DNA of 64,000 nucleotides, from the NCBI GenBank assembly GCA_002502175.1, contig DAPQ01000060.1, forward strand, positions 7,784-71,783, read 5' to 3'. The notes under the pieces are model-generated. The model saw only the letters and a program-made list of their open reading frames with translations, was not told where the DNA came from and ran no database searches. This DNA is from Euryarchaeota archaeon UBA19 (GTDB taxonomy: Archaea; Thermoplasmatota; Poseidoniia; Poseidoniales; Thalassarchaeaceae). Positions within the stretch are counted from its first letter, which is position 1. The number at the start of each line of letters is the position of its first letter. This document shows, one piece after another, positions 1 through 64,000 of the stretch. The translations under genes were made by a program, and so were the position numbers.

Positions 1-59
1 ACATTGAACCTGATCCATTACATGCAGTCGCTAGAAAATTTATCGCCCCAACCGTAATT

Positions 60-821
60 TTGTTAATTTTCTCTCTATTTCTACACGCTATAGCTCCGGC
101 TTTAGGAGATGTGCCGCTACTATCATGGCTAACTCAAGGATCTTATCAAATCGGTCCACTTGATTATCCAAAATTATTATTCATCACATTTCCAATATTT
201 GTATTGCCAATAATCATCAGAATATACGCTAATTCTAGAGATATTAACAGGCAAAACACCTACATTAATTCCCCATTAGGTGACCCCGAATTAGAATTAT
301 CAATCGGCGATGGGTGGGTAGAAATCGCCGAAATGAAGTTACCTGAAGAGGTGCAATTTTCTGCAGCCAGAATACAAGCCGGTGTCGCGGTGCCTGAAAG
401 AAAAACCATGCTTAAGTCATCCAACCGGCCAGAAGGTACTCAACCCCCTCCAGGTATGTCAACCGCTTTACCAGAAAAAAGATTGACAGGGGGAGAAGAA
501 CATGGTACTGGGGTAGGAGAATCTACACCTCTAGCAGTTGATTATTCTCGAATCCTATTGTTGGAACCGATGAGGGTAAGGTCGAGAGGGACTTTGGAAA
601 CAAGTAATGAATTACCTATCAGATTGAATGGGCCCGAAGAAAGATGGCCGGGTACAGTTTATTCCTCGGTGATTGCATTACATTGGGAGATTCATTTGCA
701 CGTACTTTGGCAAGGCACGAGGTTAAGGTGGGTCAGTCCAATTATTATGCCTCAAACTGATAATAAAATATTGATTGATAATCTACCACTTAGGGCTGCT
801 AGGTCTGAAGATTCTAAGTAA
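60..821 (+). CDS. hypothetical protein with hydrophobic N-terminus and low-complexity C-terminal part
   Basis: 253-aa ORF. Two hydrophobic segments at the N-terminus and a Pro/Gly/Glu-rich remainder. No recognisable catalytic motifs. May begin upstream of the window. Confidence 0.25.
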   Translation: MLIFSLFLHAIAPALGDVPLLSWLTQGSYQIGPLDYPKLLFITFPIFVLPIIIRIYANSRDINRQNTYINSPLGDPELELSIGDGWVEIAEMKLPEEVQFSAARIQAGVAVPERKTMLKSSNRPEGTQPPPGMSTALPEKRLTGGEEHGTGVGESTPLAVDYSRILLLEPMRVRSRGTLETSNELPIRLNGPEERWPGTVYSSVIALHWEIHLHVLWQGTRLRWVSPIIMPQTDNKILIDNLPLRAARSEDSK

Positions 822-824
822 TAA

Positions 825-2015
825 TCACACAGGTTGTAAGGGTGGAGGGCAAGCTAGCTGATCCTCGGCAAATATTTCAGTTTCCAGATGGTTATAATCT
901 GAATCTCGTTTTTGTGGTATGAATCCTGCACGCGAAATTACCCTCTGTAATTCATCTTCTCCTGCTAGAGTCTTTGTGGTGCCGGAAGCAGAAACGACAT
1001 TTTCCTCCATCATTGTAGAGCCCGCGTCATCTGCTCCCGCAAATAGGGCTAGTTGGGCTATACCCATCCCCATTGTAGGCCAAGATGCTTGAATGTGGGT
1101 AATATTATCGAAAAACAAACGAGCAATAGCAACATGACGAAGATATTCATGAGCACCAGCTCCTAATTGAATTCTATTTTGACCCTTATTCCTTTTACCA
1201 AATGTATTGTTTTCTAATTGAACAGGCCATGCTATGAATGATGTAAATCCAATCAATCCGTCTGCTAAACTTCTGTCTTGTAGTCTTCGTATCCTATCCA
1301 TATGTTGAACACGGTGCGAATTATTCTCACCAAAACCAATGACATTCGTTGCAGATGTTGTTAGTCCAAGATGTTGTGCTTCTTCCATAACTCTTAGCCA
1401 ATTTTCCGAGCTACCTTTCTTTGGAGAGATGTCTAGGCGGACATCATCAACCAGCATTTCTGCTCCACCGCCTGGCAAGCCATGCATTCCTGCATCCTTC
1501 AATTGTTCTAGCACCTCTTTGGTAGAGGTTTGACAAACTTCTGCGATCCCTTCAATCTCGATAGGGGAAAAACAATCCAAAGCAATAGTCGGATGCCTTG
1601 CCCTTAATTGGCTAATCAAATTCGTGTACCACTCCATAGGTAGATCAGGGTTGACTCCGCCTTGCATTAACACGCGTGTGCCACCGATATTTTCTAACTC
1701 GGCAAATCTTGCACTAATTTGGTCTACGGATTGAGTGTAAGTCTCTTCATGCCCTGGGGGACGATAGAAAGAACAAAATTGACAATTTATTGTACACACA
1801 TTAGTGTAGTTGACATTTCGATCTACGAGATAAGTTACCTTATTTCCCGGAACTCTCTTTCTACGCATCAATAATCCAGCGTGCAATAATTCGTTTTGAT
1901 CGGCTTGATCGTAGAGAATTGTGGCTTCCTCAACAGAAAGTCGAGGAGGGTTATCACTTAATTGAGTTTCAAGAATTTCTTGCCAAGCGGCCAAACAATC
2001 ACAACCCTGAGCCAA
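825..2015 (-). CDS. radical SAM enzyme, MqnC/MqnE/CofH (ThiH-like) family
   Basis: Cys triad 'CTINCQFCSF' (CxxxCxxC) about 75 aa from the N-terminus. Length ~396 aa and overall pattern are typical of futalosine-pathway MqnC/MqnE or CofH/ThiH-like radical SAM enzymes. Confidence 0.55.
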   Translation of the reverse strand: MAQGCDCLAAWQEILETQLSDNPPRLSVEEATILYDQADQNELLHAGLLMRRKRVPGNKVTYLVDRNVNYTNVCTINCQFCSFYRPPGHEETYTQSVDQISARFAELENIGGTRVLMQGGVNPDLPMEWYTNLISQLRARHPTIALDCFSPIEIEGIAEVCQTSTKEVLEQLKDAGMHGLPGGGAEMLVDDVRLDISPKKGSSENWLRVMEEAQHLGLTTSATNVIGFGENNSHRVQHMDRIRRLQDRSLADGLIGFTSFIAWPVQLENNTFGKRNKGQNRIQLGAGAHEYLRHVAIARLFFDNITHIQASWPTMGMGIAQLALFAGADDAGSTMMEENVVSASGTTKTLAGEDELQRVISRAGFIPQKRDSDYNHLETEIFAEDQLACPPPLQPV

Positions 2016-3354
2016 CCAATGCTTCGATTTCTGTAATTTGTTTAGGGCAGCTTGAGGTTAAGACAACAGGTCCATCCTTAGTGATTAATACGTCGTCTTC
2101 GATACGAATTCCAATTCCGGAGTATTTCTCAGGGATTTCGACATCCTCCCTCCATGAGGCGAAATAAATACCTGGTTCGACAGTTAGAACCATACCTTCC
2201 TCTAGTAACCTACCATCGCCCTTTCCACGAGGTCTAGTTACTCCGACGTCATGAACATCCAGACCTAATGAATGACTAGTTCCATGCATGAAGAACTGAC
2301 GGGTTTTGCCATCTAAATCTTCACCCATGGCTTCTTCAAATGTACAATTCAGTATACCTAATTTAATCAGACCTCTGGAAATTACCTCCATAGTCGCTTT
2401 GTGAGATGCGTTCCATGGCGCACCCACCTGACAAGCTTCAATTCCTGCAATTTCAGCCTCTAGAACCAGATTGTATATCTCTCGTTGAGGCTCAGTAAAT
2501 TTACCATTAACAGGCCAGGTTCTAGTGATATCAGAAGCATAGCCCTCAACCTCGCAACCAGCGTCCACGAGAACTAGCTCTCCATCCGAAACGGATTTGT
2601 TGTTAGCATGGTAGTGTAGAATTGTGGCGTTGTCACCACCACCAACAATGGAGGGGTAACTCCATTGAGAACCATTCGATTGAAAACAACCCTCGATTAT
2701 GGCCTGAATTTCCCATTCTCCGATCCCGGTATGGCTCTTTTTCATTGCAATAGAATGTGCCATAGAGGCTAAATCAGCAGACTTTTGCATAATGGCGATC
2801 TCTTCCTGAGATTTACAAATTCGCATTTCATCTAAGATTGAGGAAGGATCTACTAGACTAATTGGACCCATCCCGTAGGTATTTCTTTGTCTACTCTTTG
2901 AGGTAAGAGAATCGTGGACAATTTGGTCAATATCTGCATTCAGATTTTGAATCAAATACACCCCATTTGATTTTTTCAACGAATCAGTAACAACTTCTTT
3001 CATCTCTAGTAGAGAATAGGCTTCATCAATCGGCCATCCTGATGATGCACCTTCTATGCCAATTCTTCGACCTTCCCAAATTTCTGCGGTTGTATCGTTT
3101 GGTTGGACAAATAATGAAACTAGCCAATTTTTCCCGTTATGTTTTGCCATTAATACGGACTCAGGTTCGGACCAACCACAAAGGTATAGCATGTAGGAAC
3201 TAGCTCGGAATGGATAGTGAACGTCATTAGAGCGAATAGAAGCTGGATTAGTTGGGATGAGAACTAAACTATCGTGAGGGATCTTGTCGAGGAATCTAGA
3301 CTGACGTCCTCTGTATTCTGACTCCGAGAAAGGTAGGCTAGCCATACTGTCCAC
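1999..3354 (-). CDS. Xaa-Pro aminopeptidase (M24B family, PepP-like)
   Basis: M24 signature region 'VLVDAGCEVEGYASDITRT' and 'HGTSHSLGLDVHDVG' (metal-binding His and Asp). Length of 451 aa fits PepP. Confidence 0.75.
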   Translation of the reverse strand: MDSMASLPFSESEYRGRQSRFLDKIPHDSLVLIPTNPASIRSNDVHYPFRASSYMLYLCGWSEPESVLMAKHNGKNWLVSLFVQPNDTTAEIWEGRRIGIEGASSGWPIDEAYSLLEMKEVVTDSLKKSNGVYLIQNLNADIDQIVHDSLTSKSRQRNTYGMGPISLVDPSSILDEMRICKSQEEIAIMQKSADLASMAHSIAMKKSHTGIGEWEIQAIIEGCFQSNGSQWSYPSIVGGGDNATILHYHANNKSVSDGELVLVDAGCEVEGYASDITRTWPVNGKFTEPQREIYNLVLEAEIAGIEACQVGAPWNASHKATMEVISRGLIKLGILNCTFEEAMGEDLDGKTRQFFMHGTSHSLGLDVHDVGVTRPRGKGDGRLLEEGMVLTVEPGIYFASWREDVEIPEKYSGIGIRIEDDVLITKDGPVVLTSSCPKQITEIEALVGSGL

Positions 3355-3421
3355 GCCTTGCCGAGAAGCAAGTTATTCTTAGGACTGTGGGATGAAAATA
3401 ATTTACAAAAAAAGTACAAAA

Positions 3422-4903
3422 TCAGGATTTCCATTTTGGTATTGTTCGTTCACTATTCCCTCGGAATCGGTTAACTAAGGCATATGTTAGGAACAATGCG
3501 CTAAATGCGAACGCCACCAGAGCGATTGGGAATGGCTTGACTTCGTCAGGATGAATTAAAATTACAGAAATCGTTGCGAACTCGCCATCATCGTCAATCA
3601 CTTCCAGAGTAAGTATGGCTCGATATTCTTCAACTTCAGTCCAAGAAAATTCTCTGTCACACCCCTCGTAAAGGGGAGAATTATCCAATAACCAAATACA
3701 TCTCAAACTGGAAGCATCATTTGCTGTGTCGGAACTTTCAGTGGCGTCTAATTTTATTTCAGAGGGATTTGAAATCCTAACTTCTTGACCGTCCGTAATA
3801 GCTTCGCCATCAATTATCAGCGATGCGGTAGGAACTGTATTCTTGATGTCTAAATTTACCATTTGCTCTGATGATAAGCCTCCTTTATCATAGACAGTTA
3901 AACTTAGAGTGTAGTTTCCAGATTGTGCCCCTGAGATAGAATATGTGTTGAGGTCTTCACCCATTTGTACATCGATTGGAAGATTGCCAGAGTGGGAAGG
4001 CCTTCTGAGAGTCCAAACATAGTACATTTCCGTTCTTCCCCAATACGGGTCCTCAGTTAGGGTTGCGTCGAATGTATGCCAAATATCATCCTCTACAGCA
4101 TAATCAATCCCCGATATTTTGATTACTGGTGGTTGGTTATTTACACGAATAGAAAATTCGTGGCTAGCCCCCACGGGAGCAGAATTACTCGATGGGCAGC
4201 CAATTAGTATTATTTCCATCCAACCGTCTAACTTGGCAGAAATATCCCAATTTATCTCGAATTCTCCAGATGGAAGTTCGTATACCTCATCAGTTATGGA
4301 TGCTTCATTGCAAACTGATGATTGAGGAATATGAGATGATTGAATTAGTCCCTGCGCCAAAGAACCTGAGATTTCTAGATTAACTCTCGCGTTTGGATAA
4401 GTACCAAGCCAACCACTAATTTGAAGAGAAGAATCTATCAAATCTCCGGATTGATCTGTATCTAACAAAAATCCAATCAAACCGGTTGAGTTTTCCTCAA
4501 CCATAAATACCACTCTAGTTTCTACAACTTCTAATCCATAATCATCTATTGAATGAACACTAACATAACATGCACACTCGCCTGAAGCTGAGAAAGTCAA
4601 CTCAAAGGACCAACCCCATTGTTCTCTACTACTTGTAGATGTTATATCAATCAAAGAACTCTGCAAATCTCCACCATCGAATTCTGTACCATCCTTAGAT
4701 ACCCGCCAAAATACATCTTGGGGTGGTTCATCATCTTCTATGATTCCTGAAAACGTGATCGACTCGGATGAATGGTATCCGTTTTCGACATCTATACTGA
4801 TTAAGGCAGGATCATCATCGTTGGAATTTTCTGCTTGAACACTATTGCACAGCAAAAGCAATGCTGAAAGTGATAGCAAGACTGCCCTCCAATGGCGCTT
4901 CAT
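3422..4903 (-). CDS. secreted cell-surface protein, N-terminal signal peptide and C-terminal TM anchor, Ig/PKD-like repeats
   Basis: N-terminal 'AVLLSLSALLLLCNSVQA' signal peptide. C-terminal hydrophobic helix 'IALVAFAFSALFLTYALV' followed by a basic tail. Ser/Thr/Asp-rich beta-type repeats. Confidence 0.4.
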   Translation of the reverse strand: MKRHWRAVLLSLSALLLLCNSVQAENSNDDDPALISIDVENGYHSSESITFSGIIEDDEPPQDVFWRVSKDGTEFDGGDLQSSLIDITSTSSREQWGWSFELTFSASGECACYVSVHSIDDYGLEVVETRVVFMVEENSTGLIGFLLDTDQSGDLIDSSLQISGWLGTYPNARVNLEISGSLAQGLIQSSHIPQSSVCNEASITDEVYELPSGEFEINWDISAKLDGWMEIILIGCPSSNSAPVGASHEFSIRVNNQPPVIKISGIDYAVEDDIWHTFDATLTEDPYWGRTEMYYVWTLRRPSHSGNLPIDVQMGEDLNTYSISGAQSGNYTLSLTVYDKGGLSSEQMVNLDIKNTVPTASLIIDGEAITDGQEVRISNPSEIKLDATESSDTANDASSLRCIWLLDNSPLYEGCDREFSWTEVEEYRAILTLEVIDDDGEFATISVILIHPDEVKPFPIALVAFAFSALFLTYALVNRFRGNSERTIPKWKS

Positions 4904-4955
4904 CAGCCCAAACGGCTAGACTATCTGTCTTGAACCTCATGCAAAAGTGTTCAAT

Positions 4956-6014
4956 TTATCTTTCTGAAATTTGCATTTGCCACACCAATTCATCAAGCCA
5001 CGTTCCTAGTGTATCAATATCTACGAATTCTTGACTGGCCTCAGCCGTTAGAATACAGTCACATGCGGCAGCGGCTAGTAGACCCGCATCTTCCATTGGC
5101 AAACCGTTTCCTAATGCTACTGCCAATGCTGTTGCCGCTGCGTCATGCAAACCTATCTGTTGTTTTGGAGTGGGGGCTGAACAATCGAAATGAATCACTT
5201 CTCCCTCCGATTGATAGAGAGTTACCCCATTAATCCCTCCCAAAACTACCAATGCATCCCAATCGTATGTAGAAATTAGTTCAGAGGCTGCGGAAGCAGA
5301 GTCGGAAGCCTCCAAACGTCGACGCATAAGTTCCATACCCCTCATCTCAACTAGAACAACCGTAGCACCTCGAGACCGTTCTAAACCGGTTAGTTTGGGG
5401 TCCATTATGACGGGTATGCCATTCTTGCTCGCAGCACCAATCAATTTTGAGGCGCTGGCTACAGTAACCGCACCATTATCATAATCTGAGATTACCAAAG
5501 CGCAACTATTCTCCAATTGCTTCATAGCATTATTAGCTAATTTATCAGACATTGAATTATCAATTTGATCAAGTGGTCCTCTGTCCGCCTGTAGTAAGAT
5601 TTGACTCTCTTCAAGCAGGCTTTCTCTGCTACCAAAAAACCGAATTTTTACGAGCGTATGCCTATCTGGAACTGATTCTATGCCCGTTACTGCAATTCCA
5701 TCTTCAGTTAACATATCGACAACTGCTTTACCTTCTCTATCATTTCCAACAAACGTGTGAAAATCAACATCTAGGCCTATTGAGTTTAGCCCCCTTGCAA
5801 TATGAGCCGCCGCCCCTGGGCTCTCATCAGTTTGGAAAATTTTCAACACAGGAACTGGTGCGATTGAGTTCAGATTATTCGCATATCCATGGTGATAACG
5901 GTCTAACATAACATCGCCCAACAATGTCACCTGAGAACCTTCCATATCATTGAGGCTGGAACGTAATCGCCTTAGAGATTCAATGCGGGAGACTGTTTCT
6001 TCGTCAATCGCCAT
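4956..6014 (-). CDS. PfkB-family sugar kinase with HldE/RfaE domain-I-like N-terminus
   Basis: N-terminal 'VTLLGDVMLDRYHHGYANN...APVPVL' matches the HldE/RfaE kinase-domain signature (VxVxGDxMLDRY...PEAPVPV). The C-terminal region is ribokinase-like. Confidence 0.55.
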   Translation of the reverse strand: MAIDEETVSRIESLRRLRSSLNDMEGSQVTLLGDVMLDRYHHGYANNLNSIAPVPVLKIFQTDESPGAAAHIARGLNSIGLDVDFHTFVGNDREGKAVVDMLTEDGIAVTGIESVPDRHTLVKIRFFGSRESLLEESQILLQADRGPLDQIDNSMSDKLANNAMKQLENSCALVISDYDNGAVTVASASKLIGAASKNGIPVIMDPKLTGLERSRGATVVLVEMRGMELMRRRLEASDSASAASELISTYDWDALVVLGGINGVTLYQSEGEVIHFDCSAPTPKQQIGLHDAAATALAVALGNGLPMEDAGLLAAAACDCILTAEASQEFVDIDTLGTWLDELVWQMQISER

Positions 6015-6038
6015 GAACCTTCCAAAGGTTGGGAGTGA

Positions 6039-7109
6039 ATGAGGTTTGGGGGAGCTAAATGGTCAAATCATGACCGACTAACTCAAGCGAGTAGGTTCTC
6101 TCCGCGAGGTATGGCTGACCACTCTGGGACTTGGGTCTACGAGGGGGCAGCCGCCGAAAGACTATGGCAAAAATCAGCGATTGGTAGACCAAATGGAGAG
6201 GGAAAACTAGAGTTATCTCCGGCTGAGACATTGTTCGTTCACTATCACAGGCACATAGACCTACCAACAAATGATTGGATGAATCACGCACTGAATCAAA
6301 ACCCGATGCTATTACAAGAATATTCTATCTTAGAGGCTCTTCGTGTACCGGGTAACAAGATTGTTTTATCTCAAAATATGGGGCTATTTTCTCAACAAAT
6401 TCACCCTAAGTCTTGGGCTACTCGATGGACTTCGAATACTCATCCAAGAAATAGTAAAGCGATTTCCGAAATACGATGGTTTCATGAATCCGATAAATTG
6501 GATGCAATAGAATTACACCAATGGACAATTGATGTAAGCAATTCCGGGAGAACGCCGGAGGTTTTGGTTGTAGATGAAGAGTTGAGTGTTGTAACATACC
6601 AACTATCCTCTCAAAACCCCCGTGGATCATTTCAAGATCAAGAGGCAATAGAATCTCTAACTAATTTATCTGGAGGAATTACCTCAGCCGACGGTTTGCT
6701 ATATCCATCCGATGATTGGAAAATCCAACAATTAGGAGTACCCACCGCAGGGGGTATTCATCTCGATTCAATCACATGTGAAATTATTCAAGGATTAAAT
6801 CCGCTATCGGAAGGCGCAATGATTCTTTCTGACTTGCTTAATAGGGGTCTCGTAATTCGACCCGGATTCAAGTACGGTACTAGATGGAGATGTTATGATA
6901 AGCCTCTAGGAGAGGATCATGCACCTTTCCTCGTAGTCTTGCCAGAGGATGCACCAAGAGATTGGGCCGGTGCTTGCCTCGCCTCCAGATTAGCATCTGG
7001 AGTAAACAAAATTTGGTTACACCCTGTCAATAATGGAGATTCATGGAGTTATCTAGCGATAACTAGACCACCTGCTGACTCACGATGGTCGAATCCAAGT
7101 AAACGCTGA
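6039..7109 (+). CDS. endA: tRNA-splicing endonuclease EndA, tandem two-unit form
   Basis: The C-terminal catalytic unit 'GFKYGTRWRCYDK...HAPFLVVL...RLASGVNKIW' matches the EndA catalytic domain (GxKYGxDFxxY ... H ... K). Length (~330 aa from the likely start at M25, 'MADHSG') indicates a duplicated-unit EndA as in Euryarchaeota/Thermoplasmatota. Confidence 0.55.
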   Translation: MRFGGAKWSNHDRLTQASRFSPRGMADHSGTWVYEGAAAERLWQKSAIGRPNGEGKLELSPAETLFVHYHRHIDLPTNDWMNHALNQNPMLLQEYSILEALRVPGNKIVLSQNMGLFSQQIHPKSWATRWTSNTHPRNSKAISEIRWFHESDKLDAIELHQWTIDVSNSGRTPEVLVVDEELSVVTYQLSSQNPRGSFQDQEAIESLTNLSGGITSADGLLYPSDDWKIQQLGVPTAGGIHLDSITCEIIQGLNPLSEGAMILSDLLNRGLVIRPGFKYGTRWRCYDKPLGEDHAPFLVVLPEDAPRDWAGACLASRLASGVNKIWLHPVNNGDSWSYLAITRPPADSRWSNPSKR

Positions 7110-7120
7110 TTTTTTTCACT
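7110..7120 (+). terminator. oligo-T tract directly after the endA stop (archaeal intrinsic terminator-like)
   Basis: The sequence 'tga ttttttt cac' lies immediately after the stop codon at 7107-7109. Confidence 0.3.
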
Positions 7121-7190
7121 TTTACTCGCTATAATATACCCCCCTGCCTACAAAAAGAAGGTTAGGCGATTTGATCCGCCAAGAAAGCCC

Positions 7191-7448
7191 ATGGGTCGAA
7201 CAGTTGCAACTTGGAGGATGAGAGGGGAAGAAAGAATAGAGGGGTGGAAGCAGTTTCGTAGAACTTTGAGACCGCAAGAACGTTCGGCTTACGATTCGAT
7301 GGTTAATGCCGCGAGAAACAGAGCGGCGGCTTGTGGAATGATACCCACGGTCGACCCTATGGAACCAATATTTCTAGCGATGTTAGTCGAAGCGTACGAG
7401 AGAATCTCAAAAATCGAAGACGAAATTGAGAGGTTGAGGAATGGATGA
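7191..7448 (+). CDS. small hypothetical protein; start of polB overlaps its end by 8 nt
   Basis: 85-aa ORF preceded by an AT-rich 'ctataatata' TATA-like element about 55 nt upstream. Charged helical C-terminus. No recognisable domain. Confidence 0.25.
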   Translation: MGRTVATWRMRGEERIEGWKQFRRTLRPQERSAYDSMVNAARNRAAACGMIPTVDPMEPIFLAMLVEAYERISKIEDEIERLRNG

Positions 7449-9828
7449 AGGATGGATCCTTGATTGTCATCTAGATATCAAAACCGAATGTATGAGTTTA
7501 TGGATAAAGAAAGACGATGGAGAAGTTCAACAAATCCTAATGCCATGGTCATTCACGATACATGTTCATGGAGAATCGCACAGATTAGATGAACTAGGTA
7601 GAGCCCTTTCTAGACCTGAATACCAACGTCCATTTGGAGCACTATCATTGAGAAGGGAAAGGCATCGTACCTCACATGAATCACAAAAACAGGTGGAAGT
7701 CCTGGCAGTTAATTTACAGAAGCCATCGAAGATAAGAAAAATTGCAGAGATGATTGATGCAAATGGTTCATGGCGAAATTTCGAGCTTTTTTCCGTTGAC
7801 CCAAAAATCACTCAGAAATTTTTGTTAGACCTCAAAACCCATCCATTTGGGAGAGTGAAGATAATTGGAAACCAAATTTTCCCCTTAGATACAAGAGACG
7901 AAGTTGATTGGCAACTTCCACCTCTTAGAATCATCGAACTCGATGTTTGTTGCCTAGATGTAAATGGTAAAAGAAAGGCTAGCGCACCAATTTCTAGTAT
8001 CACAATAGTTGACAAGGGAGTAATTAATTGTGAAAGCAAATCATTCAGTCAAACTTTGGTTGCCGACGCATATACTTGCTATGCCCATATGTTAGATGAT
8101 TTCCACAGAAAAATAGAGGAAATTGATCCCGACATTGTAATCACCCATGATGGAGACAGTGTCGACATTCCTGCATTGATTAGACTCGCCGAGAAGTCGG
8201 GAGTGAAGCTGAATATTAGTAGAAATGGTAGAGAAAGTAAACCTCGCTCTCAAGAACGTGTGGCTTGGAGCTACGGCCGACTTCTAAGAAAGGAAGCGTA
8301 CCATTCCTTAGAAGGGCGATTACACATTGATATGGGGCGCTCTTTCATAGGCAAAGAAGGTGGGATTGAGGGGTTAATGGAATTATCAAGAGCTTCGGGA
8401 TTACCAGCAGCGGACCTATCGAGATTATCACCAGGTTCAGCAATTTCAGCTATGCAAATTCGACAATCGATTGAAGATGGAGTATTGATTCCTTGGAAAA
8501 AGAATAGGCCAGAAGATATGAAAGATGCTGAACAAATAATGTTGGCTGATCGGGGTGGACTATACTTAGACCCAATTGTTGGTGTTCACCAAGGTGTTAT
8601 TGAACTAGATTTTGCGAGTTTATTCCCCAGCATAATTGCAACGAGGAACATTAGTCCTGAAACTATGAATTGTTTGTGCTGTAATCTAGATTCGGACCAT
8701 TCAAGAAAAGATGGGAGATTATCGTTGAATGTAAAAACAGCTGCTGCTGAAATTCAAAAAAGGCAAAAAAATAATGAAAATCTGAAATTAGTTGTACCCG
8801 AACTTGGATTACATGTCTGTACGAAAAGGCATGGATTCCTAGGTAGAGTGGTAGCACCTATAATTGAAAGACGGAATGTATTGAAAGAAAAAAGGCAGAA
8901 CAAAGGAGACGTTTGGGACAGAAGACAAAATGTTCTGAAGTGGATCTTGGTAACTTGTTTTGGCTATACTGGTTATCGAAATGCACGCTTTGGTAGAATA
9001 GAATGTCACGAGGCTATTTGCGCTTGGTCTCGTGAAATACTCCTGACCACTATTGAAGAAGCAAACAAAGAAGGATGGGATTGCATACACGCTATAGTAG
9101 ACGCTATTTGGATTAAAGATAGAAAGAATCGAAGCGAGGAAGAAAAACGAGATTCATACCAACGTTTGATGGTTAGAATTGAAGCATTGGTTGGCATACC
9201 TCTTGAACTAGAACATGAATATGATTGGATTGCATTCATCCCAAATAGAACTACAGGAGTTGGTGCACTCACCAAATACTATGCAAAGATAGGAGAAGAG
9301 TGGAAGGTTAGAGGGATTGAATTACGCCAGCATTCAACATGTGAATGGATAAGGCAATTACAAGAAGATATGATGGAAGATTTAGCGAATGACCCATTCG
9401 GAATTGGACCGAAAATCGCGGCTCAACGTGTTGAAGATGAAATATCTCGTATGAAGAGAGGGGAAGTACCATTGAGTCAATTGATAGTAGGTAGAAGAGT
9501 ACGATATGAAACTGGTAATCATCGTGTAATGAATCTGACAGCTGCGGCTCTTCTCCGTGCCCGAGCGCTAGAACAAATCACACCTCCTGGAAGGAAGGTT
9601 CGTTTTGCCGTAACAGGTTGGAAAAGAGAACAGCCTACCGACAGGGTGCGATTACAATCAGAAATAGACTCAGGAACGAATTCCATTTCAGGACAAAAAG
9701 GAGATGCTGAATTCTATACTCCACTAGCTGTTCGAGCCGCCACTTCGATACTATCTCCCTTCGGTTGGAATGAAGATGTTGTAACTGCAGGCTCGAAGAG
9801 GCAATCTAGTCTAGAGGTTTGGATGTGA
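7441..9828 (+). CDS. polB: family B DNA polymerase (PolB) paralog with degenerate catalytic motifs (likely inactivated)
   Basis: Motif A 'DFASLFPSII' is present. Exo II-like 'THDGDSVDIPAL' is present. Motif B reads 'KWILVTCFGYTGY' (the conserved N of KxxxNSxYG is V here). The motif C position reads 'HAIVDAIW' instead of YGDTDS. The KKRY position reads 'TKYYA'. The Exo I position reads 'IELDV'. Length of 795 aa is typical of archaeal PolB. Confidence 0.7.
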   Translation: MDEGWILDCHLDIKTECMSLWIKKDDGEVQQILMPWSFTIHVHGESHRLDELGRALSRPEYQRPFGALSLRRERHRTSHESQKQVEVLAVNLQKPSKIRKIAEMIDANGSWRNFELFSVDPKITQKFLLDLKTHPFGRVKIIGNQIFPLDTRDEVDWQLPPLRIIELDVCCLDVNGKRKASAPISSITIVDKGVINCESKSFSQTLVADAYTCYAHMLDDFHRKIEEIDPDIVITHDGDSVDIPALIRLAEKSGVKLNISRNGRESKPRSQERVAWSYGRLLRKEAYHSLEGRLHIDMGRSFIGKEGGIEGLMELSRASGLPAADLSRLSPGSAISAMQIRQSIEDGVLIPWKKNRPEDMKDAEQIMLADRGGLYLDPIVGVHQGVIELDFASLFPSIIATRNISPETMNCLCCNLDSDHSRKDGRLSLNVKTAAAEIQKRQKNNENLKLVVPELGLHVCTKRHGFLGRVVAPIIERRNVLKEKRQNKGDVWDRRQNVLKWILVTCFGYTGYRNARFGRIECHEAICAWSREILLTTIEEANKEGWDCIHAIVDAIWIKDRKNRSEEEKRDSYQRLMVRIEALVGIPLELEHEYDWIAFIPNRTTGVGALTKYYAKIGEEWKVRGIELRQHSTCEWIRQLQEDMMEDLANDPFGIGPKIAAQRVEDEISRMKRGEVPLSQLIVGRRVRYETGNHRVMNLTAAALLRARALEQITPPGRKVRFAVTGWKREQPTDRVRLQSEIDSGTNSISGQKGDAEFYTPLAVRAATSILSPFGWNEDVVTAGSKRQSSLEVWM

Positions 9829-10565
9829 CGGAATTCCAGAAGTGAGGTTTGACCAAACGGCAATTGTGCCCAAATCATTTCCCTATCAAGGGACAAAAGG
9901 TGTAATCTCTTTCTTGCCAAACCACCATTAGATTTTTTCGAGCGTGGTTCATCAATCCTAAGTATATCATCTGTAAATTGTCTCAGAATCTCGCGCATAT
10001 CCTTGCTTAACGGTGGTGATGAATTACGACTTGATGTGAGAACCACCAAGGAATTCGAATCTTTACTAATATCCCTACATCGTTGAAGTGTTGCCTTCAA
10101 CAAAGAGCGTCCCTCCGATTTCTTAAGTTGAGCATCCATAAACATCCTAGGTATTTGTGAAATCACGATTATTCTTCCCTCTATCAGTCTATTCGGTGAA
10201 TTTTTTGATCCGGCTTCATTAGACAGTCGTTGAATAATCGACGCTGTTTGGTGAGCTGTGAAACCACGACATATATGGAAATTCGACAATACTTCACGAT
10301 TTTTACAACCTCGTATTCGCAACAAAGGAAGAAGAGGGGAAGGGTCGAATGCCATCCCTCCATCAATCCAATGTACTGGTATAGATTCAGACAAATCGTT
10401 AGCAACCATTCGTAATAACGCACCTTGGAATTCCTTTCTATGTTGATCAATAAGAAGGACAGAGGGCACCTTTGGTTTTGGTAATACTAGATCTATTGCT
10501 GAATCACCCCAAGAAATACTCGTTGGCCGAGACATAGTCTGAAGGCAATACAAATCACCTATCAA
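9714..10565 (-). CDS. RadB/RecA-superfamily paralog lacking Walker A and the Walker B Asp (predicted ATPase-dead)
   Basis: Collinear with RadB: 'ISWGDSAIDLVL' (cf. TGxxxLDxLLGGG), 'VHWIDGGMAFDPSPLL' (cf. VAYVDTEGGFSPERL), 'IIVISQIPRMF' (cf. LVVVDSFTAHY), 'SLVVLTSS' (cf. VAVIVVNQ). At the P-loop position it has 'DQHRKEFQG' instead of GxxGxGKT. Confidence 0.45.
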   Translation of the reverse strand: MIGDLYCLQTMSRPTSISWGDSAIDLVLPKPKVPSVLLIDQHRKEFQGALLRMVANDLSESIPVHWIDGGMAFDPSPLLPLLRIRGCKNREVLSNFHICRGFTAHQTASIIQRLSNEAGSKNSPNRLIEGRIIVISQIPRMFMDAQLKKSEGRSLLKATLQRCRDISKDSNSLVVLTSSRNSSPPLSKDMREILRQFTDDILRIDEPRSKKSNGGLARKRLHLLSLDREMIWAQLPFGQTSLLEFRHIQTSRLDCLFEPAVTTSSFQPKGDSIEVAARTASGV

Positions 10566-10612
10566 TCAGCCAACGAGAGAGAGGTATTGAGTCGGTTAGT
10601 GAAAGTAATGCT

Positions 10613-12763
10613 TCACAATAATTGAGATTCGTCGTCTTCGTTTGTAGGTTGATTTTGGTTAATTGGTTTAGGATTGGATGTAGGCATCAATGAAATCGCG
10701 AGTAAAACGAAAATAACCATGATTGCATTGCTAGGTTGAACGAGCCAAGAAAGAGGGCTATCCCCGTTAAATGATGATTGTGCAGTAAGTGTAACAGGAA
10801 CTCTTTGTTCTAGTCCAAAGGAGTCGACGAAAACGATTTCACCTTCTGCAATCATACCTGGATTCAATAATCCATCAGGGACTATGTTTAGGACGATTTC
10901 AGGGCATGCTTGTAATTCACCAGCGGTTTGGACTGTGGCTATTCGAGAGAGTGCTCCCTCGACTGCGATAGAGTATGTTCGTGAACCTTCACCCAAGCAA
11001 GATGTGGATAGTTTGAGCTGGGAGTTTTCATCCCAAGGAATAACCGCAGTAAGGTGTTCCGAAGTGATTCTATGACCTATGGAATACCAGTCTAAGTCAA
11101 TTTGCCAATTCTCTTCCCCTTCACAACCAATTGTGCCTCGAAGATATCCTGAACCCTGAGCCATTTGGTTGGCGGTAGCAAGTTCTACTGTAGATTCCCC
11201 TTGCTCAATTGAAACGATTCTTGGAGCGAACCCTTCTGAATTGGTTGAAGTATAGACGTCAATTTCTAATTGACAAGGAGTTTCTGCAAATACTGTGGCA
11301 AAAATTGTTTCTTGTCCGAGAATTTCCAAAGGACCTCTAGGAGGCAATACATCGACAGTCGTAGGATTTTCAGGATAATCGAAATTAATTGTTGTCTCTT
11401 CAGAATTGATACTCTCAATTGTCGCTGTCCATTGTACCAAACGACCTCGACTATCTCGTATTTGCATGCCATTTGCTCCCAATTGATCTCCTTGGGTAAA
11501 AGCGTCCCCGGGTGCGCCACTATCTCGGCCTCGTTGCAAGGCCGCATCGCCATCCGCTTCGAGAATTTTCAGCCACGCCTTTTCCGGGTCCGTGTTGACA
11601 AGGTTGTTACCTTCATCGCCATTATTTTGATCTTGAATTTCGACAATGACTCCATGGCCAGGCAGGGCCGAATCGAATCCCGAATTGACTCTAAGTGTGA
11701 ATCGGACCCATTCATTTGGTGCAATTGGAATTTCAAGGTATGAACCTCCTTGAGATATTCCTTGGATAGTATAATTGGAAAAATTCGGATCTACCTGAAT
11801 ACCTCGCTTGACCCCAATTAGGTCAAGAGTAGAGGAGGAGGGCAGGGCAGGTATTGCACCATTGCCGTTCCAATTACCACTAGCCATTATCCCCCAGTCA
11901 CCAATGCCATTCCAATTACTGGTTGGCAAATCGCTGTGAACATCATACAAATCTAAAGCACCCATTTGGTGTAACATTTCATGCACAACTGTACCTACAC
12001 CAGAATGTACTGAAGCGATTGTGAAGTGTTCAATTCTCCAATCTCCAATTTCTAATGGTTCTTGCATTCCTGTGAAGTGGCTCCAAAGTGAATCAGTGCC
12101 ACCATTCATTTCCTGAGGTTGTGCAGAGTGCAGAATTAGTATTCTGTCGATTACTCCATCCGAGTTCGGGTCCCAATTGGAAAGGTCAATTCCTTGTAGT
12201 TGGTCTGAGGCAACATCACGAAGCAAAGTTTCAGCCCCATTCCCATCTGCACCATGATCTCTCTCTCCGGCAACATCTTCACCCCAATTTTTGACTCCAT
12301 ATGGTGCTTGCCAAACTTCGTCAAATAATGTCACTGATAATGACGAAGACCCAGCAGTCATTTGGTCAATGTATTCCTCAGCAGAACCATCTCCGATTAG
12401 AATATCTGAGGCGGTTGTAGTTGAAAATTGGTCATTCGGAAATTCAACTTGAAGGACTAACCATTGTTCATCAATCTGAACTCCCAATAATGGAAGCCCA
12501 CTATCGTCATCATTGGACACTCGATTGGAGGCCCAATTATCGACCATATCGGAATTAAAATGCACATATATGGCACCTAGCAACAACAAAGCCACTAGCC
12601 CTGCCCTAAGTCCCTTCATACCGATATCGAACATCTCCGTTCCCTTGAAGGGAACGGATTGTTGAATTGTCTTCGCTTCAATTTCAAGGCAATCTACGAT
12701 ATTCTGACGAGTAAAACTGCAAAGATTGTTTTCTCCAGTTTGGTAAATTAGAATTGTCTTCAT
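10613..12763 (-). CDS. secreted zincin metallopeptidase (HExxH) with C-terminal membrane anchor
   Basis: N-terminal signal/TM 'LVALLLLGAIYVHF'. 'VVHEMLHQMGALDLYD' is an HExxH zinc-binding motif. Gly/Asn-rich beta regions. C-terminal hydrophobic helix 'AIMVIFVLLAISLM' followed by an acidic tail. Confidence 0.55.
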   Translation of the reverse strand: MKTILIYQTGENNLCSFTRQNIVDCLEIEAKTIQQSVPFKGTEMFDIGMKGLRAGLVALLLLGAIYVHFNSDMVDNWASNRVSNDDDSGLPLLGVQIDEQWLVLQVEFPNDQFSTTTASDILIGDGSAEEYIDQMTAGSSSLSVTLFDEVWQAPYGVKNWGEDVAGERDHGADGNGAETLLRDVASDQLQGIDLSNWDPNSDGVIDRILILHSAQPQEMNGGTDSLWSHFTGMQEPLEIGDWRIEHFTIASVHSGVGTVVHEMLHQMGALDLYDVHSDLPTSNWNGIGDWGIMASGNWNGNGAIPALPSSSTLDLIGVKRGIQVDPNFSNYTIQGISQGGSYLEIPIAPNEWVRFTLRVNSGFDSALPGHGVIVEIQDQNNGDEGNNLVNTDPEKAWLKILEADGDAALQRGRDSGAPGDAFTQGDQLGANGMQIRDSRGRLVQWTATIESINSEETTINFDYPENPTTVDVLPPRGPLEILGQETIFATVFAETPCQLEIDVYTSTNSEGFAPRIVSIEQGESTVELATANQMAQGSGYLRGTIGCEGEENWQIDLDWYSIGHRITSEHLTAVIPWDENSQLKLSTSCLGEGSRTYSIAVEGALSRIATVQTAGELQACPEIVLNIVPDGLLNPGMIAEGEIVFVDSFGLEQRVPVTLTAQSSFNGDSPLSWLVQPSNAIMVIFVLLAISLMPTSNPKPINQNQPTNEDDESQLL

Positions 12764-13790
12764 CTAACCAATTTAGTCCGTCTAATTCAGTTTGATTGGA
12801 TTCAATGTAAGAGCGAATATCGATTGGTAAAGGATATCCATTACATCCAGTGATAGTCAAGCGAGTGAGTGAATTGCGTTGCACCATTTCTCTCAATGCC
12901 AATTGTTCATTTTCGTCCAAACATAGCGCACTTGGTCGTAGAATTGGTATTTTTTGGTGCAACCAATTTTCCTTAAATGACGGGCAAGCCCCATCACATG
13001 AACAGTCAACTAAAGCTATTTTTTGAATAGTACCATCTTTGTTGACAAACTGGGTAAATTCTGGATTACGCGGTCCCAATGGACCTTTTGGCACTGTTCT
13101 AGATATTACCTCAGCAGTTACCAATACTAATATTGCAATCAAAATTCTAAGTCCCTCGAAAATTTCTGGTAGGGTCAAAATTAGCAAACCACCGACAATA
13201 GCAAAGACTCGGTTTCTAAATCTACTCCGGCCTTCTTCAACCAAACCAAATAATCTTGAGAGGGAAAGGAATAGTGTAGAAGTAAATGTAAGAATTAAGA
13301 TCCAAGAAATACCACTAGCCAAAGAAAATAACTCTGATGCGTCATATCTCGGAGTGACTGAAGAAATAGAGTCTAGTTGAATACCTGCTTCGATGTAATA
13401 AGGAATCATACTAAACCATACCCAATACAAAATGCTCGGAACAATTATTGCATTCAAAATCAAGTATGTATCTAGCCACCTCTTCTCATTAGGTAGAAGT
13501 CCTGCATTGGCGAAAAATCTCAAATCGAGAGAAAAAAATGGAAGTGAAATGACAGATGCAATAATGATTACAGCCATGAATCTCATTTCTATCCAATCAT
13601 AAGGACCATAGACAGATAGAGCGCCTGAGGGTGACTGAGAAAGGCTCCAATTATTGAGGATTGTTTCGACCCAAATTGTTGTTACTGCAGAAGCAATAAG
13701 AAATACAAACGCACTCCTTCGGATTAAAGAGTGTAAATCTTCCAAATGGCTAGTGACCGGTTTACGGTCTACTAGACTACTGTTTGACAT
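12684..13790 (-). CDS. tatC: TatC-like Sec-independent translocase subunit with ~110-aa Cys-rich C-terminal extension
   Basis: N-terminal 'SHLEDLHSLIRRSAF' resembles the TatC start motif (HLxELRxRL). 'NAGLLPNEKRW' is the conserved TatC loop motif. There are six predicted TM helices. The C-terminal extension carries 'CSCDGACPSF' and 'TGCNGYP'. Confidence 0.45.
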   Translation of the reverse strand: MSNSSLVDRKPVTSHLEDLHSLIRRSAFVFLIASAVTTIWVETILNNWSLSQSPSGALSVYGPYDWIEMRFMAVIIIASVISLPFFSLDLRFFANAGLLPNEKRWLDTYLILNAIIVPSILYWVWFSMIPYYIEAGIQLDSISSVTPRYDASELFSLASGISWILILTFTSTLFLSLSRLFGLVEEGRSRFRNRVFAIVGGLLILTLPEIFEGLRILIAILVLVTAEVISRTVPKGPLGPRNPEFTQFVNKDGTIQKIALVDCSCDGACPSFKENWLHQKIPILRPSALCLDENEQLALREMVQRNSLTRLTITGCNGYPLPIDIRSYIESNQTELDGLNWLDEDNSNLPNWRKQSLQFYSSEYRRLP

Positions 13791-13791
13791 T

Positions 13792-14823
13792 TTACATCAC
13801 ATCGTGGACGGTTGGCTCTGCTTTAGCCGAACGTACAGTTCGATACACCCCATATGAGGCCCAAGCGGCTATGAACCAAGCACATCCAATAACGAAGTCA
13901 TGTTGACCGCCGTTGGCAGACCAGTCGACTGCAAAGAAGAAGGCAATGACTGCAACTAGTCCACGCCTGACACCTTGTGGATAGGCCAATTCCATGGCTA
14001 AGTATTCCGGACCTGGGCCATGGCGTCTTTCGAGGATTTCCCGTTGGAACACGGCGCCTACGATTAGGGCGGTAAGGGAAGTCCAGTAAAACAGGTTACC
14101 ACTTTCAAATACTCTATCGGAAAGGTTCTTTTGTCGTTCTTTTTCTTTTTCAGCCTCACTTTCTTCAAGGACGAAGAGTGTTTGGTAATCACCAACAGCA
14201 ATTGTTCGAGTTTGCAAGGTTGCATCACCATCTCCCGCTGCAATAGTACCTGGTGGATTAATCGAAAAAGTCAGAACATTCCAGTAATCATACTCATTTG
14301 GAATCCCGTCTCCATTAACTGAATTTCCGGCTATACTGAAGAGTATTGTATCTGAATCAGATGATGGTGCGGTCCAAGTGATGGTCCAAACTCCATCACT
14401 GGTTTCTGAATGTGATATAGCATTTTCATCTCCATCAGCTTCTCTAATCTCTTGTGAATCATCCCAAGAGAAAGTCCCAGCGCCATTATCTGTTAGGAGG
14501 AATCCAGCTTTGGTGTTACCGTCCGCTCCAGCCAGAGTTACAGAATCAGCCACTGTGATTACAAACTCGTACGACTGATCTGATTCGTACATAACTGGGA
14601 CTCCTGAGACCATAACAACGGCTCTGTCACCCGGACTGGAATAATGACAAGTACACCCGTATTTGGCAGTCTCTTGATTATCTGAATTAAGATATGGTGG
14701 GCCACCGCTGTTGGCGAATGCTGGGATTGCTAGTAATCCTACTAGGCATAGAGCAACAACGAGCTTTGTTGGACGCACCATCATCAAGACCTCCTGTTTT
14801 CGTTGCGACCTCGTCAAACACAT
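13792..14823 (-). CDS. exported protein of a 'GCTCH...GNSVNGDGIP' family (paralog of 62236-63054), C-terminal TM anchor
   Basis: Signal peptide 'LVVALCLVGLLAIPAFANS'. Shared blocks with the 62236 ORF: 'YGCTCHYSSPGD', 'WTITWTAP', 'GNSVNGDGIPNEYDYWN'. Hydrophobic helices near the C-terminus. Confidence 0.4.
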   Translation of the reverse strand: MCLTRSQRKQEVLMMVRPTKLVVALCLVGLLAIPAFANSGGPPYLNSDNQETAKYGCTCHYSSPGDRAVVMVSGVPVMYESDQSYEFVITVADSVTLAGADGNTKAGFLLTDNGAGTFSWDDSQEIREADGDENAISHSETSDGVWTITWTAPSSDSDTILFSIAGNSVNGDGIPNEYDYWNVLTFSINPPGTIAAGDGDATLQTRTIAVGDYQTLFVLEESEAEKEKERQKNLSDRVFESGNLFYWTSLTALIVGAVFQREILERRHGPGPEYLAMELAYPQGVRRGLVAVIAFFFAVDWSANGGQHDFVIGCAWFIAAWASYGVYRTVRSAKAEPTVHDVM

Positions 14824-14863
14824 AACCCTTGCTCGTTCGCCTCCCCTAGGGAGGCGGTGTAAT

Positions 14864-16294
14864 CTACAACTCCTTTACTGCGGCATTGAGTTCGTTCATC
14901 ATCTTCTTTCCATCACCGAATAGCATCATGGTTTTATCCATGTAAAATAAATCATTGTCTACTCCGGCATAGCCAACTGACAAACTTCTCTTGATGATTA
15001 CAACTGTTCGGGCCATGTCTGCGTCGATGATTGGCATTCCAGCGAGTGGACCTTCTTTTGTTCTAGCGGCAGGGTTACAGGTATCATTTGCTCCGATAAT
15101 TAGGGCTATATCTGCCTCTGGCATCTCAGGATTAATTTCATCCATTTCGATTAATTGATCGTAGGGGACATTAGCCTCGGCCAGTAGGACATTCATGTGG
15201 CCAGGCATTCTGCCTGCAACTGGATGGATTGCATACTTCACCTCGGTGTCAAATTTCTCTGATACTAAGTCTGCAAATTCCTTGACTTGGTGTTGACATT
15301 GGCTTACAGCCATACCATATCCAGGTACTATGATTACCTTCTGAGCACCATCAACCATCATCGCGACTTCGTCTGCGTCGCTTCCGACCTTTGTGCGAGT
15401 TAACTGTTCTTTATCAGACCCGCCAAACGCCTTGAAAAGAACATCAATTAGTTCTCTGTTCATGGCTTTACACATAATGAATGTTAGAATCAAACCACTG
15501 GCACCAACTAAGGAACCAGCGACTATCAAAACACTGTTAGAGATAATGAATCCAGTAAATGCTGCAGCAATACCAGATAGGGAATTTAGCAAGGATACGA
15601 CGACCGGCATATCCGCGCCACCGATAGGCAATACCAACAATATACCGAGTAGACATGAAATTCCAATTATCGCAAATAGGTAATTGGTCTCAGTAGGTTC
15701 TTGGATTGACATATAGATTAGAACTAATGTGCTGAGGAATAACAAAGCCTTGACGGGATTTAACCAAGACGGACCCCAGGTAGGTGTGCGAATCCATTTA
15801 CCAAATAATTCCACGCCACCCTTGAGTTTTAGCATAGCGAGTAAAGACCCGGTTAGCGTCATCCAACCAACCAATGCTGAAAGTCCGGCTGCGACTACCA
15901 TGACTTCTAGTTCGAGACCTGTAGGAATTTCTAGTGTATCATCCTCGATGTATTTCCAGGATTCTGACAGAGCCACCAAGGCTGATGCTGCACCACCAAA
16001 TCCATTGAACAAAGCGACCATTTCAGGCATCCCTGTCATCTCGACGCGGACAGCCATAACCCAACCGATTAAACCGCCTAGAAGTAATCCGCTTCCAATC
16101 AAAATCCAACCTTCAATACCATCTCCTAGTTCCATTTGTAGTACTGTTGTGAGAACCGCTACAAGCATCCCCATTGCGCCTAATTGATTTCCTCGAGGAG
16201 CTGTTCTAGGGTGGGATAATCTCTTCAAGCCGAAGATGAATAGAGTCGCCGAGAGCAGGTATCCAAGGCCAACCCATTGATCATCGATCATCAT
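14864..16294 (-). CDS. pntB: NAD(P) transhydrogenase subunit beta
   Basis: Multi-TM N-terminal half. C-terminal NADP(H)-binding domain 'VIIVPGYGMAVSQCQHQV...HPVAGRMPGHMNVLLAEANVPYD'. Confidence 0.8.
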   Translation of the reverse strand: MMIDDQWVGLGYLLSATLFIFGLKRLSHPRTAPRGNQLGAMGMLVAVLTTVLQMELGDGIEGWILIGSGLLLGGLIGWVMAVRVEMTGMPEMVALFNGFGGAASALVALSESWKYIEDDTLEIPTGLELEVMVVAAGLSALVGWMTLTGSLLAMLKLKGGVELFGKWIRTPTWGPSWLNPVKALLFLSTLVLIYMSIQEPTETNYLFAIIGISCLLGILLVLPIGGADMPVVVSLLNSLSGIAAAFTGFIISNSVLIVAGSLVGASGLILTFIMCKAMNRELIDVLFKAFGGSDKEQLTRTKVGSDADEVAMMVDGAQKVIIVPGYGMAVSQCQHQVKEFADLVSEKFDTEVKYAIHPVAGRMPGHMNVLLAEANVPYDQLIEMDEINPEMPEADIALIIGANDTCNPAARTKEGPLAGMPIIDADMARTVVIIKRSLSVGYAGVDNDLFYMDKTMMLFGDGKKMMNELNAAVKEL

Positions 16295-16602
16295 TGACCA
16301 CCCCTTTTCTTTCCAGCTATCATATTCAACATTCGATTAGTTACTGCGAATCCTCCAACTACGTTGATCATCGCGAGTACTAATGCTATGAAGGCAAGGA
16401 TTCCACTGACTACTGTGTCGCCACCTTCGTAGGCGACATTCGCCCCTAACAGAGCACCAACTATACTGATTCCAGAAATAGCATTAGCTCCACTCATTAG
16501 TGGGGTATGAAGAGTGGCGGGGACTTTGGTGATAAGTTCGAATCCTAAGAAAATAGACATTACAAAAAGCGTTACTGAACCAATTAAAACCGTAGGCTCC
16601 AT
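16291..16602 (-). CDS. pntAB: NAD(P) transhydrogenase alpha subunit, membrane part (PntAB)
   Basis: 103-aa three-TM protein. Its start and end overlap pntAA and pntB by 1 and 4 nt, the canonical pntAA-pntAB-pntB order. Confidence 0.7.
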   Translation of the reverse strand: MEPTVLIGSVTLFVMSIFLGFELITKVPATLHTPLMSGANAISGISIVGALLGANVAYEGGDTVVSGILAFIALVLAMINVVGGFAVTNRMLNMIAGKKRGGQ

Positions 16603-17798
16603 TACAACACACCTCCTAGTTTGCTCTGTTTAGGATGTATTTTTCCATCTGAACATATCAAAACCCCTCCCATTCCAGGGACGTAGAAATCATCTCCTTC
16701 AGGAGCACCTACTAATACATCGTCTTCATCTGAAATTACTAACTCGCCATCAATAAATATCGATGTAATGAAAGTGGTAAGGTTGTTTGAATACAACATG
16801 GAGGCTGTGTTTGCCAACGTGCCTGGGAGATTTCTCACTCCGATTATTGTTACACCGTTTTCTGTGACAACTGTTTCACCCGCAACTGTATCTTCACAAT
16901 TCCCTCCGACATCAGCATTCATGTCAACAATAACAGCACCGGACTTGAATGATTCAACAGCACTACTCGGTACTGTGATAGGTGCTGGCCTTCCAAAAAT
17001 TCTGGCAGTGGTTACAATGATGTCGGCATCGGAAGCGACTCCGCAAACTGTGTCATTGACTTTCTGAATGAACTCCGGAGTGAGTGGTTTTGCATAACCA
17101 GCTTCATCTTCGAAATCATCCATACCATCAACCTCAATGAATCTCCCCCCAACAGACTCTATCTGTTCTGCGGCTGACTTCCTCACATCGGAAGCATAGA
17201 CAATTGCGCCAAGTCTCTTTGCGGTTGCAATGGCTTGTAAACCAGCAACGCCACTACCCATAATCACAACTTTCGCTGGCCTCACAGTTCCTGCAGAAGT
17301 GGTCATCATCGGGATTCCCTTTGGTACTGAGGCGGCGCCCAAGAGTACCGCTTTGTATCCTGCCAGATTGTCTTGACTTGAATTTACATCCATGGATTGT
17401 GCTCTTGACAACCTTCGAGGAATCATATCCATCGACAGAAGGGTGATTCCTGCATCCAAGCAAGCCTGAACTTTTTCAGGATGACGAAACGGATCGGCCA
17501 CGCAAGCGATGACCTGACCCGCATGAAGTTCAGAGACATCTGGTAAGTGAACGGAAATAATTAGCGGAGATTTTAGGACTTCAAGTCTGTTTGAGATAAT
17601 TGCTCCGTTTTCTTCGTATTCGGAATCATAATGATTTGCGGAAATGCCAGCATTAGATTCCACCACTACTTCAAACCCAGACTTACTTAATTTACGAAGC
17701 GATTTCGGCACGATTGCAACCCTTGTTTCGCCTTCAGGTTCCTTCAACACACCTAGTCTCATACAAGTCCCTCGGTTCCTAATGAGCCATAGGCTCAT
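16602..17798 (-). CDS. pntAA: NAD(P) transhydrogenase alpha subunit, NAD(H)-binding part (PntAA)
   Basis: Alanine-dehydrogenase-like fold. 'MRLGVLKEPEGETRVAIVP' start; the likely true start is the internal Met. Rossmann motif 'KVVIMGSGVAGLQA'. Confidence 0.8.
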   Translation of the reverse strand: MSLWLIRNRGTCMRLGVLKEPEGETRVAIVPKSLRKLSKSGFEVVVESNAGISANHYDSEYEENGAIISNRLEVLKSPLIISVHLPDVSELHAGQVIACVADPFRHPEKVQACLDAGITLLSMDMIPRRLSRAQSMDVNSSQDNLAGYKAVLLGAASVPKGIPMMTTSAGTVRPAKVVIMGSGVAGLQAIATAKRLGAIVYASDVRKSAAEQIESVGGRFIEVDGMDDFEDEAGYAKPLTPEFIQKVNDTVCGVASDADIIVTTARIFGRPAPITVPSSAVESFKSGAVIVDMNADVGGNCEDTVAGETVVTENGVTIIGVRNLPGTLANTASMLYSNNLTTFITSIFIDGELVISDEDDVLVGAPEGDDFYVPGMGGVLICSDGKIHPKQSKLGGVL

Positions 17799-17876
17799 GT
17801 CAGGTAAGCATTGCGAGCGGAATTAGATTATTGAATGAAACGGAATAGTCGCCTCATCAAAAATATAGCAACCAAA

Positions 17877-18560
17877 TTAGAACAGAATAACATAAGCAAT
17901 TCCGAAGACCGCCACATCGGCAATAGCATGAGATATCCAGCAGAGGAAAAGTGAGCGGTGACGTAGCCACAATAATGACCAAATCGCTCCAGCAATAAAT
18001 ATACCAATACTGGAAATTACATTTTGCCAAGGCTCAAAATAATAGCCCAACAATACCGTGTGGTGTAAAGTAAAGATTGCCGCTGAAAGTAATACTGTAA
18101 CCGATTCTCGGCCTGTAAATTCAAGGATTCGATCTCCGATAAATTGTCGGAAGACAAATTCTTCCACTAGACTATTGATAGTTATCCAATAGAAAACCCC
18201 GAGGAAAAATATGTGAGGATTCAATAATCCAGTACCTCCGATTTCCTGCTTCATCAAATCCACGTCAAGCGTATCACCAAAGATTAGGAAAATAATCCCA
18301 ACAGCAAGAAAAATTAGGATTCCTGAAACTATTGATTGGTACATTCCTTTAGAATTGATTTCACCCAATGAAAACCGACTTTCTTCAATCCGATATATCC
18401 AATATATCGGTATCAGAATAATCCATAATTTCGCAAAAATAAAGAATATTTGAGACTGTAATTCGGATTCACTCCATGAAAAGGAGAATAGAACTGAAAC
18501 AGTAGGCATTATTGAGACAAGAAACAGGACAAATATTGACAGATGACCTTTCTGCATCAA
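17877..18560 (-). CDS. CPBP-family (CAAX/Abi) intramembrane metalloprotease
   Basis: Motifs 'SLVEEFVFRQF' (EExxxR) and 'FTLHH', 'HAIADVAVFG' within a 6-TM protein. Confidence 0.6.
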   Translation of the reverse strand: MMQKGHLSIFVLFLVSIMPTVSVLFSFSWSESELQSQIFFIFAKLWIILIPIYWIYRIEESRFSLGEINSKGMYQSIVSGILIFLAVGIIFLIFGDTLDVDLMKQEIGGTGLLNPHIFFLGVFYWITINSLVEEFVFRQFIGDRILEFTGRESVTVLLSAAIFTLHHTVLLGYYFEPWQNVISSIGIFIAGAIWSLLWLRHRSLFLCWISHAIADVAVFGIAYVILF

Positions 18561-18667
18561 CCCGTCTAATTCCCTGTATGTGATTAGTATTAGGGCGGCA
18601 TACGACGAACCTAACGCTCACTAAAGGCTAAGCGTGTAATTCTAATCCCGCATATTGAGGATAACAA

Positions 18668-19663
18668 ATGCAAACTACGCAAGAGGGAGAAAAAGCAGCA
18701 ATAAGGGTCGCCATTACTGGAGCTGCTGGTAACATCGGCTATGCTTTATTGTGGAGAATTGCTAGTGGTGATTGCTTTGGAAATAATCAACCCGTAATTT
18801 TACAGTTGCTAGAAATCCCACCAGGAATGCAACGACTTGATGGAGTAATCATGGAACTACGAGATTCTGCTTTCCCATTGGTACACGACATTATTGGCAC
18901 CGACGATCCAGAGGTTGCGTTTAGTGATGCAGATGCAATTTTCCTAGTCGGTTCGCGTCCACGGACCAAGGATATGGATCGTGCAGATCTCGTCGCTGCT
19001 AACGGGCCCATTTTCGTGGGCCAAGGAAAAGCAATAGATGCTGTTGCATCACCTAATGTCAAAGTCATCACCGTAGGTAATCCATGCAATACGAATGCAC
19101 TAATTGCATCGGCAAACGCTGCAAGTATCCCTAGTAGACAATTCACCGCCATGACTAGGCTTGATCAAAACCGTGCGGTTGGGCAAATCGCGGAACAGGC
19201 TCGCGTTCCAGCATCGAAGGTAGAAGACGTATTCATTTGGGGTAATCACTCAAACACTATGTATCCAGATCCAAGGTTTGCAAGGGTAGGCAATGAGTCC
19301 GTTACTGATTTATTCGATAATGAATGGTTACAAGGCGCCTTCCTAGATACTGTAGCAACCCGTGGTAAGGCAATTATCGTAGCACGTGGTGCTTCTTCCG
19401 CCGCATCAGCTGCTTCCGCTGCGGTAGACCACATGAGAGACTGGTGGCAAGGTTCCAATGGCCGGATTGTATCCATGGCACTACCATCAGAAGGATGGTA
19501 CGGAGTTCCAGAAGGCTTAGTGTTTAGTTTCCCTTGCCGATGCGAAGGTGGAGAAATTAACGTGGTTGAAGATTTACCTATTGATGAATTCGCCCAAACC
19601 AAGATAGATGAAAATGTCAAAGCTCTACTCGAGGAACGGGATGCGGTAAGTGAGTTGTTGTAA
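18668..19663 (+). CDS. mdh: malate dehydrogenase (LDH-like MDH, NAD-dependent)
   Basis: '[23 protein letters not shown]...[10 protein letters not shown]' matches the MDH N-terminal signature. The catalytic region is '[10 protein letters not shown]'. Confidence 0.8.
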
Positions 19664-19718
19664 TCAACGACTGTCAAATATCCATACTAAATCATTTGAG
19701 AGACCGAATGATTAGCCG

Positions 19719-20516
19719 TTGAGTTCATTTTCTAAATTAGTCTCGCCACCAAAGATGACCGAGCCTCGTCGTCATATCCATCTTGAACACGATGGTAAAT
19801 TACTCCTAGTAGATCTACAAGGAAAAGGACCCGCAATACCTCAAATGGGAAGAAAAGGAGATGGCGGATTCTCGATTCGCCTCCCAACTCCTGAAGAAGC
19901 GAAAGGAATGGGTTTGACCTGGAATACTAAGCGAACTAATCGATTTAGATTAGGACAAGAAATGCATGAGGTTATTGTCGCTACTCCTGAAATTACTTGG
20001 CCTGGAGAGTGGGCCTGGAAAGATGCTGTGATTAGCGACAGTGAGGTTGACCCTGTGGCTAGAGAATCTGTATATCGGACTCTACATAGAGTAGTCAGCA
20101 AAGTTGTAATTACTAATCCATCTAATCAGATACTTATGGCAAAAGTAACTCGAGGATTTTTCACAGGCTGTTGGACCTTACCGGGAGGTTTTGTCGACTA
20201 TGGCGAGCATCCTAGAGTGGGAGCTGAACGTGAAGCATTGGAAGAACTGGGAATCGACATTCGCATACCAGACCCTATTGGGGAGTCGAGTGAGGGGTAT
20301 GGCACAAACTCCGAGTCAATTGTCCGACAGGAGATTTTCACGCCTGATGGTATTTGTTGGCTTTCATTTACGTACAAATGTGAGGCGGATATTCCAGCAG
20401 AGAAAATAGTACCAAAAGATGATGAAATAGAGGAAGCAAAATGGTTTGATAAACAGGAAGCATTATCCGTAGCCGTTTCCCTTTTTGATATTGAAGCCAT
20501 AGAGAAATTCATTTGA
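19719..20516 (+). CDS. NUDIX hydrolase with ~130-aa N-terminal extra domain
   Basis: Nudix box 'GGFVDYGEHPRVGAEREALEELGI' (Gx5Ex7REUxEExGU). Confidence 0.65.
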   Translation: MSSFSKLVSPPKMTEPRRHIHLEHDGKLLLVDLQGKGPAIPQMGRKGDGGFSIRLPTPEEAKGMGLTWNTKRTNRFRLGQEMHEVIVATPEITWPGEWAWKDAVISDSEVDPVARESVYRTLHRVVSKVVITNPSNQILMAKVTRGFFTGCWTLPGGFVDYGEHPRVGAEREALEELGIDIRIPDPIGESSEGYGTNSESIVRQEIFTPDGICWLSFTYKCEADIPAEKIVPKDDEIEEAKWFDKQEALSVAVSLFDIEAIEKFI

Positions 20517-20549
20517 TAATTTTACCGCTTTCGCCGATTAGAGAAGAAG

Positions 20550-20627
20550 TGGTGGGCCTGCCTGGATTTGAACCAGGGTCAAATGGTCCCAAACCATCTA
20601 GCATAGGCCAGACTAACCCACAGGCCC
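20550..20627 (-). tRNA. tRNA-Pro (anticodon UGG), CCA encoded
   Basis: Minus-strand read: acceptor GGGCCTG/CAGGCCC. T-arm CCTGG-TTCAAAT-CCAGG. Anticodon arm GATGG-TTTGGGA-CCATT with UGG in the loop. Discriminator A, then CCA. The D-arm pairing is weak by hand. Confidence 0.6.
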
Positions 20628-20664
20628 GTGAGTAACATGGCCACCTAAGTCGACTTTATGGAGT

Positions 20665-21129
20665 TCACGCTAACCATTTCCACTCATCTTGAGCAGTTCT
20701 TTGGACCACTCCCTGTAATTCCGCCATACCAATAATTTGTTCAGGAGATGGTTCTGTAACTCCTTCTGTTTCTAGACTTACTCGCAATGATTTCAGAGTT
20801 AACACACCTCTTTCATCTGTAGATTGTTTCAGTATTCTGAGAATCATTCCAGCATTTGCCCTATCCCTTGTCTTCAATTGTTTACGCTTTTTTTCGTTTA
20901 ATTTTGCCTCTATCTCTTGACTAATTTCTGAAGGTAGGTTGGCGTTTGCGACCGCTTCGGTTAATTTAGCAGGATCTGTGAATACCGCAGTTGTTGTGAT
21001 TTGGCTAGATTCGCCACATCTACTGCAGGATGCTTGAGTTCCTTGTCTAGCCCCAAACGATTGGCCGCATTTGCATCGAAGTAGTAGCCAATTACTCGCC
21101 ATAGCCTTTGCTGAAAAGTGATGGTTCAA
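20665..21129 (-). CDS. zinc-ribbon protein, hypothetical
   Basis: 'CKCGQSFGARQGTQASCSRCGES' (CxC...CxxC) at the N-terminus, helical C-terminus. No identifiable family by eye. Confidence 0.35.
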   Translation of the reverse strand: MNHHFSAKAMASNWLLLRCKCGQSFGARQGTQASCSRCGESSQITTTAVFTDPAKLTEAVANANLPSEISQEIEAKLNEKKRKQLKTRDRANAGMILRILKQSTDERGVLTLKSLRVSLETEGVTEPSPEQIIGMAELQGVVQRTAQDEWKWLA

Positions 21130-21133
21130 TATA

Positions 21134-21499
21134 TTGTCTTGGGGCTATAGAAGCCGAATTAGGATTCTAATTGAAGAAATTAAGCGTATCCCTAATGATG
21201 CAGGACCATTGGGGGTTAACGTGCAAAACGCTCGAATTGTCTTCGGTTGGTTGGCATTTCTTATTCTAATCGTCTTTTCGATTTACTCATTTTTCGAATC
21301 CGGCTCTATAACTATCGAGGCATGGATTTCGTTACTTCTTTCTCCTGCGGCCCTTGCATTCGCACTTAATCGAAGCAAATGGTGGGAAAGAGATACTATT
21401 CACCCTACAACAATAATAGAGGAAGAAAGTGTAGAGACATCTTCAAAAAAAGAAGTCCCAAATCCGGAAGAGGATGGATTCGATATCCCTGTAATGTAA
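21134..21499 (+). CDS. small membrane protein (2 TM), hypothetical
   Basis: Two hydrophobic helices and an acidic C-terminal tail. Confidence 0.25.
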   Translation: MSWGYRSRIRILIEEIKRIPNDAGPLGVNVQNARIVFGWLAFLILIVFSIYSFFESGSITIEAWISLLLSPAALAFALNRSKWWERDTIHPTTIIEEESVETSSKKEVPNPEEDGFDIPVM

Positions 21500-21509
21500 G
21501 GGAAATCGG

Positions 21510-22727
21510 TCAATTGCCCCAATATGCTTCCCGCATGGCTTGATTGGCTTCCATACATGCAACAACATCTGCAGGACGCTGTGGCATAGAATCAATTCCT
21601 GCTAAGTGATTATACAAAGGTTGTATGTTGGATAAATTGACAACACCCCATCCAACTTGTGTACAAGGAGCAACAGGTGAAATTGGCAATGTGCCCGAAG
21701 TTGGATCCCATGTTGATGCACTAGGATACCACGCGGACAAATTTAGTGCATCACGGATATCGTCATTGGAGATGGAAAGATTTGTGCCGTTAACAAGTAA
21801 ACCACTTCTTTCTTCTGAAGCGCCACTCATTAGGTCTCCTGAATCTTCTCGTAACATAGTCAATACCATGCTAAGAATTCCTGCTGTCCTAGGTGTAGCA
21901 AAAGAGGTACCAGATGTTTGATGGTATCCATCTATGTCGTCATGATTAGGTAGCATCTGAGTCCAATCAGCGGCAATATCTGGATAAGAACCACTCATAG
22001 TTTCCTTTTGGTCATCTTCCTCTTCCGCATATCCAGATACACCAATTGACCAAGGAGGGCCGGCGGTGGGGTCTTGCACTGCGGGAGAAGGAGTATTGTC
22101 TGCAGCTCCAGTGTGGATTTTCTTATTTTCAACGACCGCAACTCTCGTTGAGTCCTCGATTCCAGGCACTGGAATTGAACCAATTGGGCCAAATGAAGTA
22201 GTGATTATGTCCACTAGGGGTTGGTTGGCGGCAGCTAATACTGCAGCGTCACTAAATCCTTCGACAAAGAAAATTATCGCGTCAGGGTTAGCATCCAATA
22301 CTGCGCCAGTAACTGCGGTTCCATGACCATCAGAAGGATCGTCTAGGATAGGGATGTCCGTCCCGTCATCTGGTGTTGTAGCAATTATTCTGGTGCCGGG
22401 AAAATACACTATATCCGAGGAAGTTATTACATCCCAACAAGTTTCCCTGTCGGCCTCGTATCGTTCTTCCCATGTGCCCTCCGTAGTGATATTACACCAC
22501 ATAGTTACGCCTAGCCCATCCAACATCCAGTCTGGTAGAGTCTCATTTAAGACGAAATGATTGTGATAAACATTGATTCCAGTATCAATTGGAGCAACTA
22601 TACTGTACGCATTGGTAGTTTGTTCGTCAATAATTTCTACTTCATCGGGGTCATTAGTATGTATACAACCCACAAGTGCTGAGGATAGCAGTACCAATGA
22701 GACAACGGCCCAGGGTGCAACCCTCAT
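21510..22727 (-). CDS. secreted subtilisin-like serine protease (S8 family)
   Basis: Catalytic triad motifs 'VAPIDTGIN' (Asp), 'HGTAVTGAVLD' (His) and 'GTSFATPRTAG' (Ser). N-terminal signal/lipobox-like 'LLSSALVGC'. Confidence 0.7.
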   Translation of the reverse strand: MRVAPWAVVSLVLLSSALVGCIHTNDPDEVEIIDEQTTNAYSIVAPIDTGINVYHNHFVLNETLPDWMLDGLGVTMWCNITTEGTWEERYEADRETCWDVITSSDIVYFPGTRIIATTPDDGTDIPILDDPSDGHGTAVTGAVLDANPDAIIFFVEGFSDAAVLAAANQPLVDIITTSFGPIGSIPVPGIEDSTRVAVVENKKIHTGAADNTPSPAVQDPTAGPPWSIGVSGYAEEEDDQKETMSGSYPDIAADWTQMLPNHDDIDGYHQTSGTSFATPRTAGILSMVLTMLREDSGDLMSGASEERSGLLVNGTNLSISNDDIRDALNLSAWYPSASTWDPTSGTLPISPVAPCTQVGWGVVNLSNIQPLYNHLAGIDSMPQRPADVVACMEANQAMREAYWGN

Positions 22728-22785
22728 GACTCATCGGCTAAGGCGAATATGTTTGAGGTTGATGTATAGTTGTCAAAGTCAAAAT

Positions 22786-24702
22786 TTACTTCAATCTAAG
22801 AGTTTCAAGGTTTGCCGGAGCATAGGTTTGAACCCTAAATTCATCTCTTAGACCTTGCCGGAATGCATTGCATGTTTTAGCGTCTCCATGATGGCAGATT
22901 ATTTTCCTAGGCGTAGGGTTCAATGCTTTCACATAATCCATTAATTGTCGCCTGTCAGAGTGCCCACTGAATCCATCAATTGTTACAACATTACAGGCAA
23001 CAGGGACCATGTGGGTTTGTCCCTTGTCCATTAGTGGAACCTCTGCATGGCCTTGTTGTAGTCTGCGTCCAAGAGTTCCAGAGGCTTGATATCCAACAAA
23101 ACATAATGTGTTATTTGTTTCAGGAGCCCAGTGCTTGAAATATTCGATTATGGGTCCTCCGGTCATCATTCCTGAAGTTGCCAAGACGATACATGGAGAT
23201 GGGTCGTAAAGTAATTTTTCTCTTTGTTCTCTACTATCTACCTGCTTGAACCAACTTGAATTGAATGGATTTTCTTCACCCCCCTTCAATACCTTACTAC
23301 GTAATTCACGATTGAGGAAATCCGGGTGGCTAGCGTGAATTGCGGTTGCCTCTGCAATCATTCCATCCAAATAAACTGTTACCGGTTTAATCTCGCCGGA
23401 TTTGAACAATTGATCTATTGCAATCATCACCTCTTGCGAACGTCCTACTGCGAATACTGGACAGAATATTTTACCTCCCCTCGAGAGAGCTAATTTTACC
23501 AAATCTTGCAATTCCTGTGTAGCGTCTGCTCGATTTGGTTGGAAATCTTGCGCGCCTCCGTATGTTGATTCGATAACTAAGGTCTCGACCTTTTGGAACC
23601 TTACTGTTGCAGCATCAAATAACCATGATCTTTCGTATTTGATGTCACCTGAGAAGAGCAATCTATGTTCAGAATTTCCTTCTCCAATCTGCATGTAAAC
23701 ACTAGATGAACCAAGGATATGTCCTGCGTTTTCGAGAGTGATTTTTACATCTGGAGCAATATCTGTCTTATCGCCCCAGCGAATGTCAACAACGTGTTTG
23801 ATACATTCTTGTATATCCGCCTTTGAATAAGGTGGATCTGCGCCTTCTGCTTGGGAGACTTTGATGTAATCCATCTGCAATAATGTCATCAAATCCCTAG
23901 TTGGTGGTGTGCAATATACCGGCCCTCGATATCCATACCGGAATAGAACTGGAAGCATGGCTATGTGGTCAACGTGAGCATGGGTTAGTACGATTGCATC
24001 GAGATTATCTAAAGGAAGTAATTCTGGTGCATTGAAGAATGGCTGAACTTCACTACGATTCATCGTTGGCTTAGCACCACAATCAACGAGAACTCGTGAT
24101 TCATTTGTTGTAACCAAATGCATTGCTCGGCCAACTTCTCGATATGAACCTAAAGCGGTCAGTCTAACCCATGGTTCCCCAGCTCTTTTTGGACGATAAA
24201 TTCGGGTACCAAATTTCCTCAATAGGGATTTTCTTTCATCGGCTAATTCTTTTCGATATCTTCGGATATCATGTTGAGTTCGGCTCTCAAAGGCCGGAGC
24301 GCGTTCTACCGATATTAACCAGCCAATTTCATCTCTGAGATTTTTGATATTGATTCCCTTAGGGCCTACAGCAGAAGCAGGATCGTCACATTCCAGAGTA
24401 ACTTCGGATAATGCAGGGTCGAGCCAAACATTCCTCACCTCAGCCTCAGGTGGAATAATTTCGTTTACCTTTTGCCGTACTGTATCTTCATCGGCGAGAA
24501 TATCAGAGTGCGGTCTTACGATTACCCTACGCTTGACATTTTTCGCAATTTTTACGGTCAATGATTGGCCAGCGCCCCCGAAGGCTTCTGGTTGCTTTGT
24601 AATAATTGCAATCGAACCTGCCTCTACATCTACATCATAGTCGATGTTTTCAGGTACTAACTTGGATACCCTTTGTTTTACTTCTGTCAATGTTAATCTC
24701 AT
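22786..24702 (-). CDS. archaeal CPSF1-type KH/beta-CASP ribonuclease (FttA transcription termination factor)
   Basis: N-terminal KH-like region. Metallo-beta-lactamase motif 'LTHAHVDHIAMLP'. beta-CASP region. Length 638 aa. Confidence 0.8.
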   Translation of the reverse strand: MRLTLTEVKQRVSKLVPENIDYDVDVEAGSIAIITKQPEAFGGAGQSLTVKIAKNVKRRVIVRPHSDILADEDTVRQKVNEIIPPEAEVRNVWLDPALSEVTLECDDPASAVGPKGINIKNLRDEIGWLISVERAPAFESRTQHDIRRYRKELADERKSLLRKFGTRIYRPKRAGEPWVRLTALGSYREVGRAMHLVTTNESRVLVDCGAKPTMNRSEVQPFFNAPELLPLDNLDAIVLTHAHVDHIAMLPVLFRYGYRGPVYCTPPTRDLMTLLQMDYIKVSQAEGADPPYSKADIQECIKHVVDIRWGDKTDIAPDVKITLENAGHILGSSSVYMQIGEGNSEHRLLFSGDIKYERSWLFDAATVRFQKVETLVIESTYGGAQDFQPNRADATQELQDLVKLALSRGGKIFCPVFAVGRSQEVMIAIDQLFKSGEIKPVTVYLDGMIAEATAIHASHPDFLNRELRSKVLKGGEENPFNSSWFKQVDSREQREKLLYDPSPCIVLATSGMMTGGPIIEYFKHWAPETNNTLCFVGYQASGTLGRRLQQGHAEVPLMDKGQTHMVPVACNVVTIDGFSGHSDRRQLMDYVKALNPTPRKIICHHGDAKTCNAFRQGLRDEFRVQTYAPANLETLRLK

Positions 24703-24784
24703 TATTCACACCTCAATTGAGGAACTCCACCCTCTACCAAAAACCTCGAAATGAGGTTGTAAGGCTAAATGCCGTGGAGTTTGT

Positions 24785-25411
24785 CTACAATTTGGAAAGC
24801 AGGTCTGAGACCTCTTTCTCTGTTAGCTGTTGGTAGCCTGCATCTTTTGTAATTACTGCAAGATCCATGCCATTTCCGCTTGCTGCATCTCTTTGTGCCG
24901 ATGCCAAGAGGGCCTTTGCGGCTACCTTTAGTGCTTGATTCTGATTCATACCATCCTTGTACTGGTCTTCTAGGACACCGTACATGAATGGGCTTCCTGA
25001 ACCGGTGGCGCAGTAAACGTCTGGAATTGAGCCACCTGCTGAGTCTATCGAATACACACTCGGACCATCTTCATCGGTTCCAACAATCAATAGTTGAACA
25101 TAGTGTGGTCTACCCACTAGTATGTTAGCAGTTAATGTAGCAGCACCTCGGACAGTCATTGGAGCGTTACGCTTCAGTTCGTATAGCCTCAATTCTGCTG
25201 CAAGGGTTCGTGAAAGTGATTGGGCATGTCCTACAAGACCTGCAGTAGTGAGGGCGACGTTATTTGAAATTTTGAACAACTTCTTGACGCTCTTGTTTGC
25301 AATAAAGTGTCCCATAGTTGCTCTATGGTCTGCTCCGACTACAACACCTCCGTCGAATGTTATGCCAACAGTGCTAGTTCCGGTCTTGACGGCGTCTGCT
25401 TCTGCGTTCAT
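24785..25411 (-). CDS. psmB: proteasome subunit beta
   Basis: 'GTSTVGITFDGGVVVGADHRATMG' with the catalytic Thr after the propeptide. Confidence 0.85.
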   Translation of the reverse strand: MNAEADAVKTGTSTVGITFDGGVVVGADHRATMGHFIANKSVKKLFKISNNVALTTAGLVGHAQSLSRTLAAELRLYELKRNAPMTVRGAATLTANILVGRPHYVQLLIVGTDEDGPSVYSIDSAGGSIPDVYCATGSGSPFMYGVLEDQYKDGMNQNQALKVAAKALLASAQRDAASGNGMDLAVITKDAGYQQLTEKEVSDLLSKL

Positions 25412-25616
25412 CTGATTTCACCGCACGGAGAGTTCCCTGCGGATTGCACTCAAATCCGGCCCCTTATCAATCCGACGGGGTGTTAGTGAGGGAATGTGCT
25501 CAAACTTGTAATTAGGCCTCGAGCGAAAATGTCTCTTTCAACATAGGTCATTAATTGGGTATTTCCATCCAACATTAACCGTATTACTGAAAGAGCCTAC
25601 CACTCCGGAATGAATT

Positions 25617-26024
25617 ATGGCGAAGCCTACTAGGTCCGAACCCAAATGGATCGAGATGCCTAGTTTACCTTCTCAGTCTCGCGACTTTTCGTTAGATCCA
25701 GGTCAAGATTACCATGACTTGGGTGAGCTATACGCAGATGCGCCAGTGGCTAGAGGAATGGGCGATGTTATTGTTCACAGAGCCATTTTAGATGATATTA
25801 CAGGAATTCCTAAACTACTAGATTGGTTATCCGATGGTGATATCGTAATATTAGAAATGTCGCGCTTAATCACAGTTGAAACCGAATTAAGAATTGCAGT
25901 AGATAGAATCCAATCTTTTGTAGAAACCGACTTATCAGGAGAAGTGATTAGATTGGGCACCTCAAGATTGTTACTCTTACCATCAACATTTGCTATATCC
26001 GAGGAGCAAAATACTGCTTACTGA
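25617..26024 (+). CDS. sepF: SepF-like cell-division protein
   Basis: C-terminal core 'VIVHRAILDDITGIPKLLDWLSDGDIVILEMSRL...IRLGTSRLLLLP' follows the SepF/DUF552 pattern (VxV..P.sfeD ... ViVNL ... FLLxP). Confidence 0.45.
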   Translation: MAKPTRSEPKWIEMPSLPSQSRDFSLDPGQDYHDLGELYADAPVARGMGDVIVHRAILDDITGIPKLLDWLSDGDIVILEMSRLITVETELRIAVDRIQSFVETDLSGEVIRLGTSRLLLLPSTFAISEEQNTAY

Positions 26025-26027
26025 GGT

Positions 26028-26639
26028 GTGAATTTGGAAAGCTCTCTTGATTATCCTTGTCCAATTTGTAATGCACAGAATGGATTAATTCTCAATGTTC
26101 ACACCTCAGAAATACCATACTTTGGCGAACACACAGAGATGACTATCATTTGCAATGAGTGCGGTTGGAGGCACACCGATTTCATACCCTCGGAAGGAAA
26201 AAAGCCAAGCGTCTGGTCACTGGTTATCGACAATTCAGAGTTAATGACTACCAGAGTGGTTAGATCCTCATCATGCACAGTGAGAATTGTCGAATTGGGC
26301 TTGGAAGTAGAACCAGGCGATAATGCAACAGGGTATATTTCCAATGTAGAAGGAGTGCTAAAGCGGTTTTCCGATGCTATCTCAATGATACAACGTGGTG
26401 CAATACGAGATGGTCAAGAAGGAAAAGAAAAAGTTGAATCCTGTCAAGAATTAATTGACAGAATATCTAGAGTCAAGAATGGGAAAGAGACTGTTGAACT
26501 ATTGTTACTAGATCCGAATGGGCATTCTCAAATCTTGCATGAATCGGCTACATCAACAGAGTTGTCCGAAGAAGAAATCGCAGCCTTAGCCACAGGCCCT
26601 CAGATACCCATTTTCGATTCAAGCGACTTTGAAGAATAG
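26028..26639 (+). CDS. ZPR1-type zinc-finger protein
   Basis: 'CPICNAQNGLILNVHTSEIPYFGEHTEMTIICNECGWRHTDF' is a ZPR1 zinc-finger domain (C-x2-C...IPYF...C-x2-CG). Length ~200 aa as in archaeal ZPR1. Confidence 0.65.
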   Translation: MNLESSLDYPCPICNAQNGLILNVHTSEIPYFGEHTEMTIICNECGWRHTDFIPSEGKKPSVWSLVIDNSELMTTRVVRSSSCTVRIVELGLEVEPGDNATGYISNVEGVLKRFSDAISMIQRGAIRDGQEGKEKVESCQELIDRISRVKNGKETVELLLLDPNGHSQILHESATSTELSEEEIAALATGPQIPIFDSSDFEE

Positions 26640-26643
26640 TCCC

Positions 26644-28044
26644 TTATTTTGCGTCGGGCGCTAGGAATTCCTCAAGGCGTCCTTCCCACATATCTCTCTT
26701 ATCGGCTAATTGAGAAAGCCATTCGCTTGCTCTATCGATACAAATCTGCTTCATTTCTCCAGCCAATAGTTTTCCAGATTCGTATTCTCTGGCAATCCTT
26801 GTTAATTCAGAGTCGTCCTCTTCAAAGAAGAATTGTAAATATTGGAATGCAACATCCTTGGAACAATCGCCACCGAGTCTTCTATGTTCCTCTACAGTTG
26901 GTTGACCCCCACTAAACGCCCGCTTTACCTTCTTGCTCATCTCATCGTGAGTATCGTCCATGAAAATTGTAGTTTGTGGCTTAGAGGATGACATCTTATC
27001 TCCAGTAAGCCCAATTGCAAATCTGTGGTAGGTAGAACTTGGAGGCATTAGGCCCATCCCACCCATCTGACGTTCGAGTCTAAGTACACACATTCGGACC
27101 TGAGCTATATCGGAGGTATTTGCGCCAGGAATGTCCAATGTTCCATGTTTTGGATTTGAAATTAAATCAGAGTAACCCATTGGGGCTAATGACCCCTTTA
27201 GTCTATCAAAAATTGACTCCCTTACCTGTCTATCCACCCGACCATTTGGCGAAACTCCGAAGGCTTCTGAGTTACTATCCTGAACGGATAGAGAAACTGT
27301 CAAACCTCCTGATTTTCTCGGTTTTACGTTAAACCAATGGGTTTTCCCTGCAATACCTCTAGTCAGCCGTAAATGAGGGTCTTGGTCAACTCCAACTGGC
27401 ACTACGATAGGTCGCAATCCTCCAAATTCTTCCAATTGCGGATGAATAATATCTCCAACCTGAACCAAAGGTGCTTGCACATGTGCTAAATTAGTGTCAC
27501 CTTTGAAGCCATAAATCGCTTCAAATTCAGAAAGATTTGTTCTTCGCCCCAAAGAAAACGCAAGTCTCTGAACTTCGGGTCGACCACTTTGAAAATACAC
27601 ATTGGTAGTTTTTGGGTCAAGACCGAGTGCAGCGTAATTGTGGACATATTCCTTTAGAGCTGTTTTTCTTCCTTCTTCAAGGCTGGTTCCTCTAGTAGCT
27701 AATGCTTCAAGGTCGGCTACTGTTACAGTGATATCAGCACCTTGTTCCTGAAACCATCTAACTTGCTCGATAACCATTGAATGACCTAGGTGCATCCTCC
27801 CGCTGGGCATGAGACCTGTCAATACACCAAATGGGTCCGAGCGCTCCATGCATCCAGTGACAACATCGAGATCTCTATGTGCGAAAATAATCCCCCTACG
27901 ATGTAGCATACTTGGATTAGGAACTTGAGTTAGATCTAGACTCTCTAAGCCGAATTGGTCACGTATCCGAGCATAATCTGTAGATTGCTCCGAGGACCAA
28001 GGATCGATGCGACCGGCGTTTCCCACACCCATACGAGAATACAC
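26644..28044 (-). CDS. trpS: tryptophan--tRNA ligase (archaeal/eukaryotic type)
   Basis: HIGH-type 'GRMHLGHSMV'. 'VPVGVDQDPHLRLTRGIA' matches the eukaryotic/archaeal TrpRS block (AIDQDPYFRMTRDVA). KMSKS-type 'KMSSSKP'. Confidence 0.75.
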   Translation of the reverse strand: MYSRMGVGNAGRIDPWSSEQSTDYARIRDQFGLESLDLTQVPNPSMLHRRGIIFAHRDLDVVTGCMERSDPFGVLTGLMPSGRMHLGHSMVIEQVRWFQEQGADITVTVADLEALATRGTSLEEGRKTALKEYVHNYAALGLDPKTTNVYFQSGRPEVQRLAFSLGRRTNLSEFEAIYGFKGDTNLAHVQAPLVQVGDIIHPQLEEFGGLRPIVVPVGVDQDPHLRLTRGIAGKTHWFNVKPRKSGGLTVSLSVQDSNSEAFGVSPNGRVDRQVRESIFDRLKGSLAPMGYSDLISNPKHGTLDIPGANTSDIAQVRMCVLRLERQMGGMGLMPPSSTYHRFAIGLTGDKMSSSKPQTTIFMDDTHDEMSKKVKRAFSGGQPTVEEHRRLGGDCSKDVAFQYLQFFFEEDDSELTRIAREYESGKLLAGEMKQICIDRASEWLSQLADKRDMWEGRLEEFLAPDAK

Positions 28045-28125
28045 TCCTCAATCAACTAATCGCCCATATAATGCGACAAATGCTCGACTGCAACTAATCA
28101 AGAACTAAACCGGCTTGGGGTAATT

Positions 28126-29187
28126 ATGGCGGTTGTACATTGTCTAGGGACTGGATTGGTCGGTGCGTGGGTTGCAAAGCGTCTAGCAACACTTGGACAC
28201 GAAGTTCACGCCTATGACCTTCAGCCGCATCGAGTCATGGGGATTGATGGAATTACGGTACATCAAGGAGATGTATTGGATAATTTGATGTCAATGAGCA
28301 ATAATGCTCAGGTTGACATGGTTGTGAATATGTTACCGGGCGATATTGGGCATATGGCAACGACAGATCTCGCTGAAAGTAGGTATCGCGTGGTGGATTT
28401 AAGTTTCAGTAAACATACACCCGATAGAGATAATCAAAAGGCTCAGGATTACGGAGCAAGAATCCTTTGGGATGTTGGTATAGCACCCGGTTTATCGAAT
28501 ATGTTGCTAGCCGTCGCGGATAGGAAAATTGGACCTTTGGAAAAAGCTGAAGTTTGGGTAGGTGGAAACCCAACCGGGCCATATGGTGAATGGAAGTATA
28601 TGGCACCATTTTCCCCCATAGATGTAATTGCAGAATACACTAGGCCGGCGAGGGTGATTCGAGAAGGAGAAGAAGTGATTCTTCCTGCGTTAACGCAACG
28701 TCATATGATAGATACCGGAGAACACGGTGAAATGGAGGCTTTTCTTACAGATGGTTTACGTTCCGTGCTGAAATCTATTCCTGCATTTGAGATGTCTGAA
28801 TTCACCGTACGATGGCCGGGTCATATCCAGAAATTTATAGACGAAAGGGAAACTGGAGAATTGAACGAAGAGGAATTAATTTGGGAGTGGAATTATGATC
28901 ATAAAATTCCTGAATTTACTTGGATGAAGGTTAGAACTCAGTCAAGAACCGGTGAAGTCATGGAATGGGAAGTTGAGGATCATGGGGGCGACGATGGTCA
29001 TTCTATGGCCCGAGCAACCGGAATGGTGACTGCATGTTGTGTAGAAGCATGGTTGAAAAATCCAGATATGTTACCTGTAGGTGTCCACGCACCAGAAGTA
29101 TTGGGAAACCATACAATTTCCCAAATAATACGAGCTATGAAACTCAATAACGTACGAATAGACGGCCCTGAAATATCGTTAGAATAG
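28126..29187 (+). CDS. saccharopine dehydrogenase-family NAD(P)-binding oxidoreductase
   Basis: N-terminal Rossmann 'VHCLGTGLVGAWVA'. ~350-aa two-domain layout typical of the saccharopine/carboxynorspermidine dehydrogenase family. Confidence 0.5.
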   Translation: MAVVHCLGTGLVGAWVAKRLATLGHEVHAYDLQPHRVMGIDGITVHQGDVLDNLMSMSNNAQVDMVVNMLPGDIGHMATTDLAESRYRVVDLSFSKHTPDRDNQKAQDYGARILWDVGIAPGLSNMLLAVADRKIGPLEKAEVWVGGNPTGPYGEWKYMAPFSPIDVIAEYTRPARVIREGEEVILPALTQRHMIDTGEHGEMEAFLTDGLRSVLKSIPAFEMSEFTVRWPGHIQKFIDERETGELNEEELIWEWNYDHKIPEFTWMKVRTQSRTGEVMEWEVEDHGGDDGHSMARATGMVTACCVEAWLKNPDMLPVGVHAPEVLGNHTISQIIRAMKLNNVRIDGPEISLE

Positions 29188-29255
29188 TTGGAATTAGTAT
29201 AACTTTATTTTTACGCGAACAAGATAATAAGTGTGAAGAAATACAGGTTGTTCTT

Positions 29256-29669
29256 ATGGTATCGAACGATGTCCACAAGGTGGATACTAATCGCTCCAGT
29301 CTTGGCAGGATAATGTGGTTTAGTTTGGGACTATTTTTCACTGCTTTAGGACTAATAGGTATCCCTGTACCTGGACTTCCAACCACTCCTTTTATGATTT
29401 TAGCCGCAGCTTGTTTTGCTAAATCAAGTCAGAAATTCTACGACTGGGTGATTAACAACAAAATATTTGGTACGCATGTGAAGAATTATCGTGAAACCGG
29501 AGGGATACCAAGAAAAACAAAAAGCATAATATTGACCACAATGTGGATTTTTGTATTATTTGCGATACTAATTGCAATTCCCGATTCTGCCCCTCAAATA
29601 TCACGAATTACAACATTTGTATTAGCCTTGATTGGTACGTTGTATATCGTTAAAATCCCTCCACTATAG
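29256..29669 (+). CDS. DUF454/YbaN-family small membrane protein
   Basis: 'IGIPVPGLPTTPFMILAAACFAKSSQKFYDWV' matches the YbaN/DUF454 pattern. Two to three TM helices. Confidence 0.5.
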   Translation: MVSNDVHKVDTNRSSLGRIMWFSLGLFFTALGLIGIPVPGLPTTPFMILAAACFAKSSQKFYDWVINNKIFGTHVKNYRETGGIPRKTKSIILTTMWIFVLFAILIAIPDSAPQISRITTFVLALIGTLYIVKIPPL

Positions 29670-30702
29670 GCAGCGATTGACTGGAAAATGCTTCATTAAT
29701 CAGATTAGTAAGTCCTGAAATCCATAATGGATCATCGTTCAGACATTTCACGACGACTAACTCTTCGCCTCCTTCTGAAAGAAATTCCTCCCTTATTTCT
29801 ATGTCAAGTTCTTCGAGGGTCTCTAATCCATCTGCTAAGAAAGCAGGGGATACAATAACTAACTTCTTGATTCCGTTCATAGCCAGGTTCTGAACTGTCT
29901 CTGTTGTAGATGGTTTCAGCCATTTAGCGGGTCCGAGCCTGCTTTGATAACTCATAGACCAATCAGACTTTGATAGTCCTAATTTTTTGGTAACCGCTTC
30001 AGTGGTAAGTGAGCAATGGTGAGAATAACACATTGAGTTAGCATCCAGAGAAAGTCCACAACAGTTTTCAACTTTCTGACAGTGTTTACCAGATTTATCT
30101 GATCGTTTTACATGAGATATGGGTAGACCATGATATGAGAATAAAAGATGAGAATCCTCTTGTAAATAAGGCCTTATTGATTCCACCAATGGGTCAATAA
30201 AATTAGGGTTATTTGGGAAATGACCTAGTTCCTTGGTCAGTGGATTCCAATTCATTTCGTTCATTTGCTTGTATGCAAACTTAAGAGAAGATTCTGTGGT
30301 AGCCTGCGCATGATGAGGAAATAAAGGGGCTAGTAATACCTCCTCAACTCCTGATTTCTTTAATCGTTCTAATCCATGACGAATACTTGGGTTTCCATAC
30401 CTCATTCCTACTTCACAAACTGTATCATCCATGTTTTGTTCCACAGCATCTGTCATCTTTTGAGTTAAAACACGGAGTGGTGAGCCTTCTTCCATCCATA
30501 TACTCTGATATCGGGGTGCTATTTTTTTCGGTCTAGTTTTCAGAATTATCCCCCTAACCAAAAGGTGTCTCAGGGGTGTAGGGATGTCAATTACGTCTGG
30601 ATCAAGTAGAAATTCACGCAGATAAGTTCTGACAGATTCCACATTTGGTTCATCTGGGGTCCCTATGTTCATCAACAGAACCCCGCGCTTCATATCGTTC
30701 AA
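29650..30702 (-). CDS. hemH: ferrochelatase
   Basis: 'LLMNIGTPDEPNVESVRTYLREFLLDPDVIDIP' (N-terminus) and 'YQSRLGPAKWLKPSTTETVQNL...VSPAFLADGLETLEELDIE' match HemH conserved blocks. Confidence 0.7.
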   Translation of the reverse strand: MNDMKRGVLLMNIGTPDEPNVESVRTYLREFLLDPDVIDIPTPLRHLLVRGIILKTRPKKIAPRYQSIWMEEGSPLRVLTQKMTDAVEQNMDDTVCEVGMRYGNPSIRHGLERLKKSGVEEVLLAPLFPHHAQATTESSLKFAYKQMNEMNWNPLTKELGHFPNNPNFIDPLVESIRPYLQEDSHLLFSYHGLPISHVKRSDKSGKHCQKVENCCGLSLDANSMCYSHHCSLTTEAVTKKLGLSKSDWSMSYQSRLGPAKWLKPSTTETVQNLAMNGIKKLVIVSPAFLADGLETLEELDIEIREEFLSEGGEELVVVKCLNDDPLWISGLTNLINEAFSSQSLPIVEGF

Positions 30703-30742
30703 TTACCCCCTCGTTGTTGTAATGTTTTGTTTTGAGGAATAG

Positions 30743-31861
30743 TTAATTCCACCAATTATCATTGTCTTTTTGATCGCGGGCTACCACCCATTTGATAGCG
30801 ATTGGAGTCGCGATTAATATCCCGATAGCCAACACAGGTAGCCTCCAATCCATTTGCAATGCTGCAGGCCTCTCAATTAACCAAGTGAATCGAAGTGGTG
30901 AATTATGAAAATCAGAAGTCCAATCGTGTAGGTTTGTTACGTGGTGGCCGACTATACTTACAGAATGGTGTAATCCATTGAAAGTGACCTGCGGAGTATG
31001 CGAAATTGAAACTTCTTCGGATTCAAAGAAGAATTCGACAAAGACTCCTGGTTCTGCTGTAACATACGCTCCTCCATCTACTGGCCGAATACCTGTTATC
31101 AGATGCTTTTGAGCCGCAGGTATAACTAACGCCTCTTCGCCATCAAATTGTATACTTGTGGGAGGTTCTGACCATTCGAATAAGGCCGTACCCGGGACTG
31201 CCCAAAAAGAATCGGACAATGTTGAAATTCTGTATGTCTTTACATGTGGATCTGAGGTCAAAATTCTGTCATATGACTCTCCAGATATTTTGTGCCCATG
31301 CCACTCCCCCCAAGTGGTAAACCAAACCTCTTGAGATTTGAGCAAGGAAATAGCATCTTTATCCTCTCTGATTTTCATATCGTGCCATCTAGCAATCCAA
31401 TAAATGCTGACTAGGCTGTCTCGTTCTGCGTTTTCTAAAGCAGACAAATTAGCTTGGCCTTTTTCAAGACTGGTTAATCGTTCTACAACATTTAGACCAT
31501 GACCATCGCCTTCAATCCTATCTCCAATAATTGAAAAACCAGCCTCAGAAATTGCACTAGCAATATCTTCAGTCACTATACCGTTTGGGTGACCGAAGGA
31601 AATCGGTTGAGAGCCCCAACGTGATGCGTTGGTGAATCGATTTAGGTAATCTCTACAATCTTCAATGACCCAAGACTCCTCTCTCACATCTACTCCTTCA
31701 AACCCATGACAGCCAAATTCATCTCCGAGTTCAAGCCTTTCTGGACCGATGATATTTCTGAGCCAATTATCATCTTCCCATTCAGCAACAACTGCGGGTG
31801 CGGTCATTGGTAGCAAAATAATACAACACATAGCTAGACAGAGTACTCTAGGTATGCCCAC
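30743..31861 (-). CDS. exported hypothetical protein with C-terminal TM anchor
   Basis: Signal peptide 'LAMCCIILLPMTAPAVVA'. C-terminal helix 'LPVLAIGILIATPIAIKWVV'. His-rich segments. Confidence 0.35.
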   Translation of the reverse strand: MGIPRVLCLAMCCIILLPMTAPAVVAEWEDDNWLRNIIGPERLELGDEFGCHGFEGVDVREESWVIEDCRDYLNRFTNASRWGSQPISFGHPNGIVTEDIASAISEAGFSIIGDRIEGDGHGLNVVERLTSLEKGQANLSALENAERDSLVSIYWIARWHDMKIREDKDAISLLKSQEVWFTTWGEWHGHKISGESYDRILTSDPHVKTYRISTLSDSFWAVPGTALFEWSEPPTSIQFDGEEALVIPAAQKHLITGIRPVDGGAYVTAEPGVFVEFFFESEEVSISHTPQVTFNGLHHSVSIVGHHVTNLHDWTSDFHNSPLRFTWLIERPAALQMDWRLPVLAIGILIATPIAIKWVVARDQKDNDNWWN

Positions 31862-31941
31862 AATAATGGGGGGCAGTATGTATCAGAAGAAGTCATCGCA
31901 CTTACGCAAAGCAATAATGCAGAGCAGTAGTCGGAGGAACG

Positions 31942-32718
31942 ATGCCCGGCTTGTCCGCTGATTCTTTGGAAACGGTGGCGAAATTGACCGGGCTTGAGGG
32001 CACTGGTATATCCCATTCAACCCCAATGTTTTACAAAGGTTTGATTGAATTATCACCATCATTAGTTAGAACGATAACTAATGTAAGTTACAATGGAGTA
32101 AATAGAATTCCAAAAAATGGACCCGCAATACTAGTTGGCAACCATACATCGCACATCGATCCAATTGTCAAAATAATGGGAGCAAAAAGACCTGTACATT
32201 ATCTTGCAAAAGCAGAACATTTCGAAGACAAAAAATTCCAGAAACTGATGACTTCCACTGGACAGATTGAAACATTTCGAGAATCGGGGGGTGTGGAAGC
32301 ATTAGCAAGTGCTGTGGACGTTCTTTCTGGAGGGAATGTCATGGGTATATTCCCCGAAGGAACTCGCTCCAGATCCGATAAACCACCTTACCTTTCTAGA
32401 GGAAAGACTGGTGTTGCTCGATTAGCTGCTAGGTTTCCTGAAGTACCAGTTGTACCAATGGCAATTATTGGTGCAAGAAAATTCATGGCACCAGGTTCTG
32501 CTGTGGTCAATCCATTGGCGAAAGTGCAAGTCAATGTCGATAACCCAATCACCTTTGGAGAGTGGTTAGGCGATGAATCCGGAGGGAATATGTCCGATGA
32601 AGACATTTCCAACATTGCTGATTTAGACGAGCATGGCCAAAGATCGATAATGAAATCACATTACAGAAGATTCACAGATCAATTAATTGAAAATTTGAGA
32701 GCTTTGGGGGCACCCTAA
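31942..32718 (+). CDS. plsC: 1-acyl-sn-glycerol-3-phosphate acyltransferase-like (PlsC family)
   Basis: 'VGNHTSHIDPIV' (HxxxxD acyltransferase motif) and 'FPEGTRS' motif. Confidence 0.7.
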   Translation: MPGLSADSLETVAKLTGLEGTGISHSTPMFYKGLIELSPSLVRTITNVSYNGVNRIPKNGPAILVGNHTSHIDPIVKIMGAKRPVHYLAKAEHFEDKKFQKLMTSTGQIETFRESGGVEALASAVDVLSGGNVMGIFPEGTRSRSDKPPYLSRGKTGVARLAARFPEVPVVPMAIIGARKFMAPGSAVVNPLAKVQVNVDNPITFGEWLGDESGGNMSDEDISNIADLDEHGQRSIMKSHYRRFTDQLIENLRALGAP

Positions 32719-32765
32719 TCCAAAGTTTTGATGCAAAAATTTGAGTCAAGATATCCGCATCCTTC

Positions 32766-33593
32766 ATGGACTTCGGCGGTTCTGTAGGTTTAGTTGACAT
32801 GGAGCAATACCTAGCATTCCTCGAACGAATCCTTGACGAAGGAATAGAGAAATCTGATCGTACAGGCACTGGAACAATTTCAGTTTTCGGCCACCAAATG
32901 CGATTTGACTTGTCTGAATCTTTTCCAGCCGTGACCACAAAAAAACTTCATTGGCCTAGTATAATCCATGAATTATTGTGGTTTTTATCTGGAGATACTA
33001 ACGTTGCCTATCTACAGGAAAATAACGTTCGGATATGGAACGAATGGGCTGACGAAGATGGCGACCTTGGACCTGTTTATGGAAAACAATGGAGAAAATG
33101 GGAGACTAATGATGGCAGGGTCGTGGACCAAATTGAAAACGCCATTGAAATGATCAAACAGAACCCAAATTCACGAAGGATTATTGTTTCAGCTTGGAAT
33201 GTTGGAGAATTGGAAGATATGGCGTTAATGCCTTGCCATGCTTTTTTCCAATTCTATGTCAACGAAGGAAAATTGTCCTGCCAATTATACCAAAGAAGCG
33301 CCGATGCTTTTCTTGGAGTCCCATTCAATATTTCATCATACAGTCTTCTAACCTGTATGATGGCTCAAGTATGCGGATTGCAGCCCGGTGAATTTGTCTG
33401 GACTGGGGGTGATTGTCATTTGTACCTAAACCACTTAGAACAAGCCAAGGAACAAATTTCTAGGAAACCACTTCCATTGCCTAAACTCAGGTTAGATGAG
33501 ACTATCTCCGAAATAGATGGATTTACTGCAGAGAGTATTGAAATTCTCAATTATGAGCATCACCCACATATTTCGGCACCAATATCTGTTTGA
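32766..33593 (+). CDS. thyA: thymidylate synthase (ThyA)
   Basis: '[38 protein letters not shown]', active-site '[10 protein letters not shown]'. Conserved throughout. Confidence 0.9.
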
Positions 33594-33602
33594 GGTAATA
33601 AT

Positions 33603-34112
33603 ATGCGTATGTCGATGATTGTTGCTATGGATGAAGAGGGCTGTATTGGAAGGGGAGAAGGACTTCCATGGCGTTTAGCTTCGGACATGGCTCGATTCAA
33701 ACAATTGACTGAAGGAGATGGGTTTAACGCCGTAATTATGGGAAGAAAAACTTGGGATTCACTTCCCGAAGCATATCGGCCATTACCCGAGCGATTAAAC
33801 ATCGTTATGTCAAGAGACACCGGATGGGAAGCGGATGGAGCAGAGACCGCTCTATACATCGGCCGGGCCATAGAAATCGCGTATGCGGATGGTTGCGATG
33901 AATGCTGGATAATTGGCGGGGCTCAGATTTACCAAATGTTTCTTGATCGAGTAGAAGAAATTCATCTTACAACGGTCCAAACCAATAATAGTGGCGACGT
34001 GAAATTCCCAGAATGGAATCGTACTGAATGGTCTGAGGAAGTTATTGAAAAATTGCAATCAGACTCCAATAACGAATACGACACTACATATTCCATCTGG
34101 ACTAGGCGATAA
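33603..34112 (+). CDS. folA: dihydrofolate reductase
   Basis: 'MIVAMDEEGCIGRGEGLPWRL...IMGRKTWDSLP', the typical DHFR N-terminus. Lies 9 nt after thyA. Confidence 0.85.
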   Translation: MRMSMIVAMDEEGCIGRGEGLPWRLASDMARFKQLTEGDGFNAVIMGRKTWDSLPEAYRPLPERLNIVMSRDTGWEADGAETALYIGRAIEIAYADGCDECWIIGGAQIYQMFLDRVEEIHLTTVQTNNSGDVKFPEWNRTEWSEEVIEKLQSDSNNEYDTTYSIWTRR

Positions 34113-34113
34113 C

Positions 34114-34515
34114 ATGAATTTTCGCGACTTGTTCGCAATCTTAGGCGGTTCATTTTTCGTTTATGTAGGAGTATTGCATTTCACAGATACTGAATGGTTC
34201 GAACCAATTGTTCCACCAATCCTTGGTTCAGCCGAATTTTGGGTAATTGCTAGTGGTGTAGTTGAAATTTTAGTTGGCGTTATGCTGATTATCCCCTCAA
34301 TTAGATGGATAGGAGGATTTGCAAGCGCTACTTTGTTGATTTGTCTATATCCAGCAAATCTGTACATGTGGGTTAATTCTGTCGAATTAGGAGATGGGGC
34401 GTCATTATCTCAGACTGGAAATCTGGTGAGGCTCGTATTGCAATTAGGTGGAATTTGGATTAGTCTCTGGATTGCAGAATATACAATGGAAAAGGGGACG
34501 GAAACTATTGATTAA
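34114..34515 (+). CDS. DoxX-like small membrane protein
   Basis: Start chosen at the ATG 1 nt after the folA stop; the upstream part of the tracked ORF overlaps folA. Four hydrophobic helices. Confidence 0.35.
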   Translation: MNFRDLFAILGGSFFVYVGVLHFTDTEWFEPIVPPILGSAEFWVIASGVVEILVGVMLIIPSIRWIGGFASATLLICLYPANLYMWVNSVELGDGASLSQTGNLVRLVLQLGGIWISLWIAEYTMEKGTETID

Positions 34516-34564
34516 GGATTTAATCGTGATTCATTTGACTGCGATTTCTAAATTATTAACCCAG

Positions 34565-34777
34565 TTATTTTATGTTAAATATTGCCGAAATATTTGACGT
34601 CATCCAAAATGAAGCAGCCCCCAATTGTAGCCAGTCACCAGGGCCTTCAATTCCGTATACGAATACACTGATAATCCAGCATAGACTTGCAAGGGTTTGT
34701 CCTAGCCATTCAATACTCAGAATTTTTCCTATTCGAGTTTCATTTCCCTTCAACACGTCAAACACTCCTGTCCACAA
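34565..34777 (-). CDS. small membrane protein, hypothetical
   Basis: 70 aa with two hydrophobic helices. Overlaps the end of the upstream oxidoreductase gene by 28 nt (operon-like). Confidence 0.25.
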   Translation of the reverse strand: MWTGVFDVLKGNETRIGKILSIEWLGQTLASLCWIISVFVYGIEGPGDWLQLGAASFWMTSNISAIFNIK

Positions 34778-35922
34778 CAGGATAAATCGTCTAAGTACAT
34801 CCCCCAGCCCCTGTAAGCCTCGACGAATTCATCAGTATCAATATCTAGGGACGATGCAATTGCTTGTGCGACGATTGCAAACCGTTGCCTGTATTTGAAA
34901 ATGAAACAAAAAATATGACCGTCATGACGAACTGATGGCCCACAAAGGTACATACCAGGAACTATAGTTGATTCGTCACTATCATTCAGCAGGGGGAATC
35001 CATCTTCTCTTTCATCGAATAAATGTGACACGAATTTGTGACTTCCGTCGAATCCGCCTGCAAATAGAGGCTTAGAATCAGAATTGAAGACTTGACCATC
35101 TTTAGTTCTGACTTCGTATTTTCCGTCAATTAGATTGACTGAATTTACAGGAGTCTCTGCGTTTAATCGGACATTATTTTCAAAATTTGCATTTCTCATT
35201 CGTTCGAATGAAAAAGTAGACAAAGTAATACTTGGATCTGAACTTTCTTCGTCCCATGGGCTGTTAATGTCGAATAATACCACCTTTTTACCATTATTAG
35301 CAAGATGATATGCAGCATCTATTCCACTTTCGTATCCGCCAATAATTAGAAAATTATCCCCTTCTAAATCTGCATATCTCGAAACTGTTGCCGTATGCCT
35401 GCAAAATTCAACGCCTTCAAATCCATCAATTAGTGGATATTGATATTCGCCTGCTGCCCAAATTACATTCTTCGCCAGCAAGTTACTGTCAGCAATTTTT
35501 AGATGAAATAAACCGTCGATTTTCTCTATAGAATCTACATTTGTATTTTCTAAAATTGGGAGCTCAAAATATTCAGCTATATCCTGTAAGTGTTCAGCGT
35601 ATTCCTTACCAGTAGGGTGCTCAACCTTCATACTAAATGCGGGAGATATTCCGATTGCAATTGAATTTAGATCTAGCATTCCAATGGAATTACTAGGAAA
35701 TGACGGCGTAATGAATCGAGTCTCTTCTGGCCATGAAGAAAAAGAGGAACCTACTGTATCTCTATCAACAATCAGGAAGTTCTCAATTCCTGCATGAGCA
35801 ATAGCAATTCCGACACCGATTCCCGCTGCACCTGCTCCGACGATAATTACATCATACGTTTCAGAGTCGACTTTTGGATTCGATTCTTCATCATCTTGAG
35901 CGACTTGCATGTCCAAGGCCAT
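34750..35922 (-). CDS. FAD/NAD(P)-binding oxidoreductase (flavin monooxygenase/CzcO-like), Cys-rich C-terminus
   Basis: 'YDVIIVGAGAAGIGVGIAIA' GxGxxG dinucleotide-binding motif. Second Rossmann 'FLIIGGYESGIDAA'. C-terminal 'CCGQECLTC'. Confidence 0.55.
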   Translation of the reverse strand: MALDMQVAQDDEESNPKVDSETYDVIIVGAGAAGIGVGIAIAHAGIENFLIVDRDTVGSSFSSWPEETRFITPSFPSNSIGMLDLNSIAIGISPAFSMKVEHPTGKEYAEHLQDIAEYFELPILENTNVDSIEKIDGLFHLKIADSNLLAKNVIWAAGEYQYPLIDGFEGVEFCRHTATVSRYADLEGDNFLIIGGYESGIDAAYHLANNGKKVVLFDINSPWDEESSDPSITLSTFSFERMRNANFENNVRLNAETPVNSVNLIDGKYEVRTKDGQVFNSDSKPLFAGGFDGSHKFVSHLFDEREDGFPLLNDSDESTIVPGMYLCGPSVRHDGHIFCFIFKYRQRFAIVAQAIASSLDIDTDEFVEAYRGWGMYLDDLSCCGQECLTC

Positions 35923-36010
35923 AGTTGGTCCGATATTATTAACAATTTAAAAAATACTAATAATATAGAGTACGAGATTTATTATGACAGTCGTAGAATT
36001 TTATCCAAAT

Positions 36011-36400
36011 TCATTCCCCATCATATTCTGTAACTCTAATGCCTAGGTTACCTCGTCGAGCCTTTCTTTGCATTATTTTATCCATTTTCGAGTGGAATTC
36101 GGATTCTAAATCAATGTGCATTGCAAGAGAGTGACCGAGTATCAAAATCAACAAATCCGCTAATTCTTCAGATGCTTCTTCCTTTGGCTTTCCTTTAGTA
36201 ATCGCCGCTGCAAACTCGCCTAATTCTTCAACGGTTAGAGCCACACGGTATCCCATATCATGTCCATTATTCTCAGGGTTAGCGAAGTCATGTTTACTAT
36301 GGAAAGCGGCAACCCTAGCCATCATGGTAGCCCAAGAATCATCGGGCTTAGAATTCCATTCAACTTCCTTCCAATCATCTACACTCAACAGTCGGGTCAT
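36011..36400 (-). CDS. MazG-like nucleotide pyrophosphohydrolase domain protein
   Basis: 'TVEELGEFAAAI...EELADLLILILG' is the characteristic MazG EExxE helix pair. Confidence 0.55.
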   Translation of the reverse strand: MTRLLSVDDWKEVEWNSKPDDSWATMMARVAAFHSKHDFANPENNGHDMGYRVALTVEELGEFAAAITKGKPKEEASEELADLLILILGHSLAMHIDLESEFHSKMDKIMQRKARRGNLGIRVTEYDGE

Positions 36401-36442
36401 ACATCGCCCAGTAATTGGAGAACCATCAAACTGTCTAATGTT

Positions 36443-36745
36443 CTAGAATCTACCACCTGGTGGATTTCTAGGATAATCAGAACCCGCAGGAAGAACATAC
36501 GATAAGCCAACAAGAGATATAATAATTGACGAGAATAATACGGCAGAAAATATTCTCATTCTTGAATTTGCTTCATTTTGAAGTTTGGCACATAATTCTG
36601 CATCGGGTTGAGGGTTGTTATTTGGCAGACATTCCCTCTCATACTCCTTGTCTTTTTGATCCCACCAATCCATTCTATCCAATGCTTCGATGAAGAGGAA
36701 AACAGAGACTAAAAGTAGGATTAATCCTAATCTCTGGCCTTGCAA
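36443..36745 (-). CDS. small membrane protein, hypothetical
   Basis: Two TM helices flank a Cys-containing loop. Confidence 0.25.
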   Translation of the reverse strand: MQGQRLGLILLLVSVFLFIEALDRMDWWDQKDKEYERECLPNNNPQPDAELCAKLQNEANSRMRIFSAVLFSSIIISLVGLSYVLPAGSDYPRNPPGGRF

Positions 36746-36754
36746 TTTTATCCC

Positions 36755-37510
36755 TCAATAATTAGCTTGCAAGGCTTCGATACAATCTCTCACACGAGCA
36801 CGTAGGGTTGCTGCCTTAGCATCAACTGCATGATGGTCGATTTCTGCTGAAGGGTCACCTGGAGTTCTACCCGCCGCCCAATTTGATGAACATGATATCG
36901 CCACATGAGGAATTCCTGTTTCCGCGATCAAACGTGACTCAGGACCAAGGGTCATTCCAACTACATCAGCACCCAAACGAACAAGCGCATCAATTTCAGA
37001 AGGCGATTCAAATTGAGGGCCGATACACTGCGCAACTACTAGACTGCTTGGAGTGTATTCTTGAGTCTCTGATAAGGTAGAGGAACAAATTTTACTGGCT
37101 TTTATATCAAACATTGAGGTTCTATCCGCATGGATAGCATCGTCATCATGGAAAGTCCATGGACGGATTGCTAAATCCAATACATCACCAGCCACACCAA
37201 TCATACCCGGAGGTAAATCTTCAATCATCGTCCCTACAGAATTAACACTGAGAATTAAATCTGGAGAGAAGGACTTGGCTGCATGAATATTCGCCCTGTG
37301 TTCTATTTCATGAGGTGGTGTTCTCGCATCCCCTTCTCGGTGATGTCTGTCGATTAGGAGAACTTCCCCTAATTCAGTTTCAACCAATATTGTCGGAACC
37401 TCTCCCCAGTTTGATTCTACTCGGATTTCAGTATTTTTTCTTGAACTATCGGACATCTCATGAGCAATATCAGACATTCCTGTTCCACTAATTACGGCTA
37501 TCCGCACCAA
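36755..37510 (-). CDS. purine nucleoside / 5'-methylthioadenosine phosphorylase (PNP/MTAP family)
   Basis: 'IAVISGTGMS' and 'CIGPQFESPSEIDALVRLGADVVGMTLGPE' match MTAP/PNP-II blocks (GPxFxTxAE...GADxVxMT). Confidence 0.7.
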   Translation of the reverse strand: MVRIAVISGTGMSDIAHEMSDSSRKNTEIRVESNWGEVPTILVETELGEVLLIDRHHREGDARTPPHEIEHRANIHAAKSFSPDLILSVNSVGTMIEDLPPGMIGVAGDVLDLAIRPWTFHDDDAIHADRTSMFDIKASKICSSTLSETQEYTPSSLVVAQCIGPQFESPSEIDALVRLGADVVGMTLGPESRLIAETGIPHVAISCSSNWAAGRTPGDPSAEIDHHAVDAKAATLRARVRDCIEALQANY

Positions 37511-37554
37511 ATTCTCACCTCGGTTTGGAATGGGCTTGGCCGCCCATATTTACC

Positions 37555-38508
37555 TCACTCTTGCAGACGGGAAATCAAATCTGCTTTCTTTCCTGAGACT
37601 GGTTTTCCAGCCTCCTTTAGAAGTCCCTTTAGTTCAGAAACCGTCATTGTTTCGTAATCAATCTCAGAGACATCGGATGATTCAGTATCCTCCTCTTGGG
37701 AATCTTCAGCGCCTTCCTCTTCCACTTCCTCAGATGCTTCTTCTGGCTCTTCATCTGAATCAGCCTCTCCAACCTCAGAAAGATCTGCAGATGCTTCTGC
37801 TGCTGCTAAAACATCGACTTCCTCTACTTCAGCGGCTGCAGCAGCGGCCTTCTCCTCAGCATGTATTTCATCCAAGGTAGGACCATCTTCTACGACTACT
37901 CCGCTTTGTAATAACTGACTGCGTCTAATCATAACGGTTCTGACGGGAGTGACCTTGGAAACCGATTCTTTGATTGCTGCTTCCATCGTACCATCGAGTA
38001 GCGCTTTTTGCAATTGAATCCAAGTTGAACTAGCACCCATAGTCAGGATTGTTTCTCTAGCACTAGCCCTCATTGCAGATTTTTGACTGGATTTTACACG
38101 AGATCTTGAAATTAGTAGAGGCTTGAATCTGACGTAATACCCATCATCGGTGACAACATCTACTGTGTCGTCAACCTTTCCACGATGACGGCGGATTTGG
38201 CGGCGAATGTGGTCTTTTAGCACGTTGTGTCCGACAAATTCAGTAAGCGCATCTCCACCGACAGATTCTGTTATTCGGAAAACTACCTGAACGTGCATCT
38301 TCGAAAAGTCGCCATCTAACTCATTTTGCATGATGTCGTATGTTCGACCAATTAGTTGTTCGGAGTCCTCTGCGAGGGTCTCTCCAATGACTCTGAATGA
38401 CCAAGGATTACGAGGTGCTCGAATTGTGAACCAGCGCTTTGCCTTCCACTTGTCTCTCTGCTTGCGTGCCGCTGCCCTTGCTTTTGCGCCCTTTGCCATG
38501 AGAAACAC
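37555..38508 (-). CDS. rps3ae: 30S ribosomal protein S3Ae (eS1) fused to acidic tract and C-terminal SAP domain
   Basis: N-terminus 'KQRDKWKAKRWFTIRAPRNPWSF...IGRT' is S3Ae. Then a ~75-aa Glu/Asp/Ala-rich tract. The terminal 'MTVSELKGLLKEAGKPVSGKKADLISRLQE' fits the SAP consensus. The likely true start is the 4th codon (MAKGAK). Confidence 0.75.
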   Translation of the reverse strand: MFLMAKGAKARAAARKQRDKWKAKRWFTIRAPRNPWSFRVIGETLAEDSEQLIGRTYDIMQNELDGDFSKMHVQVVFRITESVGGDALTEFVGHNVLKDHIRRQIRRHRGKVDDTVDVVTDDGYYVRFKPLLISRSRVKSSQKSAMRASARETILTMGASSTWIQLQKALLDGTMEAAIKESVSKVTPVRTVMIRRSQLLQSGVVVEDGPTLDEIHAEEKAAAAAAEVEEVDVLAAAEASADLSEVGEADSDEEPEEASEEVEEEGAEDSQEEDTESSDVSEIDYETMTVSELKGLLKEAGKPVSGKKADLISRLQE

Positions 38509-38621
38509 CTCGTATCGGGGGCTACCCCGTATGCGAGCCGTGCGACCTGCCTCCAGTATTTGAATGAAAGCCCTAGAGTACCATCAACAGACAAGGGCGC
38601 AGCGTGGTCTTCAAGGAGTGA

Positions 38622-39077
38622 TTGCTCCTGCCATTATCAATGAGTCTGCATAGCGTATACTGGAGAATACACTGTAGCGCTGTAGACGATCTTGAAATTA
38701 TTGAGGCGGCAATGAGTCAACTATCCCCGGTAAAGACAGAGATAACTAGAGAGAAATCCAAATCCTATCATGGTGCTCCACAAATAATCCTAGCAATGAA
38801 AATAAATAACAAAAAAGCAGCAAAACAAAGCCTTCAATCATTAGGCAAGGATGTATTGAATCAGTTAGTTAGTAATGGCCTCGATTCTCATATTGATGAT
38901 GACAAAATATTCCATGTTCGCGTCTCATTATCTTCCTTAGTGAATGGAGACATTCTATTAGCTGAGGGCTCGGAATGGAAATCTGCTGTAAAAGGTCGGT
39001 TCAAAATTGAATCGTATCCTGGACAAAATCCAGAAGAAGTTGTTAATCAGTTGATTGATGAAATAATATTGAAATGA
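38622..39077 (+). CDS. hypothetical protein (true start probably the internal Met at 38712)
   Basis: The first 30 codons run through a GC-rich, hairpin-containing intergenic stretch. A conserved-looking alpha/beta region follows 'MSQLSPVKTEI'. Confidence 0.3.
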   Translation: MLLPLSMSLHSVYWRIHCSAVDDLEIIEAAMSQLSPVKTEITREKSKSYHGAPQIILAMKINNKKAAKQSLQSLGKDVLNQLVSNGLDSHIDDDKIFHVRVSLSSLVNGDILLAEGSEWKSAVKGRFKIESYPGQNPEEVVNQLIDEIILK

Positions 39078-39144
39078 ATTAGGTTAACCTAAAATTTTTC
39101 GGACATAACAAGCAATTAAATGCCACCATTATACCCGGTTTTAC

Positions 39145-39420
39145 ATGACTCACGTGGTGACAAGCGCATGTGTTGCGCACAAGTATCAGGATTGTGTGGC
39201 AGTATGTCCAGTCGAGGCTTTCAGAGAAGCAGACTCATATTTGGTCATCGACCCTGATGAGTGCATCGATTGTGCTGCCTGTGTTTCCGAATGTCCTGTC
39301 GAAGCAATTTTCGCAGACACCGATGTACCAGATGAAGAAATGGAATGGATCGAGCGTAACGAGACTGAAAGTCTAGAATTAGAAATAGCAACTGGAGATT
39401 CACCAGTACTCGCAGACTGA
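39145..39420 (+). CDS. ferredoxin (7Fe-type, [3Fe-4S][4Fe-4S])
   Basis: '[18 protein letters not shown]' and '[17 protein letters not shown]' cluster motifs. Confidence 0.7.
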
Positions 39421-39474
39421 AGATTCACCTTCTAGTGAACTTAAACATAGATTCATGAATAGAAGCCGGGAGGC

Positions 39475-40470
39475 TTGAGTATGACTCAGAGGGTTGACTT
39501 GGGGCAAATGCGCCACGGTACGGAGTTGTTGAAGCGGGGCTTCGCCAAGATGCAAGAAGGCGGAGTCATCATGGATGTCGTCAACGCTGAAGAAGCACAC
39601 ATAGCAGAAGATGCTGGTGCTGTCTCAGTAATGGCCCTAGAGAGAGTTCCTGCAGATATCCGATCTAGTGGAGGAGTCGCACGAATGAGTCACCCCGATA
39701 TGATAAAGGAAATTATCGAAACCACCTCGATACCAGTAATGGCCAAGGCAAGAATTGGTCACGATGAGGAAGCAAGAGTGCTCGAAGCACTAGGCGCAGA
39801 TATGATCGATGAATCTGAGGTTTTAACTCCCGCAGATCCCTTCTTTCACATAGCAAAAAACAACTTTACCGTACCATTTGTTTGTGGTTGCACAAACCTA
39901 GGAGAAGCGGTAAGAAGAGTCGCAGAAGGGGCGGCGATGATGCGTACCAAAGGTGAAGCTGGAACTGGAAATGTAGTCAGCGCCGTGCAACATTCTAGAT
40001 TAGTAGAAAATGAAATCACCCACGCACAATCTATTGGAGAAGAAGGTCGCAGTGAAATGGTTGACATAATTATGCAAGGATTTCAAAGAATAAACAAGGT
40101 CTCCTCCTTTAATTTAGATCCAGATTCCACGCCATTTGGTTCAATTAAAGAGGTTCGAGCAGAAGTGTCCTCTGTACTAGAAGACGTGGCCAGACTTGGT
40201 AGATTACCTGTGGTAACATTCTCGGCCGGAGGAATATCAACCCCAGCAGATGCAGCCCTTATGATGAAGCATGGTATGGATGGAATATTTGTTGGTTCTG
40301 GAATCTTCAAGAGTTCCGACCCAATACAGACCGCTGAAGCCATAGTGCTTGCAACCCATCACTTCGAGGATCCTTCCGTAGTCGCTGAGGCTAGTGCAAT
40401 GATTGGCGAACCAATGCCGGGTTTGGAAATCGAAACACTAGATGTTCGGCTGGAAGAGAGAGGCTGGTAA
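39475..40470 (+). CDS. pdxS: pyridoxal 5'-phosphate synthase subunit PdxS
   Basis: '[42 protein letters not shown]...GGVARM' is near-canonical PdxS. Confidence 0.9.
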
Positions 40471-40472
40471 AC

Positions 40473-41492
40473 TCACAATTTTCCACGAGTTGTCCCTAAT
40501 TTTCGTTTCTTGGACTTTCTCGGCTTTGACGCCCGGGGTTCTGACTCTTCTTCAATTCCTGTACCGCCGAGAGTCAAAGAGCCACTTTCTAGTAACATCT
40601 CTTCTAATGACCCAGCTAGTTCTTCACTTTCGGATGGCGATCTAATAGCGTCTCTAACTGATTGATTGTGGTCTCGTATAGTCTTCTCACGTTCTTCTCG
40701 AGCGGCTTTTATTGAGTCACGGATTTCATTGACTTGGTCAAGCAGTGCTTTCATTTCAGTATGGACTTCATCAGCCGCTGCTTTTGCTTCAACAAATACG
40801 TTGTGAAGCCTATCACCCTCAGCCCTTAGGAAGTCTCTTTCCTCAAATAGTGGCTTAATTTCCTCCCATATTTCATCACCTTGCTTATGGCAATCTACCA
40901 TTGCTTGGTGTTCTGAATCAGCCTCTGCTTTTAGACGATTAATCGATTCATCCATGTCGCCAAGATCTATTGTAATAGACTCATGTTCCTTTACCGCGGG
41001 AAGTAATTCATTTCTCTTACCAATGAGTTTCTTTAGTTCCTTCAGGAGTTTATTTTCATCTTCCAATTTCAGTCTGCCATCAGTTTCTAAACGCCTCTCA
41101 ATCTTGTCAATTTGCCCTTCGGTTTCTGACAATTCAATAACTACTGATTTAGAACCTCTTTCGTCATCCCTACGACCACGTTTTTTCGAAATTATCTCTC
41201 TGATATGACCCTGGATTTCGTCTCTTCTAGCCTTGTGAATTCTTGCCTGGTCTCTAATTTCTTTTTGTTTAGCCTTCATTTCGTCAATAGATTCGCGTAA
41301 ACCTTTGGCTTGTTCTTGAACAGCATTCCGCGAATCGGCTGCTCTACGAGCGTTCTCATTGTGACTATTGCGATTATCTCGCATACGCCTTACTTTGGTC
41401 TCCATAGCGTGTAGGCGACTCCTGAGGTCATCGTCAGGGTTGGTAGTCTCGTCAGACACGGCCACGCCACGAGCGTTTGCCTCTTGAATCAA
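40473..41492 (-). CDS. charged coiled-coil protein (paralog family with 45628/46611/47643 ORFs), basic C-terminal tail
   Basis: Heptad-rich, KR/ED-rich. Shared central block 'IERRLETDGRLKLEDENKLLKELKKLIG' (cf. 'TSALDHKAEKKMIERRKKLI', 'GRFLGKKEKEFVAKMKKLHQEL'). C-terminus 'KPRKSKKRKLGTTRGKL'. Confidence 0.4.
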   Translation of the reverse strand: MIQEANARGVAVSDETTNPDDDLRSRLHAMETKVRRMRDNRNSHNENARRAADSRNAVQEQAKGLRESIDEMKAKQKEIRDQARIHKARRDEIQGHIREIISKKRGRRDDERGSKSVVIELSETEGQIDKIERRLETDGRLKLEDENKLLKELKKLIGKRNELLPAVKEHESITIDLGDMDESINRLKAEADSEHQAMVDCHKQGDEIWEEIKPLFEERDFLRAEGDRLHNVFVEAKAAADEVHTEMKALLDQVNEIRDSIKAAREEREKTIRDHNQSVRDAIRSPSESEELAGSLEEMLLESGSLTLGGTGIEEESEPRASKPRKSKKRKLGTTRGKL

Positions 41493-41504
41493 CCCGATGT
41501 ATGG

Positions 41505-43091
41505 TCAGAGGCCTAGAACTGAACCAATGAATGGTAGAAGCGGTGATAGAATTGCAATAATAGCACCAAGGATAAACAATGCTCCTGTTGTCATTCTAAG
41601 TCTAGTAAAGAGGTCGTTGCGAATCTGAACCGTTAGCACACGACCAGATATTAGATTGCCATCCAAATCCTCTAGACGAATTGTAACAGTAGACTCACCA
41701 GTGCTAGATGGTAACAAACTCTGCCAAATAATTCTAGTAGAGTTTAGGAGGTTTGGAAGTGTGTCGGTGATTTTCGGAGAAAGTATTCCATCGAAAGAAA
41801 TCGATTTATGAGGCTCCACCTTAAGTCGATATTCACAATCATTTGGTCTAAAATCAGGGGTTTGAACCCTTAGTATGAGGTCTTGTATTTCATCGGTTTG
41901 ATTGAGAATGAACGCGAATAAATTCGCAGGGCCAACAACTAAGTTTTCCATATCCACATCAAACCATACATCACCAGATTTTCCGTTCTGATGCCTCATG
42001 TGTAAACGATCGTGAAGGCGGAAAAATGGTGCGCAATCAAGCATTGCTCTCGATAATAATCGGTCCCAGGTTTCTTGACCTAATTCGGGATGCTCAAATA
42101 AGCCATCAATCGAATCGGAGTCAATCATTGATGCCAGTGCAAGTCTAAATTGATTCTCATCTATCACAGATCTCCTCCTAAGATGCAATAAATGTAGCAA
42201 TGTCTCTTGCAGTTCTGTCATAGATTTACCAGGTTTAATTTCAGATTCAACTGTACGCAAATATTCGGATATCCTAACAGCCAATAGTGGATCGATATGG
42301 GCTTTAATTACGTCAGAAAACGGATATCGGAGTAAAGCGGGATGGATAGGTGGGGAGAAGGCGCTCAACATCCCCCATGGCTCATTAGCATTGAAGCGTG
42401 ATTTATTTGATACCAAAAAGGTCCCATGACCAGCTAATAAAGTCCCTGTAGAAAGCGCAACTAACCTTGGAGAAAGGTCTCCGTCGGGTGCCAACCAAAG
42501 GGCGATTCCAAGAAATAGGATTGCTAGAAGAAGGAAACTTATCGTGGCCCCTAACTGCCTTCTTGAACCATTTATGGTCGCACGCATTTCTGCATATCCG
42601 TGGGAGCTTTTGAACGTCAATCCGGCAGTTGTCAAAGATTCAGCCTCATACTGAAAAATCCTCCTAGTTACTGTCAACAACCGGAATAATAAGAGTAAGA
42701 GAGCAATATTTGCAACTAAAATGAATAATGAAAGGAAATGGATTCCAAGGTGCATCTCAACAGGAGCGACTTCTTGCATATGGTCCACCCACCATTCTGG
42801 CGTGGTATTTCTGTAAGAATGAGCAAGGCCGAAATTCACCACTACAATCAATGGTAAGAAGAGGACAAATCGAACCCCCCCACTGATCAGAAGTCTGTCT
42901 ATTCGTAGTAGGGTTCTTTCTTGATTCCTTAAACTATCAACATTTGAAAACATTATTTTTTCAGAATTATCTCCCTCTACAACCTGAAATTGTTTCATAT
43001 TATCCTGCTGAGGCAATGACTCTTCCTCTAGAACTTTTGATGCTAATGAGCTCAGAGCATCTTCCAAATTTGGAATCTCTTCATCCTGCAA
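41505..43091 (-). CDS. large membrane protein, hypothetical (3 N-terminal TM + 1 C-terminal TM)
   Basis: Hydrophobic helices at residues ~70-230 and at the C-terminus 'ALFILGAIIAILSPLLPFIG'. ~250-aa soluble middle region. 3-nt gap to the upstream DtxR-like gene. Confidence 0.4.
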   Translation of the reverse strand: MQDEEIPNLEDALSSLASKVLEEESLPQQDNMKQFQVVEGDNSEKIMFSNVDSLRNQERTLLRIDRLLISGGVRFVLFLPLIVVVNFGLAHSYRNTTPEWWVDHMQEVAPVEMHLGIHFLSLFILVANIALLLLLFRLLTVTRRIFQYEAESLTTAGLTFKSSHGYAEMRATINGSRRQLGATISFLLLAILFLGIALWLAPDGDLSPRLVALSTGTLLAGHGTFLVSNKSRFNANEPWGMLSAFSPPIHPALLRYPFSDVIKAHIDPLLAVRISEYLRTVESEIKPGKSMTELQETLLHLLHLRRRSVIDENQFRLALASMIDSDSIDGLFEHPELGQETWDRLLSRAMLDCAPFFRLHDRLHMRHQNGKSGDVWFDVDMENLVVGPANLFAFILNQTDEIQDLILRVQTPDFRPNDCEYRLKVEPHKSISFDGILSPKITDTLPNLLNSTRIIWQSLLPSSTGESTVTIRLEDLDGNLISGRVLTVQIRNDLFTRLRMTTGALFILGAIIAILSPLLPFIGSVLGL

Positions 43092-43094
43092 GTT

Positions 43095-43745
43095 CTAGTC
43101 CTCCAATCTAACTAAAATACGCTTGGCCAAATCTTCGGAAAATAAGTATGGGGATCCTGAGACATATGTAGTGGAAAGTGTTTTGGTAACGTTGACGCCG
43201 ATGGAGATGTTTTGATTTTCTAGAGTTTTAATATCTTGGCCAGTTAGAGCGATTAATTCAACTACACCGCTACTGCCTTCCGGCATATTGGATATTGGCA
43301 ATAATGGGGATATTATGTCTGGTTCAAATTGCCTGGAAATTTGAGGGACTTTCTCACCCAGATGACTGTACTCTGGATAACCCAATAACTTGTCTAGAGA
43401 CGCCTCTAATTCATCATTAACCGCATGTTCCATTTCACACGCTATGGAATTAACATCTCCTTCAAATCCAATTACATCTGTTAGTAATAATTCAAGAAGT
43501 AATTGTCGTCGCTTAATCTTGCCAGCGATAGCAAACCCTTCTACTGTTAATCTTGAACCCTTGTAAGGAATATACGTCACCAAATCCCGGCCAGCAAGTC
43601 TTTGAATCATCTCCGTTGTTGAAGCATCACTGACTCCCATTATATCGGCTAACATTGAGGTTTTTACAATCGCAGCTGGTTGTTCAGAATGTATCTCAAA
43701 CATCTTCTTGAGATACATTTCCTCGAATTCGCTTAGTTCGTGCAT
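43095..43745 (-). CDS. DtxR/IdeR/MntR-family metal-dependent transcriptional regulator with C-terminal FeoA/SH3-like domain
   Basis: wHTH then 'IKRRQLLLELLLTDVIGF' (cf. RHRLAERLLTDVIGL) then 'ACEMEHAVNDELE' (C-x-x-E-H metal site as in DtxR 'ACRWEHV'). C-terminal 'GSSGVVELIALTGQDIKTLENQNISIGVNV' is SH3-like. Confidence 0.65.
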   Translation of the reverse strand: MHELSEFEEMYLKKMFEIHSEQPAAIVKTSMLADIMGVSDASTTEMIQRLAGRDLVTYIPYKGSRLTVEGFAIAGKIKRRQLLLELLLTDVIGFEGDVNSIACEMEHAVNDELEASLDKLLGYPEYSHLGEKVPQISRQFEPDIISPLLPISNMPEGSSGVVELIALTGQDIKTLENQNISIGVNVTKTLSTTYVSGSPYLFSEDLAKRILVRLED

Positions 43746-43758
43746 GAAAAAACCTCAG

Positions 43759-45651
43759 TTATGGTTCTCCAACCTCTGCTAGGAATTCACAGCGGCAGGC
43801 AGGACACCTAGCCTTTACTGGACGTCTGTTAATTGGGATTTTTAGAGTTTGATCGCAACTAGGGCAAGATAGCAAATCATCCACTGAGCGAGCGGATATC
43901 TCTTGAGGAGTTGAAGTGGAAGGTGAATCATTTTGGGTCGCAATGTTTTCTTCTTCTGAAATTTTGTCTTCATCTTCTGACTCGATCGATTCGACCATGA
44001 ATCGAGCGGTACAAGCAGGACATTTCACGGCACCAGAATGGCTGTTCGGAATGTGCAGACGTTGGTCGCATTCGGGACACGGTATCTCTCTTTTTTCTAC
44101 TGCTGCAGACTTTTTCTTTTCCCCTCTGGCTTCTCTTAGTCGATTAAATCTTGATTTTCCTGTGTCCTCTACGCTTTCCGATACTGTTCGATATAGAACT
44201 AAAATGAACATTACAAGAACTAAACCTGTGACCGTTCCATAAATTGCGGCGACCAAATCAAATGGCAATTCTGCCTCTGCATTATTGTCGGAAAATGTTT
44301 CTATCTCCAAAAGAAGGCTTTCGGTAAGTCCACTAGTTACCCATATTATATGCACATCAACAACTTTTGAATCGGGCCACTGTTCGATGGTGAATTCACT
44401 GCTAAATGATTCACTTGGATTAATTGAAAAAGTTGGAATTGTGTCGAGTATCATGTTATCTGAATTTCGCACTACTCTTACCTCTCCTGCTAAAGTCGGA
44501 GTATTACCATTATTGGTTAAGGAGAACGGGATTTTTACACTTTCACCCACCACAGGAGCTGTGCTTACACCTTCAGAAGTAACCACAAGATCTAGTATAG
44601 GAGGAGTGAGTGTAGTCTGAATTTCAATTTCCTCTTCGGCCGTCCAAGTAACTGTATTTACTCGAATAATTAGTGCGTCTGCTGAAGGATTTCCTAGATC
44701 GAGGTTTAGTTGCCTTCGACCAGGATCCATGGTAATTAGGAAAAATTGTAAATTAGACTCAATAGTTTGATCGATTATTGCAACTTCGATTTCAACTTCC
44801 CTAGATCGGCCATCACTAAGGTAAAGAGAGAGTTCTGAACTTAGGCCATCTTCAAGATTCCAGTCCAAAGAATCAACTACTAACTGGATTGATTGAGGCT
44901 CTAAAACTTCAATCACAGTGGTACCGTTGAGTTCTCTTGCGACACCTCCATTGCTGGAATGAACCTTCCAATCTAGTTTGATTGAGCCTGAAGAAGAGGG
45001 TGAAAATGATGCGGAAACCTCCCTACTCGAACCGGGATTAATCAGTATGGCTTGGCCTTGAATAGGGTCTGACCCCTCAGGTGATATAACCAAACTAACA
45101 GATTCAGGATTCTGACCTTGATTATGGACCAATATTGAAGCGGTAAGTGAATCCCCAACATGGGCAGGCTCGCCAATAAGTGCTATTTCGGAGGAGCTAG
45201 CAGCAGTCAAGTTCAGAGGATTGGGTTCTACTAGTAAAGTAAGACTTTCACTCTGACCCGAAGAATCAATTCCGAAAATCAGATTCAAAACTCCTTCAGG
45301 CAGTGGACCGAATGAAATGTTGACTATCACAGTCGAATCTGAACCCTCAAGGAAACCAGTGAGTTCAGGAGTGGTTTGACCGTCCAATTCCATCACAAAC
45401 CACCACTCATCATGTCCAGCAGTAGTATCACTATTTGATACCTCGATGGATAATTGAATTCGGTCGCCTGCAAAAGCAGATGAATTCTCCGAAGGAAGGG
45501 ATGTTGAACCATCGATGATTGTATTATCCCAATCTGCTGAATTTTCTATACTGAATCTATCCTGGGCACTAACATTTAGCGAAATTAGGGTTACAAATAC
45601 AACAGAGGCTGTTATCACAAGCAAGTTGTGAGGACGAACGCCTGTATTCAT
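43759..45651 (-). CDS. surface protein: signal peptide, large extracellular Ig/CARDB-like region, single TM, cytoplasmic tail with two zinc ribbons
   Basis: Signal 'LVITASVVFVTLISLNVSA'. TM 'LVAAIYGTVTGLVLVMFILVLY'. Cytoplasmic 'CPECDQRLHIP...VKCPACTARF' and 'CPSCDQTLKIP...ARCPACRCEF'. Acidic linker between them. Confidence 0.45.
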   Translation of the reverse strand: MNTGVRPHNLLVITASVVFVTLISLNVSAQDRFSIENSADWDNTIIDGSTSLPSENSSAFAGDRIQLSIEVSNSDTTAGHDEWWFVMELDGQTTPELTGFLEGSDSTVIVNISFGPLPEGVLNLIFGIDSSGQSESLTLLVEPNPLNLTAASSSEIALIGEPAHVGDSLTASILVHNQGQNPESVSLVISPEGSDPIQGQAILINPGSSREVSASFSPSSSGSIKLDWKVHSSNGGVARELNGTTVIEVLEPQSIQLVVDSLDWNLEDGLSSELSLYLSDGRSREVEIEVAIIDQTIESNLQFFLITMDPGRRQLNLDLGNPSADALIIRVNTVTWTAEEEIEIQTTLTPPILDLVVTSEGVSTAPVVGESVKIPFSLTNNGNTPTLAGEVRVVRNSDNMILDTIPTFSINPSESFSSEFTIEQWPDSKVVDVHIIWVTSGLTESLLLEIETFSDNNAEAELPFDLVAAIYGTVTGLVLVMFILVLYRTVSESVEDTGKSRFNRLREARGEKKKSAAVEKREIPCPECDQRLHIPNSHSGAVKCPACTARFMVESIESEDEDKISEEENIATQNDSPSTSTPQEISARSVDDLLSCPSCDQTLKIPINRRPVKARCPACRCEFLAEVGEP

Positions 45652-46614
45652 TGTCTGACCCTCGGAGCGGGTCAGTGTATCAAGGAAACCCTAATTCAAG
45701 GTCACGTAGTGACCTTTATGATGGGCCCTAATTTCCGCCGTTTGCATATGGAGTCTGAAGGCCTGCTAGCGGTGACGCCTGACGAATTGGCGCAGGCTTT
45801 GTTAGATAGGAGGGTTTTGCTGAAGGAGCAATTACCCACTGTTATTCGTACACTCGAGGCCGAGGAACAGAACCTTGCTCCAAAGCTATCTCGTTCAGCA
45901 GATAAACACAAACAGGCAAATGAAATTGTTGCTAAGTTGAAAGTGGAACGCGACCAAGCACAAATCGCAGCCCGAAATCTGCTCCCGAAGGTAAAGGAAT
46001 ATCGGGATAAATTGGTGGAATCTGGTGGGATGGTAAACCTTGACCCAGATTGGAAAAAAGAAAAATTGTTTGAAGAATTGGATGAAATCGAAGAAAATAT
46101 CCAGACTTCGGCGTTAGATCACAAAGCTGAGAAAAAGATGATTGAACGTAGAAAAAAGTTGATTCAACAAAACGAAAAATGGCTCAAGGAAAGAAGAGAT
46201 TCAAACCCGGAAATGGCAGATTACATCGATTCTAGAAGAGAGATGTCTTACCAATTTACAATTGCCAACAAGGCTCATAGAAATATGATCAAAGCCGTGG
46301 AAAAGGCGCAACCGTTGCATGAGAAAAAAGTAGCGATGGAGGCAGAAATAAGAGACGTCAGAAGACAATTGGACAGAGCCAAAGAATTACTGTCTCAATC
46401 TGACCAAGCAATAGAACATTGGCAACGCCGATTAAAGGATGGGTATGGAGAATTAGGACTAGGATTCCCTGACCTCCTTAAAGACATGATTCAAGTCCAG
46501 GAGGGAGGAGACTCTAGTTTCGCTAAGAGGCACAAGAAAAACAAACAGAATTCAAAGAAAAATAGTGTTGAGAATGGGCGAATAAACTCCGATTCGAGGG
46601 GTGAGGAAGAATGA
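45628..46614 (+). CDS. charged coiled-coil protein (paralog family); probable start at 45721 or 45748
   Basis: Heptad-rich. Central block 'DWKKEKLFEELDEIEENIQTSALDHKAEKKMIERRKKLIQQNEKW'. Basic C-terminus 'KRHKKNKQNSKK'. Confidence 0.4.
   Translation: MRTNACIHCLTLGAGQCIKETLIQGHVVTFMMGPNFRRLHMESEGLLAVTPDELAQALLDRRVLLKEQLPTVIRTLEAEEQNLAPKLSRSADKHKQANEIVAKLKVERDQAQIAARNLLPKVKEYRDKLVESGGMVNLDPDWKKEKLFEELDEIEENIQTSALDHKAEKKMIERRKKLIQQNEKWLKERRDSNPEMADYIDSRREMSYQFTIANKAHRNMIKAVEKAQPLHEKKVAMEAEIRDVRRQLDRAKELLSQSDQAIEHWQRRLKDGYGELGLGFPDLLKDMIQVQEGGDSSFAKRHKKNKQNSKKNSVENGRINSDSRGEEE
45698..45716. promoter_or_regulatory. perfect 19-bp palindrome AAGGTCAC-GTA-GTGACCTT in divergent intergenic region (candidate metalloregulator operator)
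   Basis: Exact 8-bp inverted repeat with a 3-bp spacer. Lies between the minus-strand operon that encodes the DtxR-like regulator and the plus-strand coiled-coil genes. Confidence 0.4.
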
Positions 46615-47576
46615 GCGATGGTTTGTTCGATGATCTTGAGGAGCTACCTCATGATGAAATCGAAGAGAAGGTCAAACAATTAGACCGTGAATTACGCTCA
46701 TTAGATGAAGAATTCAACTCACTGCGTCAAGAACGAAGAAACCAAGTGGAAATTGTAAAATCGTTGAGAGGAGCATTCGATGGAATTCAAGAGGTGAATT
46801 CTGAGAGGCGAATGCTGTTGAGAGAATTTCATGAAATAAAGAAAAAGGCAGACAAGCATAGAGCATTACGAGATAGAGTCAACCTATCTATTCCGCCACC
46901 TGCTTCTGTATTAGAAGAATGGATGGCAGACACACACTCTAAGTTAACCACCATAGATAACGACCTTACAGCAGTCCCCACCATAAATAGGGAATTGGAT
47001 TCATTTCGACGATTTTTCGAATTACAAGCAGCTGTGGTACGTAAGCGTGAGGCAGAAGATGCTCATGCACAGTATGTAGTTCAAATTGAGGATTTACGAA
47101 AAGTTACATCTAAATTAGACGCAACAAAGAAGGCTGGCAAGGATGCCGCAGATTCAGCAACAGAAAATAATGAAGTTAATCCTGACAACATAACTCGTAG
47201 TGAAATTAGGAAAATGAGCAAGCGAATCAGCAGCATAGATAAGCGGTTAGACACGATTAAATCACAACGTAAGAAATTACGAAGGGAATCAGGTAGAGTC
47301 CGGTCATATCAGAAAATAACTTCAGGAAGAGGGAGAAAAATCCGTCTAACTGATGTAAAAGAGAGAGCAAGTAAAGGAGGTTCACTAAACGCCAATGAAT
47401 TATCTGCTTTACTAGATTCAGGCAGTTTGACAGGTATCACAAATGAAGCAAGCAAACCGGAGTCTACGAAATCAAACGCACCTAGGAAAGGTAGAACGGG
47501 AAAGAAAGGAATGCGAAGACTAGGTGTCACTAGAGGTGGACCAAGGAAGGGTAACTCCGCTAGTCGGAGGGAATGA
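46611..47576 (+). CDS. charged coiled-coil protein (paralog family), Arg/Lys-rich C-terminal tail
   Basis: 4-nt overlap with the upstream paralog. Heptad-rich. C-terminus 'PRKGRTGKKGMRRLGVTRGGPRKG'. Confidence 0.4.
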   Translation: MSDGLFDDLEELPHDEIEEKVKQLDRELRSLDEEFNSLRQERRNQVEIVKSLRGAFDGIQEVNSERRMLLREFHEIKKKADKHRALRDRVNLSIPPPASVLEEWMADTHSKLTTIDNDLTAVPTINRELDSFRRFFELQAAVVRKREAEDAHAQYVVQIEDLRKVTSKLDATKKAGKDAADSATENNEVNPDNITRSEIRKMSKRISSIDKRLDTIKSQRKKLRRESGRVRSYQKITSGRGRKIRLTDVKERASKGGSLNANELSALLDSGSLTGITNEASKPESTKSNAPRKGRTGKKGMRRLGVTRGGPRKGNSASRRE

Positions 47577-47642
47577 GGAAAAAAACACCTCAAATGAACT
47601 TATATGGTAAACTTAGGACGTTAATTCAAGGGGCATGATTGT

Positions 47643-48524
47643 ATGAAGATGGAAAGCGGGGAAATTCGCGGGATTCTTCAACCACTCTGTGACGATATTC
47701 AAGAACAGATATCCTACAATCGGGAAGAAAGGGACCAATGGAATTCGAAAGTCCGTAAATTACTCGACGAACGCAACGAGTTAAATCGGCAAGTTAAGGA
47801 ATTAATCACAGAGGTGCAGAATCAAAAATCTCTACGAGATGATGCAAACCAAACCGTTAGAGAATTAAAAGAAATAAGGGCTGAAAGGACTGAGGTACTA
47901 AGAGTAATTAGGACCGATTTTAGGGAGAAAATAGCCGAAAATGGCTCTCAAGAAGAAAGACAGGAGAAACACGATAAAACTCGCTCACCAGGAAGAATTA
48001 GAACAGAAATAGACCGTTTGGAAAAGCAATACAACGAAGGTCGGTTCCTTGGTAAAAAGGAAAAAGAGTTCGTCGCTAAAATGAAAAAGTTACATCAAGA
48101 ACTTAGAGAAGCTAAGGAAAAGAAATCCGATGGTGGAATAAGAGAATTAAAGATTCAACTTAGAGATGCTGAAAAGAAACAAGAAGACGCCCACAAGAAG
48201 GTGAAGCGGGCAGTAATAGGCGCTCAAGAAGCCCATGACTTGATGGCTGAATTATCGGAAGAGGTCGATAGATTACGAGAGAAGGCAAATTCAGCTCAGT
48301 CAGGAGTTACTCGGGCTAAAAGAGAAGCAGATTCTCTCCATGGAAGATACATTGTATCGTTGAGGTGTATACATTCCATGCAAGATTTACTCAAGGCTCT
48401 GGAAACTAGAGAAGGCGGTGTTACAGAGGACGACGAGCAAGTCGAAGTCGCTGATCTAATGACACGACTAATGTCTGGAGACACATTATCTACTGACGAA
48501 ATCATGGCGCTTCAGAGGAATTGA
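47643..48524 (+). CDS. charged coiled-coil protein (paralog family)
   Basis: Central block 'GRFLGKKEKEFVAKMKKLHQELREAKEKK' and heptad-rich flanks. 293 aa. Confidence 0.4.
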   Translation: MKMESGEIRGILQPLCDDIQEQISYNREERDQWNSKVRKLLDERNELNRQVKELITEVQNQKSLRDDANQTVRELKEIRAERTEVLRVIRTDFREKIAENGSQEERQEKHDKTRSPGRIRTEIDRLEKQYNEGRFLGKKEKEFVAKMKKLHQELREAKEKKSDGGIRELKIQLRDAEKKQEDAHKKVKRAVIGAQEAHDLMAELSEEVDRLREKANSAQSGVTRAKREADSLHGRYIVSLRCIHSMQDLLKALETREGGVTEDDEQVEVADLMTRLMSGDTLSTDEIMALQRN

Positions 48525-49455
48525 TTTCGTAAGTTCGACCATTCCTAGAATGAAGAAGCTCAATTCCACCCTCATGGTCAAGTAGCCAGCCCGGAATAGC
48601 AGAAGGAATTTCTTCTAGTATCGCCCCATCTGAATCAAATGACCACCTTTCTAACATAGTGCTTCTGACCGAACTTCCTTCAATGGCTTCTTCTTGTTTT
48701 TGTCTTCGGGACTCTAAAATCCCTACTAACATAACTCTCAAATCGGTATCTGTCAACCATTTATTTTCTTTGGCAATAATTAACCGTAGGTTTGGAGGGG
48801 TATTCAGAACTTGATCTGAATCATGGGCCTCCAAACGATTAGCCCATGGGTCTTCTAATACACTCCAATTACCCTCTTCCCTCTCTCCATCAGGACTGAC
48901 TAATGCACCATTTATGTTCCATATACGAGATTGTAGAAGTATTGGTTTAGCATCAACATATTCCATTCCTCTTTGTATACACCATTCATCAAGGTCAATT
49001 ATTGGAGGCAAAATGACTAACTTATTCGGAAGTTTTTCTTCAATAATTTCTTCAGTGATTTCTTCATTAGGGGTTATTTGAGGAATTTTGGCTTCTAAAT
49101 CTCCGCGTAAAACTGCTTCTCCAATCCAACGGCTTAAGACATCAGGATTCCAAAGTTCAATTTTCAATTTTGAAGACAATATTTCCTTAGCCTGGTCTTC
49201 AAATTCTCTCTCACTCAAAATCCAATGAGGGCCACTAGGAGCATCTACAAGCCATCTTTCAGCTTCCGCGACACTTACTGGAATAATCGCTTTAGGCACA
49301 TGCCAAACATGCACTGAAGAACCTGTATCCTCTTCTAATTCAGGAATTTTCTCAGCTACTCCAAGGCACCGGAAACCAACAGTTTCGACTAGATTACTAG
49401 CCTCGGATAATCTAACTCCGCGAAGATTGAGTAAATCCCCCACGGTATTATCCAT
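48502..49455 (-). CDS. hypothetical acidic protein in the position normally occupied by nusA downstream of rpl30e
   Basis: 317 aa with no KH (GxxG) motifs. Follows rpl30e on the same strand after an 85-nt gap. Confidence 0.35.
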   Translation of the reverse strand: MDNTVGDLLNLRGVRLSEASNLVETVGFRCLGVAEKIPELEEDTGSSVHVWHVPKAIIPVSVAEAERWLVDAPSGPHWILSEREFEDQAKEILSSKLKIELWNPDVLSRWIGEAVLRGDLEAKIPQITPNEEITEEIIEEKLPNKLVILPPIIDLDEWCIQRGMEYVDAKPILLQSRIWNINGALVSPDGEREEGNWSVLEDPWANRLEAHDSDQVLNTPPNLRLIIAKENKWLTDTDLRVMLVGILESRRQKQEEAIEGSSVRSTMLERWSFDSDGAILEEIPSAIPGWLLDHEGGIELLHSRNGRTYEINSSEAP

Positions 49456-49540
49456 GTCTTCTGGTAGTCGTTTATCCCTTGAAGGGAATCCCTACAAAGT
49501 ATGATTTGGCAGCGAAAATGAAGGCTAATATTCTACGCCA

Positions 49541-49858
49541 TCAGAGGTTTGTACTCAGAGTTAGAAGGTCTGACTGACCTGGGTCTATAACACATAATGC
49601 ACTAACTGGGAATGGTTTGGCACAAGCCGCACCCAACTGCCTGTTTACCATCGTAACTCTATGAACTGGGATATCAGGATGGCTAGTTGTCAAACTGGAT
49701 ATGTAATCCTCCGGACAGTTTGCCGCCACCAATACCAATCTGGCATCTCCTTTATTGCATGCACTTGTCGTTTGGCGTTGGCCAAATAGTACATTTCCTG
49801 TGCTAATTCCTTGTTTTAGTTGTCTTGCTAGATCCATTAGAATTCCTCCTTCAAGCAT
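49541..49858 (-). CDS. rpl30e: 50S ribosomal protein L30e
   Basis: '[13 protein letters not shown]'-type motif ('[16 protein letters not shown]'). Position downstream of rpoA'' is canonical. Confidence 0.8.
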
Positions 49859-51431
49859 CTGCCTCTTCAGGTATGTAAAACAAATCTACACTACCTGTTC
49901 CAAGGGCTACTGGTTGACCAACGATAATATTCTCAGTTACACCTCTTAGGTGGTCTCTTTCACCAATTACACCAGCACGAAGTAAGTGGTTAACAGAGAC
50001 TTCGAACGCTGATCTTGCTAGAATACTGTGTTTCGTACCGCTAACTCCGTGTCGTCCAATCGCACGAACTTCACCTTCGCTAGTCATCACGTCAGCCACA
50101 GTGATTAGGTGCCTAGTGTCGACCTCCAAACCTGCCCCTTCAAGAGTATCTTTCATCTCATTGACGATTGCTTGCCTTGCCGCTTCAACTCCTAGATATT
50201 GGTAAATTTCATTGATATTGTTTGTGTAAGTTCTGCCTCTGTCTACACCTGCAAATTCACTGACCTTTGCTAGATTTGAGCCAATTGTGGCGATGTAATA
50301 CTCGCCGGTATCCTTGTTTGGACCCTGAACATTTGCTCGAATAATATCTGGCAATCCCTTTAATCTAAGTTTCTTGACTTTGTCCTCAAGTTGCAGTAAT
50401 GCGGTGTATGTTGGAGGATCATTTGCCAATGTTGCTAGATCATCTTCTTTGGTAACTCCAGGAATTACCTTGAGGACCTTAGGCTTGTCTTCATTATCAG
50501 CCTGAATGTATAGTCGAAGAGCTCTTTGCAGTTTATCTCTAACCTCAGCACCAGTCATTTTCTTCAAACGTAGGTTTGAGGCGTTTAAATCTAAATTAAG
50601 GTGCCTTTGAGCGACATCCACATCGATGGAAGCGATGTCTCTAGTCGTAGTTGTTTCAATTGAGGCCGCAATCGCTTGAACCTTCTTTTCATTGGTTCGC
50701 AGAGGCTTACCTTTGGAATCATTCTCATCGAGATAAACAAGCATTGTCGGTGTTTTTGGCACCTTCCTTGCATCAACAATTTCGATTACTCTCGGAAGAC
50801 CTTGGGTTACGTTAACCGTAGCTACACCAGCATAGTGGAAAGTACGCATTGTCATCTGAGTCCCAGGCTCTCCAATTGATTGAGCAGTGGTTATCCCTAC
50901 AGCCTCGTGTGGATCGACTCTTGACATTTCCATGCCGGATGCGGCACAAGTTACGACCTTGCGTGCTTCCGCTGCGGTAAGTTTCTTCTTTCCTCTAGAT
51001 AGCAAGCCATTGACTAAATCATTGATTGTCTTCGGTGTAATTCGAATGTTTTCCTTTGCGGCTGCGTCTGAAAGACTGGTGAACATTGGGTTCTCAATAT
51101 CTAAATCACGGTGGATTTGACGCATCTTGTCTTCCGAGTCATATTCTTGCAGAGGAAGAACGCTCTTCTTTCTGCGTCTTGTAGCAACACGGCGACGGAT
51201 CAAAGTCTTCTCCGCTGCCTTTTCCTTTTGAGCCGCTTTGGTAGAGCCTTGAATGACTTCAGATATATTCTGTGCCATTCCAGAATCGGTGGCGCAAATT
51301 TGTGCGATTTCTCCAGCGGTAAGCACCTTCACGTCATCCCACTTGCGGTCATCTGCAAGGCGATGTGCATATTCCTCTGCGATTCCAAGATCCATCAACT
51401 TCTTTTTGGTTGCACTCTTGACTACCATCAC
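49851..51431 (-). CDS. rpoA2: DNA-directed RNA polymerase subunit A'' with ~110-aa N-terminal (HhH)2-like extension plus Arg-rich linker
   Basis: A'' core blocks '[25 protein letters not shown]', '[10 protein letters not shown]'. The N-terminus '[26 protein letters not shown]...' is paralogous to the RpoH N-terminus. Linker '[14 protein letters not shown]'. Confidence 0.85.
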
Positions 51432-54400
51432 TCATCACCTCCTAGAGCATCATCGAGAACCTTGGTGATATCAAATGGCATACCCTTTCGACTTCTAGCT
51501 GGGTCAATTCCATCTTCACCATACTCGAATTGGATAATCCTATCGGCAGTATTTCTAACTGAGCCGTTTCCATCTTCAGACACCTTGAGGTCGTCCATTG
51601 CGTTGATTAGACGGCGTTGCATATATCCTGACTTAGAGGTACGAACCGCGGTATCGACTAGGGACTCTCGTCCAGATACTGATAGCATGAAGAACTCAGT
51701 TGGCTCAAGCCCTTGCTTAAACGAAGAAGAGACGAATCCCTTTTCTTCCGCTCCTTTTACTCCACGAGGGAAGTGGGAAAGTACTCTGTCTTGGTAACCT
51801 CGCTCTAGACGCTTTCCACGGACCTTTGGTTGTCCTATCGAACCTGCCATCATCGCTAGGTTATCCATTGAACCACGAGCTCCCGATGTTGCCATGATTA
51901 CAGCAGAGTTATCCTCTCCAAGGTATGACTTAGCAACATTACCAGATTCTGCTTTAGCGGAATCTAGAATTTGCAGTATGTTCTCTTCAAGCGTCTCGAT
52001 TGGAGTTCTTCCCGGTCGAGTCTCATATCCACGTCCATTTTTGCCAAACTTTGCCAATTCTGCGTCTACTTCGTCACTAGCTCGGACGTTGATTTCAGAG
52101 ATTTCCTTAATCGCCGCGAGGGGTAAGTCTTCGTCATCGATTCCAGTAGTGAATCCAAGAGATGTACAAATTGCGATTGTCATCTTTGTCATTCTGTTTA
52201 GGAATTCAGCGCCACGGTTAGTACCGTGAGTCTGAACTACCGCATCAAGTAATCTACCATCTTCTGCACCAATTCCTCGCTTGTCGATAGTACCACTGAC
52301 AATACCAGTAGAAGTAACATTGACTTCGTCTCCACTTCTACTCGTGTAGTTTAATTTGAATCCTGCAGGGACAATTAGGCTGAGGAGATCAGCACCTCTG
52401 TAACCTACCATACCATCCTTAGTTGTGACTTCTTCTGGCATCTCTCCATCCCAGCCTACTGAACCCAATACTTCCATAGCCAGTTCCTTAGGTAGAACTC
52501 TGTCACCATGAGTTAGAAGATAAGCTCCTGAAATATGGTCATGTATTCCTCCAATAACCGAACCACCGTATCTTGGAGTAATGATGTGTTCCTGAACTCT
52601 CATCAAAATCTTCGCTTCGGCCCTTGCCTCTTCAGATTGTATGACGTGTAGATTCATTTCATCTCCGTCGAAATCAGCATTGTAGGGTGTACAATCTGCT
52701 AGATTGAATCGGAATGTCTTGCCTTGCATAACACGAATTTCGTGAACCAGCATAGACATTCTGTGAAGTGAAGGCTGCCGATTGAAGATTGCTACGTCCC
52801 CGTCGATAAGATGTCTTTCAACAATTACACCAGGTCGCGGGTTACCGTCCCTATCGTAAGTTGAAAGTCTGTCTTCAACTTCAGTTCGGTATACATTACC
52901 GTGCTCGTCTTCCACCGCAGGACTGCCACAATGAGGGCAGTACACTTCAAGGTGCTCTGGGAAATATTCGTCAGGGTTGTTCTGCTCCCATACCCATCGA
53001 TTATGGATAATTGCTCGAGGGTCGTCCTCAGCTAGTTGACGACCATTTTCGTCTTCACCTCGTAGGTTGGAAATTGTTGTGTCAAGATCTACTGACCAAA
53101 CATCCTCGAGGTCACCCAGTTCATTCCTTCGCATCTGCTTCATTAGTTCAAGCCCAGGAAGGAAGTTTGGTGCAGGGAGTACTGTGTTGAGGTCTGGCCG
53201 ATATCCATCATAGGGCTCTTCGTCGCTTCCGCAATGACAATCTGGATTCAAACAACGGAATCCAGCCCAGATGAATTTTGTCCTATCAGTGATTCTTACT
53301 CTGAAACTATCTCCTCTGATAATGTAGTTAACACCAGGATGGACATCCGGCCCACGCATAATCATCCTTCGTAATTGTTCTCGGTTCCTGCTAGTTGCAC
53401 GGATTGGAACTGTCAATTCCTTGGCTGTTTGAACTGGAACACCAACCTCGTTAATTCCAAGATTTGGATCTGGGCTGATTACAGTACGAGCACAGAAGTT
53501 AACTCGCTTTCCGGAAAGATTGCTTCGGAATCTTCCTTCCTTACCCTTGAGGCGTTGTGAAAGAGTCTTCAGAGGCCTTCCAGAGCGGTGCCTTGCTGGT
53601 GGAATACCGCTGGTCTGATTATCGAAATATGTTGTAACGTGGTATTGCAATAATTCCCAGAGATCTTCAACAATTAATTGCGGTGCTCCAGCGTCACGGT
53701 TTTCTCGTAGTCGTTGGTTGATTCTGAGAACGTCGACCAATTTGTGAGTGAGGTCATCTTCGGAGCGATCTCCGCTATCCAAAGTAATTGATGGACGTAC
53801 TGTTATTGGCGGCACTGGAAGAACCTTCATTATTGACCACTCAGGTCTACTAGAATTGCTATCCATTCCAAGGAATATCAAATGTTGGTCTGGAATCTTT
53901 TCTAGCCATTCTCGGATATCTCTTGCATTCAACTTGTGTTCCCCTTTGTCGGCTTTCTTCTCCTTGAAAGTAGAAGGCTTGTCTAGGAGAATCTTACCTT
54001 GTTCCGCGCCACAGTGCATGCAAATAGCACGCTTGGCGCTGGAACATTCCTTCTCGATTTCCTTGATGATTTTCTTGAATTCAGTGGAACCTACACCATG
54101 CTTTCGCATTACATCATGAACACGGTCACGGTAGTAATCTTGTTCAGACTTTTCTGGATCTAGAGGGTGAGTGTCTGCTGCACTGTGCAGAAGAATTTGG
54201 CTACATTCATTGCAAGTGCACTTCAGAGCCGTTTTGATTAGAGCGGTGAATCCGATGTGCATAACAGGTAGTTCAAGCGCGATATGCCCGAAATGACTCG
54301 GGCACTCGTCATGCTTATTTCCACACGTCTCACAGCGAATTCCTGGGTCAATGACTCCCATTTTTGGATCCATCAATCCTTGCTTGAACGCGTGTCCATC

Positions 54401-54526
54401 ATCCTTGTAAGTGTCTGCTGTCTTTACTTCAACTGCCGACATCTTTCGAATCTCATTTGGATCCATTAGGCTGAACTTGATCGAATCTATCCTCTTTGGG
54501 ATTTTTGCTACTCCACGGGCACTCAT
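51428..54526 (-). CDS. rpoA1: DNA-directed RNA polymerase subunit A' (with lineage-specific zinc-ribbon insertion)
   Basis: Zn sites '[17 protein letters not shown]', 'CTCNEC...CMHCG'. '[12 protein letters not shown]' active site. '[11 protein letters not shown]'. 1032 aa versus ~880 typical. Confidence 0.9.
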
Positions 54527-57500
54527 CTTCGGTCCTCCAATTCAAGGCGCATAGCCACTCCAAGACTCTTCATTTCGTCCAGAAGTAGCTTGAAAGCGTA
54601 GGAGGTTTGTACCGAATGAACATCTGCTCGATCGCCACAGACCGGGCAAACCGGTGTCCTCCTCTTCCAATCATAATACGCGATATGTCCACAGCCACTG
54701 TTGTTACAAACCATCAGTGGCCAACCATCCGATTCATCGAGCAGTCTATCTTTGATTACCATCGAAGCACCGTGGGCAATTAGACAATCTCTCTCCATTT
54801 CTCCGAACCTGAGACCACCTTGTCGGGCTCGTCCCTCTGTTGGCTGTCGAGTCAAGATTTGTACTCGACCACGGCTTCGGGCGTGCAGTTTGCTGCTAAC
54901 TAAGTGGTGTAGGCGCTGATAGAAAATTACTCCAGTGAAAATTTCAGCTTGGAAGGCTTCTCCGGTTTCACCGCTAATCATCGGTTCTCTTCCTGTGTGC
55001 GCGAAACCATTTCTAAGTAGTCCAGAGCGAAGTGATTCTTCCTTTTCTCCGCTAAACGCAGTACCGTCAATCTGTCGACCTTCCATGGAACCAACCTTTC
55101 CACCAATCATCTCTAAAACGTGTGCTACTGTCATTCTAGATGGAATAGCGTGAGGATTGATAATTAGGTCGGGAACGATACCGTCAACAGTGAATGGCAT
55201 ATCCTTCTCATCTACGAGTCTGCCAATTACACCCTTCTGACCGTGTCGACTTGCGAATTTATCACCTAATTCAGGTACCTTTTCTGTCCTCAAAGTGATG
55301 CGGCACAGAAGTCCGGAATCGAGTGATTCTGTAACGAATACATTGTCTACCCATCCAGATTCACCATTACGAACCATCATTGATGATTCTCGGCGTTCTT
55401 GGGCTTGTAGGAAATGTCCATGTGATTCTTCAAGGAATCTTGGAGGGCTTGTTTTTCCTACTAAGACTCCGGTATCTGCACCAACACTTGACAAATGAGT
55501 CTCTGGAGTTGGAAGACCATCCCTTTCTAAGTGGACGTAGCTCTCCCAAGACTTGAGGCCCTTTACCTCGTCAAGTCCAGTTCCTGGAACTTCAATTTGC
55601 TCTTTTTGTCCACCAGGGAATTGTTTGTTCTCGGCATTGTATGTGCGAATGAATGATGAGCGGCCCAGCGATCTCTCGACTGCTGCTCTATTCATAACCA
55701 CGGCGTCTTGCATGTTGTATCCATGATGGCTCAATATAGCCACAACGAAATTTTGTCCGCCCGGTCTTTGGGCGAAATTAGTAGTCTTCATCGAGCGTGT
55801 TCCGACAATTGATTGCTGTGGATAATGCATTACGTGCATACGGGTATCTGGCCTTAGGCGGTAGTTTGCACTTGGAAGACCAAGGCTTTGCTTCACCATT
55901 GCTGTACCACCGGTAACTCTTGGAGTAGAGTTGTGCTCAGGATAAGGCACTAGTGATGCACATACACCTAGAATTAGTTGAGGGTCTATCTCGACGTGAG
56001 TGTAGGCGAGAACTGTGTTTTGCCTCTTCTGCTTTCGTAGAATAGCCTCAAGATCCTCTTGATAGTAGTTTAGTGGTACACTGAAATTCTCTATCTCCGA
56101 ATCCCCATTAGGCATCTTTACTTCTACGCGTAGTTTTGCTTTCTTAATTTGAGAAGCACCTAGGTTTACCCATTCCACGGAAGCTGGATTTATTGGACGA
56201 CCATGCTTTGGAGAAACCATAGGTAAATCGAACGGCCGAGGTGCAATAAGGAGGTCTTCCTCTTCTTCTGCATCCACCCATTCAACTACACCGTTTGATA
56301 CTAAATCAGCAAACGTCCATTCTCCTGATTTTATCAAGTCGAGATGGTCTTTGGAAAGTACCAAATCACCGTCTTCGAGGACCAAAAGAGGCCTCAGTAT
56401 TCGACCTCTGTCAGTGTTGATGAAAATATCTCTATTTGCCCCGTCATATCGTATACTTACCTCGGGACGGATTCTTCCCTGGCGCCTTCGACGCTTGAAT
56501 TGATTAACCAACTTAGTGGCGTTTTTGTGTAATCCGAAAATGTCTCCATTAACGTGTACACGGAATCCTTCAGCCCATCCGGCAGGTGAAGAATCAACTC
56601 CTGCTTCGCTTAGGAGTTGCTTTACCTCGTTCTCATGAACTTCTTCTGAGACGTCAATCATCTGAGATGCGTTCTTGACCAAGCCACAATTCTGCCCTTC
56701 GGGCGTCTCGTTTGGACAGAGCCTACCCCATTGAGTGGGGTGCAGATCTCGAGCTTCGAAGTGAGGTTGGCTGCGAACCAAGGGGCTCGTTACTCTACGC
56801 ATGTGTGACAGAGCCGCAAGATAGGTAGTCCTGTCCAGAAGTTGACTGACACCGCTACGTCCGCCAACCCAATTTCCGGTTGCCAAAGCGTGCATTATTT
56901 TCTGAGTTAGAACATCAGGTCGCAAGCAGGCGTTGATTCTTAATTCGCGCTTTCTGTTGTGATGGCGCTCTAATTGATACTTTAGATCACGTGCAAGTTG
57001 TTGAAGGCTTACTCGGAATAGATCTTCGACTAAGTCCCCTGCTAATCTAACTCTCTTGTTAGCGTAATGGTCCTTGTCATTAGGGTCTTGGTCTGTAATT
57101 GCCATTTCAAGGACTTGGCGTACAATTCGGCCGAGGAATATTGCTTTCTTCTCTCGGTGTTCGGGGCCTGAACCAAGGTGAGGTAGTAGTTCCTTGTCCA
57201 ACAAATTCTGAATTCTCGCTTCTCGATATTCCTTCTGCTGACCAGCGGCGAATTTCTTCTCTAGCCATTGAAGGGCTTCCTCGGAAGTCTCTACGTTATA
57301 TTCTTCGTTATCTTTGACATCGTTTAGATTAGCAACAGTATACTTCATCGCTTCAGCTGGACCTGCAATTGCAGTGAAAATTTCCTTATCATTCTCCATG
57401 CCGAGAGAACGCATTAGCAGAACCACTGGAATTGGAGTTGTTCCTGCACTTGGAATCTTAACCATAAGCATACCATCACGGCGCTTTTCTATGTTCAGTG

Positions 57501-58209
57501 GCTTTCTAACTCCATCTTTTTGTGAGAAAATCTTTGCAACTTCTGTTTCATGAGCATATTTCTTATTCTTCTCCACAGTGACTCGGTTTGGCGCTAGATC
57601 TTCCATCGAGATTAGTACTCTTTCTGTACCGTTGATAATGAAATAGCCACCAGGGTCTAGAGGGTCTTCTCCTGCTCTACGTAGTAACTCAGTTAATCTC
57701 TCAGCATCCTCTGTGGAAGTGTGAGGTGATAACTTTCTATCGTCATCAGCACATAGGTGAGAGATATGGTTAGCGTGTAGATTACACTGAGCAGAACGAA
57801 CCATAATTGGGAGGTTACCAATGTGCACCCTCTCTTCTATATCCGGAGTTGGTTTGTCATCTCGGATAATTTGGAAATCTAGGTGCACTGGTGAGAAATA
57901 AGTTAGTTTCCTTAGCCTGCACTCTAATGGGGTCGCAGGATGTTCTGCGCCATTTGCTTCCCGGATTGTAGGGCGGCCAAGATGAATATTCTTCATTCTG
58001 ATGACGATCTCTTTGTCTAGAACGTCCAGTTTGATTATTCCACCGTCATCGTCTTCTACTGGCTCATCAGTTCCAATGCGAATATTTCGAACGATTTTTT
58101 CCATTCGGCTTAATTTACCGTCGGTAGATGGAATACAATCATTGTAGGATGCTAATTGGTGGTTAACCAAGCTTCTTTGCTGAAAATAACTCTCTACGAT
58201 TTCCTTCAT
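54523..58209 (-). CDS. rpoB: DNA-directed RNA polymerase subunit B (unsplit)
   Basis: 1228 aa single ORF. 'GEMERDCLIAHGA', C-terminal Zn ribbon 'CNNSGCGHIAY...CPVCG'. 4-nt overlap with rpoA1. Confidence 0.9.
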   Translation of the reverse strand: MKEIVESYFQQRSLVNHQLASYNDCIPSTDGKLSRMEKIVRNIRIGTDEPVEDDDGGIIKLDVLDKEIVIRMKNIHLGRPTIREANGAEHPATPLECRLRKLTYFSPVHLDFQIIRDDKPTPDIEERVHIGNLPIMVRSAQCNLHANHISHLCADDDRKLSPHTSTEDAERLTELLRRAGEDPLDPGGYFIINGTERVLISMEDLAPNRVTVEKNKKYAHETEVAKIFSQKDGVRKPLNIEKRRDGMLMVKIPSAGTTPIPVVLLMRSLGMENDKEIFTAIAGPAEAMKYTVANLNDVKDNEEYNVETSEEALQWLEKKFAAGQQKEYREARIQNLLDKELLPHLGSGPEHREKKAIFLGRIVRQVLEMAITDQDPNDKDHYANKRVRLAGDLVEDLFRVSLQQLARDLKYQLERHHNRKRELRINACLRPDVLTQKIMHALATGNWVGGRSGVSQLLDRTTYLAALSHMRRVTSPLVRSQPHFEARDLHPTQWGRLCPNETPEGQNCGLVKNASQMIDVSEEVHENEVKQLLSEAGVDSSPAGWAEGFRVHVNGDIFGLHKNATKLVNQFKRRRRQGRIRPEVSIRYDGANRDIFINTDRGRILRPLLVLEDGDLVLSKDHLDLIKSGEWTFADLVSNGVVEWVDAEEEEDLLIAPRPFDLPMVSPKHGRPINPASVEWVNLGASQIKKAKLRVEVKMPNGDSEIENFSVPLNYYQEDLEAILRKQKRQNTVLAYTHVEIDPQLILGVCASLVPYPEHNSTPRVTGGTAMVKQSLGLPSANYRLRPDTRMHVMHYPQQSIVGTRSMKTTNFAQRPGGQNFVVAILSHHGYNMQDAVVMNRAAVERSLGRSSFIRTYNAENKQFPGGQKEQIEVPGTGLDEVKGLKSWESYVHLERDGLPTPETHLSSVGADTGVLVGKTSPPRFLEESHGHFLQAQERRESSMMVRNGESGWVDNVFVTESLDSGLLCRITLRTEKVPELGDKFASRHGQKGVIGRLVDEKDMPFTVDGIVPDLIINPHAIPSRMTVAHVLEMIGGKVGSMEGRQIDGTAFSGEKEESLRSGLLRNGFAHTGREPMISGETGEAFQAEIFTGVIFYQRLHHLVSSKLHARSRGRVQILTRQPTEGRARQGGLRFGEMERDCLIAHGASMVIKDRLLDESDGWPLMVCNNSGCGHIAYYDWKRRTPVCPVCGDRADVHSVQTSYAFKLLLDEMKSLGVAMRLELEDRR

Positions 58210-58221
58210 CTTCTCAACTCC

Positions 58222-58809
58222 TCAAGCACTCTCCACGATTAGTCTGAATGCGGTACTTGAACCGGCAACTCGGCTATATCGAACTACTCGCACTACTCTG
58301 TTTGCAAGCCATCCAGCAGGTAAATCATCTATCTCCGACTCTACCTTTTCTTTGATAGCTTGAACGGCAGGGTCGGTAATTAGAAGCTTAGGCAATAATT
58401 CCTTTGCAATCCTAATTCCGCCTTCATTGTCAGGAACTTCTAAACCCCAATGAGACAATACTGCGGACTCTTCTTCTTGTGAGACCAATTCATGGTGAGG
58501 AACTAATATGTGATTTAGGACATTAAAGCGATCGTCACCCTGAGGGATGTCGTCTAGTTCCAATGCCTTTCTTGAAATTGTAATTCTGCCGGAACGACTG
58601 CGTCGACGAGAGGTGTTGTGCTCTCTGATAATGGACATGATATTCTCGAGTGTTGCATCGCTCATCGCTACTCCAGTCTTTTCGGAAACTTCCTCAACCG
58701 TCATTCGCTTGATTGCATCCATGTTTGCGTCGTCAGCGAGTTTGTGGGCATGTTCTGCATCTATGCCCAACTCGATTAGACGCTTTTTTGTAGAACTCTT
58801 AACTGCCAT
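58222..58809 (-). CDS. rpoH: DNA-directed RNA polymerase subunit H with ~100-aa N-terminal (HhH)2-like extension
   Basis: C-terminal '[15 protein letters not shown]...[14 protein letters not shown]...[22 protein letters not shown]' is RpoH/Rpb5-C. The N-terminal '[26 protein letters not shown]...' is paralogous to the RpoA'' N-terminus. Confidence 0.8.
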
Positions 58810-58858
58810 TTACGCCGCCCCAAAACCCAGAAAACCGTGTGCCTGAGGCTTGGTCAGG

Positions 58859-58932
58859 CGGGCCTGGAGGGATTCGAACCCCCGGCCACCGGGTTAAAAG
58901 CCCGGCGCTCTACCTGACTAAGCTACAGGCCC
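58859..58932 (-). tRNA. tRNA-Lys (anticodon UUU), CCA not encoded
   Basis: Full cloverleaf by hand: acceptor GGGCCTG/CAGGCCC. D-arm GCTT-AGTCAGGTA-GAGC. Anticodon arm CCGGG-CTTTTAA-CCCGG. T-arm GGGGG-TTCGAAT-CCCTC. Discriminator G. Confidence 0.8.
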
Positions 58933-59094
58933 ATGGCTAGTGCTGGGCTGCCGGTCGTCCGAAGGGGTGTTTAAGAAAGTGACGGTCTATGCGTAGCATA
59001 GGCACGGCTGGACCATTCACCCTCTTGGGGGCCGAGAGAGCGGAAAGAAGTAAGGACTTCCATGAATAAAGGTTTGCGCAATTAAGGTGATAAA

Positions 59095-60465
59095 ATGGGC
59101 ACTAGTGAAATATCCAGAGAGGTCGAATACTCCTCTTCAGATCATTCCAAGGTTCATGATTTCAAGATAAACGATAAGAATTCTATCAAGTTGATTGTGC
59201 CGCCTACTGTTTACCCACCCAGAAGAGACACTAAACTGTTGCTTAAGGGGCTGGAACGCATTAATTTGCAACCAGGAAATTTGGTCGAGATTGGATGTGG
59301 TTCAGGGGCAATTTCAATTGCCAAGGCTCTGGAAGGCTGGAATGTAACCGCCTTTGATGTAAATCCACTGGCCGTAGTTGCAACAAAAGGAAACTCGGAA
59401 GTTGCAAAAGTGAACGATAGAGTCACAGTAGAAGAGGGAGGCGTTGGGGAAGAACATTGGAAGTTACCCGATAATGCGGACTTAGTCGTATGGAATTTAC
59501 CATACCTAACCCCGGATTTAGAAAATATACTTGGGCCAATGGAAGAAGCGGCTTTAACCGATGAGAGAATTACAGGTTGGTCTGAACAATTACTCGAGCT
59601 AGCAAATGAAGAAAGTCAAAATGGAACGATATTTGTGCTTCTAATAAACTCTGATTCGAATCCAAAAAATTCACCATTAACATGGATAAGGAAAGGCTGG
59701 TCAAAAAGGTCTTTGGCAGTCGAAAGAGTTGGAGACGATACCCTAGAAGTTATAGCATTCTGGAGACCTGGGTTTGGTTCAGAACCCATCTACCTAGAAA
59801 TGACAAATTCGACCATGGATGAGGCACGAAATTTACCTAATTTTGGGTGGCAGAGAATTCGTTCTGGAGAACAGATTAGCGGGAGAGGAAGGAAAGGGGC
59901 AATTTGGCATTCAAATCAAGGTGACATGATAGCCTCTTGGAGCGTTAAATTAGAGGAATTAAATCAATTGAATCCGGGGCTATTACAAGTATCAATAGGA
60001 GCATCAATTTGTGAAGCATTAGGAGTCCAAATGAAATGGCCAAATGACTTGATTTGGCAGGGTAGAAAATGCGGCGGAATTTTACTTGAATCTAGCACAT
60101 ATGATGGAACAATTAGGATCGGTGTTGGATTAAACAAGAATGGGGGAGAAATAGAAGGTTTTTCCTATTCTGGATGGACTGAATATTTCGGGGAGATTGA
60201 CTCTAACGAGATGTTTCAAATTATTGATGCCGCAATAGGATCAATTTTGGATTCTACACCGCCAATAGATTCTATTGAAAATACATTATGGCAACAGAAA
60301 TCTTGGGCCCAATTATGTGACATTCTATCCACAGGCGTGGTAGCCAAATTTGAGGGAAGGGAAGTAAATATTGTTGGCCTTTCTAATGCTGGCAGTTTGA
60401 GAGCATATTCAGATAGTTCGGAATACGAAATATCTGATATTGATGACTTTTCCATTACTTTCTAG
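59095..60465 (+). CDS. fusion protein: N-terminal HemK/PrmC-like class I methyltransferase + C-terminal biotin--protein ligase (BirA catalytic domain)
   Basis: MTase: 'VPPTVYPPRRDTKLL', motif I 'VEIGCGSGAISIA', motif IV 'VVWNLPYL' (NPPY variant). BPL: 'GRGRKGAIWHSNQGDMIASWSV' and 'KWPNDLIWQGRKCGGILLE'. GGTGA Shine-Dalgarno-like sequence 6 nt upstream. Confidence 0.65.
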   Translation: MGTSEISREVEYSSSDHSKVHDFKINDKNSIKLIVPPTVYPPRRDTKLLLKGLERINLQPGNLVEIGCGSGAISIAKALEGWNVTAFDVNPLAVVATKGNSEVAKVNDRVTVEEGGVGEEHWKLPDNADLVVWNLPYLTPDLENILGPMEEAALTDERITGWSEQLLELANEESQNGTIFVLLINSDSNPKNSPLTWIRKGWSKRSLAVERVGDDTLEVIAFWRPGFGSEPIYLEMTNSTMDEARNLPNFGWQRIRSGEQISGRGRKGAIWHSNQGDMIASWSVKLEELNQLNPGLLQVSIGASICEALGVQMKWPNDLIWQGRKCGGILLESSTYDGTIRIGVGLNKNGGEIEGFSYSGWTEYFGEIDSNEMFQIIDAAIGSILDSTPPIDSIENTLWQQKSWAQLCDILSTGVVAKFEGREVNIVGLSNAGSLRAYSDSSEYEISDIDDFSITF

Positions 60466-60847
60466 GTGGTCTTGGAAGCCCCATACGTTCTCTAACCAAC
60501 CTAATCTTTCCGGAAGTAGTCAAAGATTCTATTTCTGGGTTTGAATGCAATTTTCGCCTAGCGGATTCTTTGTTTTCAAGATTTAACCTAATTATCGCCA
60601 ATGTATCTGATTGGGACGACAAACAATCGAGTAATCGGAAATTAATGTCCGGTAAATTTTGTTCAATAATTTTGCCTACAGAATTTCGAGATAACTCACC
60701 TTTGTTTATTCGTAAACCCATCCAACGATGTTTGCCACGGGAGGCTTTGCTCTGCCGAGCCATGCTTCGGCGAGTAGGTCGATGCTTAACGAGTTCCCGC
60801 TTGATTGAACTTAGAAAATTACGTCGGTTACAATTACGAAAGGCCAC
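60455..60847 (-). CDS. basic hypothetical protein (weak Rpp29/Sm-fold-like resemblance)
   Basis: 130-aa, highly basic N-terminus. 'SGKIRLVRERMGLPRP' resembles the Rpp29 C-terminal 'GERLVGRPEMR'; the match is weak. Overlaps the upstream FtsZ-like gene start by 14 nt. Confidence 0.25.
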   Translation of the reverse strand: MAFRNCNRRNFLSSIKRELVKHRPTRRSMARQSKASRGKHRWMGLRINKGELSRNSVGKIIEQNLPDINFRLLDCLSSQSDTLAIIRLNLENKESARRKLHSNPEIESLTTSGKIRLVRERMGLPRPPRK

Positions 60848-61751
60848 TAACTACTGCAACTAATCGTAACCTACCCACCATTTCATCGCTAGCTCTTGCT
60901 CCTAAAATCACCTGACAATCAGGGTGTAGAGAACTGACTAATGATTCGCTTAATTGATTTAGATGATGCAAAGTCATGTCCGGTCCACCTTCAACTTGGA
61001 TCAAACAACCCTTTGCTCCTGACACATCTACTTCAGTTAGCGGAGAACGTCTAGCTAACTCTACAACCTGCAAAGGATCTACAACACTGCCTGTCCCCAC
61101 AATTAAAGTGGCTCCACCTTGGTGTTCTACTACTGTTCGAAGATCCATTAAGTCAAGATTGAGTTTTCCTACTTTGGCCAAAGTTGTAACAAGGCCTTCG
61201 ACTAAATCTTGGATCCAACCAGAGCCGGATTGCCAATCCTCATCTCTTGCCCTTGCATACCATGCAAGTCTTTCCATACTGACGCGTATACAGACATGGG
61301 ATTGCCCCTCTAGAGCAGGTAAAGCCGTGTTTGCGATAGAGCTTCGAAGAGGTTGCTCAGCAAATGGCAGACCAGCTATAGACATCACAATACAATTCCT
61401 TGCGCGTGCGATTCTTGCAAGTTCACTTGCGGCCCCAGAACCTGTACCCCCGCCTAAACCAGTCATTATGAACAATAATTCTGCTTTGTCCAATAATGAT
61501 TCGATAGCTCCGAGGCCCTCACTCAATCGATGTGCTGCAAGGTTAGGGAGAGCTGCCGCTCCACTTCCATCACCTATTGCGTCTAGGTGTAGGCAATGCG
61601 CTTGACCTGAGCCCCTAAACGAGGCTTCATCAGCATCTATCAATAGAAGATCGGATAGGTCAGCACACTGTTGGTGGGCTGCTACAGCCCAGGCACAACC
61701 AAGGCCACCGACTCCAGCGATGAGTATCGCGCCCTCGTGCATATATGCCAT
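60834..61751 (-). CDS. short FtsZ/tubulin-superfamily GTPase (no C-terminal linker/tail)
   Basis: T1 'ILIAGVGGLGCAWAV', T4 signature 'GGGTGSGAA', T7 'NLDLMDLRTV'. 305 aa. Confidence 0.6.
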   Translation of the reverse strand: MAYMHEGAILIAGVGGLGCAWAVAAHQQCADLSDLLLIDADEASFRGSGQAHCLHLDAIGDGSGAAALPNLAAHRLSEGLGAIESLLDKAELLFIMTGLGGGTGSGAASELARIARARNCIVMSIAGLPFAEQPLRSSIANTALPALEGQSHVCIRVSMERLAWYARARDEDWQSGSGWIQDLVEGLVTTLAKVGKLNLDLMDLRTVVEHQGGATLIVGTGSVVDPLQVVELARRSPLTEVDVSGAKGCLIQVEGGPDMTLHHLNQLSESLVSSLHPDCQVILGARASDEMVGRLRLVAVVSGLS

Positions 61752-61781
61752 TGGAGAACAGACGCGCCTTCAAACTGCGGG

Positions 61782-62087
61782 TCAATCGTAGGTAAGATAA
61801 CGACGATATCGTCTTCTTTCATCCCTTGCCCAAGCATTGTCTGGTTCTATCTCAAGAACCATGTCGTAGTATTCAACAGCCTTTTCAAACTCTGAAAGAT
61901 ACCTTCCATTCATGTGGGCTAGATTATTTAGGACTGGTACGCAGTTTGGTTCTTCTTCTAACATTCGAAGAAGAATCTTTTCTGCCTCCGAAATATCCAA
62001 CCTTTCCATCTTCTCTTCAGCCTCGTCTAGAGATGAAATTTGCTCATCGCTGAGGCGGTAAATATTCTTCCAAACAGGCCCCGCCAT
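61782..62087 (-). CDS. small TPR-repeat protein
   Basis: 'VPVLNNLAHMNGRYLSEFEKAVEYYDMVLEIEPDNAWA' is a TPR-like helix pair. Immediately upstream of the FtsZ-like gene on the same strand. Confidence 0.45.
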   Translation of the reverse strand: MAGPVWKNIYRLSDEQISSLDEAEEKMERLDISEAEKILLRMLEEEPNCVPVLNNLAHMNGRYLSEFEKAVEYYDMVLEIEPDNAWARDERRRYRRYLTYD

Positions 62088-62235
62088 AAACCGGACGAGA
62101 CGGTGATTTGGTTTGAGTTTTCTCCGTCAGAGATTGCTGCGAAATATTTCCCAAAAAATAAACGACCCCGAAGGGGTCAAACTGAAACCTTGATAGCCCT
62201 CAATCTGCTGGAATGAGATAGGTGTCAGAGGTCCA

Positions 62236-63054
62236 ATGATGAGAGTGCATCTACCGACCTTTCATCGGCTTGTAGTTCTAGGCTGTTTCGCCATATTATT
62301 GGCTGGTTCAACACAAGGATATTCAAATGGAATCGGTGGAGATGAAAATGGTGACGGGGATGTGGCTCTTGCAGGTTGTACTTGCCACAATGAATTACCT
62401 GACAACTCAGTGACTGTAATCTTAGATGGACTCCCATATCACTATTCAGCAGAGACAACTTACACACTTACCATTCAATTAATCGGAGGCCCTGATATTG
62501 ATTCTACTTCCAACACTGGTGGGTTCGCCATGAGAGTGAGCGGAGGTTTGCTAGCCGCAGCTGAAGGGTTTGAAACTCAAGTCCAAAATTGGGAAGAAGA
62601 TGGAGCAAGCTTAACCCATACTGGTTCCGGTGCTGCAACCTCAGATAGAACTTGGATGATAACTTGGACCGCCCCCCAAACAGGTGCTGGCCCTGTCACC
62701 ATTTGGTTGGTAGGAAACTCTGTCAATGGCGACGGAATCCCAAGTGAACTCGATAGATGGAATCGGCTTTCAGTGTCTCTAGAGGAAGGAGAAGATGCAG
62801 GAGATACAAGAACCGTTTTCAGTGGTAATGGTGAGATAGAGCCTCCGGCACCAGTAGAAACACATGTCGATCTTCACCACATGGGCGCTAAGCTACGAGC
62901 ACACTGGCTAGGTCTGCTTGGGTTTGCAGCCGTTATTCTAGTCATACTATTCTGCGGATTCTTCCTAAGATATGGATTCTCGAGACATTACGTCGGAAGA
63001 AGTAATTTGCTAAAGTTACGAATCAAGCACCTACGCCGAGGTGATCAACTATGA
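62236..63054 (+). CDS. exported protein of the 'GCTCH...GNSVNGDGIP' family (paralog of 13792-14823), C-terminal TM anchor
   Basis: Signal 'LVVLGCFAILLAGSTQG'. 'AGCTCHNELPDN', 'WMITWTAP', 'GNSVNGDGIPSELDRWN'. C-terminal helix 'LGLLGFAAVILVILFCGFFL'. Confidence 0.4.
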   Translation: MMRVHLPTFHRLVVLGCFAILLAGSTQGYSNGIGGDENGDGDVALAGCTCHNELPDNSVTVILDGLPYHYSAETTYTLTIQLIGGPDIDSTSNTGGFAMRVSGGLLAAAEGFETQVQNWEEDGASLTHTGSGAATSDRTWMITWTAPQTGAGPVTIWLVGNSVNGDGIPSELDRWNRLSVSLEEGEDAGDTRTVFSGNGEIEPPAPVETHVDLHHMGAKLRAHWLGLLGFAAVILVILFCGFFLRYGFSRHYVGRSNLLKLRIKHLRRGDQL

Positions 63055-63500
63055 GAGACGATGTTGTGATGAAACTTCTGCGTGAAGTTAAGGCAGGCAA
63101 AGTCAGTGTAGAGGACGCCCGCGATGCACTGTCTGAAGTTGAGTTAAGTGAGGATGCTTACCAGAACGCTGTAGACCAAGGGGTATTCAATGACCCAGAA
63201 CCAGGGACGATTATTCGTGCCAGTATTTCACCTTCTAGTGATTCTTGGCTTGTCATCATATTTGCTATGTGGGGAATTCTATGGACTCTATATTGGGCCG
63301 GAACGCTTTCCTATGGTCTCTACAATCATTGGGATCAGCAGCGACTATCCTTCCATCTTGCGATGACTCTACTCACAGTGATTTTGATGGGTATAGTTTA
63401 CTTGAGATTTGTAATGCCTGATGTAATTATTGTCAAGCATAGAAGAAACAAATACATTACTTCAAACGACTCGGATGGGTGGAAGCAATATGAGGTGTGA
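63051..63500 (+). CDS. membrane protein (2 TM), hypothetical; 4-nt overlap with upstream gene
   Basis: Helices 'WLVIIFAMWGILWTLYWAG' and 'LAMTLLTVILMGIVYL'. Confidence 0.35.
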   Translation: MRDDVVMKLLREVKAGKVSVEDARDALSEVELSEDAYQNAVDQGVFNDPEPGTIIRASISPSSDSWLVIIFAMWGILWTLYWAGTLSYGLYNHWDQQRLSFHLAMTLLTVILMGIVYLRFVMPDVIIVKHRRNKYITSNDSDGWKQYEV

Positions 63501-64000
63501 ATGATGGCGCGAAGATTTCGACTAAGGCCCCTTCCCAGTGACGATGAAAACTGGTGGGAAGATTCGAATCCTGCTATTGACCGAAGGGAGTTTATGCGCC
63601 ACTCATTCAATACAGCGGCCGGAGTCATCACCATGGCTAGCCTTGGTAGTATCGGGTTTGCTTCACTGCTAATGGGTACTGCCGATTCTTCCGGAGGAGA
63701 TTCCGCTGTCAGATTCTGGGTTCCTACCGGTGCAGAAGATTCTGCTTGGTATGGAGATAGGCATCTTGAACCTATGAACTACTCTGCTTTTGTTGATGCG
63801 GCTGCAAACAGTGGCACAGGTATGTCCGGAGCGCAAGGTGTATGGTCAGGGATGCCAGTGAACGTGGTTTACGTCCCGCACGAAGAAAATGTCTCCAAGG
63901 CCGCTACTACAAACGTTCCAAGGTTCCAATTCATGGATGGCTACAATGAGAGTGGGAAATATATTGGAAGTGGATATGAACTAGAAGAGAATCCAGATTA
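63501..64000 (+). CDS. Tat-signal-bearing exported protein (partial, runs off window end)
   Basis: Twin-arginine motif 'DRREFMRHSF' followed by the hydrophobic h-region 'TAAGVITMASLGSIGFASLLMG'. Confidence 0.4.
   Translation, partial: MMARRFRLRPLPSDDENWWEDSNPAIDRREFMRHSFNTAAGVITMASLGSIGFASLLMGTADSSGGDSAVRFWVPTGAEDSAWYGDRHLEPMNYSAFVDAAANSGTGMSGAQGVWSGMPVNVVYVPHEENVSKAATTNVPRFQFMDGYNESGKYIGSGYELEENPD

Follow-up and report, generated by a model that had tools for sequence, protein, structure and literature searches.

The window (the whole 64-kb stretch of DNA from Euryarchaeota archaeon UBA19 that was analyzed) contains a three-gene module, in which a 795-aa ORF for a family-B DNA polymerase follows a gene for an 85-aa protein and is met from the opposite strand by a gene for a RadA-like protein (Table 1). 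The polymerase ORF given in a preliminary description of this DNA is present; its product is recognized by the Pfam models DNA_pol_B and DNA_pol_B_exo1 and can be aligned end to end with the structures of Thermococcales PolB3, and the ORF encodes an archaeal PolB2 (group B2). The description was also correct about the 8-nt overlap with the small upstream ORF (PPB2) and about a convergent overlap with a RadA/RadB-like gene free of ATPase motifs (iRadA). The length of the iRadA/polB2 overlap, 115 nt here, differs between MGII clades and reaches up to about 200 nt. Because the two genes are convergent, iRadA is not co-transcribed with PolB2 at this locus.

Table 1. Features of the PPB2, polB2 and iRadA locus, numbered from the first letter of the window
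Feature	Position	Strand	Remarks
Candidate regulatory element TTCACTTTT	7115..7123	+	ANTTTC-like hexamer inside; 76 nt upstream of PPB2 ATG
TATA-like CTATAATATA	7137..7146	+	possible archaeal promoter, read from sequence; about 50 nt upstream of PPB2 ATG
PPB2 (arCOG07300)	7191..7448	+	85 aa; small, predicted helical subunit; R3, R9 and MGRT arm at N terminus
PolB2 (B2-group family-B DNA polymerase)	7441..9828	+	795 aa; start overlaps PPB2 stop by 8 nt (ATGGATGA)
PolB2 Exo I remnant, ELDVCCL	7936..7956	+	aa 166–172; Asp kept, Glu to Cys
PolB2 conserved segment GVLIPWKKNRPEDMK, then D370-R371-G-G	8479..8559	+	candidate iRadA-binding element and D(K/R) motif in place of YxGG
PolB2 motif A, ELDFASLFPSIIATRN	8602..8649	+	catalytic D390, kept in 127/127 distant relatives; motif without variation among 119 orthologues
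PolB2 Cys cluster C411-x-C413-C414...C460	8671..8820	+	around MGII-specific insertion of about 30–38 aa, helix 431–443
PolB2 motif B, KWILVTCFGYTGYRNARFG	8938..8994	+	K500 kept; Asn to V504
PolB2 motif C, HAIVDAIW	9088..9111	+	H550; I552 in place of first Asp; D554, metal-ligand Asp
PolB2 KKRY-equivalent, LTKYYA	9268..9285	+	K612-Y613 conserved
PolB2 C-terminal PIP-like box, QSSLEVWM	9802..9825	+	aligned to Pfu/Deep Vent PolB PCNA-binding tail; disordered tail in model
Convergent overlap	9714..9828	both	115 nt; final 38 iRadA codons antisense to conserved PolB2 thumb and C terminus
iRadA	9714..10535	−	273 aa counted from ATG at 10535; longest ORF from TTG at 10565
iRadA PIP-like box, QTSLLEF	9831..9851	−	aa 229–235; just beyond polB2 stop codon
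ACTTTCAC element	10599..10606	−	partial copy of shared promoter motif; 64–71 nt upstream of iRadA ATG

The pairing of the polymerase with the RadB-like gene holds in relatives, as every one of the 58 scorable Poseidoniales loci has the three genes linked, and iRadA-PPB2-PolB2 operons with all genes on the same strand are found in 15 other Thermoplasmatota loci. A Y-family TLS polymerase adjoins the module in 29 of 58 MGII loci. The genes flanking the module vary among MGII clades, and MGII viruses (magroviruses) are known from the literature to encode family-B polymerases, both of which could be expected of a polymerase brought in by an integrated virus, a casposon or another mobile element. 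We regard such an origin as wholly improbable, given that G+C is even across the region, that the neighbors are housekeeping genes (tRNA-splicing endonuclease, TatC, transhydrogenase, RNA polymerase), and that no integrase, terminal protein or Cas1 gene was found by the module. Moreover, virtually all of the MGII species representatives retrieved carry polB2, whose divergence tracks that of the species, and the literature places the PolBs of magroviruses in another clade, close to B5.

The AF2 model of PolB2 (pLDDT 83.5) shows a complete five-domain fold, composed of N-terminal, exonuclease, palm, fingers and thumb domains, and superimposes on PolB3 (KOD, 9°N, Pfu) with TM scores of 0.70–0.75. 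Motif positions were assigned by HMM alignment to the Deep Vent and Pfu polymerases, and conservation was counted over 119 Poseidoniales orthologues (mafft alignment) and 127 more distant relatives. The earlier hand alignment proved essentially right, and the alignment to these two polymerases gave no shift that would restore the canonical Asp or Asn residues in motifs B and C. The motif A Asp noted in DFASLFPSII is D390, and the steric-gate Tyr of this motif is replaced by Phe. Motif B reads KWILVTCFG as described, with Val (V504) at the position of the dNTP-binding Asn, a replacement that is family-wide; the additional changes in this motif are Ser to Thr and Tyr to Phe, while the Lys (K500) is retained. 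In motif C (HAIVDAIW, compared with YIDTDG) the first catalytic Asp is indeed lost to Ile (I552), and the second, D554, is retained. The H, I, V, D and W of this motif are invariant among the 119 orthologues, and the distant relatives keep D554 in 127/127, I, L or V at position 552 in 120/127, and H550 in 122/127.

A canonical PolB that lacked the first Asp of motif C and the Asn of motif B would be crippled, which counts against activity. The preliminary description had judged most of the catalytic motifs degenerate. This was an overstatement, because the metal-ligand Asp pair and the triphosphate-binding residues R478, K482 and K500 are all invariant. The KKRY position was correctly read as TKYYA (LTKYYA), yet it is not wholly degenerate, as the K-Y core remains. 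Since the altered polymerase motifs are near-invariant across the 119 orthologues and 127 relatives, they do not represent random decay.

The exonuclease region behaves differently: its catalytic positions drift freely, whereas the polymerase motifs stay fixed, and mean conservation is 0.52 in the exonuclease and N-terminal regions versus 0.65–0.84 in the palm and fingers. The Exo I motif is altered, as had been stated (ELDVCC), though the Asp (D168) is retained and the lost residue is the Glu (C170); positions 168 and 170 are highly variable in the family, both among the 119 orthologues and among the 127 relatives. The proposed replacement of the Exo III Asp by Glu is defensible, in that the model places the invariant residues F302 and E306 on a helix (302–319) with YxxxD-like spacing; the arrangement is F302xxxE306 with no YxxxD, however, and it is neither a simple swap nor provable, as the region is unalignable by the family profile, which has about 43 positions compared with about 88 PolB3 residues. 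When Exo III was aligned by phmmer from the single sequence, the result was not reproduced by the family profile and was set aside.

Additional conserved segments lie outside the canonical motifs. In the D(R/K)GG sequence that precedes motif A, D370 is found in 127/127 and R or K at 371 in 123/127 of the relatives; judging from spacing, D370-R371 appears to correspond to DK253-254 of the S. islandicus enzyme, and the D(K/R) motif and its role have been described previously (PMC7544198, PMC11791011). The loop containing it (354–373) has pLDDT below 50 in the monomer model. The four residues of the Cys cluster are kept in 124, 120, 110 and 124 of 127 sequences, although the spacer between them is 5–9 aa in most family members versus about 38 aa here; helix 431–443 of the insertion is visible in the model.

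Group B2 has been described as having one Asp and a conserved His in motif C, an unconserved Exo I, no Exo III, and a D(K/R) motif (PMC7544198). The UBA19 protein exhibits the single Asp and His of motif C, the unconserved Exo I, D(K/R)GG and the linkage to PPB2 and iRadA, and it lacks the PolB3 hallmarks, with IVD, KWILVTCFG, DRGG, DxC at Exo I and no Exo III. Bit scores are 272–919 to 150 relatives with the B2 signature and about 160 (single sequence) to the PolB3 structures, and the best NCBIfam models of the UBA19 protein are those best matched by the operon-linked PolB2s. Like the PolB3 enzymes (Pfu, KOD, 9°N, Deep Vent), it has the family-B fold and domain order, the motif A Asp, the second motif C Asp, the triphosphate-binding Arg and Lys residues, and a C-terminal PIP box that aligns with theirs. 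In contrast, PolB3 has DTD, the motif B Asn, YxGG and intact Exo I–III with proofreading, works without PPB2 or iRadA partners, and is only 18–21% identical.

PPB2 is characterized as an α-helical protein of about 90 aa. The N terminus of the UBA19 protein reads MGRTVATWR, and all 19 sequences compared, those from same-strand operons included, share M1, G2, R3 and R9; the MGRT arm with R3 and R9 is the published hallmark of this subunit (PMC11791011). Alignment to the PPB2 proteins of same-strand iRadA-PPB2-PolB2 operons is colinear, with 30–39% identity, and the homologues carry the tag PF26485. A scan of UBA19 PPB2 and iRadA against Pfam and NCBIfam returned no significant family for either protein and no Rad51/RecA match for iRadA. 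The AF2 model of iRadA, searched with Foldseek, shows the ATPase-core fold of Rad51/RadA without the N-terminal domain; pLDDT is mostly 70–93 in the core (residues about 10–223) and below 50 in the tail, and the top matches are RAD51 paralogs, DMC1 and RadA ATPase domains (E about 1e-11, TM 0.6–0.75). GxxGxGK[ST] (Walker A GKT) is absent over the entire protein, and the segment after the first β-strand, IDQHRKEFQG, is variable among orthologues. Homologues are 272–273 aa long, and an HMM of MGII iRadA retrieves, at 1e-10 to 1e-24, the iRadA proteins encoded in operons of Methanomassiliicoccales and Thermoplasmata. A C-terminal PCNA-binding motif is common, though not universal, in iRadA proteins. 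In the iRadA PIP-like box Q229, S231 and L232 are invariant and F235 is nearly so. This box, QTSLLEF, lies 38 aa from the C terminus here, while its counterpart in the same-strand-operon iRadAs, QTTLDEF, is only 1–14 aa from the end.

PPB2, polB2 and iRadA are all under purifying selection, with dN/dS values of 0.07–0.13, about 0.11–0.12 and about 0.25, respectively. The comparisons with L005 and L006 for PolB2 and with L004 for iRadA were left out as unreliable (indels in an ungapped comparison; a truncated locus). Pseudogene status was rejected.

The family to which this polymerase belongs was historically named "inactivated archaeal PolB" (Rogozin 2008; Makarova 2014, PMC4104785), and the preliminary description likewise suggested an inactivated PolB paralog. 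The family, the small ORF and the dead RadA-like gene had been rightly recognized. A truly inactivated paralog would serve with iRadA and PPB2 as a non-polymerizing structural or regulatory scaffold, for example in replication initiation or regulation, a role put forward in the older comparative-genomics paper. In keeping with such a scaffold, PolB2 is missing the first Asp of motif C, the Asn of motif B, the Glu of Exo I and Exo III, and its partner iRadA is an ATPase that has itself been inactivated. The inactivation itself is unlikely. A scaffold needs no invariant Asp pair, Arg and Lys residues or motifs A, B and C conserved over more than 240 homologues while the exonuclease drifts, and the dN/dS of polB2 points the same way. 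Furthermore, PolB2/Dpo2 of Sulfolobus, whose motif C is likewise IxD, has activity both in vitro and in vivo: it is a damage-inducible, Orc1-2-dependent translesion polymerase needed for targeted mutagenesis (PMC11791011, PMC7544198, PMC6061795). The Poseidoniales systems are already in the 2025 dataset as "3b (PPB2-PolB2-iRadA)", with their proteins classed as PolB2 (Timinskas et al. 2025), the published order PPB2-PolB2-iRadA being group 3. Because Dpo2 is active and these systems have been published, the module is already known and the label of inactivated structural paralog is outdated. In the supplementary data of Kazlauskas 2020 there is no Poseidoniales or MGII entry, and our literature search found no statement on the MGII polymerase complement.

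We therefore favor, with a probability of roughly 80%, the reading that PolB2 is the catalytic subunit of a PolB2 "mutasome" with PPB2 and the ATPase-dead iRadA, proofreading-deficient yet competent, so that its odd motifs would be conserved hallmarks of a damage-tolerance polymerase that is probably active. The mechanism we propose draws on experiments with Sulfolobus and on AlphaFold models, both published. PPB2 and PolB2 are predicted to be co-translated via the 8-nt overlap and to cooperate with the convergently encoded iRadA in a complex. In an active UBA19 enzyme D390 and D554 would be the metal ligands and R478, K482 and K500 would hold the dNTP triphosphate, in a nucleotide pocket likely remodeled by Val in place of Asn, a hydrophobic residue in place of the first motif C Asp, and the conserved His550; it could then extend distorted or mismatched primer termini beyond DNA lesions. 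PPB2 is predicted to form a trimer, with one MGRT arm inserted between PolB2 and iRadA, and iRadA to dock on the conserved segment ahead of the D(K/R)GG loop. The PIP-like boxes of iRadA and of the PolB2 C terminus would tether the complex to PCNA, provided that both bind the clamp.

A general role, in which PolB2 is the archaeon's only PolB and acts beside PolD in lagging-strand synthesis or gap filling rather than as a damage specialist, is suggested by the 58/628 B2-encoding genomes that have B2 as their only PolB (PMC7544198), by the complete five-domain architecture with a C-terminal PIP-like box, as in replicative PolB3, and by the window, in which there is no second PolB and no PolD gene. 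A 64-kb window is uninformative on the rest of the genome, however, and the literature reports a B4-group PolB as usual in Thermoplasmatota and PolD in all archaea except Crenarchaeota. Bulk synthesis would also be a poor fit for an enzyme whose exonuclease is dead and whose nucleotide pocket is loosened, and the damage-box-like promoter element and Y-family polymerase neighbor point to damage tolerance. We consider this general role improbable, slightly more so than the inactivated scaffold.

The UBA19 module shares with the archaeal PolB2/Dpo2 mutasome, typified by S. islandicus SiRe_0614-0615 (Makarova 2014; Kazlauskas 2020; Timinskas 2025), the combination of PolB2, PPB2/arCOG07300 and iRadA, the group 3 order of these genes, the I-x-D and His of motif C, the D(K/R) motif, a dead exonuclease, the PPB2 MGRT arm, and an iRadA that lacks the N-terminal domain and ATPase residues and has a putative clamp-binding motif. 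The Sulfolobales PolB2s are only distantly related to that of MGII, which has about 795 aa and an exonuclease domain that is structurally complete though catalytically decayed; in the Sulfolobales enzymes this domain is much more decayed. MGII differs further in the overlap of polB2 with an iRadA gene encoded on the other strand, in the PIP-like boxes present on both PolB2 and iRadA, in the Cys-cluster insertion of about 30–38 aa, and in the Phe that replaces the steric-gate Tyr. The literature draws functional analogies with E. coli Pol V (UmuD'2C-RecA) and eukaryotic Pol zeta, which are likewise damage-induced, proofreading-free, multisubunit and clamp-tethered, the former having a RecA/Rad51-family partner and the latter an "extender" role. 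Pol V, however, is a Y-family enzyme with active RecA-ATP, and the accessory subunits of Pol zeta are unrelated; homology to the module does not go beyond the B-family core of Rev3.

A strand-specific element at a fixed distance, TTCAC.?TT[TC], precedes PPB2 in 31 of 39 dereplicated MGII loci and is absent from all 237 control upstream regions. The full motif is also found upstream of iRadA in 19/41 MGII loci (0/237 controls), so that the TTCACTTTCA element is common to the PPB2-polB2 and iRadA promoters. In roughly half of the MGII lineages, the copy on the iRadA side lies between iRadA and a divergently transcribed Y-family polymerase gene. A scan of the locus for bacterial sigma-70 promoters and terminators gave counts not above shuffles, with a bacterial consensus that is inapplicable to archaea.

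The element resembles the ANTTTC damage box of Sulfolobus, the 5'-ANTTTC-3' DNA-damage-response element of Sulfolobales that is bound by Orc1-2 (Sun et al. 2018). The MGII TTCACTTTCA contains ACTTTC and is positioned upstream of a TATA-like box, before a module that is Orc1-2-dependent in S. islandicus; ANTTTC-like boxes are also found upstream of same-strand PolB2 operons in other Thermoplasmatota, one of which (locus L078) reads AATAGTTTCAGTA and matches 13 nt of the Sulfolobus consensus. Unlike the Sulfolobales element, that of MGII is longer and often tandem, and it lies at about −60 to −75 from the ATG rather than −23 to −55. The resemblance is that of a low-information hexamer, and neither the window nor the MGII loci sampled (neighbors of distant loci; the 2.2-kb insert of L023/L051) have an Orc1/Cdc6 gene next to the module. 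By analogy with Sulfolobus, the UBA19 genes may be expressed in a damage-inducible manner. Tentatively, and at less than even odds, we suggest that Poseidoniales rewired the PolB2 mutasome by inverting iRadA and giving it its own copy of TTCACTTTCA, and that the element could mark an ancient cross-phylum DNA-damage regulon of the Orc1/Cdc6 type. Such a regulon, if real, would control translesion polymerases in abundant archaea of the sunlit ocean.

The family, the three-gene module and the Poseidoniales members have all been published already, and knowledge of them is unchanged. PolB2 is nowadays regarded as a translesion polymerase that is active and error-prone, and no longer as a dead paralog. 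The value of the analysis is corrective: B2-type PolBs should not be labeled "inactivated" by annotators from motifs alone. For specialists, some side results may have modest value. The element common to the two promoters could help to delineate a DNA-damage regulon in uncultured Marine Group II archaea, which inhabit UV-exposed surface waters and for which diel metatranscriptomes are available. The Y-family linkage, the overlap of the converging genes and the presence of two PIP-like boxes are variants of the published mutasome model that lend themselves to testing. Traits specific to MGII are the inverted, overlapping iRadA, the shared TTCACTTTCA, the linkage to a Y-family polymerase in half of the loci, and the Cys-cluster insertion.

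The open reading frame at the centre of this analysis is real, matches the Pfam families DNA_pol_B and DNA_pol_B_exo1, and aligns end to end with crystallised Thermococcales PolB3 (E ~1e-46 when the sequence alone is the query, 1e-75 with the family profile). Its AlphaFold2 model (pLDDT 83.5, pTM 0.82) contains five domains, none missing, and matches the KOD, 9°N and Pfu polymerases with TM-scores of 0.70-0.75 at 18-21% identity. HMM alignment to the Deep Vent and Pfu polymerases mostly reproduced the hand alignment of the preliminary description, in which the protein was read as an inactivated PolB paralog. Motif A (DFASLFPSII) keeps its Asp (D390), with Phe in place of the steric-gate Tyr; motif B (KWILVTCFG) keeps K500 and has V504 at the Asn position; and motif C reads HAIVDAIW versus YIDTDG, with the first Asp lost to I552 and the second, D554, kept. 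The KKRY position deviates as described (LTKYYA), K612-Y613 nevertheless being kept. Exo I is indeed altered, its Glu replaced by C170, but its Asp is present as D168 in ELDVCC, so that the earlier reading was slightly off, and the Exo II Asp is also present (D242). At Exo III the family profile leaves ~43 profile positions unaligned against ~88 PolB3 residues and thus does not reproduce the single-sequence alignment, while helix 302-319 of the model carries the family-invariant F302 and E306 at YxxxD-like spacing; the suggested Asp-to-Glu replacement may thus be right but is unproven. In family-B ternary complexes (RB69, KOD and Pol delta) the metal ions are bound directly by the Asp of motif A and the second Asp of motif C, and the equivalents of both are present here (D390 and D554). 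R478, K482 and K500, which we take to be the counterparts, also by HMM alignment to Deep Vent/Pfu, of the triphosphate-contacting KOD residues R460, K464 and K487, show no variation across 16 aligned sequences that share 34-74% identity with the query.

The altered motifs are strongly conserved. Among 119 full-length orthologues (43-99% identity), ELDFASLFPSIIATRN, KWxLVTCFGYTGYRNARFG, HAIVDxxW and LTKYxA are near-invariant, and many different residues occur at the catalytic positions of Exo I and Exo II; by domain, conservation peaks in the fingers (0.84), reaches 0.65-0.70 in the palm and drops to its minimum of 0.52 in the exonuclease and N-terminal domains. When 1.84 billion representatives were searched exhaustively, 547 clusters matched at E ≤ 1e-30, and residues were counted in 127 sequences from the best 150 of these (272-919 bits). 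The Asp of motif A and the second Asp of motif C occur in all 127, the Lys of motif B in 126, Val at the Asn position in 123, and H550 in 122, with I, L or V at the first motif C position in 120. The dN/dS against close relatives is 0.11-0.12. The deviations represent a conserved signature rather than decay, and the overall pattern looks like a constrained, remodelled polymerase active site next to an unconstrained exonuclease site. Four cysteines (C411-x-C413-C414...C460), kept in 110-124 of the 127 relatives, suggest a metal site or disulfides. In Marine Group II (MGII) proteins the spacer within this cluster is ~38 residues versus the usual 5-9, and contains an insertion specific to this lineage, about 30-38 residues long, with a predicted helix at 431-443; we found no mention of the cluster in the published PolB2 descriptions searched.

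The archaeal B2 group has been described with exactly these features (Kazlauskas et al., PMC7544198). Among NCBIfam models, NF004418 (402 bits) and NF004416 (358 bits) score well ahead of the PolB3-type models (95 bits) for this protein, and the PolBs of same-strand iRadA-PPB2-PolB2 operons give the identical ranking. DRGG stands in place of YxGG, with D370 in 127/127 and R/K371 in 123/127 of the distant relatives; it is preceded by a conserved GxL[IV]PW[KR]K..PE.FK segment that sits in the sole long loop modelled with low confidence (residues 354-373). This region has been described as a Rad51-oligomerisation-like element binding iRadA, followed by D(K/R) residues contacting PPB2 (Timinskas et al. 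2025, PMC11791011); from their spacing, D370-R371 would be equivalent to S. islandicus residues 253-254. The same study predicts a PolB2-iRadA-(PPB2)3 heteropentamer from high-confidence models, and its 40 modelled systems include the Poseidoniales PPB2/PolB2 pairs EHR76802/EHR76801 and MBL6742770/1, filed under operon group '3b (PPB2-PolB2-iRadA)', so that the module is an already known system. In Sulfolobales, PolB2/Dpo2 is an active polymerase, the sole one induced there by DNA damage, and its induction requires Orc1-2; it is needed for targeted mutagenesis and mainly extends mispaired termini (PMC11791011, PMC7544198, PMC6061795). Given this activity, the heteropentamer models and the listing of Poseidoniales pairs, the best explanation is that the protein is the catalytic subunit of the known translesion 'mutasome', although we infer its activity in the MGII lineage. 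The preliminary description is thus partly supported: its motif observations hold with small corrections and the family was correctly assigned, while 'inactivated' is superseded by the conserved motifs and the Sulfolobales literature. B2 is the sole PolB in 58/628 B2-encoding genomes, and Thermoplasmatota usually carry B4 PolB (Kazlauskas et al., PMC7544198); within the 64-kb window no DNA polymerase besides PolB2 was found.

Both neighbours noted previously belong to this module. The 85-residue upstream frame, whose last 8 nt overlap the start of polB2, is PPB2 (arCOG07300), described as a ~90-residue helical protein that carries Arg3, Arg9 and an 'MGRT' arm at its N-terminus (Timinskas et al. 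2025, PMC11791011). Its MGII representatives align without gaps over 85 residues to PPB2 of the same-strand operons (30-39% identity), with M1, G2, R3 and R9 invariant, and its dN/dS is 0.07-0.13. Every one of the PPB2 homologues P0283-P0304 carries a precomputed PF26485 tag, and a curated Pfam family apparently exists for PPB2. The convergent gene, described as a dead RadB-like gene, is iRadA, which has a RadA/Rad51 core fold, no Pfam match and no GKT in the protein; its start is best placed at the ATG at 10535, which gives 273 residues, and its homologues have 272-273. The AlphaFold2 model matches the ATPase cores of Rad51 paralogs, DMC1 and RadA (E ~1e-11, TM 0.6-0.75), and an HMM of MGII iRadA proteins matches iRadA encoded in the operons of Methanomassiliicoccales and Thermoplasmata (1e-10 to 1e-24). 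A conserved QxSLxxF box resembles the PCNA-binding motifs reported for iRadA (Timinskas et al. 2025, PMC11791011).

At the convergent junction, PIP-like boxes of PolB2 and iRadA are encoded back to back, and a regex search found boxes in both proteins at 8 MGII loci of the window's clade; both proteins of one system rarely carry clamp motifs (Timinskas et al. 2025, PMC11791011). The last 38 codons of iRadA lie antisense to the conserved thumb and C-terminus of PolB2, with codon register kept. This tail, open in 12/12 aligned homologues and with pLDDT < 50, may be a non-functional passenger of an inversion, and antisense transcriptional coupling of polB2 and iRadA is possible.

Features of the PolB2 module and of other genes (L-numbers are loci of relatives; all other coordinates are those of the window)
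Feature	Coordinates	Strand	Remarks
PPB2	7191-7448	+	begins MGRTVATWR
PolB2	7441-9828	+	795 aa
iRadA	9714-10535	-	273 aa from ATG 10535
Cys cluster of PolB2	8671-8820		aa 411-460
iRadA tail antisense to polB2	9714-9828
PIP-like box of PolB2	9802-9825	+	QSSLEVWM at exact C-terminus; aligns with Pfu PIP box
PIP-like box of iRadA	9831-9851	-	QTSLLEF; 38-aa low-confidence tail after box
Candidate promoter element, PPB2 side	7115-7123	+	TTCACTTTT; TATA-like box then
Candidate promoter element, iRadA side	10599-10606	-	partial copy ACTTTCAC
RNA polymerase A'' homologue	49851-51431	-
RNA polymerase A' homologue	51428-54526	-
Y-family polymerase gene (example)	L026:9303-10439	+	also L033, L038, L047, L054
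RNase T/DEDD-type exonuclease gene	L007:5102-5674	+	directly 5' of PPB2
Insert between polB2 and iRadA	L023:8412-10664		~2.2 kb; also L051

The window derives from the chromosome of an MGII (Poseidoniales) archaeon. Homologues of PolB2 come from Poseidoniales and Thalassarchaeaceae MAGs, the other genes include archaeal RNA polymerase subunits, tRNA-splicing endonuclease, TatC, a proteasome subunit and similar, and G+C is uniform (about 0.39-0.47, mainly near 0.43). In the RNA polymerase A'' homologue, residues 75-469 match Rpb1 domain 5 over only ~225 profile positions, and in A' the Rpb1 domain 2 match is split into two stretches; these match patterns suggest sizeable lineage-specific insertions in the large subunits.

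The association of PolB with a RadB-like gene recurs in relatives. When gene order was compared across the 80 best loci from GTDB species representatives, 58 Poseidoniales loci showed PPB2 and PolB2 in tandem with convergent iRadA, and 15 loci of other Thermoplasmatota encoded iRadA-PPB2-PolB2 on one strand. Flanking genes are common to just the 5-7 closest loci, so PPB2, PolB2 and iRadA travel as a unit. The polB2/iRadA overlap is usually 4 to 214 nt in Poseidoniales and 115 nt in the window's clade, but varies widely among MGII clades (-258 to +214 nt). At L023 and L051 the insert encodes a ceramidase-like protein and a CDP-alcohol phosphatidyltransferase, neither related to DNA metabolism, and the convergent pair is therefore separable. 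A Y-family (IMS/DinB-type) polymerase gene adjoins iRadA divergently across a short common intergenic region at 29/58 MGII loci and is absent from the window and its clade; the neighbourhood associations reported in 2025 were Orc1/Cdc6, LexA, SRAP and DUF72, with no Y-family polymerase (Timinskas et al. 2025, PMC11791011). One contig (L040, NZEQ01000045.1) whose label names a Verrucomicrobiales bacterium MAG encodes an MGII-type PolB2 (48% identity), convergent iRadA and a Y-family polymerase; contamination during binning is the most likely source. At 1/80 loci PPB2 is directly preceded, on the same strand, by a stand-alone gene for an RNase T/DEDD-type 3'-5' exonuclease, a curious neighbour for an exonuclease-dead polymerase.

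PPB2 and iRadA share a strand-specific upstream element, TTCAC.?TT[TC] (typically TTTCACTTTCA). Among dereplicated MGII loci it precedes the PPB2 ATG by ~57-76 nt in 31/39 and iRadA, mostly by 50-71 nt, in 19/41, versus 0/237 control upstream regions of those loci (Fisher p = 6e-34 and 2e-18, respectively, the loci being phylogenetically related). The typical element contains ACTTTC, which fits ANTTTC, the element to which Orc1-2 binds in the DNA-damage response of S. islandicus (Sun et al. 2018), though the bare hexamer is common (38/237 controls). The same-strand PolB2 operons found in other Thermoplasmatota likewise have ANTTTC-like boxes ahead of them (such as AATAGTTTCAGTA in L078), and in most of 14 loci checked the element falls within the iRadA/Y-family polymerase intergenic region.

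Follow-up and report, generated by a model that had tools for sequence, protein, structure and literature searches.

A probable iRadA subunit encoded convergently to PolB2 in a Thalassarchaeaceae-like Poseidoniales archaeon

Gene content of the locus

A stretch of archaeal DNA of 64,000 nucleotides (the window) was analysed, and we focused on three neighbouring genes (Table 1). PPB2 and polB lay on the forward strand, and the PPB2 stop overlapped the PolB2 start by 8 nt. The third gene, iRadA, lay on the reverse strand and converged on polB. The mechanical open reading frame of iRadA (9714-10565) reached a TTG at 10565 and gave 283 aa. However, the equivalent of M11 was the first residue in most of 15 homolog clusters (37-97% identity). 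Therefore, translation probably begins at the ATG of this residue (10535), giving 273 aa.

The iRadA gene is kept across Marine Group II archaea under strong purifying selection on its core, with core dN/dS of 0.07-0.20 over many ortholog pairs. The homolog alignment, which spanned 37-97% identity, contained 51 invariant columns, and the wider family had 567 members at E <= 1e-3. Frequent frameshifts or stops were not found among the iRadA orthologs, the sole interrupted locus being L040, a single-cell assembly.

Table 1. Positions of genes, motifs and candidate elements in the window
Feature	Position	Strand	Remarks
TTTCAC element	7108..7131	+	TTTCAC at 7114-7119, then TTTTACTC; -77 from PPB2 start
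PPB2	7191..7448	+	arCOG07300 / DUF8156; 85 aa; N-terminal 'MGRT' arm motif
PolB2	7441..9828	+	795 aa
PolB2 Exo I	7936-7953	+	'LDVCC' (Glu lost), aligned to 'FDIET'
PolB2 motif A	8605-8637	+	'LDFASLFPSII'
PolB2 motif C	9088-9114	+	'HAIVDAIWI', IVD replacing DxD; aligned to 'YIDTDGLY'
PolB2 C-terminal PIP box	9802..9825	+	QSSLEVWM, then stop
Probable iRadA CDS	9714..10535	-	273 aa from conserved ATG; start from homologs
iRadA C-terminal tail	9714..9827	-	aa 247-283 + stop; antisense to last 38 PolB2 codons; disorder predicted
iRadA PIP-like box	9828..9851	-	Q239-T-S-L-L-E-F-R246; ends exactly at PolB2 stop codon
Walker B position	10155..10172	-	'IIVISQ', aa 132-137; Asp replaced by Ser
Strand beta-2 and loop	10329..10376	-	VHWIDGGMAFDPSPLL, aa 64-79; aligned to RadA VIWIDTENTFRPERI
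Degenerate P-loop position	10422..10448	-	'DQHRKEFQG', aa 40-48, between strand beta-1 and next helix
ACTTTCAC element	10593..10610	-	TTTCAC at 10604-10599; -69 from iRadA ATG

Fold of iRadA and loss of the ATPase motifs

Scanned directly against Pfam and NCBIfam, the iRadA frame had no significant match. Only weak noise from CSM2 (Pfam, E = 0.07), RadA and GP63 was observed. The fold was therefore assigned with the help of a profile, a structure model and transitive homologs. The profile of 15 homologs matched RadA, Rad51 and RAD51D in the PDB with a best E of 7e-4, and every top match belonged to that family. The AF2 model showed a core pLDDT of ~80-92, and Foldseek against the PDB returned RAD51, DMC1, RadA and RAD51 paralogs with E~1e-11 and a probability of 1.0. 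Distant iRadA relatives, found at E 1e-10 to 1e-20, matched Pfam Rad51 above the cut-off. These results showed a RadA/Rad51 core without the N-terminal DNA-binding/oligomerisation domain; the protein itself starts ~25 aa before strand beta-1.

The ATPase residues of this core were replaced at three positions, DQHRKEFQG standing for GxxxxGK[ST], IDGG for IDTE and IIVIS for hhhhD. In the profile alignment, the Walker B segment 'LLIVDS' was paired with 'IIVISQ', and the residue after the Ser was variable in the orthologs (Q/E/D/N). The RadA segment VIWIDTENTFRPERI was paired with VHWIDGGMAFDPSPLL, in which the position of the catalytic Glu was occupied by Gly, a third catalytic loss. The pattern h-h-W-I-D-G-G in this segment was a hallmark of the iRadA family. 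An earlier note on this DNA had read 'VHWIDGG...' as a multimerisation/ssDNA region, but the segment follows the Walker A helix and forms strand beta-2, where the catalytic Glu of RadA ('IDTE') is located. The RecA fold, the missing P-loop and the loss of the Walker B Asp, which the note had also read, were all recovered, and the open reading frame was real and conserved. Canonical GxxxxGK[ST] occurred in none of the close orthologs and in 1 of 164 collected family sequences, so the missing P-loop is typical of the family and does not stem from a sequencing error. In view of the three losses, the protein is still predicted to be ATPase-dead, as the note had proposed.

PolB2, PPB2 and the conserved gene order

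The polymerase was recognised as PolB2 from the replaced first Asp of the motif C DxD, the decayed exonuclease site and the linkage to PPB2 and iRadA, and its C-terminus, which was collinear with the PIP box of PolB3, also supported this identity. It scored 402 bits against NF004418, under the subfamily cut-off of 692. The same IVD motif is found in haloarchaeal PolB2 ('HGIVDSIWV') in a published table (PMC11791011). The small upstream gene began with MGRTVATWRMR... and showed 40% identity to a published Poseidoniales PPB2 (E = 3e-21). A direct Pfam match was not found for PPB2 at 7191-7448; DUF8156 was annotated on the orthologous genes in loci L001-L008. This third partner was missing from the earlier note.

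The three genes were found together in L001-L008 and in 31 GTDB loci, wherever the contig was long enough. The order PPB2 -> PolB2 <- iRadA was retained amid otherwise different neighbours, and SRAP or a Y-family polymerase was sometimes adjacent. The note had suggested a partnership of two catalytically degenerate paralogs. The partnership part stood, as the association of iRadA with polB is conserved (PMC4104785; PMC11791011). However, a dead polymerase did not, since PolB2 with I-x-D instead of DxD is active in Sulfolobus, where it is induced by damage and works as a translesion extender (PMC11791011).

The convergent overlap and the iRadA tail

The 3' ends of iRadA and polB overlapped by exactly 115 nt (9714-9828), in agreement with the approximate length given before. 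Among Marine Group II loci with both gene ends readable, overlaps of 115, 121, 130 or 142 nt were measured; in L007/L008 the overlap was 49 nt. Both ends were genuine ends of open reading frames, and neither was mis-called in this sense, as the note had thought possible for one of them.

The amino acid sequence of the tail could be rebuilt exactly from the PolB2 codons and was set by their first and second positions. The iRadA frame stays open past the PIP-like box because, in the antisense wobble-to-wobble phase, only a Tyr, His or Gln codon of PolB2 can face a stop, and just one or two such opportunities were present inside the overlap per locus. The iRadA stop was opposite a conserved PolB2 Tyr codon ('FY/YY'). 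In L007, the frame used the other allowed stop, which faces the Gln of the PolB2 PIP box, and the overlap was 49 nt as a result.

Selection on the tail was examined by a wobble-class test. This test was used in place of a naive tail dN/dS (0.04-0.39, core-like), which was discarded as uninformative because tail codon positions 1 and 2 mirror PolB2. Transversions were nearly absent (0.008-0.09) at sites that were two-fold degenerate for PolB2 and four-fold degenerate for iRadA. At sites four-fold for PolB2 and two-fold for iRadA (0.13-0.52) they were roughly as common as at doubly free sites (0.20-0.44). No independent selective constraint on the tail was seen in this test, which comprised few sites and non-independent pairs. 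The four-fold synonymous divergence of PolB2 was similar within the overlap and beyond it, at 0.22 and 0.20, 0.35 and 0.37, and 0.65 and 0.60, respectively; the most diverged bin gave 0.75 within and 0.81 beyond.

Alternatively, the tail might be under selection as a functional, dual-coded part of iRadA that contacts, for instance, PolB2, PPB2 or PCNA, or the overlap might be kept for expression coupling via complementary mRNA 3' ends. The open frame with its 115-142 nt overlap in every examined Marine Group II clade with both ends readable would fit this explanation, and oligo-T runs suggested that the transcripts extend past each other's stops. However, the tail was fully determined by PolB2 codon positions 1 and 2, the synonymous divergence of PolB2 was not reduced inside the overlap, and K/N, D/E and F/L flips followed PolB2-silent changes. 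In the least diverged bin, iRadA-changing transversions were a little rarer than transversions at free sites (0.13 vs 0.20), but at deeper divergence they were as common as neutral ones. An alternative stop, made by a codon ending in T before the PolB2 PIP Gln, was used in 0 of 23 loci; these correspond to ~4-5 independent lineages, for which the chance probability of non-use is ~0.2. In addition, other iRadA family members terminate a few residues past the PIP-like motif, and the pLDDT of the tail was below 50 in the AF2 model. A selected tail or an overlap kept for coupling was therefore considered unlikely. As far as the codon patterns can tell, the tail behaves as a passive antisense mirror of the constrained PolB2 C-terminus, not as a coupling device, contrary to the tight gene coupling that had been suggested. 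The overlap would then be a by-product of gene packing, and the functional end of iRadA would be the PIP-like box that finishes at the PolB2 stop. The locus may serve to illustrate that a conserved antisense overlap can be mistaken for dual coding if one frame is no more than a mirror of the second.

Assignment to iRadA

Based on these results, we assigned the open reading frame to iRadA, with a probability of about 0.85. iRadA is the RadA/Rad51-core subunit, without catalytic activity, of the archaeal PolB2 translesion-synthesis complex ('PolB2 mutasome'), and the copy described here comes from a Marine Group II archaeon, a Thalassarchaeaceae-like member of Poseidoniales. When the ortholog profile was compared by hhalign to a Poseidoniales iRadA from the supplement of PMC11791011, the probability was 98.5% with E = 1.7e-15. 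The PPB2-PolB2-iRadA module with iRadA as an inactivated RadA was described by Makarova, Krupovic & Koonin (2014, PMC4104785), and the module was treated again by Timinskas, Timinskas & Venclovas (2025, PMC11791011). iRadA corresponds to arCOG07763, arCOG04294 and arCOG08101 (PMC4104785; PMC11791011).

It might be argued that the protein acts with RadA in homologous recombination, as a mediator of the RadB or another type, and independently of the polymerase. RadB, the euryarchaeal RadA paralog (TIGR02237), is also a single-domain RecA-fold core of ~210-270 aa without the RadA N-terminal helix-hairpin-helix. RadB retains Walker A and B and acts in recombination. The RadB model was the best NCBIfam match for some distant relatives (P0042, 2.2e-11), and RAD51 paralog complexes were among the top Foldseek matches. 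However, no TIGR02237 match to the iRadA frame was found at E <= 1 in the NCBIfam scan, and the best of its relatives scored 44 bits, well under the cut-off of 172.4. The protein had no Walker A and had lost both the catalytic Glu and the Asp of Walker B, and even in highly diverged loci it was always linked to PolB2 and PPB2; these points also spoke against a RadB-type mediator. In published modelling, PolB2 was specific for iRadA and not for RadA (PMC11791011). A RadB-type role is thus very improbable, and the earlier label of a RadB/RecA-fold paralog was right about the core-only RecA/RadA fold but not about RadB membership. A decaying pseudogene or a frame mis-called opposite polB, as the empty Pfam and NCBIfam scans, the lost catalytic motifs and the 3' end inside another gene might suggest, is virtually precluded by the core dN/dS, the invariant columns, the confidently predicted fold, the size of the wider family and the polB overlap covering just 115 of 822 nt of iRadA.

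The iRadA described here is an ordinary new copy of a published protein, not a new kind of protein. As iRadA is an already described PolB2 accessory subunit and Poseidoniales were already in the published survey, the finding adds little. It is of use for annotation, as the complete PPB2-PolB2-iRadA cassette is present in these archaea, which are abundant in the ocean, but public records give their iRadA as an unnamed protein without a Pfam domain.

Comparison with known systems and proposed mechanism

The protein resembled published iRadA in its Rad51/RadA core without the N-terminal domain and in its missing ATPase residues, and it carried a candidate C-terminal motif of the PCNA-binding type. 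It also adjoined PolB2 with IVD for DxD and a small helical PPB2 with the MGRT arm, and SRAP was present in some neighbourhoods. Several differences were observed. The published module is mostly co-oriented in one operon, whereas iRadA of this Marine Group II lineage is convergent to PolB2 with the conserved 115-142-nt 3' overlap, so it is not co-transcribed with PolB2. Poseidoniales loci were already included in operon group '3b (PPB2-PolB2-iRadA)' of the PMC11791011 dataset, and the text and supplements make no statement on whether '3b' means a convergent orientation. Unlike published iRadA, the protein carried a 37-aa antisense-encoded tail after the PIP-like box and was too diverged for any Pfam match. 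The Walker B Asp was lost, whereas 'VVID' was retained in the compared published Poseidoniales iRadA. PIP-like boxes were present on both PolB2 and iRadA, which is rare (PMC11791011).

Other RecA-family accessories were also compared. The Pol V mutasome of E. coli (UmuD'2C-RecA-ATP) likewise has a RecA-family protomer as the accessory of a translesion polymerase, bound via a filament-interface-like motif, and the parallel with iRadA was drawn explicitly in PMC11791011. However, RecA of Pol V is the active, ATP-bound housekeeping recombinase and the polymerase is of the Y family, whereas the PolB2 module has a dedicated paralog that is predicted to be ATPase-dead, a B-family polymerase and a putative clamp motif on the paralog. 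No ImuA model was matched in the NCBIfam scans of iRadA and its relatives. ImuA, of the bacterial ImuA-ImuB-DnaE2 mutasome, is a dedicated RecA-fold accessory in a damage-inducible mutagenic cassette with a catalytically dead polymerase-fold subunit; its partners, Y-family ImuB and C-family DnaE2, are unrelated to PolB2. The ATPase-deficient Rad51 paralogs XRCC2 and Csm2/Psy3, the latter of the yeast Shu complex, share a RecA fold with degenerate nucleotide-binding sites and a structural role. The likeness to iRadA was seen in the CSM2 and Foldseek matches, the sequence matches not being significant. XRCC2 and Csm2/Psy3 differ in that they modulate Rad51 filaments, and they are not known to partner a polymerase.

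Following the literature, iRadA would neither hydrolyse ATP nor form filaments. It would serve as a scaffold and dock on a beta-alpha motif of PolB2 that resembles the Rad51 oligomerisation motif. One PPB2 of a trimer would insert its MGRT arm between PolB2 and iRadA, and the resulting complex would be a PolB2:iRadA:PPB2(3) heteropentamer. The PIP box of iRadA and/or PolB2 may tether this complex to PCNA at stalled forks, and PolB2 would extend mispaired or lesion-opposed primer ends. For the proposed subunit contacts, stoichiometry and PCNA binding, we rely on AlphaFold models from the literature and on genetic work in Sulfolobus. AlphaFold-Multimer/AF3 models of the PolB2-iRadA-PPB2 complex include Poseidoniales representatives (PMC11791011).

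PIP-like boxes and promoter elements

The iRadA segment QTSLLEFR fitted Qxx[L]xx[F] without the second aromatic residue and was located 37 aa from the C-terminus. It was conserved in orthologs, in which Q239, S241 and L242 were invariant, and a C-terminal Q..L.[DE]F was also found in distant family members. A C-terminal PCNA-binding motif has been described for published iRadA as frequent but not obligatory (PMC11791011). The PolB2 PIP box was collinear with that of Thermococcales PolB, QTGLTAWL, and the two boxes were encoded back-to-back within 50 nt.

The 8-mer CAAACCTC occurred twice in the window, encoding 'QTS' of QTSLLEF and of QTSRLDC; it is repeated because PolB2 reads 'EVW' in this clade only. 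We considered whether the iRadA PIP box came from a duplicated antisense PolB2 PIP box. This was rejected, as other clades read HAS/QES in antisense and the PIP box is still QTSLL. A ready-made PIP box from an antisense QxxL was also rejected, as the spacing in this phase is QxxxL.

A tandem TTTCA[CG] (ANTTTC-type) element was found upstream of both convergent units and resembled the DNA-damage-response element (DDRE) of Sulfolobus, to which Orc1-2 binds. There was no orc1/cdc6 gene in the 64-kb window, and a lone Walker-A-like match was unrelated. A few other intergenic TTTCA[CG] sites were present in the window, including sites upstream of proteasome subunit and FtsZ genes. They were not taken as evidence for a regulon, being probably chance matches. 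A scan for bacterial-type promoters and terminators was uninformative for an archaeon. The PIP-like boxes on two subunits and the shared DDRE-like promoter element give leads on UV/DNA-damage tolerance in surface-ocean archaea. One speculative and rather doubtful joint reading is that functional DDRE-like elements co-induce the mutasome subunits of both strands, with the complementary mRNA 3' ends possibly balancing expression and the double PIP engaging two PCNA protomers. If this were true, the cis-code of an Orc1/Cdc6-type damage regulon would be common to Thermoproteota and Thermoplasmatota.

RadA/Rad51 fold and loss of the ATPase site

The ORF of iRadA, an ATPase-dead relative of RadA/Rad51, was present as the earlier note had described it. 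The window had a G+C content of ~43%, and its nearest relatives were Marine Group II (Poseidoniales) MAGs, several of them named Thalassarchaeaceae. Protein identity to the homolog locus L010 was 97%, and that to L013 and L014 was 90%. A search of 5.8 billion proteins gave 15 clusters of iRadA homologs at 37-97% identity, and none of the clusters had a name or a Pfam domain. The homologs were mostly 272-275 aa in length, the others being 261-298 aa, with one fragment. Since most of them began at the equivalent of M11, the coding sequence predicted from this comparison is likely shorter than the ORF. A 'TTGATAGG(T/C)' segment, conserved in several clades, preceded the iRadA ATG by ~20-30 nt and explained the spurious TTG-start extension of the ORF. 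The segment may be a 5'-UTR or an initiator element.

Pfam and NCBIfam scans of iRadA itself gave nothing significant. The RecA fold proposed earlier was nevertheless supported by three independent lines of evidence. First, a profile of 15 orthologs was compared with the PDB, and the top of the list consisted only of RadA, Rad51, RAD51D and DMC1 (best E = 7e-4). The alignment placed VIWIDTENTFRPERI over VHWIDGGMAFDPSPLL, the Walker B LLIVDS over IIVISQ, and VFVTNQ over VVLTSS. Second, the AlphaFold2 model showed a confident alpha/beta core at residues ~13-236, with block pLDDT mostly ~75-94 and lower at 211-220, followed by a disordered tail at residues 237-283 (pLDDT below 50). Foldseek of this model against the PDB gave RAD51, DMC1, RadA, RAD51 paralogs and RecA (E~1e-11, probability 1.0). 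Third, exhaustive searching with the profile retrieved 567 relatives (E <= 1e-3), of which the more distant ones exceeded the Pfam Rad51 gathering score (e.g., 51.9 bits for P0124 and 33.5 bits for P0046). They also matched NCBIfam RadA/RadB models, but under the cut-offs.

The absence of a P-loop from the ORF was likewise upheld when homologs with an intact P-loop were looked for. GxxxxGK[ST] was found in only 1 of the 164 iRadA-family sequences collected, and therefore the missing P-loop was a family trait, not an artefact. The position of the catalytic Glu in RadA 'IDTE' was Gly in iRadA ('IDGG'), and IDGG was the hallmark of the family. The VHWIDGG segment had been taken for a multimerisation/ssDNA region. 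It is actually strand beta-2, which follows the Walker A helix, and is neither the polymerisation motif nor a loop that binds DNA. In Rad51, the polymerisation motif lies on the N-terminal side of the core, in a part that iRadA lacks. The dN/dS of the iRadA core was 0.07-0.20, which meant strong purifying selection and ruled out a pseudogene.

Features of the window discussed in the text
Feature	Position	Strand	Remark
tRNA-splicing endonuclease	6039-7109	+	356 aa
Tandem TTTCA[CG] (ANTTTC-type) element	7108-7131	+	upstream of PPB2
PPB2 (small partner gene)	7191-7448	+	
PolB2 (B-family polymerase)	7441-9828	+	
PolB2 PIP-like box QSSLEVWM	9802-9825	+	conserved in most Marine Group II loci examined
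iRadA ORF	9714-10565	-	283 aa
iRadA CDS, likely	9714-10535	-	
iRadA PIP-like box QTSLLEFR	9828-9851	-	conserved in most Marine Group II loci examined
DQHRKEFQG	aa 40-48 of iRadA ORF		
VHWIDGGMAFDPSPLL	aa 64-79 of iRadA ORF		
IIVISQ	aa 132-137 of iRadA ORF		
'TTGATAGG(T/C)' segment	10536-10565	-	
Tandem TTTCA[CG] (ANTTTC-type) element	10593-10610	-	upstream of iRadA
M6-peptidase ORF	10613-12763	-	as mechanically called
TatC ORF	12684-13790	-	
Three coiled-coil-like ORFs	45628-48524	+	~290-330 aa each

The PPB2-PolB2-iRadA module

In every homolog locus with enough sequence, a DUF8156 gene was followed by a B-family polymerase gene and a convergent iRadA, and the polymerase gene started 8 nt before the stop of the DUF8156 gene. 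The linkage was obligatory. The triad was kept in loci whose remaining neighbours differed entirely, and it was also found at the distant relative P0042 (profile E = 7e-20), which had a Y-family polymerase gene beside it. A Y-family polymerase (IMS) adjoined iRadA in L007 and L008, and a gene for SRAP (abasic-site shield) adjoined iRadA in L004-L006. Both flanked the module in related genomes and were absent beside it in the window, where an M6 peptidase gene directly followed iRadA. The polB2 frame was interrupted in a MAG (L027) and the iRadA frame in a single-cell assembly (L040), owing either to assembly errors or to occasional pseudogenisation of the module.

PolB2 was linked to arCOG07300 and inactivated RadA-family genes by Makarova, Krupovic and Koonin (2014, PMC4104785), and some of the latter are so decayed that only HHpred finds them. 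The names PPB2 and iRadA are from Timinskas, Timinskas and Venclovas (2025, PMC11791011), who modelled a heteropentameric complex of PolB2 : iRadA : 3x PPB2. In their model, iRadA is held by a Rad51-oligomerisation-like motif of PolB2, and PPB2 reaches in between PolB2 and iRadA with its N-terminal 'MGRT' arm. Poseidoniales were already in their dataset, as operon group '3b (PPB2-PolB2-iRadA)'. PPB2 of the window started with MGRTVATWRMR and showed 40% identity (E = 3e-21) to a published Poseidoniales PPB2. The ortholog profile matched the published Poseidoniales iRadA with an hhalign probability of 98.5% (E = 1.7e-15). PolB2 had 'HAIVDAIWI' at the position of 'YIDTDGLY' in Thermococcales PolB, IVD replacing DxD, and 'LDVCC' at the position of Exo I 'FDIET'. 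The same motif pattern is seen in the published haloarchaeal PolB2, 'HGIVDSIWV'. The triad of the window is the published PolB2 module and agreed with it on every testable point. The earlier interpretation was largely right; however, the system is not new and is already published, including for Poseidoniales.

The partner polB had also been called catalytically degenerate. It should not be counted as a dead enzyme. Sulfolobus Dpo2/PolB2, which carries IID, is active: it is a damage-induced translesion 'extender' needed for targeted mutagenesis. Based on the published models and the work in Sulfolobus, iRadA probably has no enzymatic role and serves as a scaffold of a PolB2 translesion complex, which it helps to recruit to PCNA. 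The complex would extend primer ends opposite lesions or mismatches.

In most of the Marine Group II loci examined, PolB2 and iRadA each had a PIP-like box, resembling the PCNA-interacting motif. The published survey reported PCNA-binding motifs in one or the other of the two proteins and rarely in both in one organism (PMC11791011). The pattern was Qxx[LM]xxW in PolB2 and Q[TVS]SLxxF in iRadA, the latter being degenerate in the L034 and L039 clades. The coding sequences of the two boxes lay back-to-back, one on each strand, inside a 50-nt stretch.

Convergent overlap and the iRadA tail

The overlap with the convergent polB, previously put at ~115 nt, was exactly 115 nt. Marine Group II loci with both gene ends readable had overlaps of 115, 121, 130 or 142 nt, and L007 and L008 had one of 49 nt. 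One of the two gene ends had been suspected of being mis-called. The PolB2 C-terminus was genuine. It stayed collinear with that of Thermococcales PolB up to the final residue, PIP box included (QSSLEVWM vs QTGLTAWL).

The wobble positions of the two frames coincided. Each iRadA codon was the complement of PolB2 codon positions 2 and 1 together with the wobble position of the PolB2 codon before it, and therefore the PolB2 protein sequence dictates the iRadA tail. Examples of the antisense pairing were Ala with Ala, Arg with Arg, Pro with Gly and Val with Thr, and the tail was rebuilt exactly from PolB2 codons. The 'conserved' look of the tail among the aligned orthologs follows from this dictation. 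Antisense stops can form in this phase only opposite a Tyr, His or Gln codon of PolB2. The iRadA stop TAG was the complement of the Phe758 wobble and the 'TA' of Tyr759, within the conserved FY/YY of PolB2. Only one or two further stop opportunities existed in the overlap, at the PIP-box Gln of PolB2, and the iRadA frame of L007 stopped exactly there.

The four-fold synonymous divergence of PolB2 was similar within the overlap and beyond it. At the shared wobble sites, in a test with few sites and non-independent pairs, transversions changing PolB2 were almost absent (0.008-0.09), and those changing only iRadA (0.13-0.52) had a frequency similar to that at sites which both frames leave free (0.20-0.44). 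These selection tests favoured a passive tail. The small number of sites, the non-independent pairs and a mild depletion in the closest divergence bin are caveats, and a functional tail or overlap keeps a low probability. Other iRadA-family members ended a few residues past the PIP-like motif. Thus, from these family members and the selection tests, iRadA most likely ends functionally with the PIP-like box Q239-R246, the end of which coincides with the PolB2 stop codon. The 37 residues after the box are most likely read-through, under little constraint of their own, if any.

Shared upstream element

A tandem TTTCA[CG] element was found upstream of both convergent units. The loci compared for it were the window and L001-L039. 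Of 26 distinct loci, 22 had it before PPB2, at a distance of ~55-78 nt, and the most distant clades were among them. Before iRadA it was present in 12 of 21 loci, the window among them, mostly at ~69-77 nt and occasionally at 95-102 nt. As a control, the other upstream regions of the same loci contained it in 4 of 150 cases. In the clades without the element upstream of iRadA, both promoters shared an 'AAAGTTCATyAyACCGCCG'-like element. The tandem element is similar to ANTTTC, the Sulfolobus Orc1-2 damage-response element (consensus AATAGTTTCRGWDTACTCWS); the window sequence upstream of PPB2 was TTTCACTTTTACTC. No orc1/cdc6 gene was found in the 64-kb window. This candidate shared element would co-regulate the convergent units without co-transcription.

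Other features of the window

The tRNA-splicing endonuclease gene lay directly upstream of PPB2, with the same synteny in L004, and its product had N- and C-terminal tRNA_int_endo domains. The M6-peptidase ORF overlapped the 3' end of the TatC ORF, which lies upstream of it on the same strand, by 80 nt, and the peptidase start is probably further downstream than called. Three consecutive ORFs encoded K/E/R-rich coiled-coil-like proteins, which accounted for the strong purine skew of that region (AT skew 0.31, GC skew 0.20).

What the first reader, a model, noticed from the sequence alone, without database searches (positions are those of the whole stretch)
13792..14823. Paralogous exported 'GCTCH ... 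WxITWTAP ... GNSVNGDGIP' protein family, copy 1, in operon with a TatC-like gene
This ORF and 62236-63054 share colinear conserved blocks and an identical architecture: signal peptide, beta-rich domain, C-terminal TM anchor. The N-terminal Cys-x-Cys-His cluster right after the signal peptide suggests a metal or redox site. Copy 1 ends 1 nt before the TatC-like gene. Copy 2 is followed by a 2-TM protein and a Tat-signal protein. The repeated linkage to Tat components suggests an exported redox or metal-handling module.
Basis: partly seen in the sequence, partly recalled or inferred. Interest (0 to 1): 0.55.

Follow-up and report, generated by a model that had tools for sequence, protein, structure and literature searches.

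The report
Reeler-like proteins tied to archaeal respiration
Two membrane-anchored surface proteins of a Marine Group II archaeon belong to a catalogued but uncharacterised Reeler-like family with a near-invariant Cys-x-Cys-His motif; one heads the Rieske/cytochrome b operon and a third relative elsewhere is fused to cytochrome oxidase subunit I, so the family may be the missing electron-transfer link in this abundant ocean archaeon's respiratory chain.

Summary
ORFs 13792-14823(-) and 62236-63054(+) are paralogs (BLASTP E=3e-24). Each has a Sec-type signal peptide, a beta-sandwich domain and C-terminal membrane helices. Their GC(T/S)CH motif is kept in 125-127 of 127 diverse relatives. Both score above the curated cut-off of NCBIfam NF041895 (choice-of-anchor V). 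That domain is a prokaryotic branch of the Reeler fold: the top Foldseek hits are all F-spondin reeler, and there are weak Pfam Reeler matches. It is not a cupredoxin, CopC, YcnI, DOMON or cytochrome fold.

The "repeated Tat linkage" is only superficially shared. Copy 1 is always followed by a divergent TatC (24/24 Poseidoniales loci). The "Tat-signal protein" after copy 2 is the Rieske subunit of a Rieske/cytochrome b operon that copy 2 heads (28/28 loci). The family proteins themselves have no conserved twin-arginine.

In 24 of 25 Poseidoniales cox loci, a third paralog is fused in frame to cytochrome oxidase subunit I.

Best reading (about 0.5): an extracytoplasmic cofactor-bearing domain that relays electrons at complexes III and IV. 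The cofactor is unknown. I lean to copper over an unusual haem site, on weak indirect grounds. The family is known; the respiratory role appears to be new and is untested.

The parts
13792..14823 (-). Copy 1 (CAV1): signal peptide, choice-of-anchor V / Reeler-like domain, and a C-terminal helical membrane region. The likely true start is Met14 at 14784, giving 330 aa.
   Evidence: ORF. NF041895 scores 71.9 bits against a cut-off of 42. Orthologs of 329-375 aa start at MMVR. AlphaFold model has pLDDT 76.6.
14245..14712 (-). Reeler-like beta-sandwich domain of copy 1 (about residues 25-180 of the 330-aa form).
   Evidence: Strands in the model. Pfam Reeler E=8.2e-4, 20.4 bits, just under the gathering score of 21. 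Foldseek top hit is 2zot, F-spondin reeler.
14644..14658 (-). G-C-T-C-H motif of copy 1 (Cys57, Cys59, His60 in the 343-aa numbering).
   Evidence: Invariant in 17 and 48 Poseidoniales sequences. C20 is kept in 125/127, C22 in 127/127 and H23 in 127/127 diverse members.
13822..14157 (-). Long amphipathic helix plus three predicted C-terminal helices of copy 1 (membrane region, conserved ELAYPQ segment).
   Evidence: Helices 210-255, 264-291 and 296-321 in the model. Conserved among orthologs. Hydropathy is only moderate.
12684..13790 (-). Divergent TatC homolog with a C-terminal extension of about 140 aa that carries four conserved Cys. It starts 1 nt after the copy 1 stop codon.
   Evidence: Pfam TatC E=4.5e-13, 49.9 bits. 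It falls below the NCBIfam TatC equivalog cut-offs. It lies downstream of CAV1 in 24/24 loci. Conserved E102 and C263, C265, C290, C316.
14864..17798 (-). pntAA-pntAB-pntB (proton-translocating transhydrogenase). This is the conserved upstream neighbour of copy 1.
   Evidence: Pfam annotations of orthologous loci. PntB lies upstream in 21/21 loci.
10613..12763 (-). M6 (InhA-like) metallopeptidase with a C-terminal TM helix. This is the conserved downstream neighbour of the TatC homolog.
   Evidence: Pfam Peptidase_M6 E=6.1e-10. Synteny.
62236..63054 (+). Copy 2 (CAV2): signal peptide, Reeler-like domain, one TM helix and a conserved basic tail. It is the first gene of the Rieske/cytochrome b operon.
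   Evidence: NF041895 scores 94.2 bits. The domain model has pLDDT 88.4 and pTM 0.86. The top 7 Foldseek hits are F-spondin reeler, E down to 7.5e-7. Operon context.
62374..62388 (+). G-C-T-C-H motif of copy 2 (Cys48, Cys50, His51).
62890..62985 (+). C-terminal TM anchor of copy 2, followed by the conserved tail RYGFSRHY.GRSNLL.LR.KHL.RGDQL.
   Evidence: Hydropathy segment 219-250. Tail conservation.
63051..63500 (+). 149-aa protein with two TM helices, overlapping copy 2 by 4 nt. It is a constant second gene of the operon.
   Evidence: ORF. TM segments 65-86 and 98-129. Weak match to DUF7318, 25 bits against a cut-off of 27. Present in 32/32 CAV2 loci.
63501..64000 (+). N-terminal part of a divergent Rieske iron-sulfur protein with a twin-arginine signal (IDRREFMRHS). 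It is cut by the end of the window.
   Evidence: Translation. The full-length ortholog has the cluster boxes CTHLCC and CICHSS. It hits bc1 iron-sulfur subunits in the PDB at E=0.0015. Present in 28/28 loci.

Best explanation
Both ORFs encode Sec-exported, membrane-anchored proteins. Their ectodomain is the 'choice-of-anchor V' domain, a prokaryotic member of the Reeler beta-sandwich superfamily.

I propose that the near-invariant Cys-x-Cys-His, together with a conserved mid-domain His, binds a redox cofactor that is loaded outside the cell. I lean to copper over an unusual haem site, but only on weak indirect grounds. In Poseidoniales (Marine Group II archaea) the domain would then serve as a fixed electron relay on the outer face of the respiratory chain.

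- Copy 2 would be a subunit of the Rieske/cytochrome b complex, standing where cytochrome c1 stands in bc1 complexes.
- A third paralog, fused to the N-terminus of cytochrome oxidase subunit I, would sit next to the CuA domain.
- Copy 1 is a further paralog with a three-helix membrane module. It is co-transcribed with a divergent TatC, and its partner is unknown.

Shown here: paralogy, family membership, fold, motif conservation, operon structure and the CoxI fusion. Inferred: cofactor binding, electron transfer and the cofactor's identity.
For: 1. Family and fold.
- NF041895 scores 71.9 and 94.2 bits against a cut-off of 42.
- All top Foldseek hits are F-spondin reeler, E=7.5e-7 to 2.4e-5, TM 0.48-0.60.
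- The family profile hits Spondin-1 in the PDB at E=0.0019.
- Pfam Reeler matches 13 of 28 diverse members, best E=7e-6.

2. Candidate ligands.
- C20 125/127, C22 127/127, H23 127/127, H101 119/127 (Gln in the other 8), N130 120/127, D142 127/127.
- 136 of the 149 best representatives have CxCH. The few spacing variants (one CxxCH, four Cx4CH) keep the Cys-His pair.
- The family has 2965 representative clusters at 50% identity.

3. Copy 2 context.
- Gene order is CAV2, 2-TM protein, Rieske (Tat signal), cytochrome b, PDWY/Fer4/CCG protein, ferredoxin, with overlapping or abutting genes.
- The 2-TM gene follows in 32/32 loci and Rieske in 28/28, down to 48% identity and in both families of the order.

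4. CoxI fusion.
- cox2, then CAV fused in frame to cox1, in 24 of 25 loci.
- Examples are single ORFs of 791 and 728 aa. Pfam COX1 covers residues 235-663 at E=1.4e-141.
- One TM helix between the domain and CoxI puts the domain outside, on the side of CuA. The CoxII proteins keep the CuA motif.

5. Rare fusions to other electron-transfer modules.
- A plastocyanin/azurin domain (P0255).
- A DUF4079 membrane domain with a weak cytochrome b561 match (P0348).

6. Literature.
- MGII have cytochrome b and Rieske but no canonical bc1, so no c1 is known (PMC6336850).
- Eukaryotic Reeler domains sit on the outer end of DOMON-cytochrome b561 ferric reductases, and their function is unknown (PMC10691727).

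7. Export route.
- The signal peptides lack a conserved RR, so a cofactor must be inserted outside. This fits Cu or haem but not Fe-S.
Against: - No cofactor has been shown for any member of this family or for any Reeler domain. To my knowledge the solved F-spondin reeler domain binds none.
- Most family members are stand-alone surface proteins with sorting-signal anchors (T9SS tail, PGF-CTERM-like). They are often joined to Ig-like spacer domains. Their neighbourhoods are uninformative: OsmC/FtsZ, ribosomal S24e/S27ae, glutamine synthetase.
- The redox fusions are singletons among 149 representatives.
- The synteny counts all come from one archaeal order in which gene order is conserved generally, so they are not independent events.
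- Thalassarchaeaceae also express halocyanin strongly (PMC9723583). A copper carrier therefore already exists.
- The two Cys could simply form a disulfide.
- I could not read the model coordinates, so I did not check whether the Cys/His residues cluster.
- Copy 1 itself has no respiratory neighbour apart from pntAB.
Confidence: 0.5

Rival explanations
1. The domain is a structural or tethering module with no cofactor. It acts as an adhesion-type beta-sandwich, as Reeler domains are usually described. It would hold respiratory complexes together (homotypic CAV-CAV contacts between complexes III and IV), dock halocyanin, or attach the complexes to the cell envelope. The Cys pair would be a structural disulfide.
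For: - The closest solved structures are the F-spondin reeler domain and then pilins, cohesins and Ig domains.
- Family members are frequently fused to fn3, PKD, CARDB and Big domains and carry surface sorting signals.
- Most members are stand-alone surface proteins.
- Halocyanin is available as the electron carrier.
Against: - A purely structural role does not easily explain the near-absolute conservation of C-x-C-H plus a distant His across bacteria and archaea at about 25-35% overall identity.
- A Cys-x-Cys disulfide is strained and rare as a structural element (my own knowledge).
- Placement at the head of the Rieske/cytochrome b operon, plus fusion to CoxI, is the pattern otherwise seen for cytochrome c domains.
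Confidence: 0.25
2. The domain is a metallochaperone, for example a Cu(I) carrier working like Cox11, Sco or PCuAC. It would deliver copper to CuA/CuB or scavenge metal at the cell surface, rather than carry electrons.
For: - Cys-x-Cys plus His on an Ig-like sandwich anchored on the outer face resembles Cox11, which has a CFCF motif on an Ig-like fold (my own knowledge).
- The domain is fused to the CuB-bearing subunit I.
- There is a weak structural match to copper-bound YcnI, rank 37, E=4.6e-3.
- The widespread stand-alone surface copies would fit metal capture.
Against: - A copper chaperone has no obvious job in a Rieske/cytochrome b operon, which needs no copper. Yet copy 2 is invariably its first gene.
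- There are no Pfam, NCBIfam or PDB sequence matches to Cox11, Sco, PCuAC, CopC or YcnI. CopC appears only at E=0.12.
Confidence: 0.12
3. One reading: the family is a Tat-associated exported module. Its function would be tied to the twin-arginine pathway, either as Tat cargo or as a Tat accessory.
For: - Copy 1 is followed at 1-6 nt by a TatC homolog in 24/24 loci.
- Copy 2 lies two genes upstream of a Tat substrate.
Against: - Neither orthogroup has a conserved twin-arginine.
- The Tat substrate near copy 2 is the Rieske protein, a classic Tat cargo in its own right, so that link is explained by the respiratory operon.
- The CoxI-fused and stand-alone paralogs have no Tat neighbour.
- None of the 53 other-type loci contains the TatC homolog.
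Confidence: 0.05

Closest known systems
NCBIfam NF041895, choice-of-anchor V domain-containing protein (and NF041894, MXAN_6652 family)
   Same: Both window proteins score above the curated cut-off over the whole 150-position model. They share the layout of signal peptide, domain and alternative C-terminal anchor.
   Different: The family is catalogued only as a domain of unknown function, and I found no paper on it. The window proteins use plain TM anchors rather than sortase-type signals. In copy 1 the anchor is a three-helix module.
Reeler domain (Pfam PF02014; F-spondin structures 2ZOT, 2ZOU, 3COO)
   Same: Same beta-sandwich fold (best Foldseek matches). There is weak but consistent sequence similarity through the Y.PG..Y..T, GF and W.AP strands.
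   Different: The window proteins are prokaryotic. Their N-terminal G-C-x-C-H segment lies upstream of the stretch that aligns to F-spondin (profile positions 30-121). Copy 1 scores just under the Pfam gathering threshold. No cofactor or respiratory role is known for Reeler domains.
Cytochrome c1 of bc1 complexes, and archaeal stand-ins for it (Sulfolobus CbsA cytochrome b558/566; sulfocyanin SoxE)
   Same: Works-like comparison only. All are extracytoplasmic domains with a signal peptide and a C-terminal TM anchor, encoded in one operon with Rieske and cytochrome b. MGII lack any recognised c1 (PMC6336850).
   Different: No CXXCH motif, no all-alpha cytochrome c fold, no DOMON or cupredoxin fold. 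Cofactor binding is not shown. The CbsA/SoxE comparison rests on my own knowledge.
Cytochrome c domain fused to subunits of caa3-type haem-copper oxidases
   Same: An extra extracytoplasmic domain is fused to a core oxidase subunit in a cox2-cox1 operon that has an intact CuA site.
   Different: Here the fusion is to the N-terminus of subunit I through an added TM helix. The domain is a Reeler-like sandwich, not a cytochrome c.
Eukaryotic CYBDOM ferric reductases (SDR2/FRRS1, Drosophila CG8399): Reeler + DOMON + cytochrome b561
   Same: A Reeler-superfamily domain sits at the outer end of a membrane electron-transfer chain. One prokaryotic member (P0348) is fused to a DUF4079 membrane domain with a weak cytochrome b561 match.
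   Different: The partners differ (cytochrome b561/DOMON versus Rieske/cytochrome b and CoxI). The role of the eukaryotic Reeler domain is itself unknown (PMC10691727).
TatC (Pfam PF00902), for the gene downstream of copy 1
   Same: Matches almost the whole Pfam model (positions 1-188 of 208). It has multiple TM segments and a conserved Glu in the first cytoplasmic loop region.
   Different: It falls far below the NCBIfam TatC equivalog cut-offs (26.1 vs 132.7; 18.5 vs 192.6). It carries a C-terminal extension of about 140 aa with four conserved Cys and no database match.

Membership tests
NCBIfam NF041895 choice-of-anchor V | HMM score at or above the curated cut-off (42 bits) over the full domain | tested here: met
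   Copy 1 scores 71.9 bits (model positions 2-148 of 150). Copy 2 scores 94.2 bits (positions 2-147 of 150).
NCBIfam NF041895 choice-of-anchor V | N-terminal signal peptide and a C-terminal membrane or sorting anchor | tested here: met
   Hydrophobic N-termini, and C-terminal TM helices in both proteins. Relatives carry PGF-CTERM-like tails or T9SS tails.
Reeler domain (Pfam PF02014) | Pfam HMM score at or above the gathering threshold (21 bits) | tested here: inconclusive
   The full-length proteins give no hit at E<=1. The copy 1 domain alone gives 20.4 bits, E=8.2e-4. Thirteen of 28 diverse relatives match, best E=7e-6.
Reeler domain (Pfam PF02014) | Reeler beta-sandwich fold | tested here: met
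   The top 7 PDB matches of the copy 2 domain model (pLDDT 88.4) are all F-spondin reeler, E=7.5e-7 to 2.4e-5. The same top hit is found for copy 1. The family profile hits Spondin-1 at E=0.0019.
c-type cytochrome (cytochrome c1-like) | CXXCH haem-attachment motif | tested here: not met
   The motif is C-x-C-H in both copies and in 136/149 representatives. Only one representative has CxxCH.
c-type cytochrome (cytochrome c1-like) | Cytochrome c fold or family match | tested here: not met
   The models are all-beta sandwiches. No cytochrome family appears in Pfam, NCBIfam or PDB searches.
c-type cytochrome (cytochrome c1-like) | Presence of a cytochrome c maturation system (Ccm or Ccs) in the genome | not tested
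   Only the 64-kb window and 8-13 kb loci were available. A whole-genome census is needed.
Cupredoxin / blue copper protein (halocyanin, sulfocyanin) | Cupredoxin family match and a C-terminal Cys...His...Met ligand loop | tested here: not met
   No Copper-bind hit in either copy. No cupredoxin among the top 50 structural matches. The conserved Cys residues are N-terminal and no Met is conserved.
DOMON / EB_dh haem-b domains (CbsA-like) | Family match or fold match | tested here: not met
   No Pfam hit. No DOMON-type structure among the top matches.
CopC / YcnI (DUF1775) copper-binding sandwiches | Family match or fold match | tested here: not met
   CopC appears only at E=0.12, 13.8 bits against a cut-off of 23.3. 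YcnI is at rank 37, E=4.6e-3, TM 0.36.
Tat substrates (applied to the family proteins themselves) | Conserved twin-arginine motif in the signal peptide | tested here: not met
   Copy 1 (MMVRPTK..) and copy 2 (MMRVHLPTFHR..) have no RR. RR is not conserved among the orthologs of either.
TatC (neighbour of copy 1) | Pfam TatC score at or above the gathering threshold | tested here: met
   49.9 bits against 25.1, residues 14-202 on model positions 1-188 of 208.
TatC (neighbour of copy 1) | NCBIfam equivalog cut-off (TIGR00945 or TIGR01912) | tested here: not met
   26.1 against 132.7, and 18.5 against 192.6. It is a very divergent TatC. Whether it works as the cell's translocase is open.
Rieske iron-sulfur subunit (gene after the 2-TM protein) | Cluster-binding boxes C-x-H-x-x-C and C-x-C-H, plus a Tat signal | tested here: met
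   The ortholog in L004 has CTHLCC and CICHSS aligned to the boxes of bc1 iron-sulfur subunits (PDB 8smr_C, E=0.0015). The window holds only the N-terminal part with the RR signal. There is no Pfam hit even at E<=10.

The most novel reading that the evidence does not exclude
The prokaryotic Reeler-like (choice-of-anchor V) domain is a new class of extracytoplasmic redox-cofactor domain. Its Cys-x-Cys-His/His site would hold either copper or a non-canonically attached haem.

In Marine Group II archaea it would replace cytochrome c1 and cytochrome c. One copy would sit on the Rieske/cytochrome b complex and one would be fused to oxidase subunit I, forming a hard-wired electron path from complex III to complex IV.

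If so, it would also suggest a function for the unexplained Reeler domain of eukaryotic DOMON-cytochrome b561 ferric reductases. It might bear on the 'haloarchaea paradox' as well: covalently bound haem is seen in archaeal bc complexes, yet no CXXCH candidate exists (PMC4429474).
Probability: 0.35. Interest if true: 0.85.

Novelty: new variant of a known kind. Interest (0 to 1): 0.62.

Why it matters
Poseidoniales are among the most abundant archaea in the surface ocean and none has been cultured. [quoted passage not shown] How electrons pass from quinol to oxygen is therefore incompletely known.

This family is the first gene of the Rieske/cytochrome b operon in all 28 loci that could be scored, and it is fused to oxidase subunit I in 24 of 25 cox loci. 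That makes it a concrete, testable candidate for the missing link.

If the Cys-x-Cys-His site holds a cofactor, a widespread domain of unknown function would gain a biochemical role. The family has about 3000 clusters at 50% identity in bacteria and archaea, plus the eukaryotic Reeler domains.

If it holds none, the result is still useful. It would define a conserved accessory module of archaeal respiratory complexes, and it shows that the apparent Tat linkage is incidental.

Tried and rejected
- Pfam on the full-length proteins gave no hit. PDB sequence searches with copy 1 and with the MGII-only profile gave nothing meaningful.
- The search for related loci on genome contigs with the diverse alignments A4 and A5 failed, because no stretch was conserved enough. 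I replaced it with a degenerate DNA pattern for W.AP...N.VNG(D/N)...D.WN.
- tblastn of a PGF-CTERM-type member against plasmids gave no match.
- Literature searches for 'choice-of-anchor' (no paper on type V), for 'CXCH' with haem, and for 'reeler domain' with bacteria and haem found nothing relevant.
- I considered a Rieske-like or mitoNEET-like [2Fe-2S] site on Cys2His2. I rejected it as unlikely because the proteins use Sec-type signal peptides and one paralog is co-translationally inserted with CoxI, so a cytoplasmically assembled cluster could not be carried out.
- I considered that copy 1's C-terminal region might be TatA/TatB-like. I rejected this because the order of amphipathic helix and TM helix is reversed. 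No TatA motif was found anywhere in the window.
- The C-terminal Cys-rich extension of the TatC homolog has no Pfam match.
- I could not read the coordinates of the predicted models, so the spatial clustering of the conserved Cys/His residues remains unchecked.
Full report
**1. The observation**

The window (43% GC) comes from a Marine Group II archaeon. Homologs are named Candidatus Thalassarchaeaceae or Thalassarchaeum, in the order Poseidoniales.

- Copy 1 is ORF 13792-14823(-), 343 aa as listed. Orthologs begin at Met14, so the likely start is 14784 (330 aa).
- Copy 2 is ORF 62236-63054(+), 272 aa.
- They align colinearly with BLASTP E=3e-24 and 32% identity over 200 residues.
- A family profile finds no further copy in the six-frame translation of the window.
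- Each copy has its own orthogroup across Poseidoniales: 277 and 386 database clusters.
- Twenty-four alignment columns are invariant in a 17-sequence alignment of the two orthogroups, among them G-C-x-C-H, a later His, W...W.AP, GN.V and D.WN.
- Copy 1's stop codon is 1 nt from the start of ORF 12684-13790(-), which matches Pfam TatC above threshold.
- Copy 2 overlaps a 149-aa protein with two TM helices by 4 nt. The next ORF starts directly after that protein's stop and opens with a twin-arginine signal.

The one correction is that copy 1 has a long helix plus three C-terminal helices rather than one anchor.

**2. What the domain is**

Pfam finds nothing in the full-length proteins. NCBIfam NF041895, 'choice-of-anchor V domain-containing protein', matches both over its whole length at 71.9 and 94.2 bits, against a cut-off of 42. 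One ortholog already carries that name in NCBI.

A profile search of 1.84 billion representative proteins finds 2965 clusters at E<=0.001. Most are about 200-230 aa: signal peptide, domain, anchor. Many tails look like PGF-CTERM signals, and some bacterial members carry T9SS tails.

AlphaFold models show a beta-sandwich. The full-length copy 1 model has pLDDT 76.6. The copy 2 domain model has pLDDT 88.4 and pTM 0.86.

- Foldseek against the PDB puts the F-spondin reeler domain first for copy 1.
- For copy 2, F-spondin reeler takes ranks 1-7 (E=7.5e-7 to 2.4e-5, TM 0.48-0.60). Generic Ig-like folds follow.
- Sequence evidence agrees. A diverse family profile hits Spondin-1 at E=0.0019. Pfam Reeler matches 13 of 28 diverse members (best E=7e-6) and the isolated copy 1 domain at 20.4 bits, just under the gathering score of 21.
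CopC appears at E=0.12. YcnI is at structural rank 37. No cupredoxin, DOMON or cytochrome match appears.

**3. The Cys-x-Cys-His motif**

In 127 domain sequences of about 25-40% mutual identity:

| Position (copy 1 domain numbering) | Conservation |
|---|---|
| First Cys (C20) | 125/127 |
| Second Cys (C22) | 127/127 |
| Adjacent His (H23) | 127/127 |
| Mid-domain His (H101) | 119/127, Gln in the other 8 |
| N130 | 120/127 |
| D142 | 127/127 |
| W144 | 124/127 |

Of the 149 best representatives, 136 have C-x-C-H. Four have C-x4-C-H and one has C-x-x-C-H. The 8 with no such motif appear to be fragments, judging by their length and where they match the profile. The domain contains no other Cys.

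Neither orthogroup has a conserved twin-arginine, so export is by Sec. Any cofactor must then be loaded outside the cell. This allows copper or haem and makes an iron-sulfur cluster unlikely.

**4. Gene context of copy 2**

Orthologs at 64-66% identity lie in this order:

1. CAV2.
2. The 149-aa 2-TM protein.
3. A protein of about 283 aa with an RR signal.
4. Cytochrome b (PF00033/PF13631).
5. A 931-940 aa protein.
6. A ferredoxin.

The RR protein has the Rieske boxes CTHLCC and CICHSS. It hits bc1 iron-sulfur subunits in the PDB at E=0.0015 with both boxes aligned, although Pfam misses it.

The 931-aa protein starts with a membrane part containing 'PDWYVLFSYGYLR'. By my knowledge this is the Qo-site PEWY/PDWY motif of the cytochrome b C-terminal half, or subunit IV. 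It continues into Fer4 and CCG domains.

So the 'Tat-signal protein' is the Rieske subunit, and copy 2 is the first gene of a complex III-like operon. Tully (2019) notes that MGII have cytochrome b and Rieske but lack canonical bc1 (PMC6336850).

**5. Census**

A degenerate DNA pattern for the domain's C-terminal motifs recovered 119 loci from species-representative genomes, almost all Poseidoniales. I scored them with tblastn.

| Locus type | Number | Neighbours (where the contig allows) |
|---|---|---|
| CAV2-type (48-90% identity, both families of the order) | 35 | 2-TM gene in 32/32; Rieske in 28/28 |
| CAV1-type (37-95% identity) | 26 | TatC homolog downstream in 24/24; PntB upstream in 21/21; usually an M6 peptidase after TatC |
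| Other | 53 | None of these partners. Twenty-five (24 of these plus L135, fetched separately) have cox2, then CAV, then cox1 on one strand |

In 24 of those 25 cox loci, the CAV domain and CoxI share one uninterrupted reading frame.

- L024 (Thalassarchaeum sp.) encodes a 791-aa protein: signal peptide, CAV domain (GCNCH...SHT...WTAP...NSVNGN...DEWN), one TM helix, then CoxI. Pfam COX1 covers residues 235-663 at E=1.4e-141.
- L030 encodes a 728-aa equivalent.
- The neighbouring CoxII proteins keep the CuA motif C.E.CG..H..M.
- The single extra TM helix places the CAV domain outside, on the side of CuA and of the Rieske head.

A fourth group (P0408-like, 223 aa) stands alone next to OsmC and FtsZ.

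**6. Other contexts**

- A Bacteroidia member with a T9SS tail stands alone.
- In another archaeal lineage the gene follows ribosomal S24e/S27ae.
- Among the 149 representatives, the extra domains are mostly Ig-like spacers. One protein carries a plastocyanin/azurin domain. One carries a DUF4079 membrane domain with a weak cytochrome b561 match.
- In eukaryotes, Reeler domains cap DOMON-cytochrome b561 ferric reductases, and their function is unknown (PMC10691727).

**7. Interpretation**

The domain recurs on the outer face of complex III (operon) and complex IV (fusion) in an organism with no recognised cytochrome c1. It also has near-invariant Cys/His residues. This is the pattern otherwise shown by cytochrome c domains.

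I therefore favour a cofactor-bearing electron-relay role (about 0.5). The path would be Rieske to CAV2 to the CAV domain on CoxI to CuA, possibly together with halocyanin. Thalassarchaeaceae express halocyanin strongly (PMC9723583).

The cofactor is not identified.

- I lean to copper, on weak grounds. It is loaded outside the cell, as CuA is. The H101-to-Gln substitution in 8 of 127 members fits a metal ligand: by my knowledge, Gln is an axial ligand in some blue copper proteins but is not a usual haem ligand. By my knowledge, other archaea also use copper proteins in place of cytochrome c.
- The constant Cys-His pair with variable spacing to the first Cys also follows the logic of haem c sites. 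Kletzin et al. proposed that haloarchaeal bc complexes use a non-standard haem c motif (PMC4429474). I could not sample haloarchaea.

Rival readings:
- A cofactor-free tether or docking module (0.25).
- A copper chaperone (0.12).
- A Tat-specific module (0.05).

**8. Copy 1 and TatC**

The neighbour is a real but very divergent TatC homolog. Pfam gives 49.9 bits, while the NCBIfam equivalogs are far below cut-off. It has a conserved loop Glu and a C-terminal extension with four conserved Cys. That extension has no database match.

The adjacency is invariant in the order, but I cannot explain it. Copy 1 is not a Tat substrate. No TatA motif occurs in the window. Whether a canonical TatC exists elsewhere in these genomes was not tested.

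The 'repeated Tat linkage' is thus one true adjacency (copy 1) plus one incidental one (copy 2, through the Rieske protein).

**9. Limits**

- All synteny counts come from one order with generally conserved gene order. They show stability, not independent origin. The CoxI fusion is the strongest single item.
- No cofactor is demonstrated.
- The genome scan was truncated and biased towards Poseidoniales.

**10. Verdict**

The proteins are members of a catalogued family (choice-of-anchor V, Reeler superfamily) of unknown function. Their integration into respiratory complexes III and IV of Marine Group II archaea appears to be undescribed and gives a testable hypothesis. Interest is 0.62.

Noticed in passing
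L024:3686-6061 (+); L030:3561-5747 (+); 24 of 25 cox loci among L020-L135: Cytochrome oxidase subunit I of Poseidoniales carries an N-terminal signal peptide, a choice-of-anchor V/Reeler-like domain with the CxCH motif, and one extra TM helix, all in one reading frame. It lies directly after cox2.
   Followed up: yes
L004:9003-11798 (+), L012:8682-11504 (+); just beyond the right end of the window: The gene after cytochrome b encodes a protein of about 930 aa. Its N-terminus looks like the cytochrome b C-terminal half or subunit IV (PDWYVLFSYGYLR). This is fused to a large middle region, a 2x[4Fe-4S] ferredoxin domain and two CCG (HdrD/GlpC-like) domains. This is an unusual complex III architecture.
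   Followed up: partly
window 12684-13118 (-): The TatC homolog has a C-terminal, presumably cytoplasmic, extension of about 140 aa with four Cys conserved across Poseidoniales (C263, C265, C290, C316). It has no Pfam match. It is a possible Zn or Fe-S site on a translocase subunit.
   Followed up: partly
window 12684-12763: The listed start of the M6 peptidase ORF (12763) overlaps the end of the TatC homolog by 80 nt. In orthologous loci the two genes do not overlap, so the true peptidase start is probably a downstream Met.
   Followed up: no
L135:2500-2520: In this metagenome contig the CAV::cox1 reading frame is interrupted by a single in-frame stop codon (..IRWQ*FEP..) inside the first CoxI helices. 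This is likely a sequencing error. The contig end also carries adapter-derived sequence.
   Followed up: partly
L030:5734-7323 (+): Directly after the cox1 fusion gene lies a 529-aa protein with an N-terminal plastocyanin-like type 1 copper motif (C.VPGH....M). The following region looks like a multicopper or nitrite-reductase-type domain.
   Followed up: no
L010:5397-6651, L136:232-1143, L137:3777-5240: In a different archaeal lineage (members with TM/RRR or PGF-CTERM-like tails), the family gene is consistently placed right after the ribosomal protein genes S24e and S27ae.
   Followed up: no
window 63051-63500 (+): The constant 2-TM partner of copy 2 gives a sub-threshold match to Pfam DUF7318 (25.0 bits against a cut-off of 27). 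The ortholog in L004 gives 23.4 bits. I do not know what DUF7318 proteins sit next to in other archaea.
   Followed up: no
window 59095-60465 (+): A 456-aa ORF whose orthologs carry methyltransferase domains (L004-L006) or a biotin/lipoate protein ligase domain with a faint PrmA match (L012), suggesting a methyltransferase-ligase fusion. It lies between the rpoH-rpoB block and the FtsZ-like gene, upstream of copy 2.
   Followed up: no
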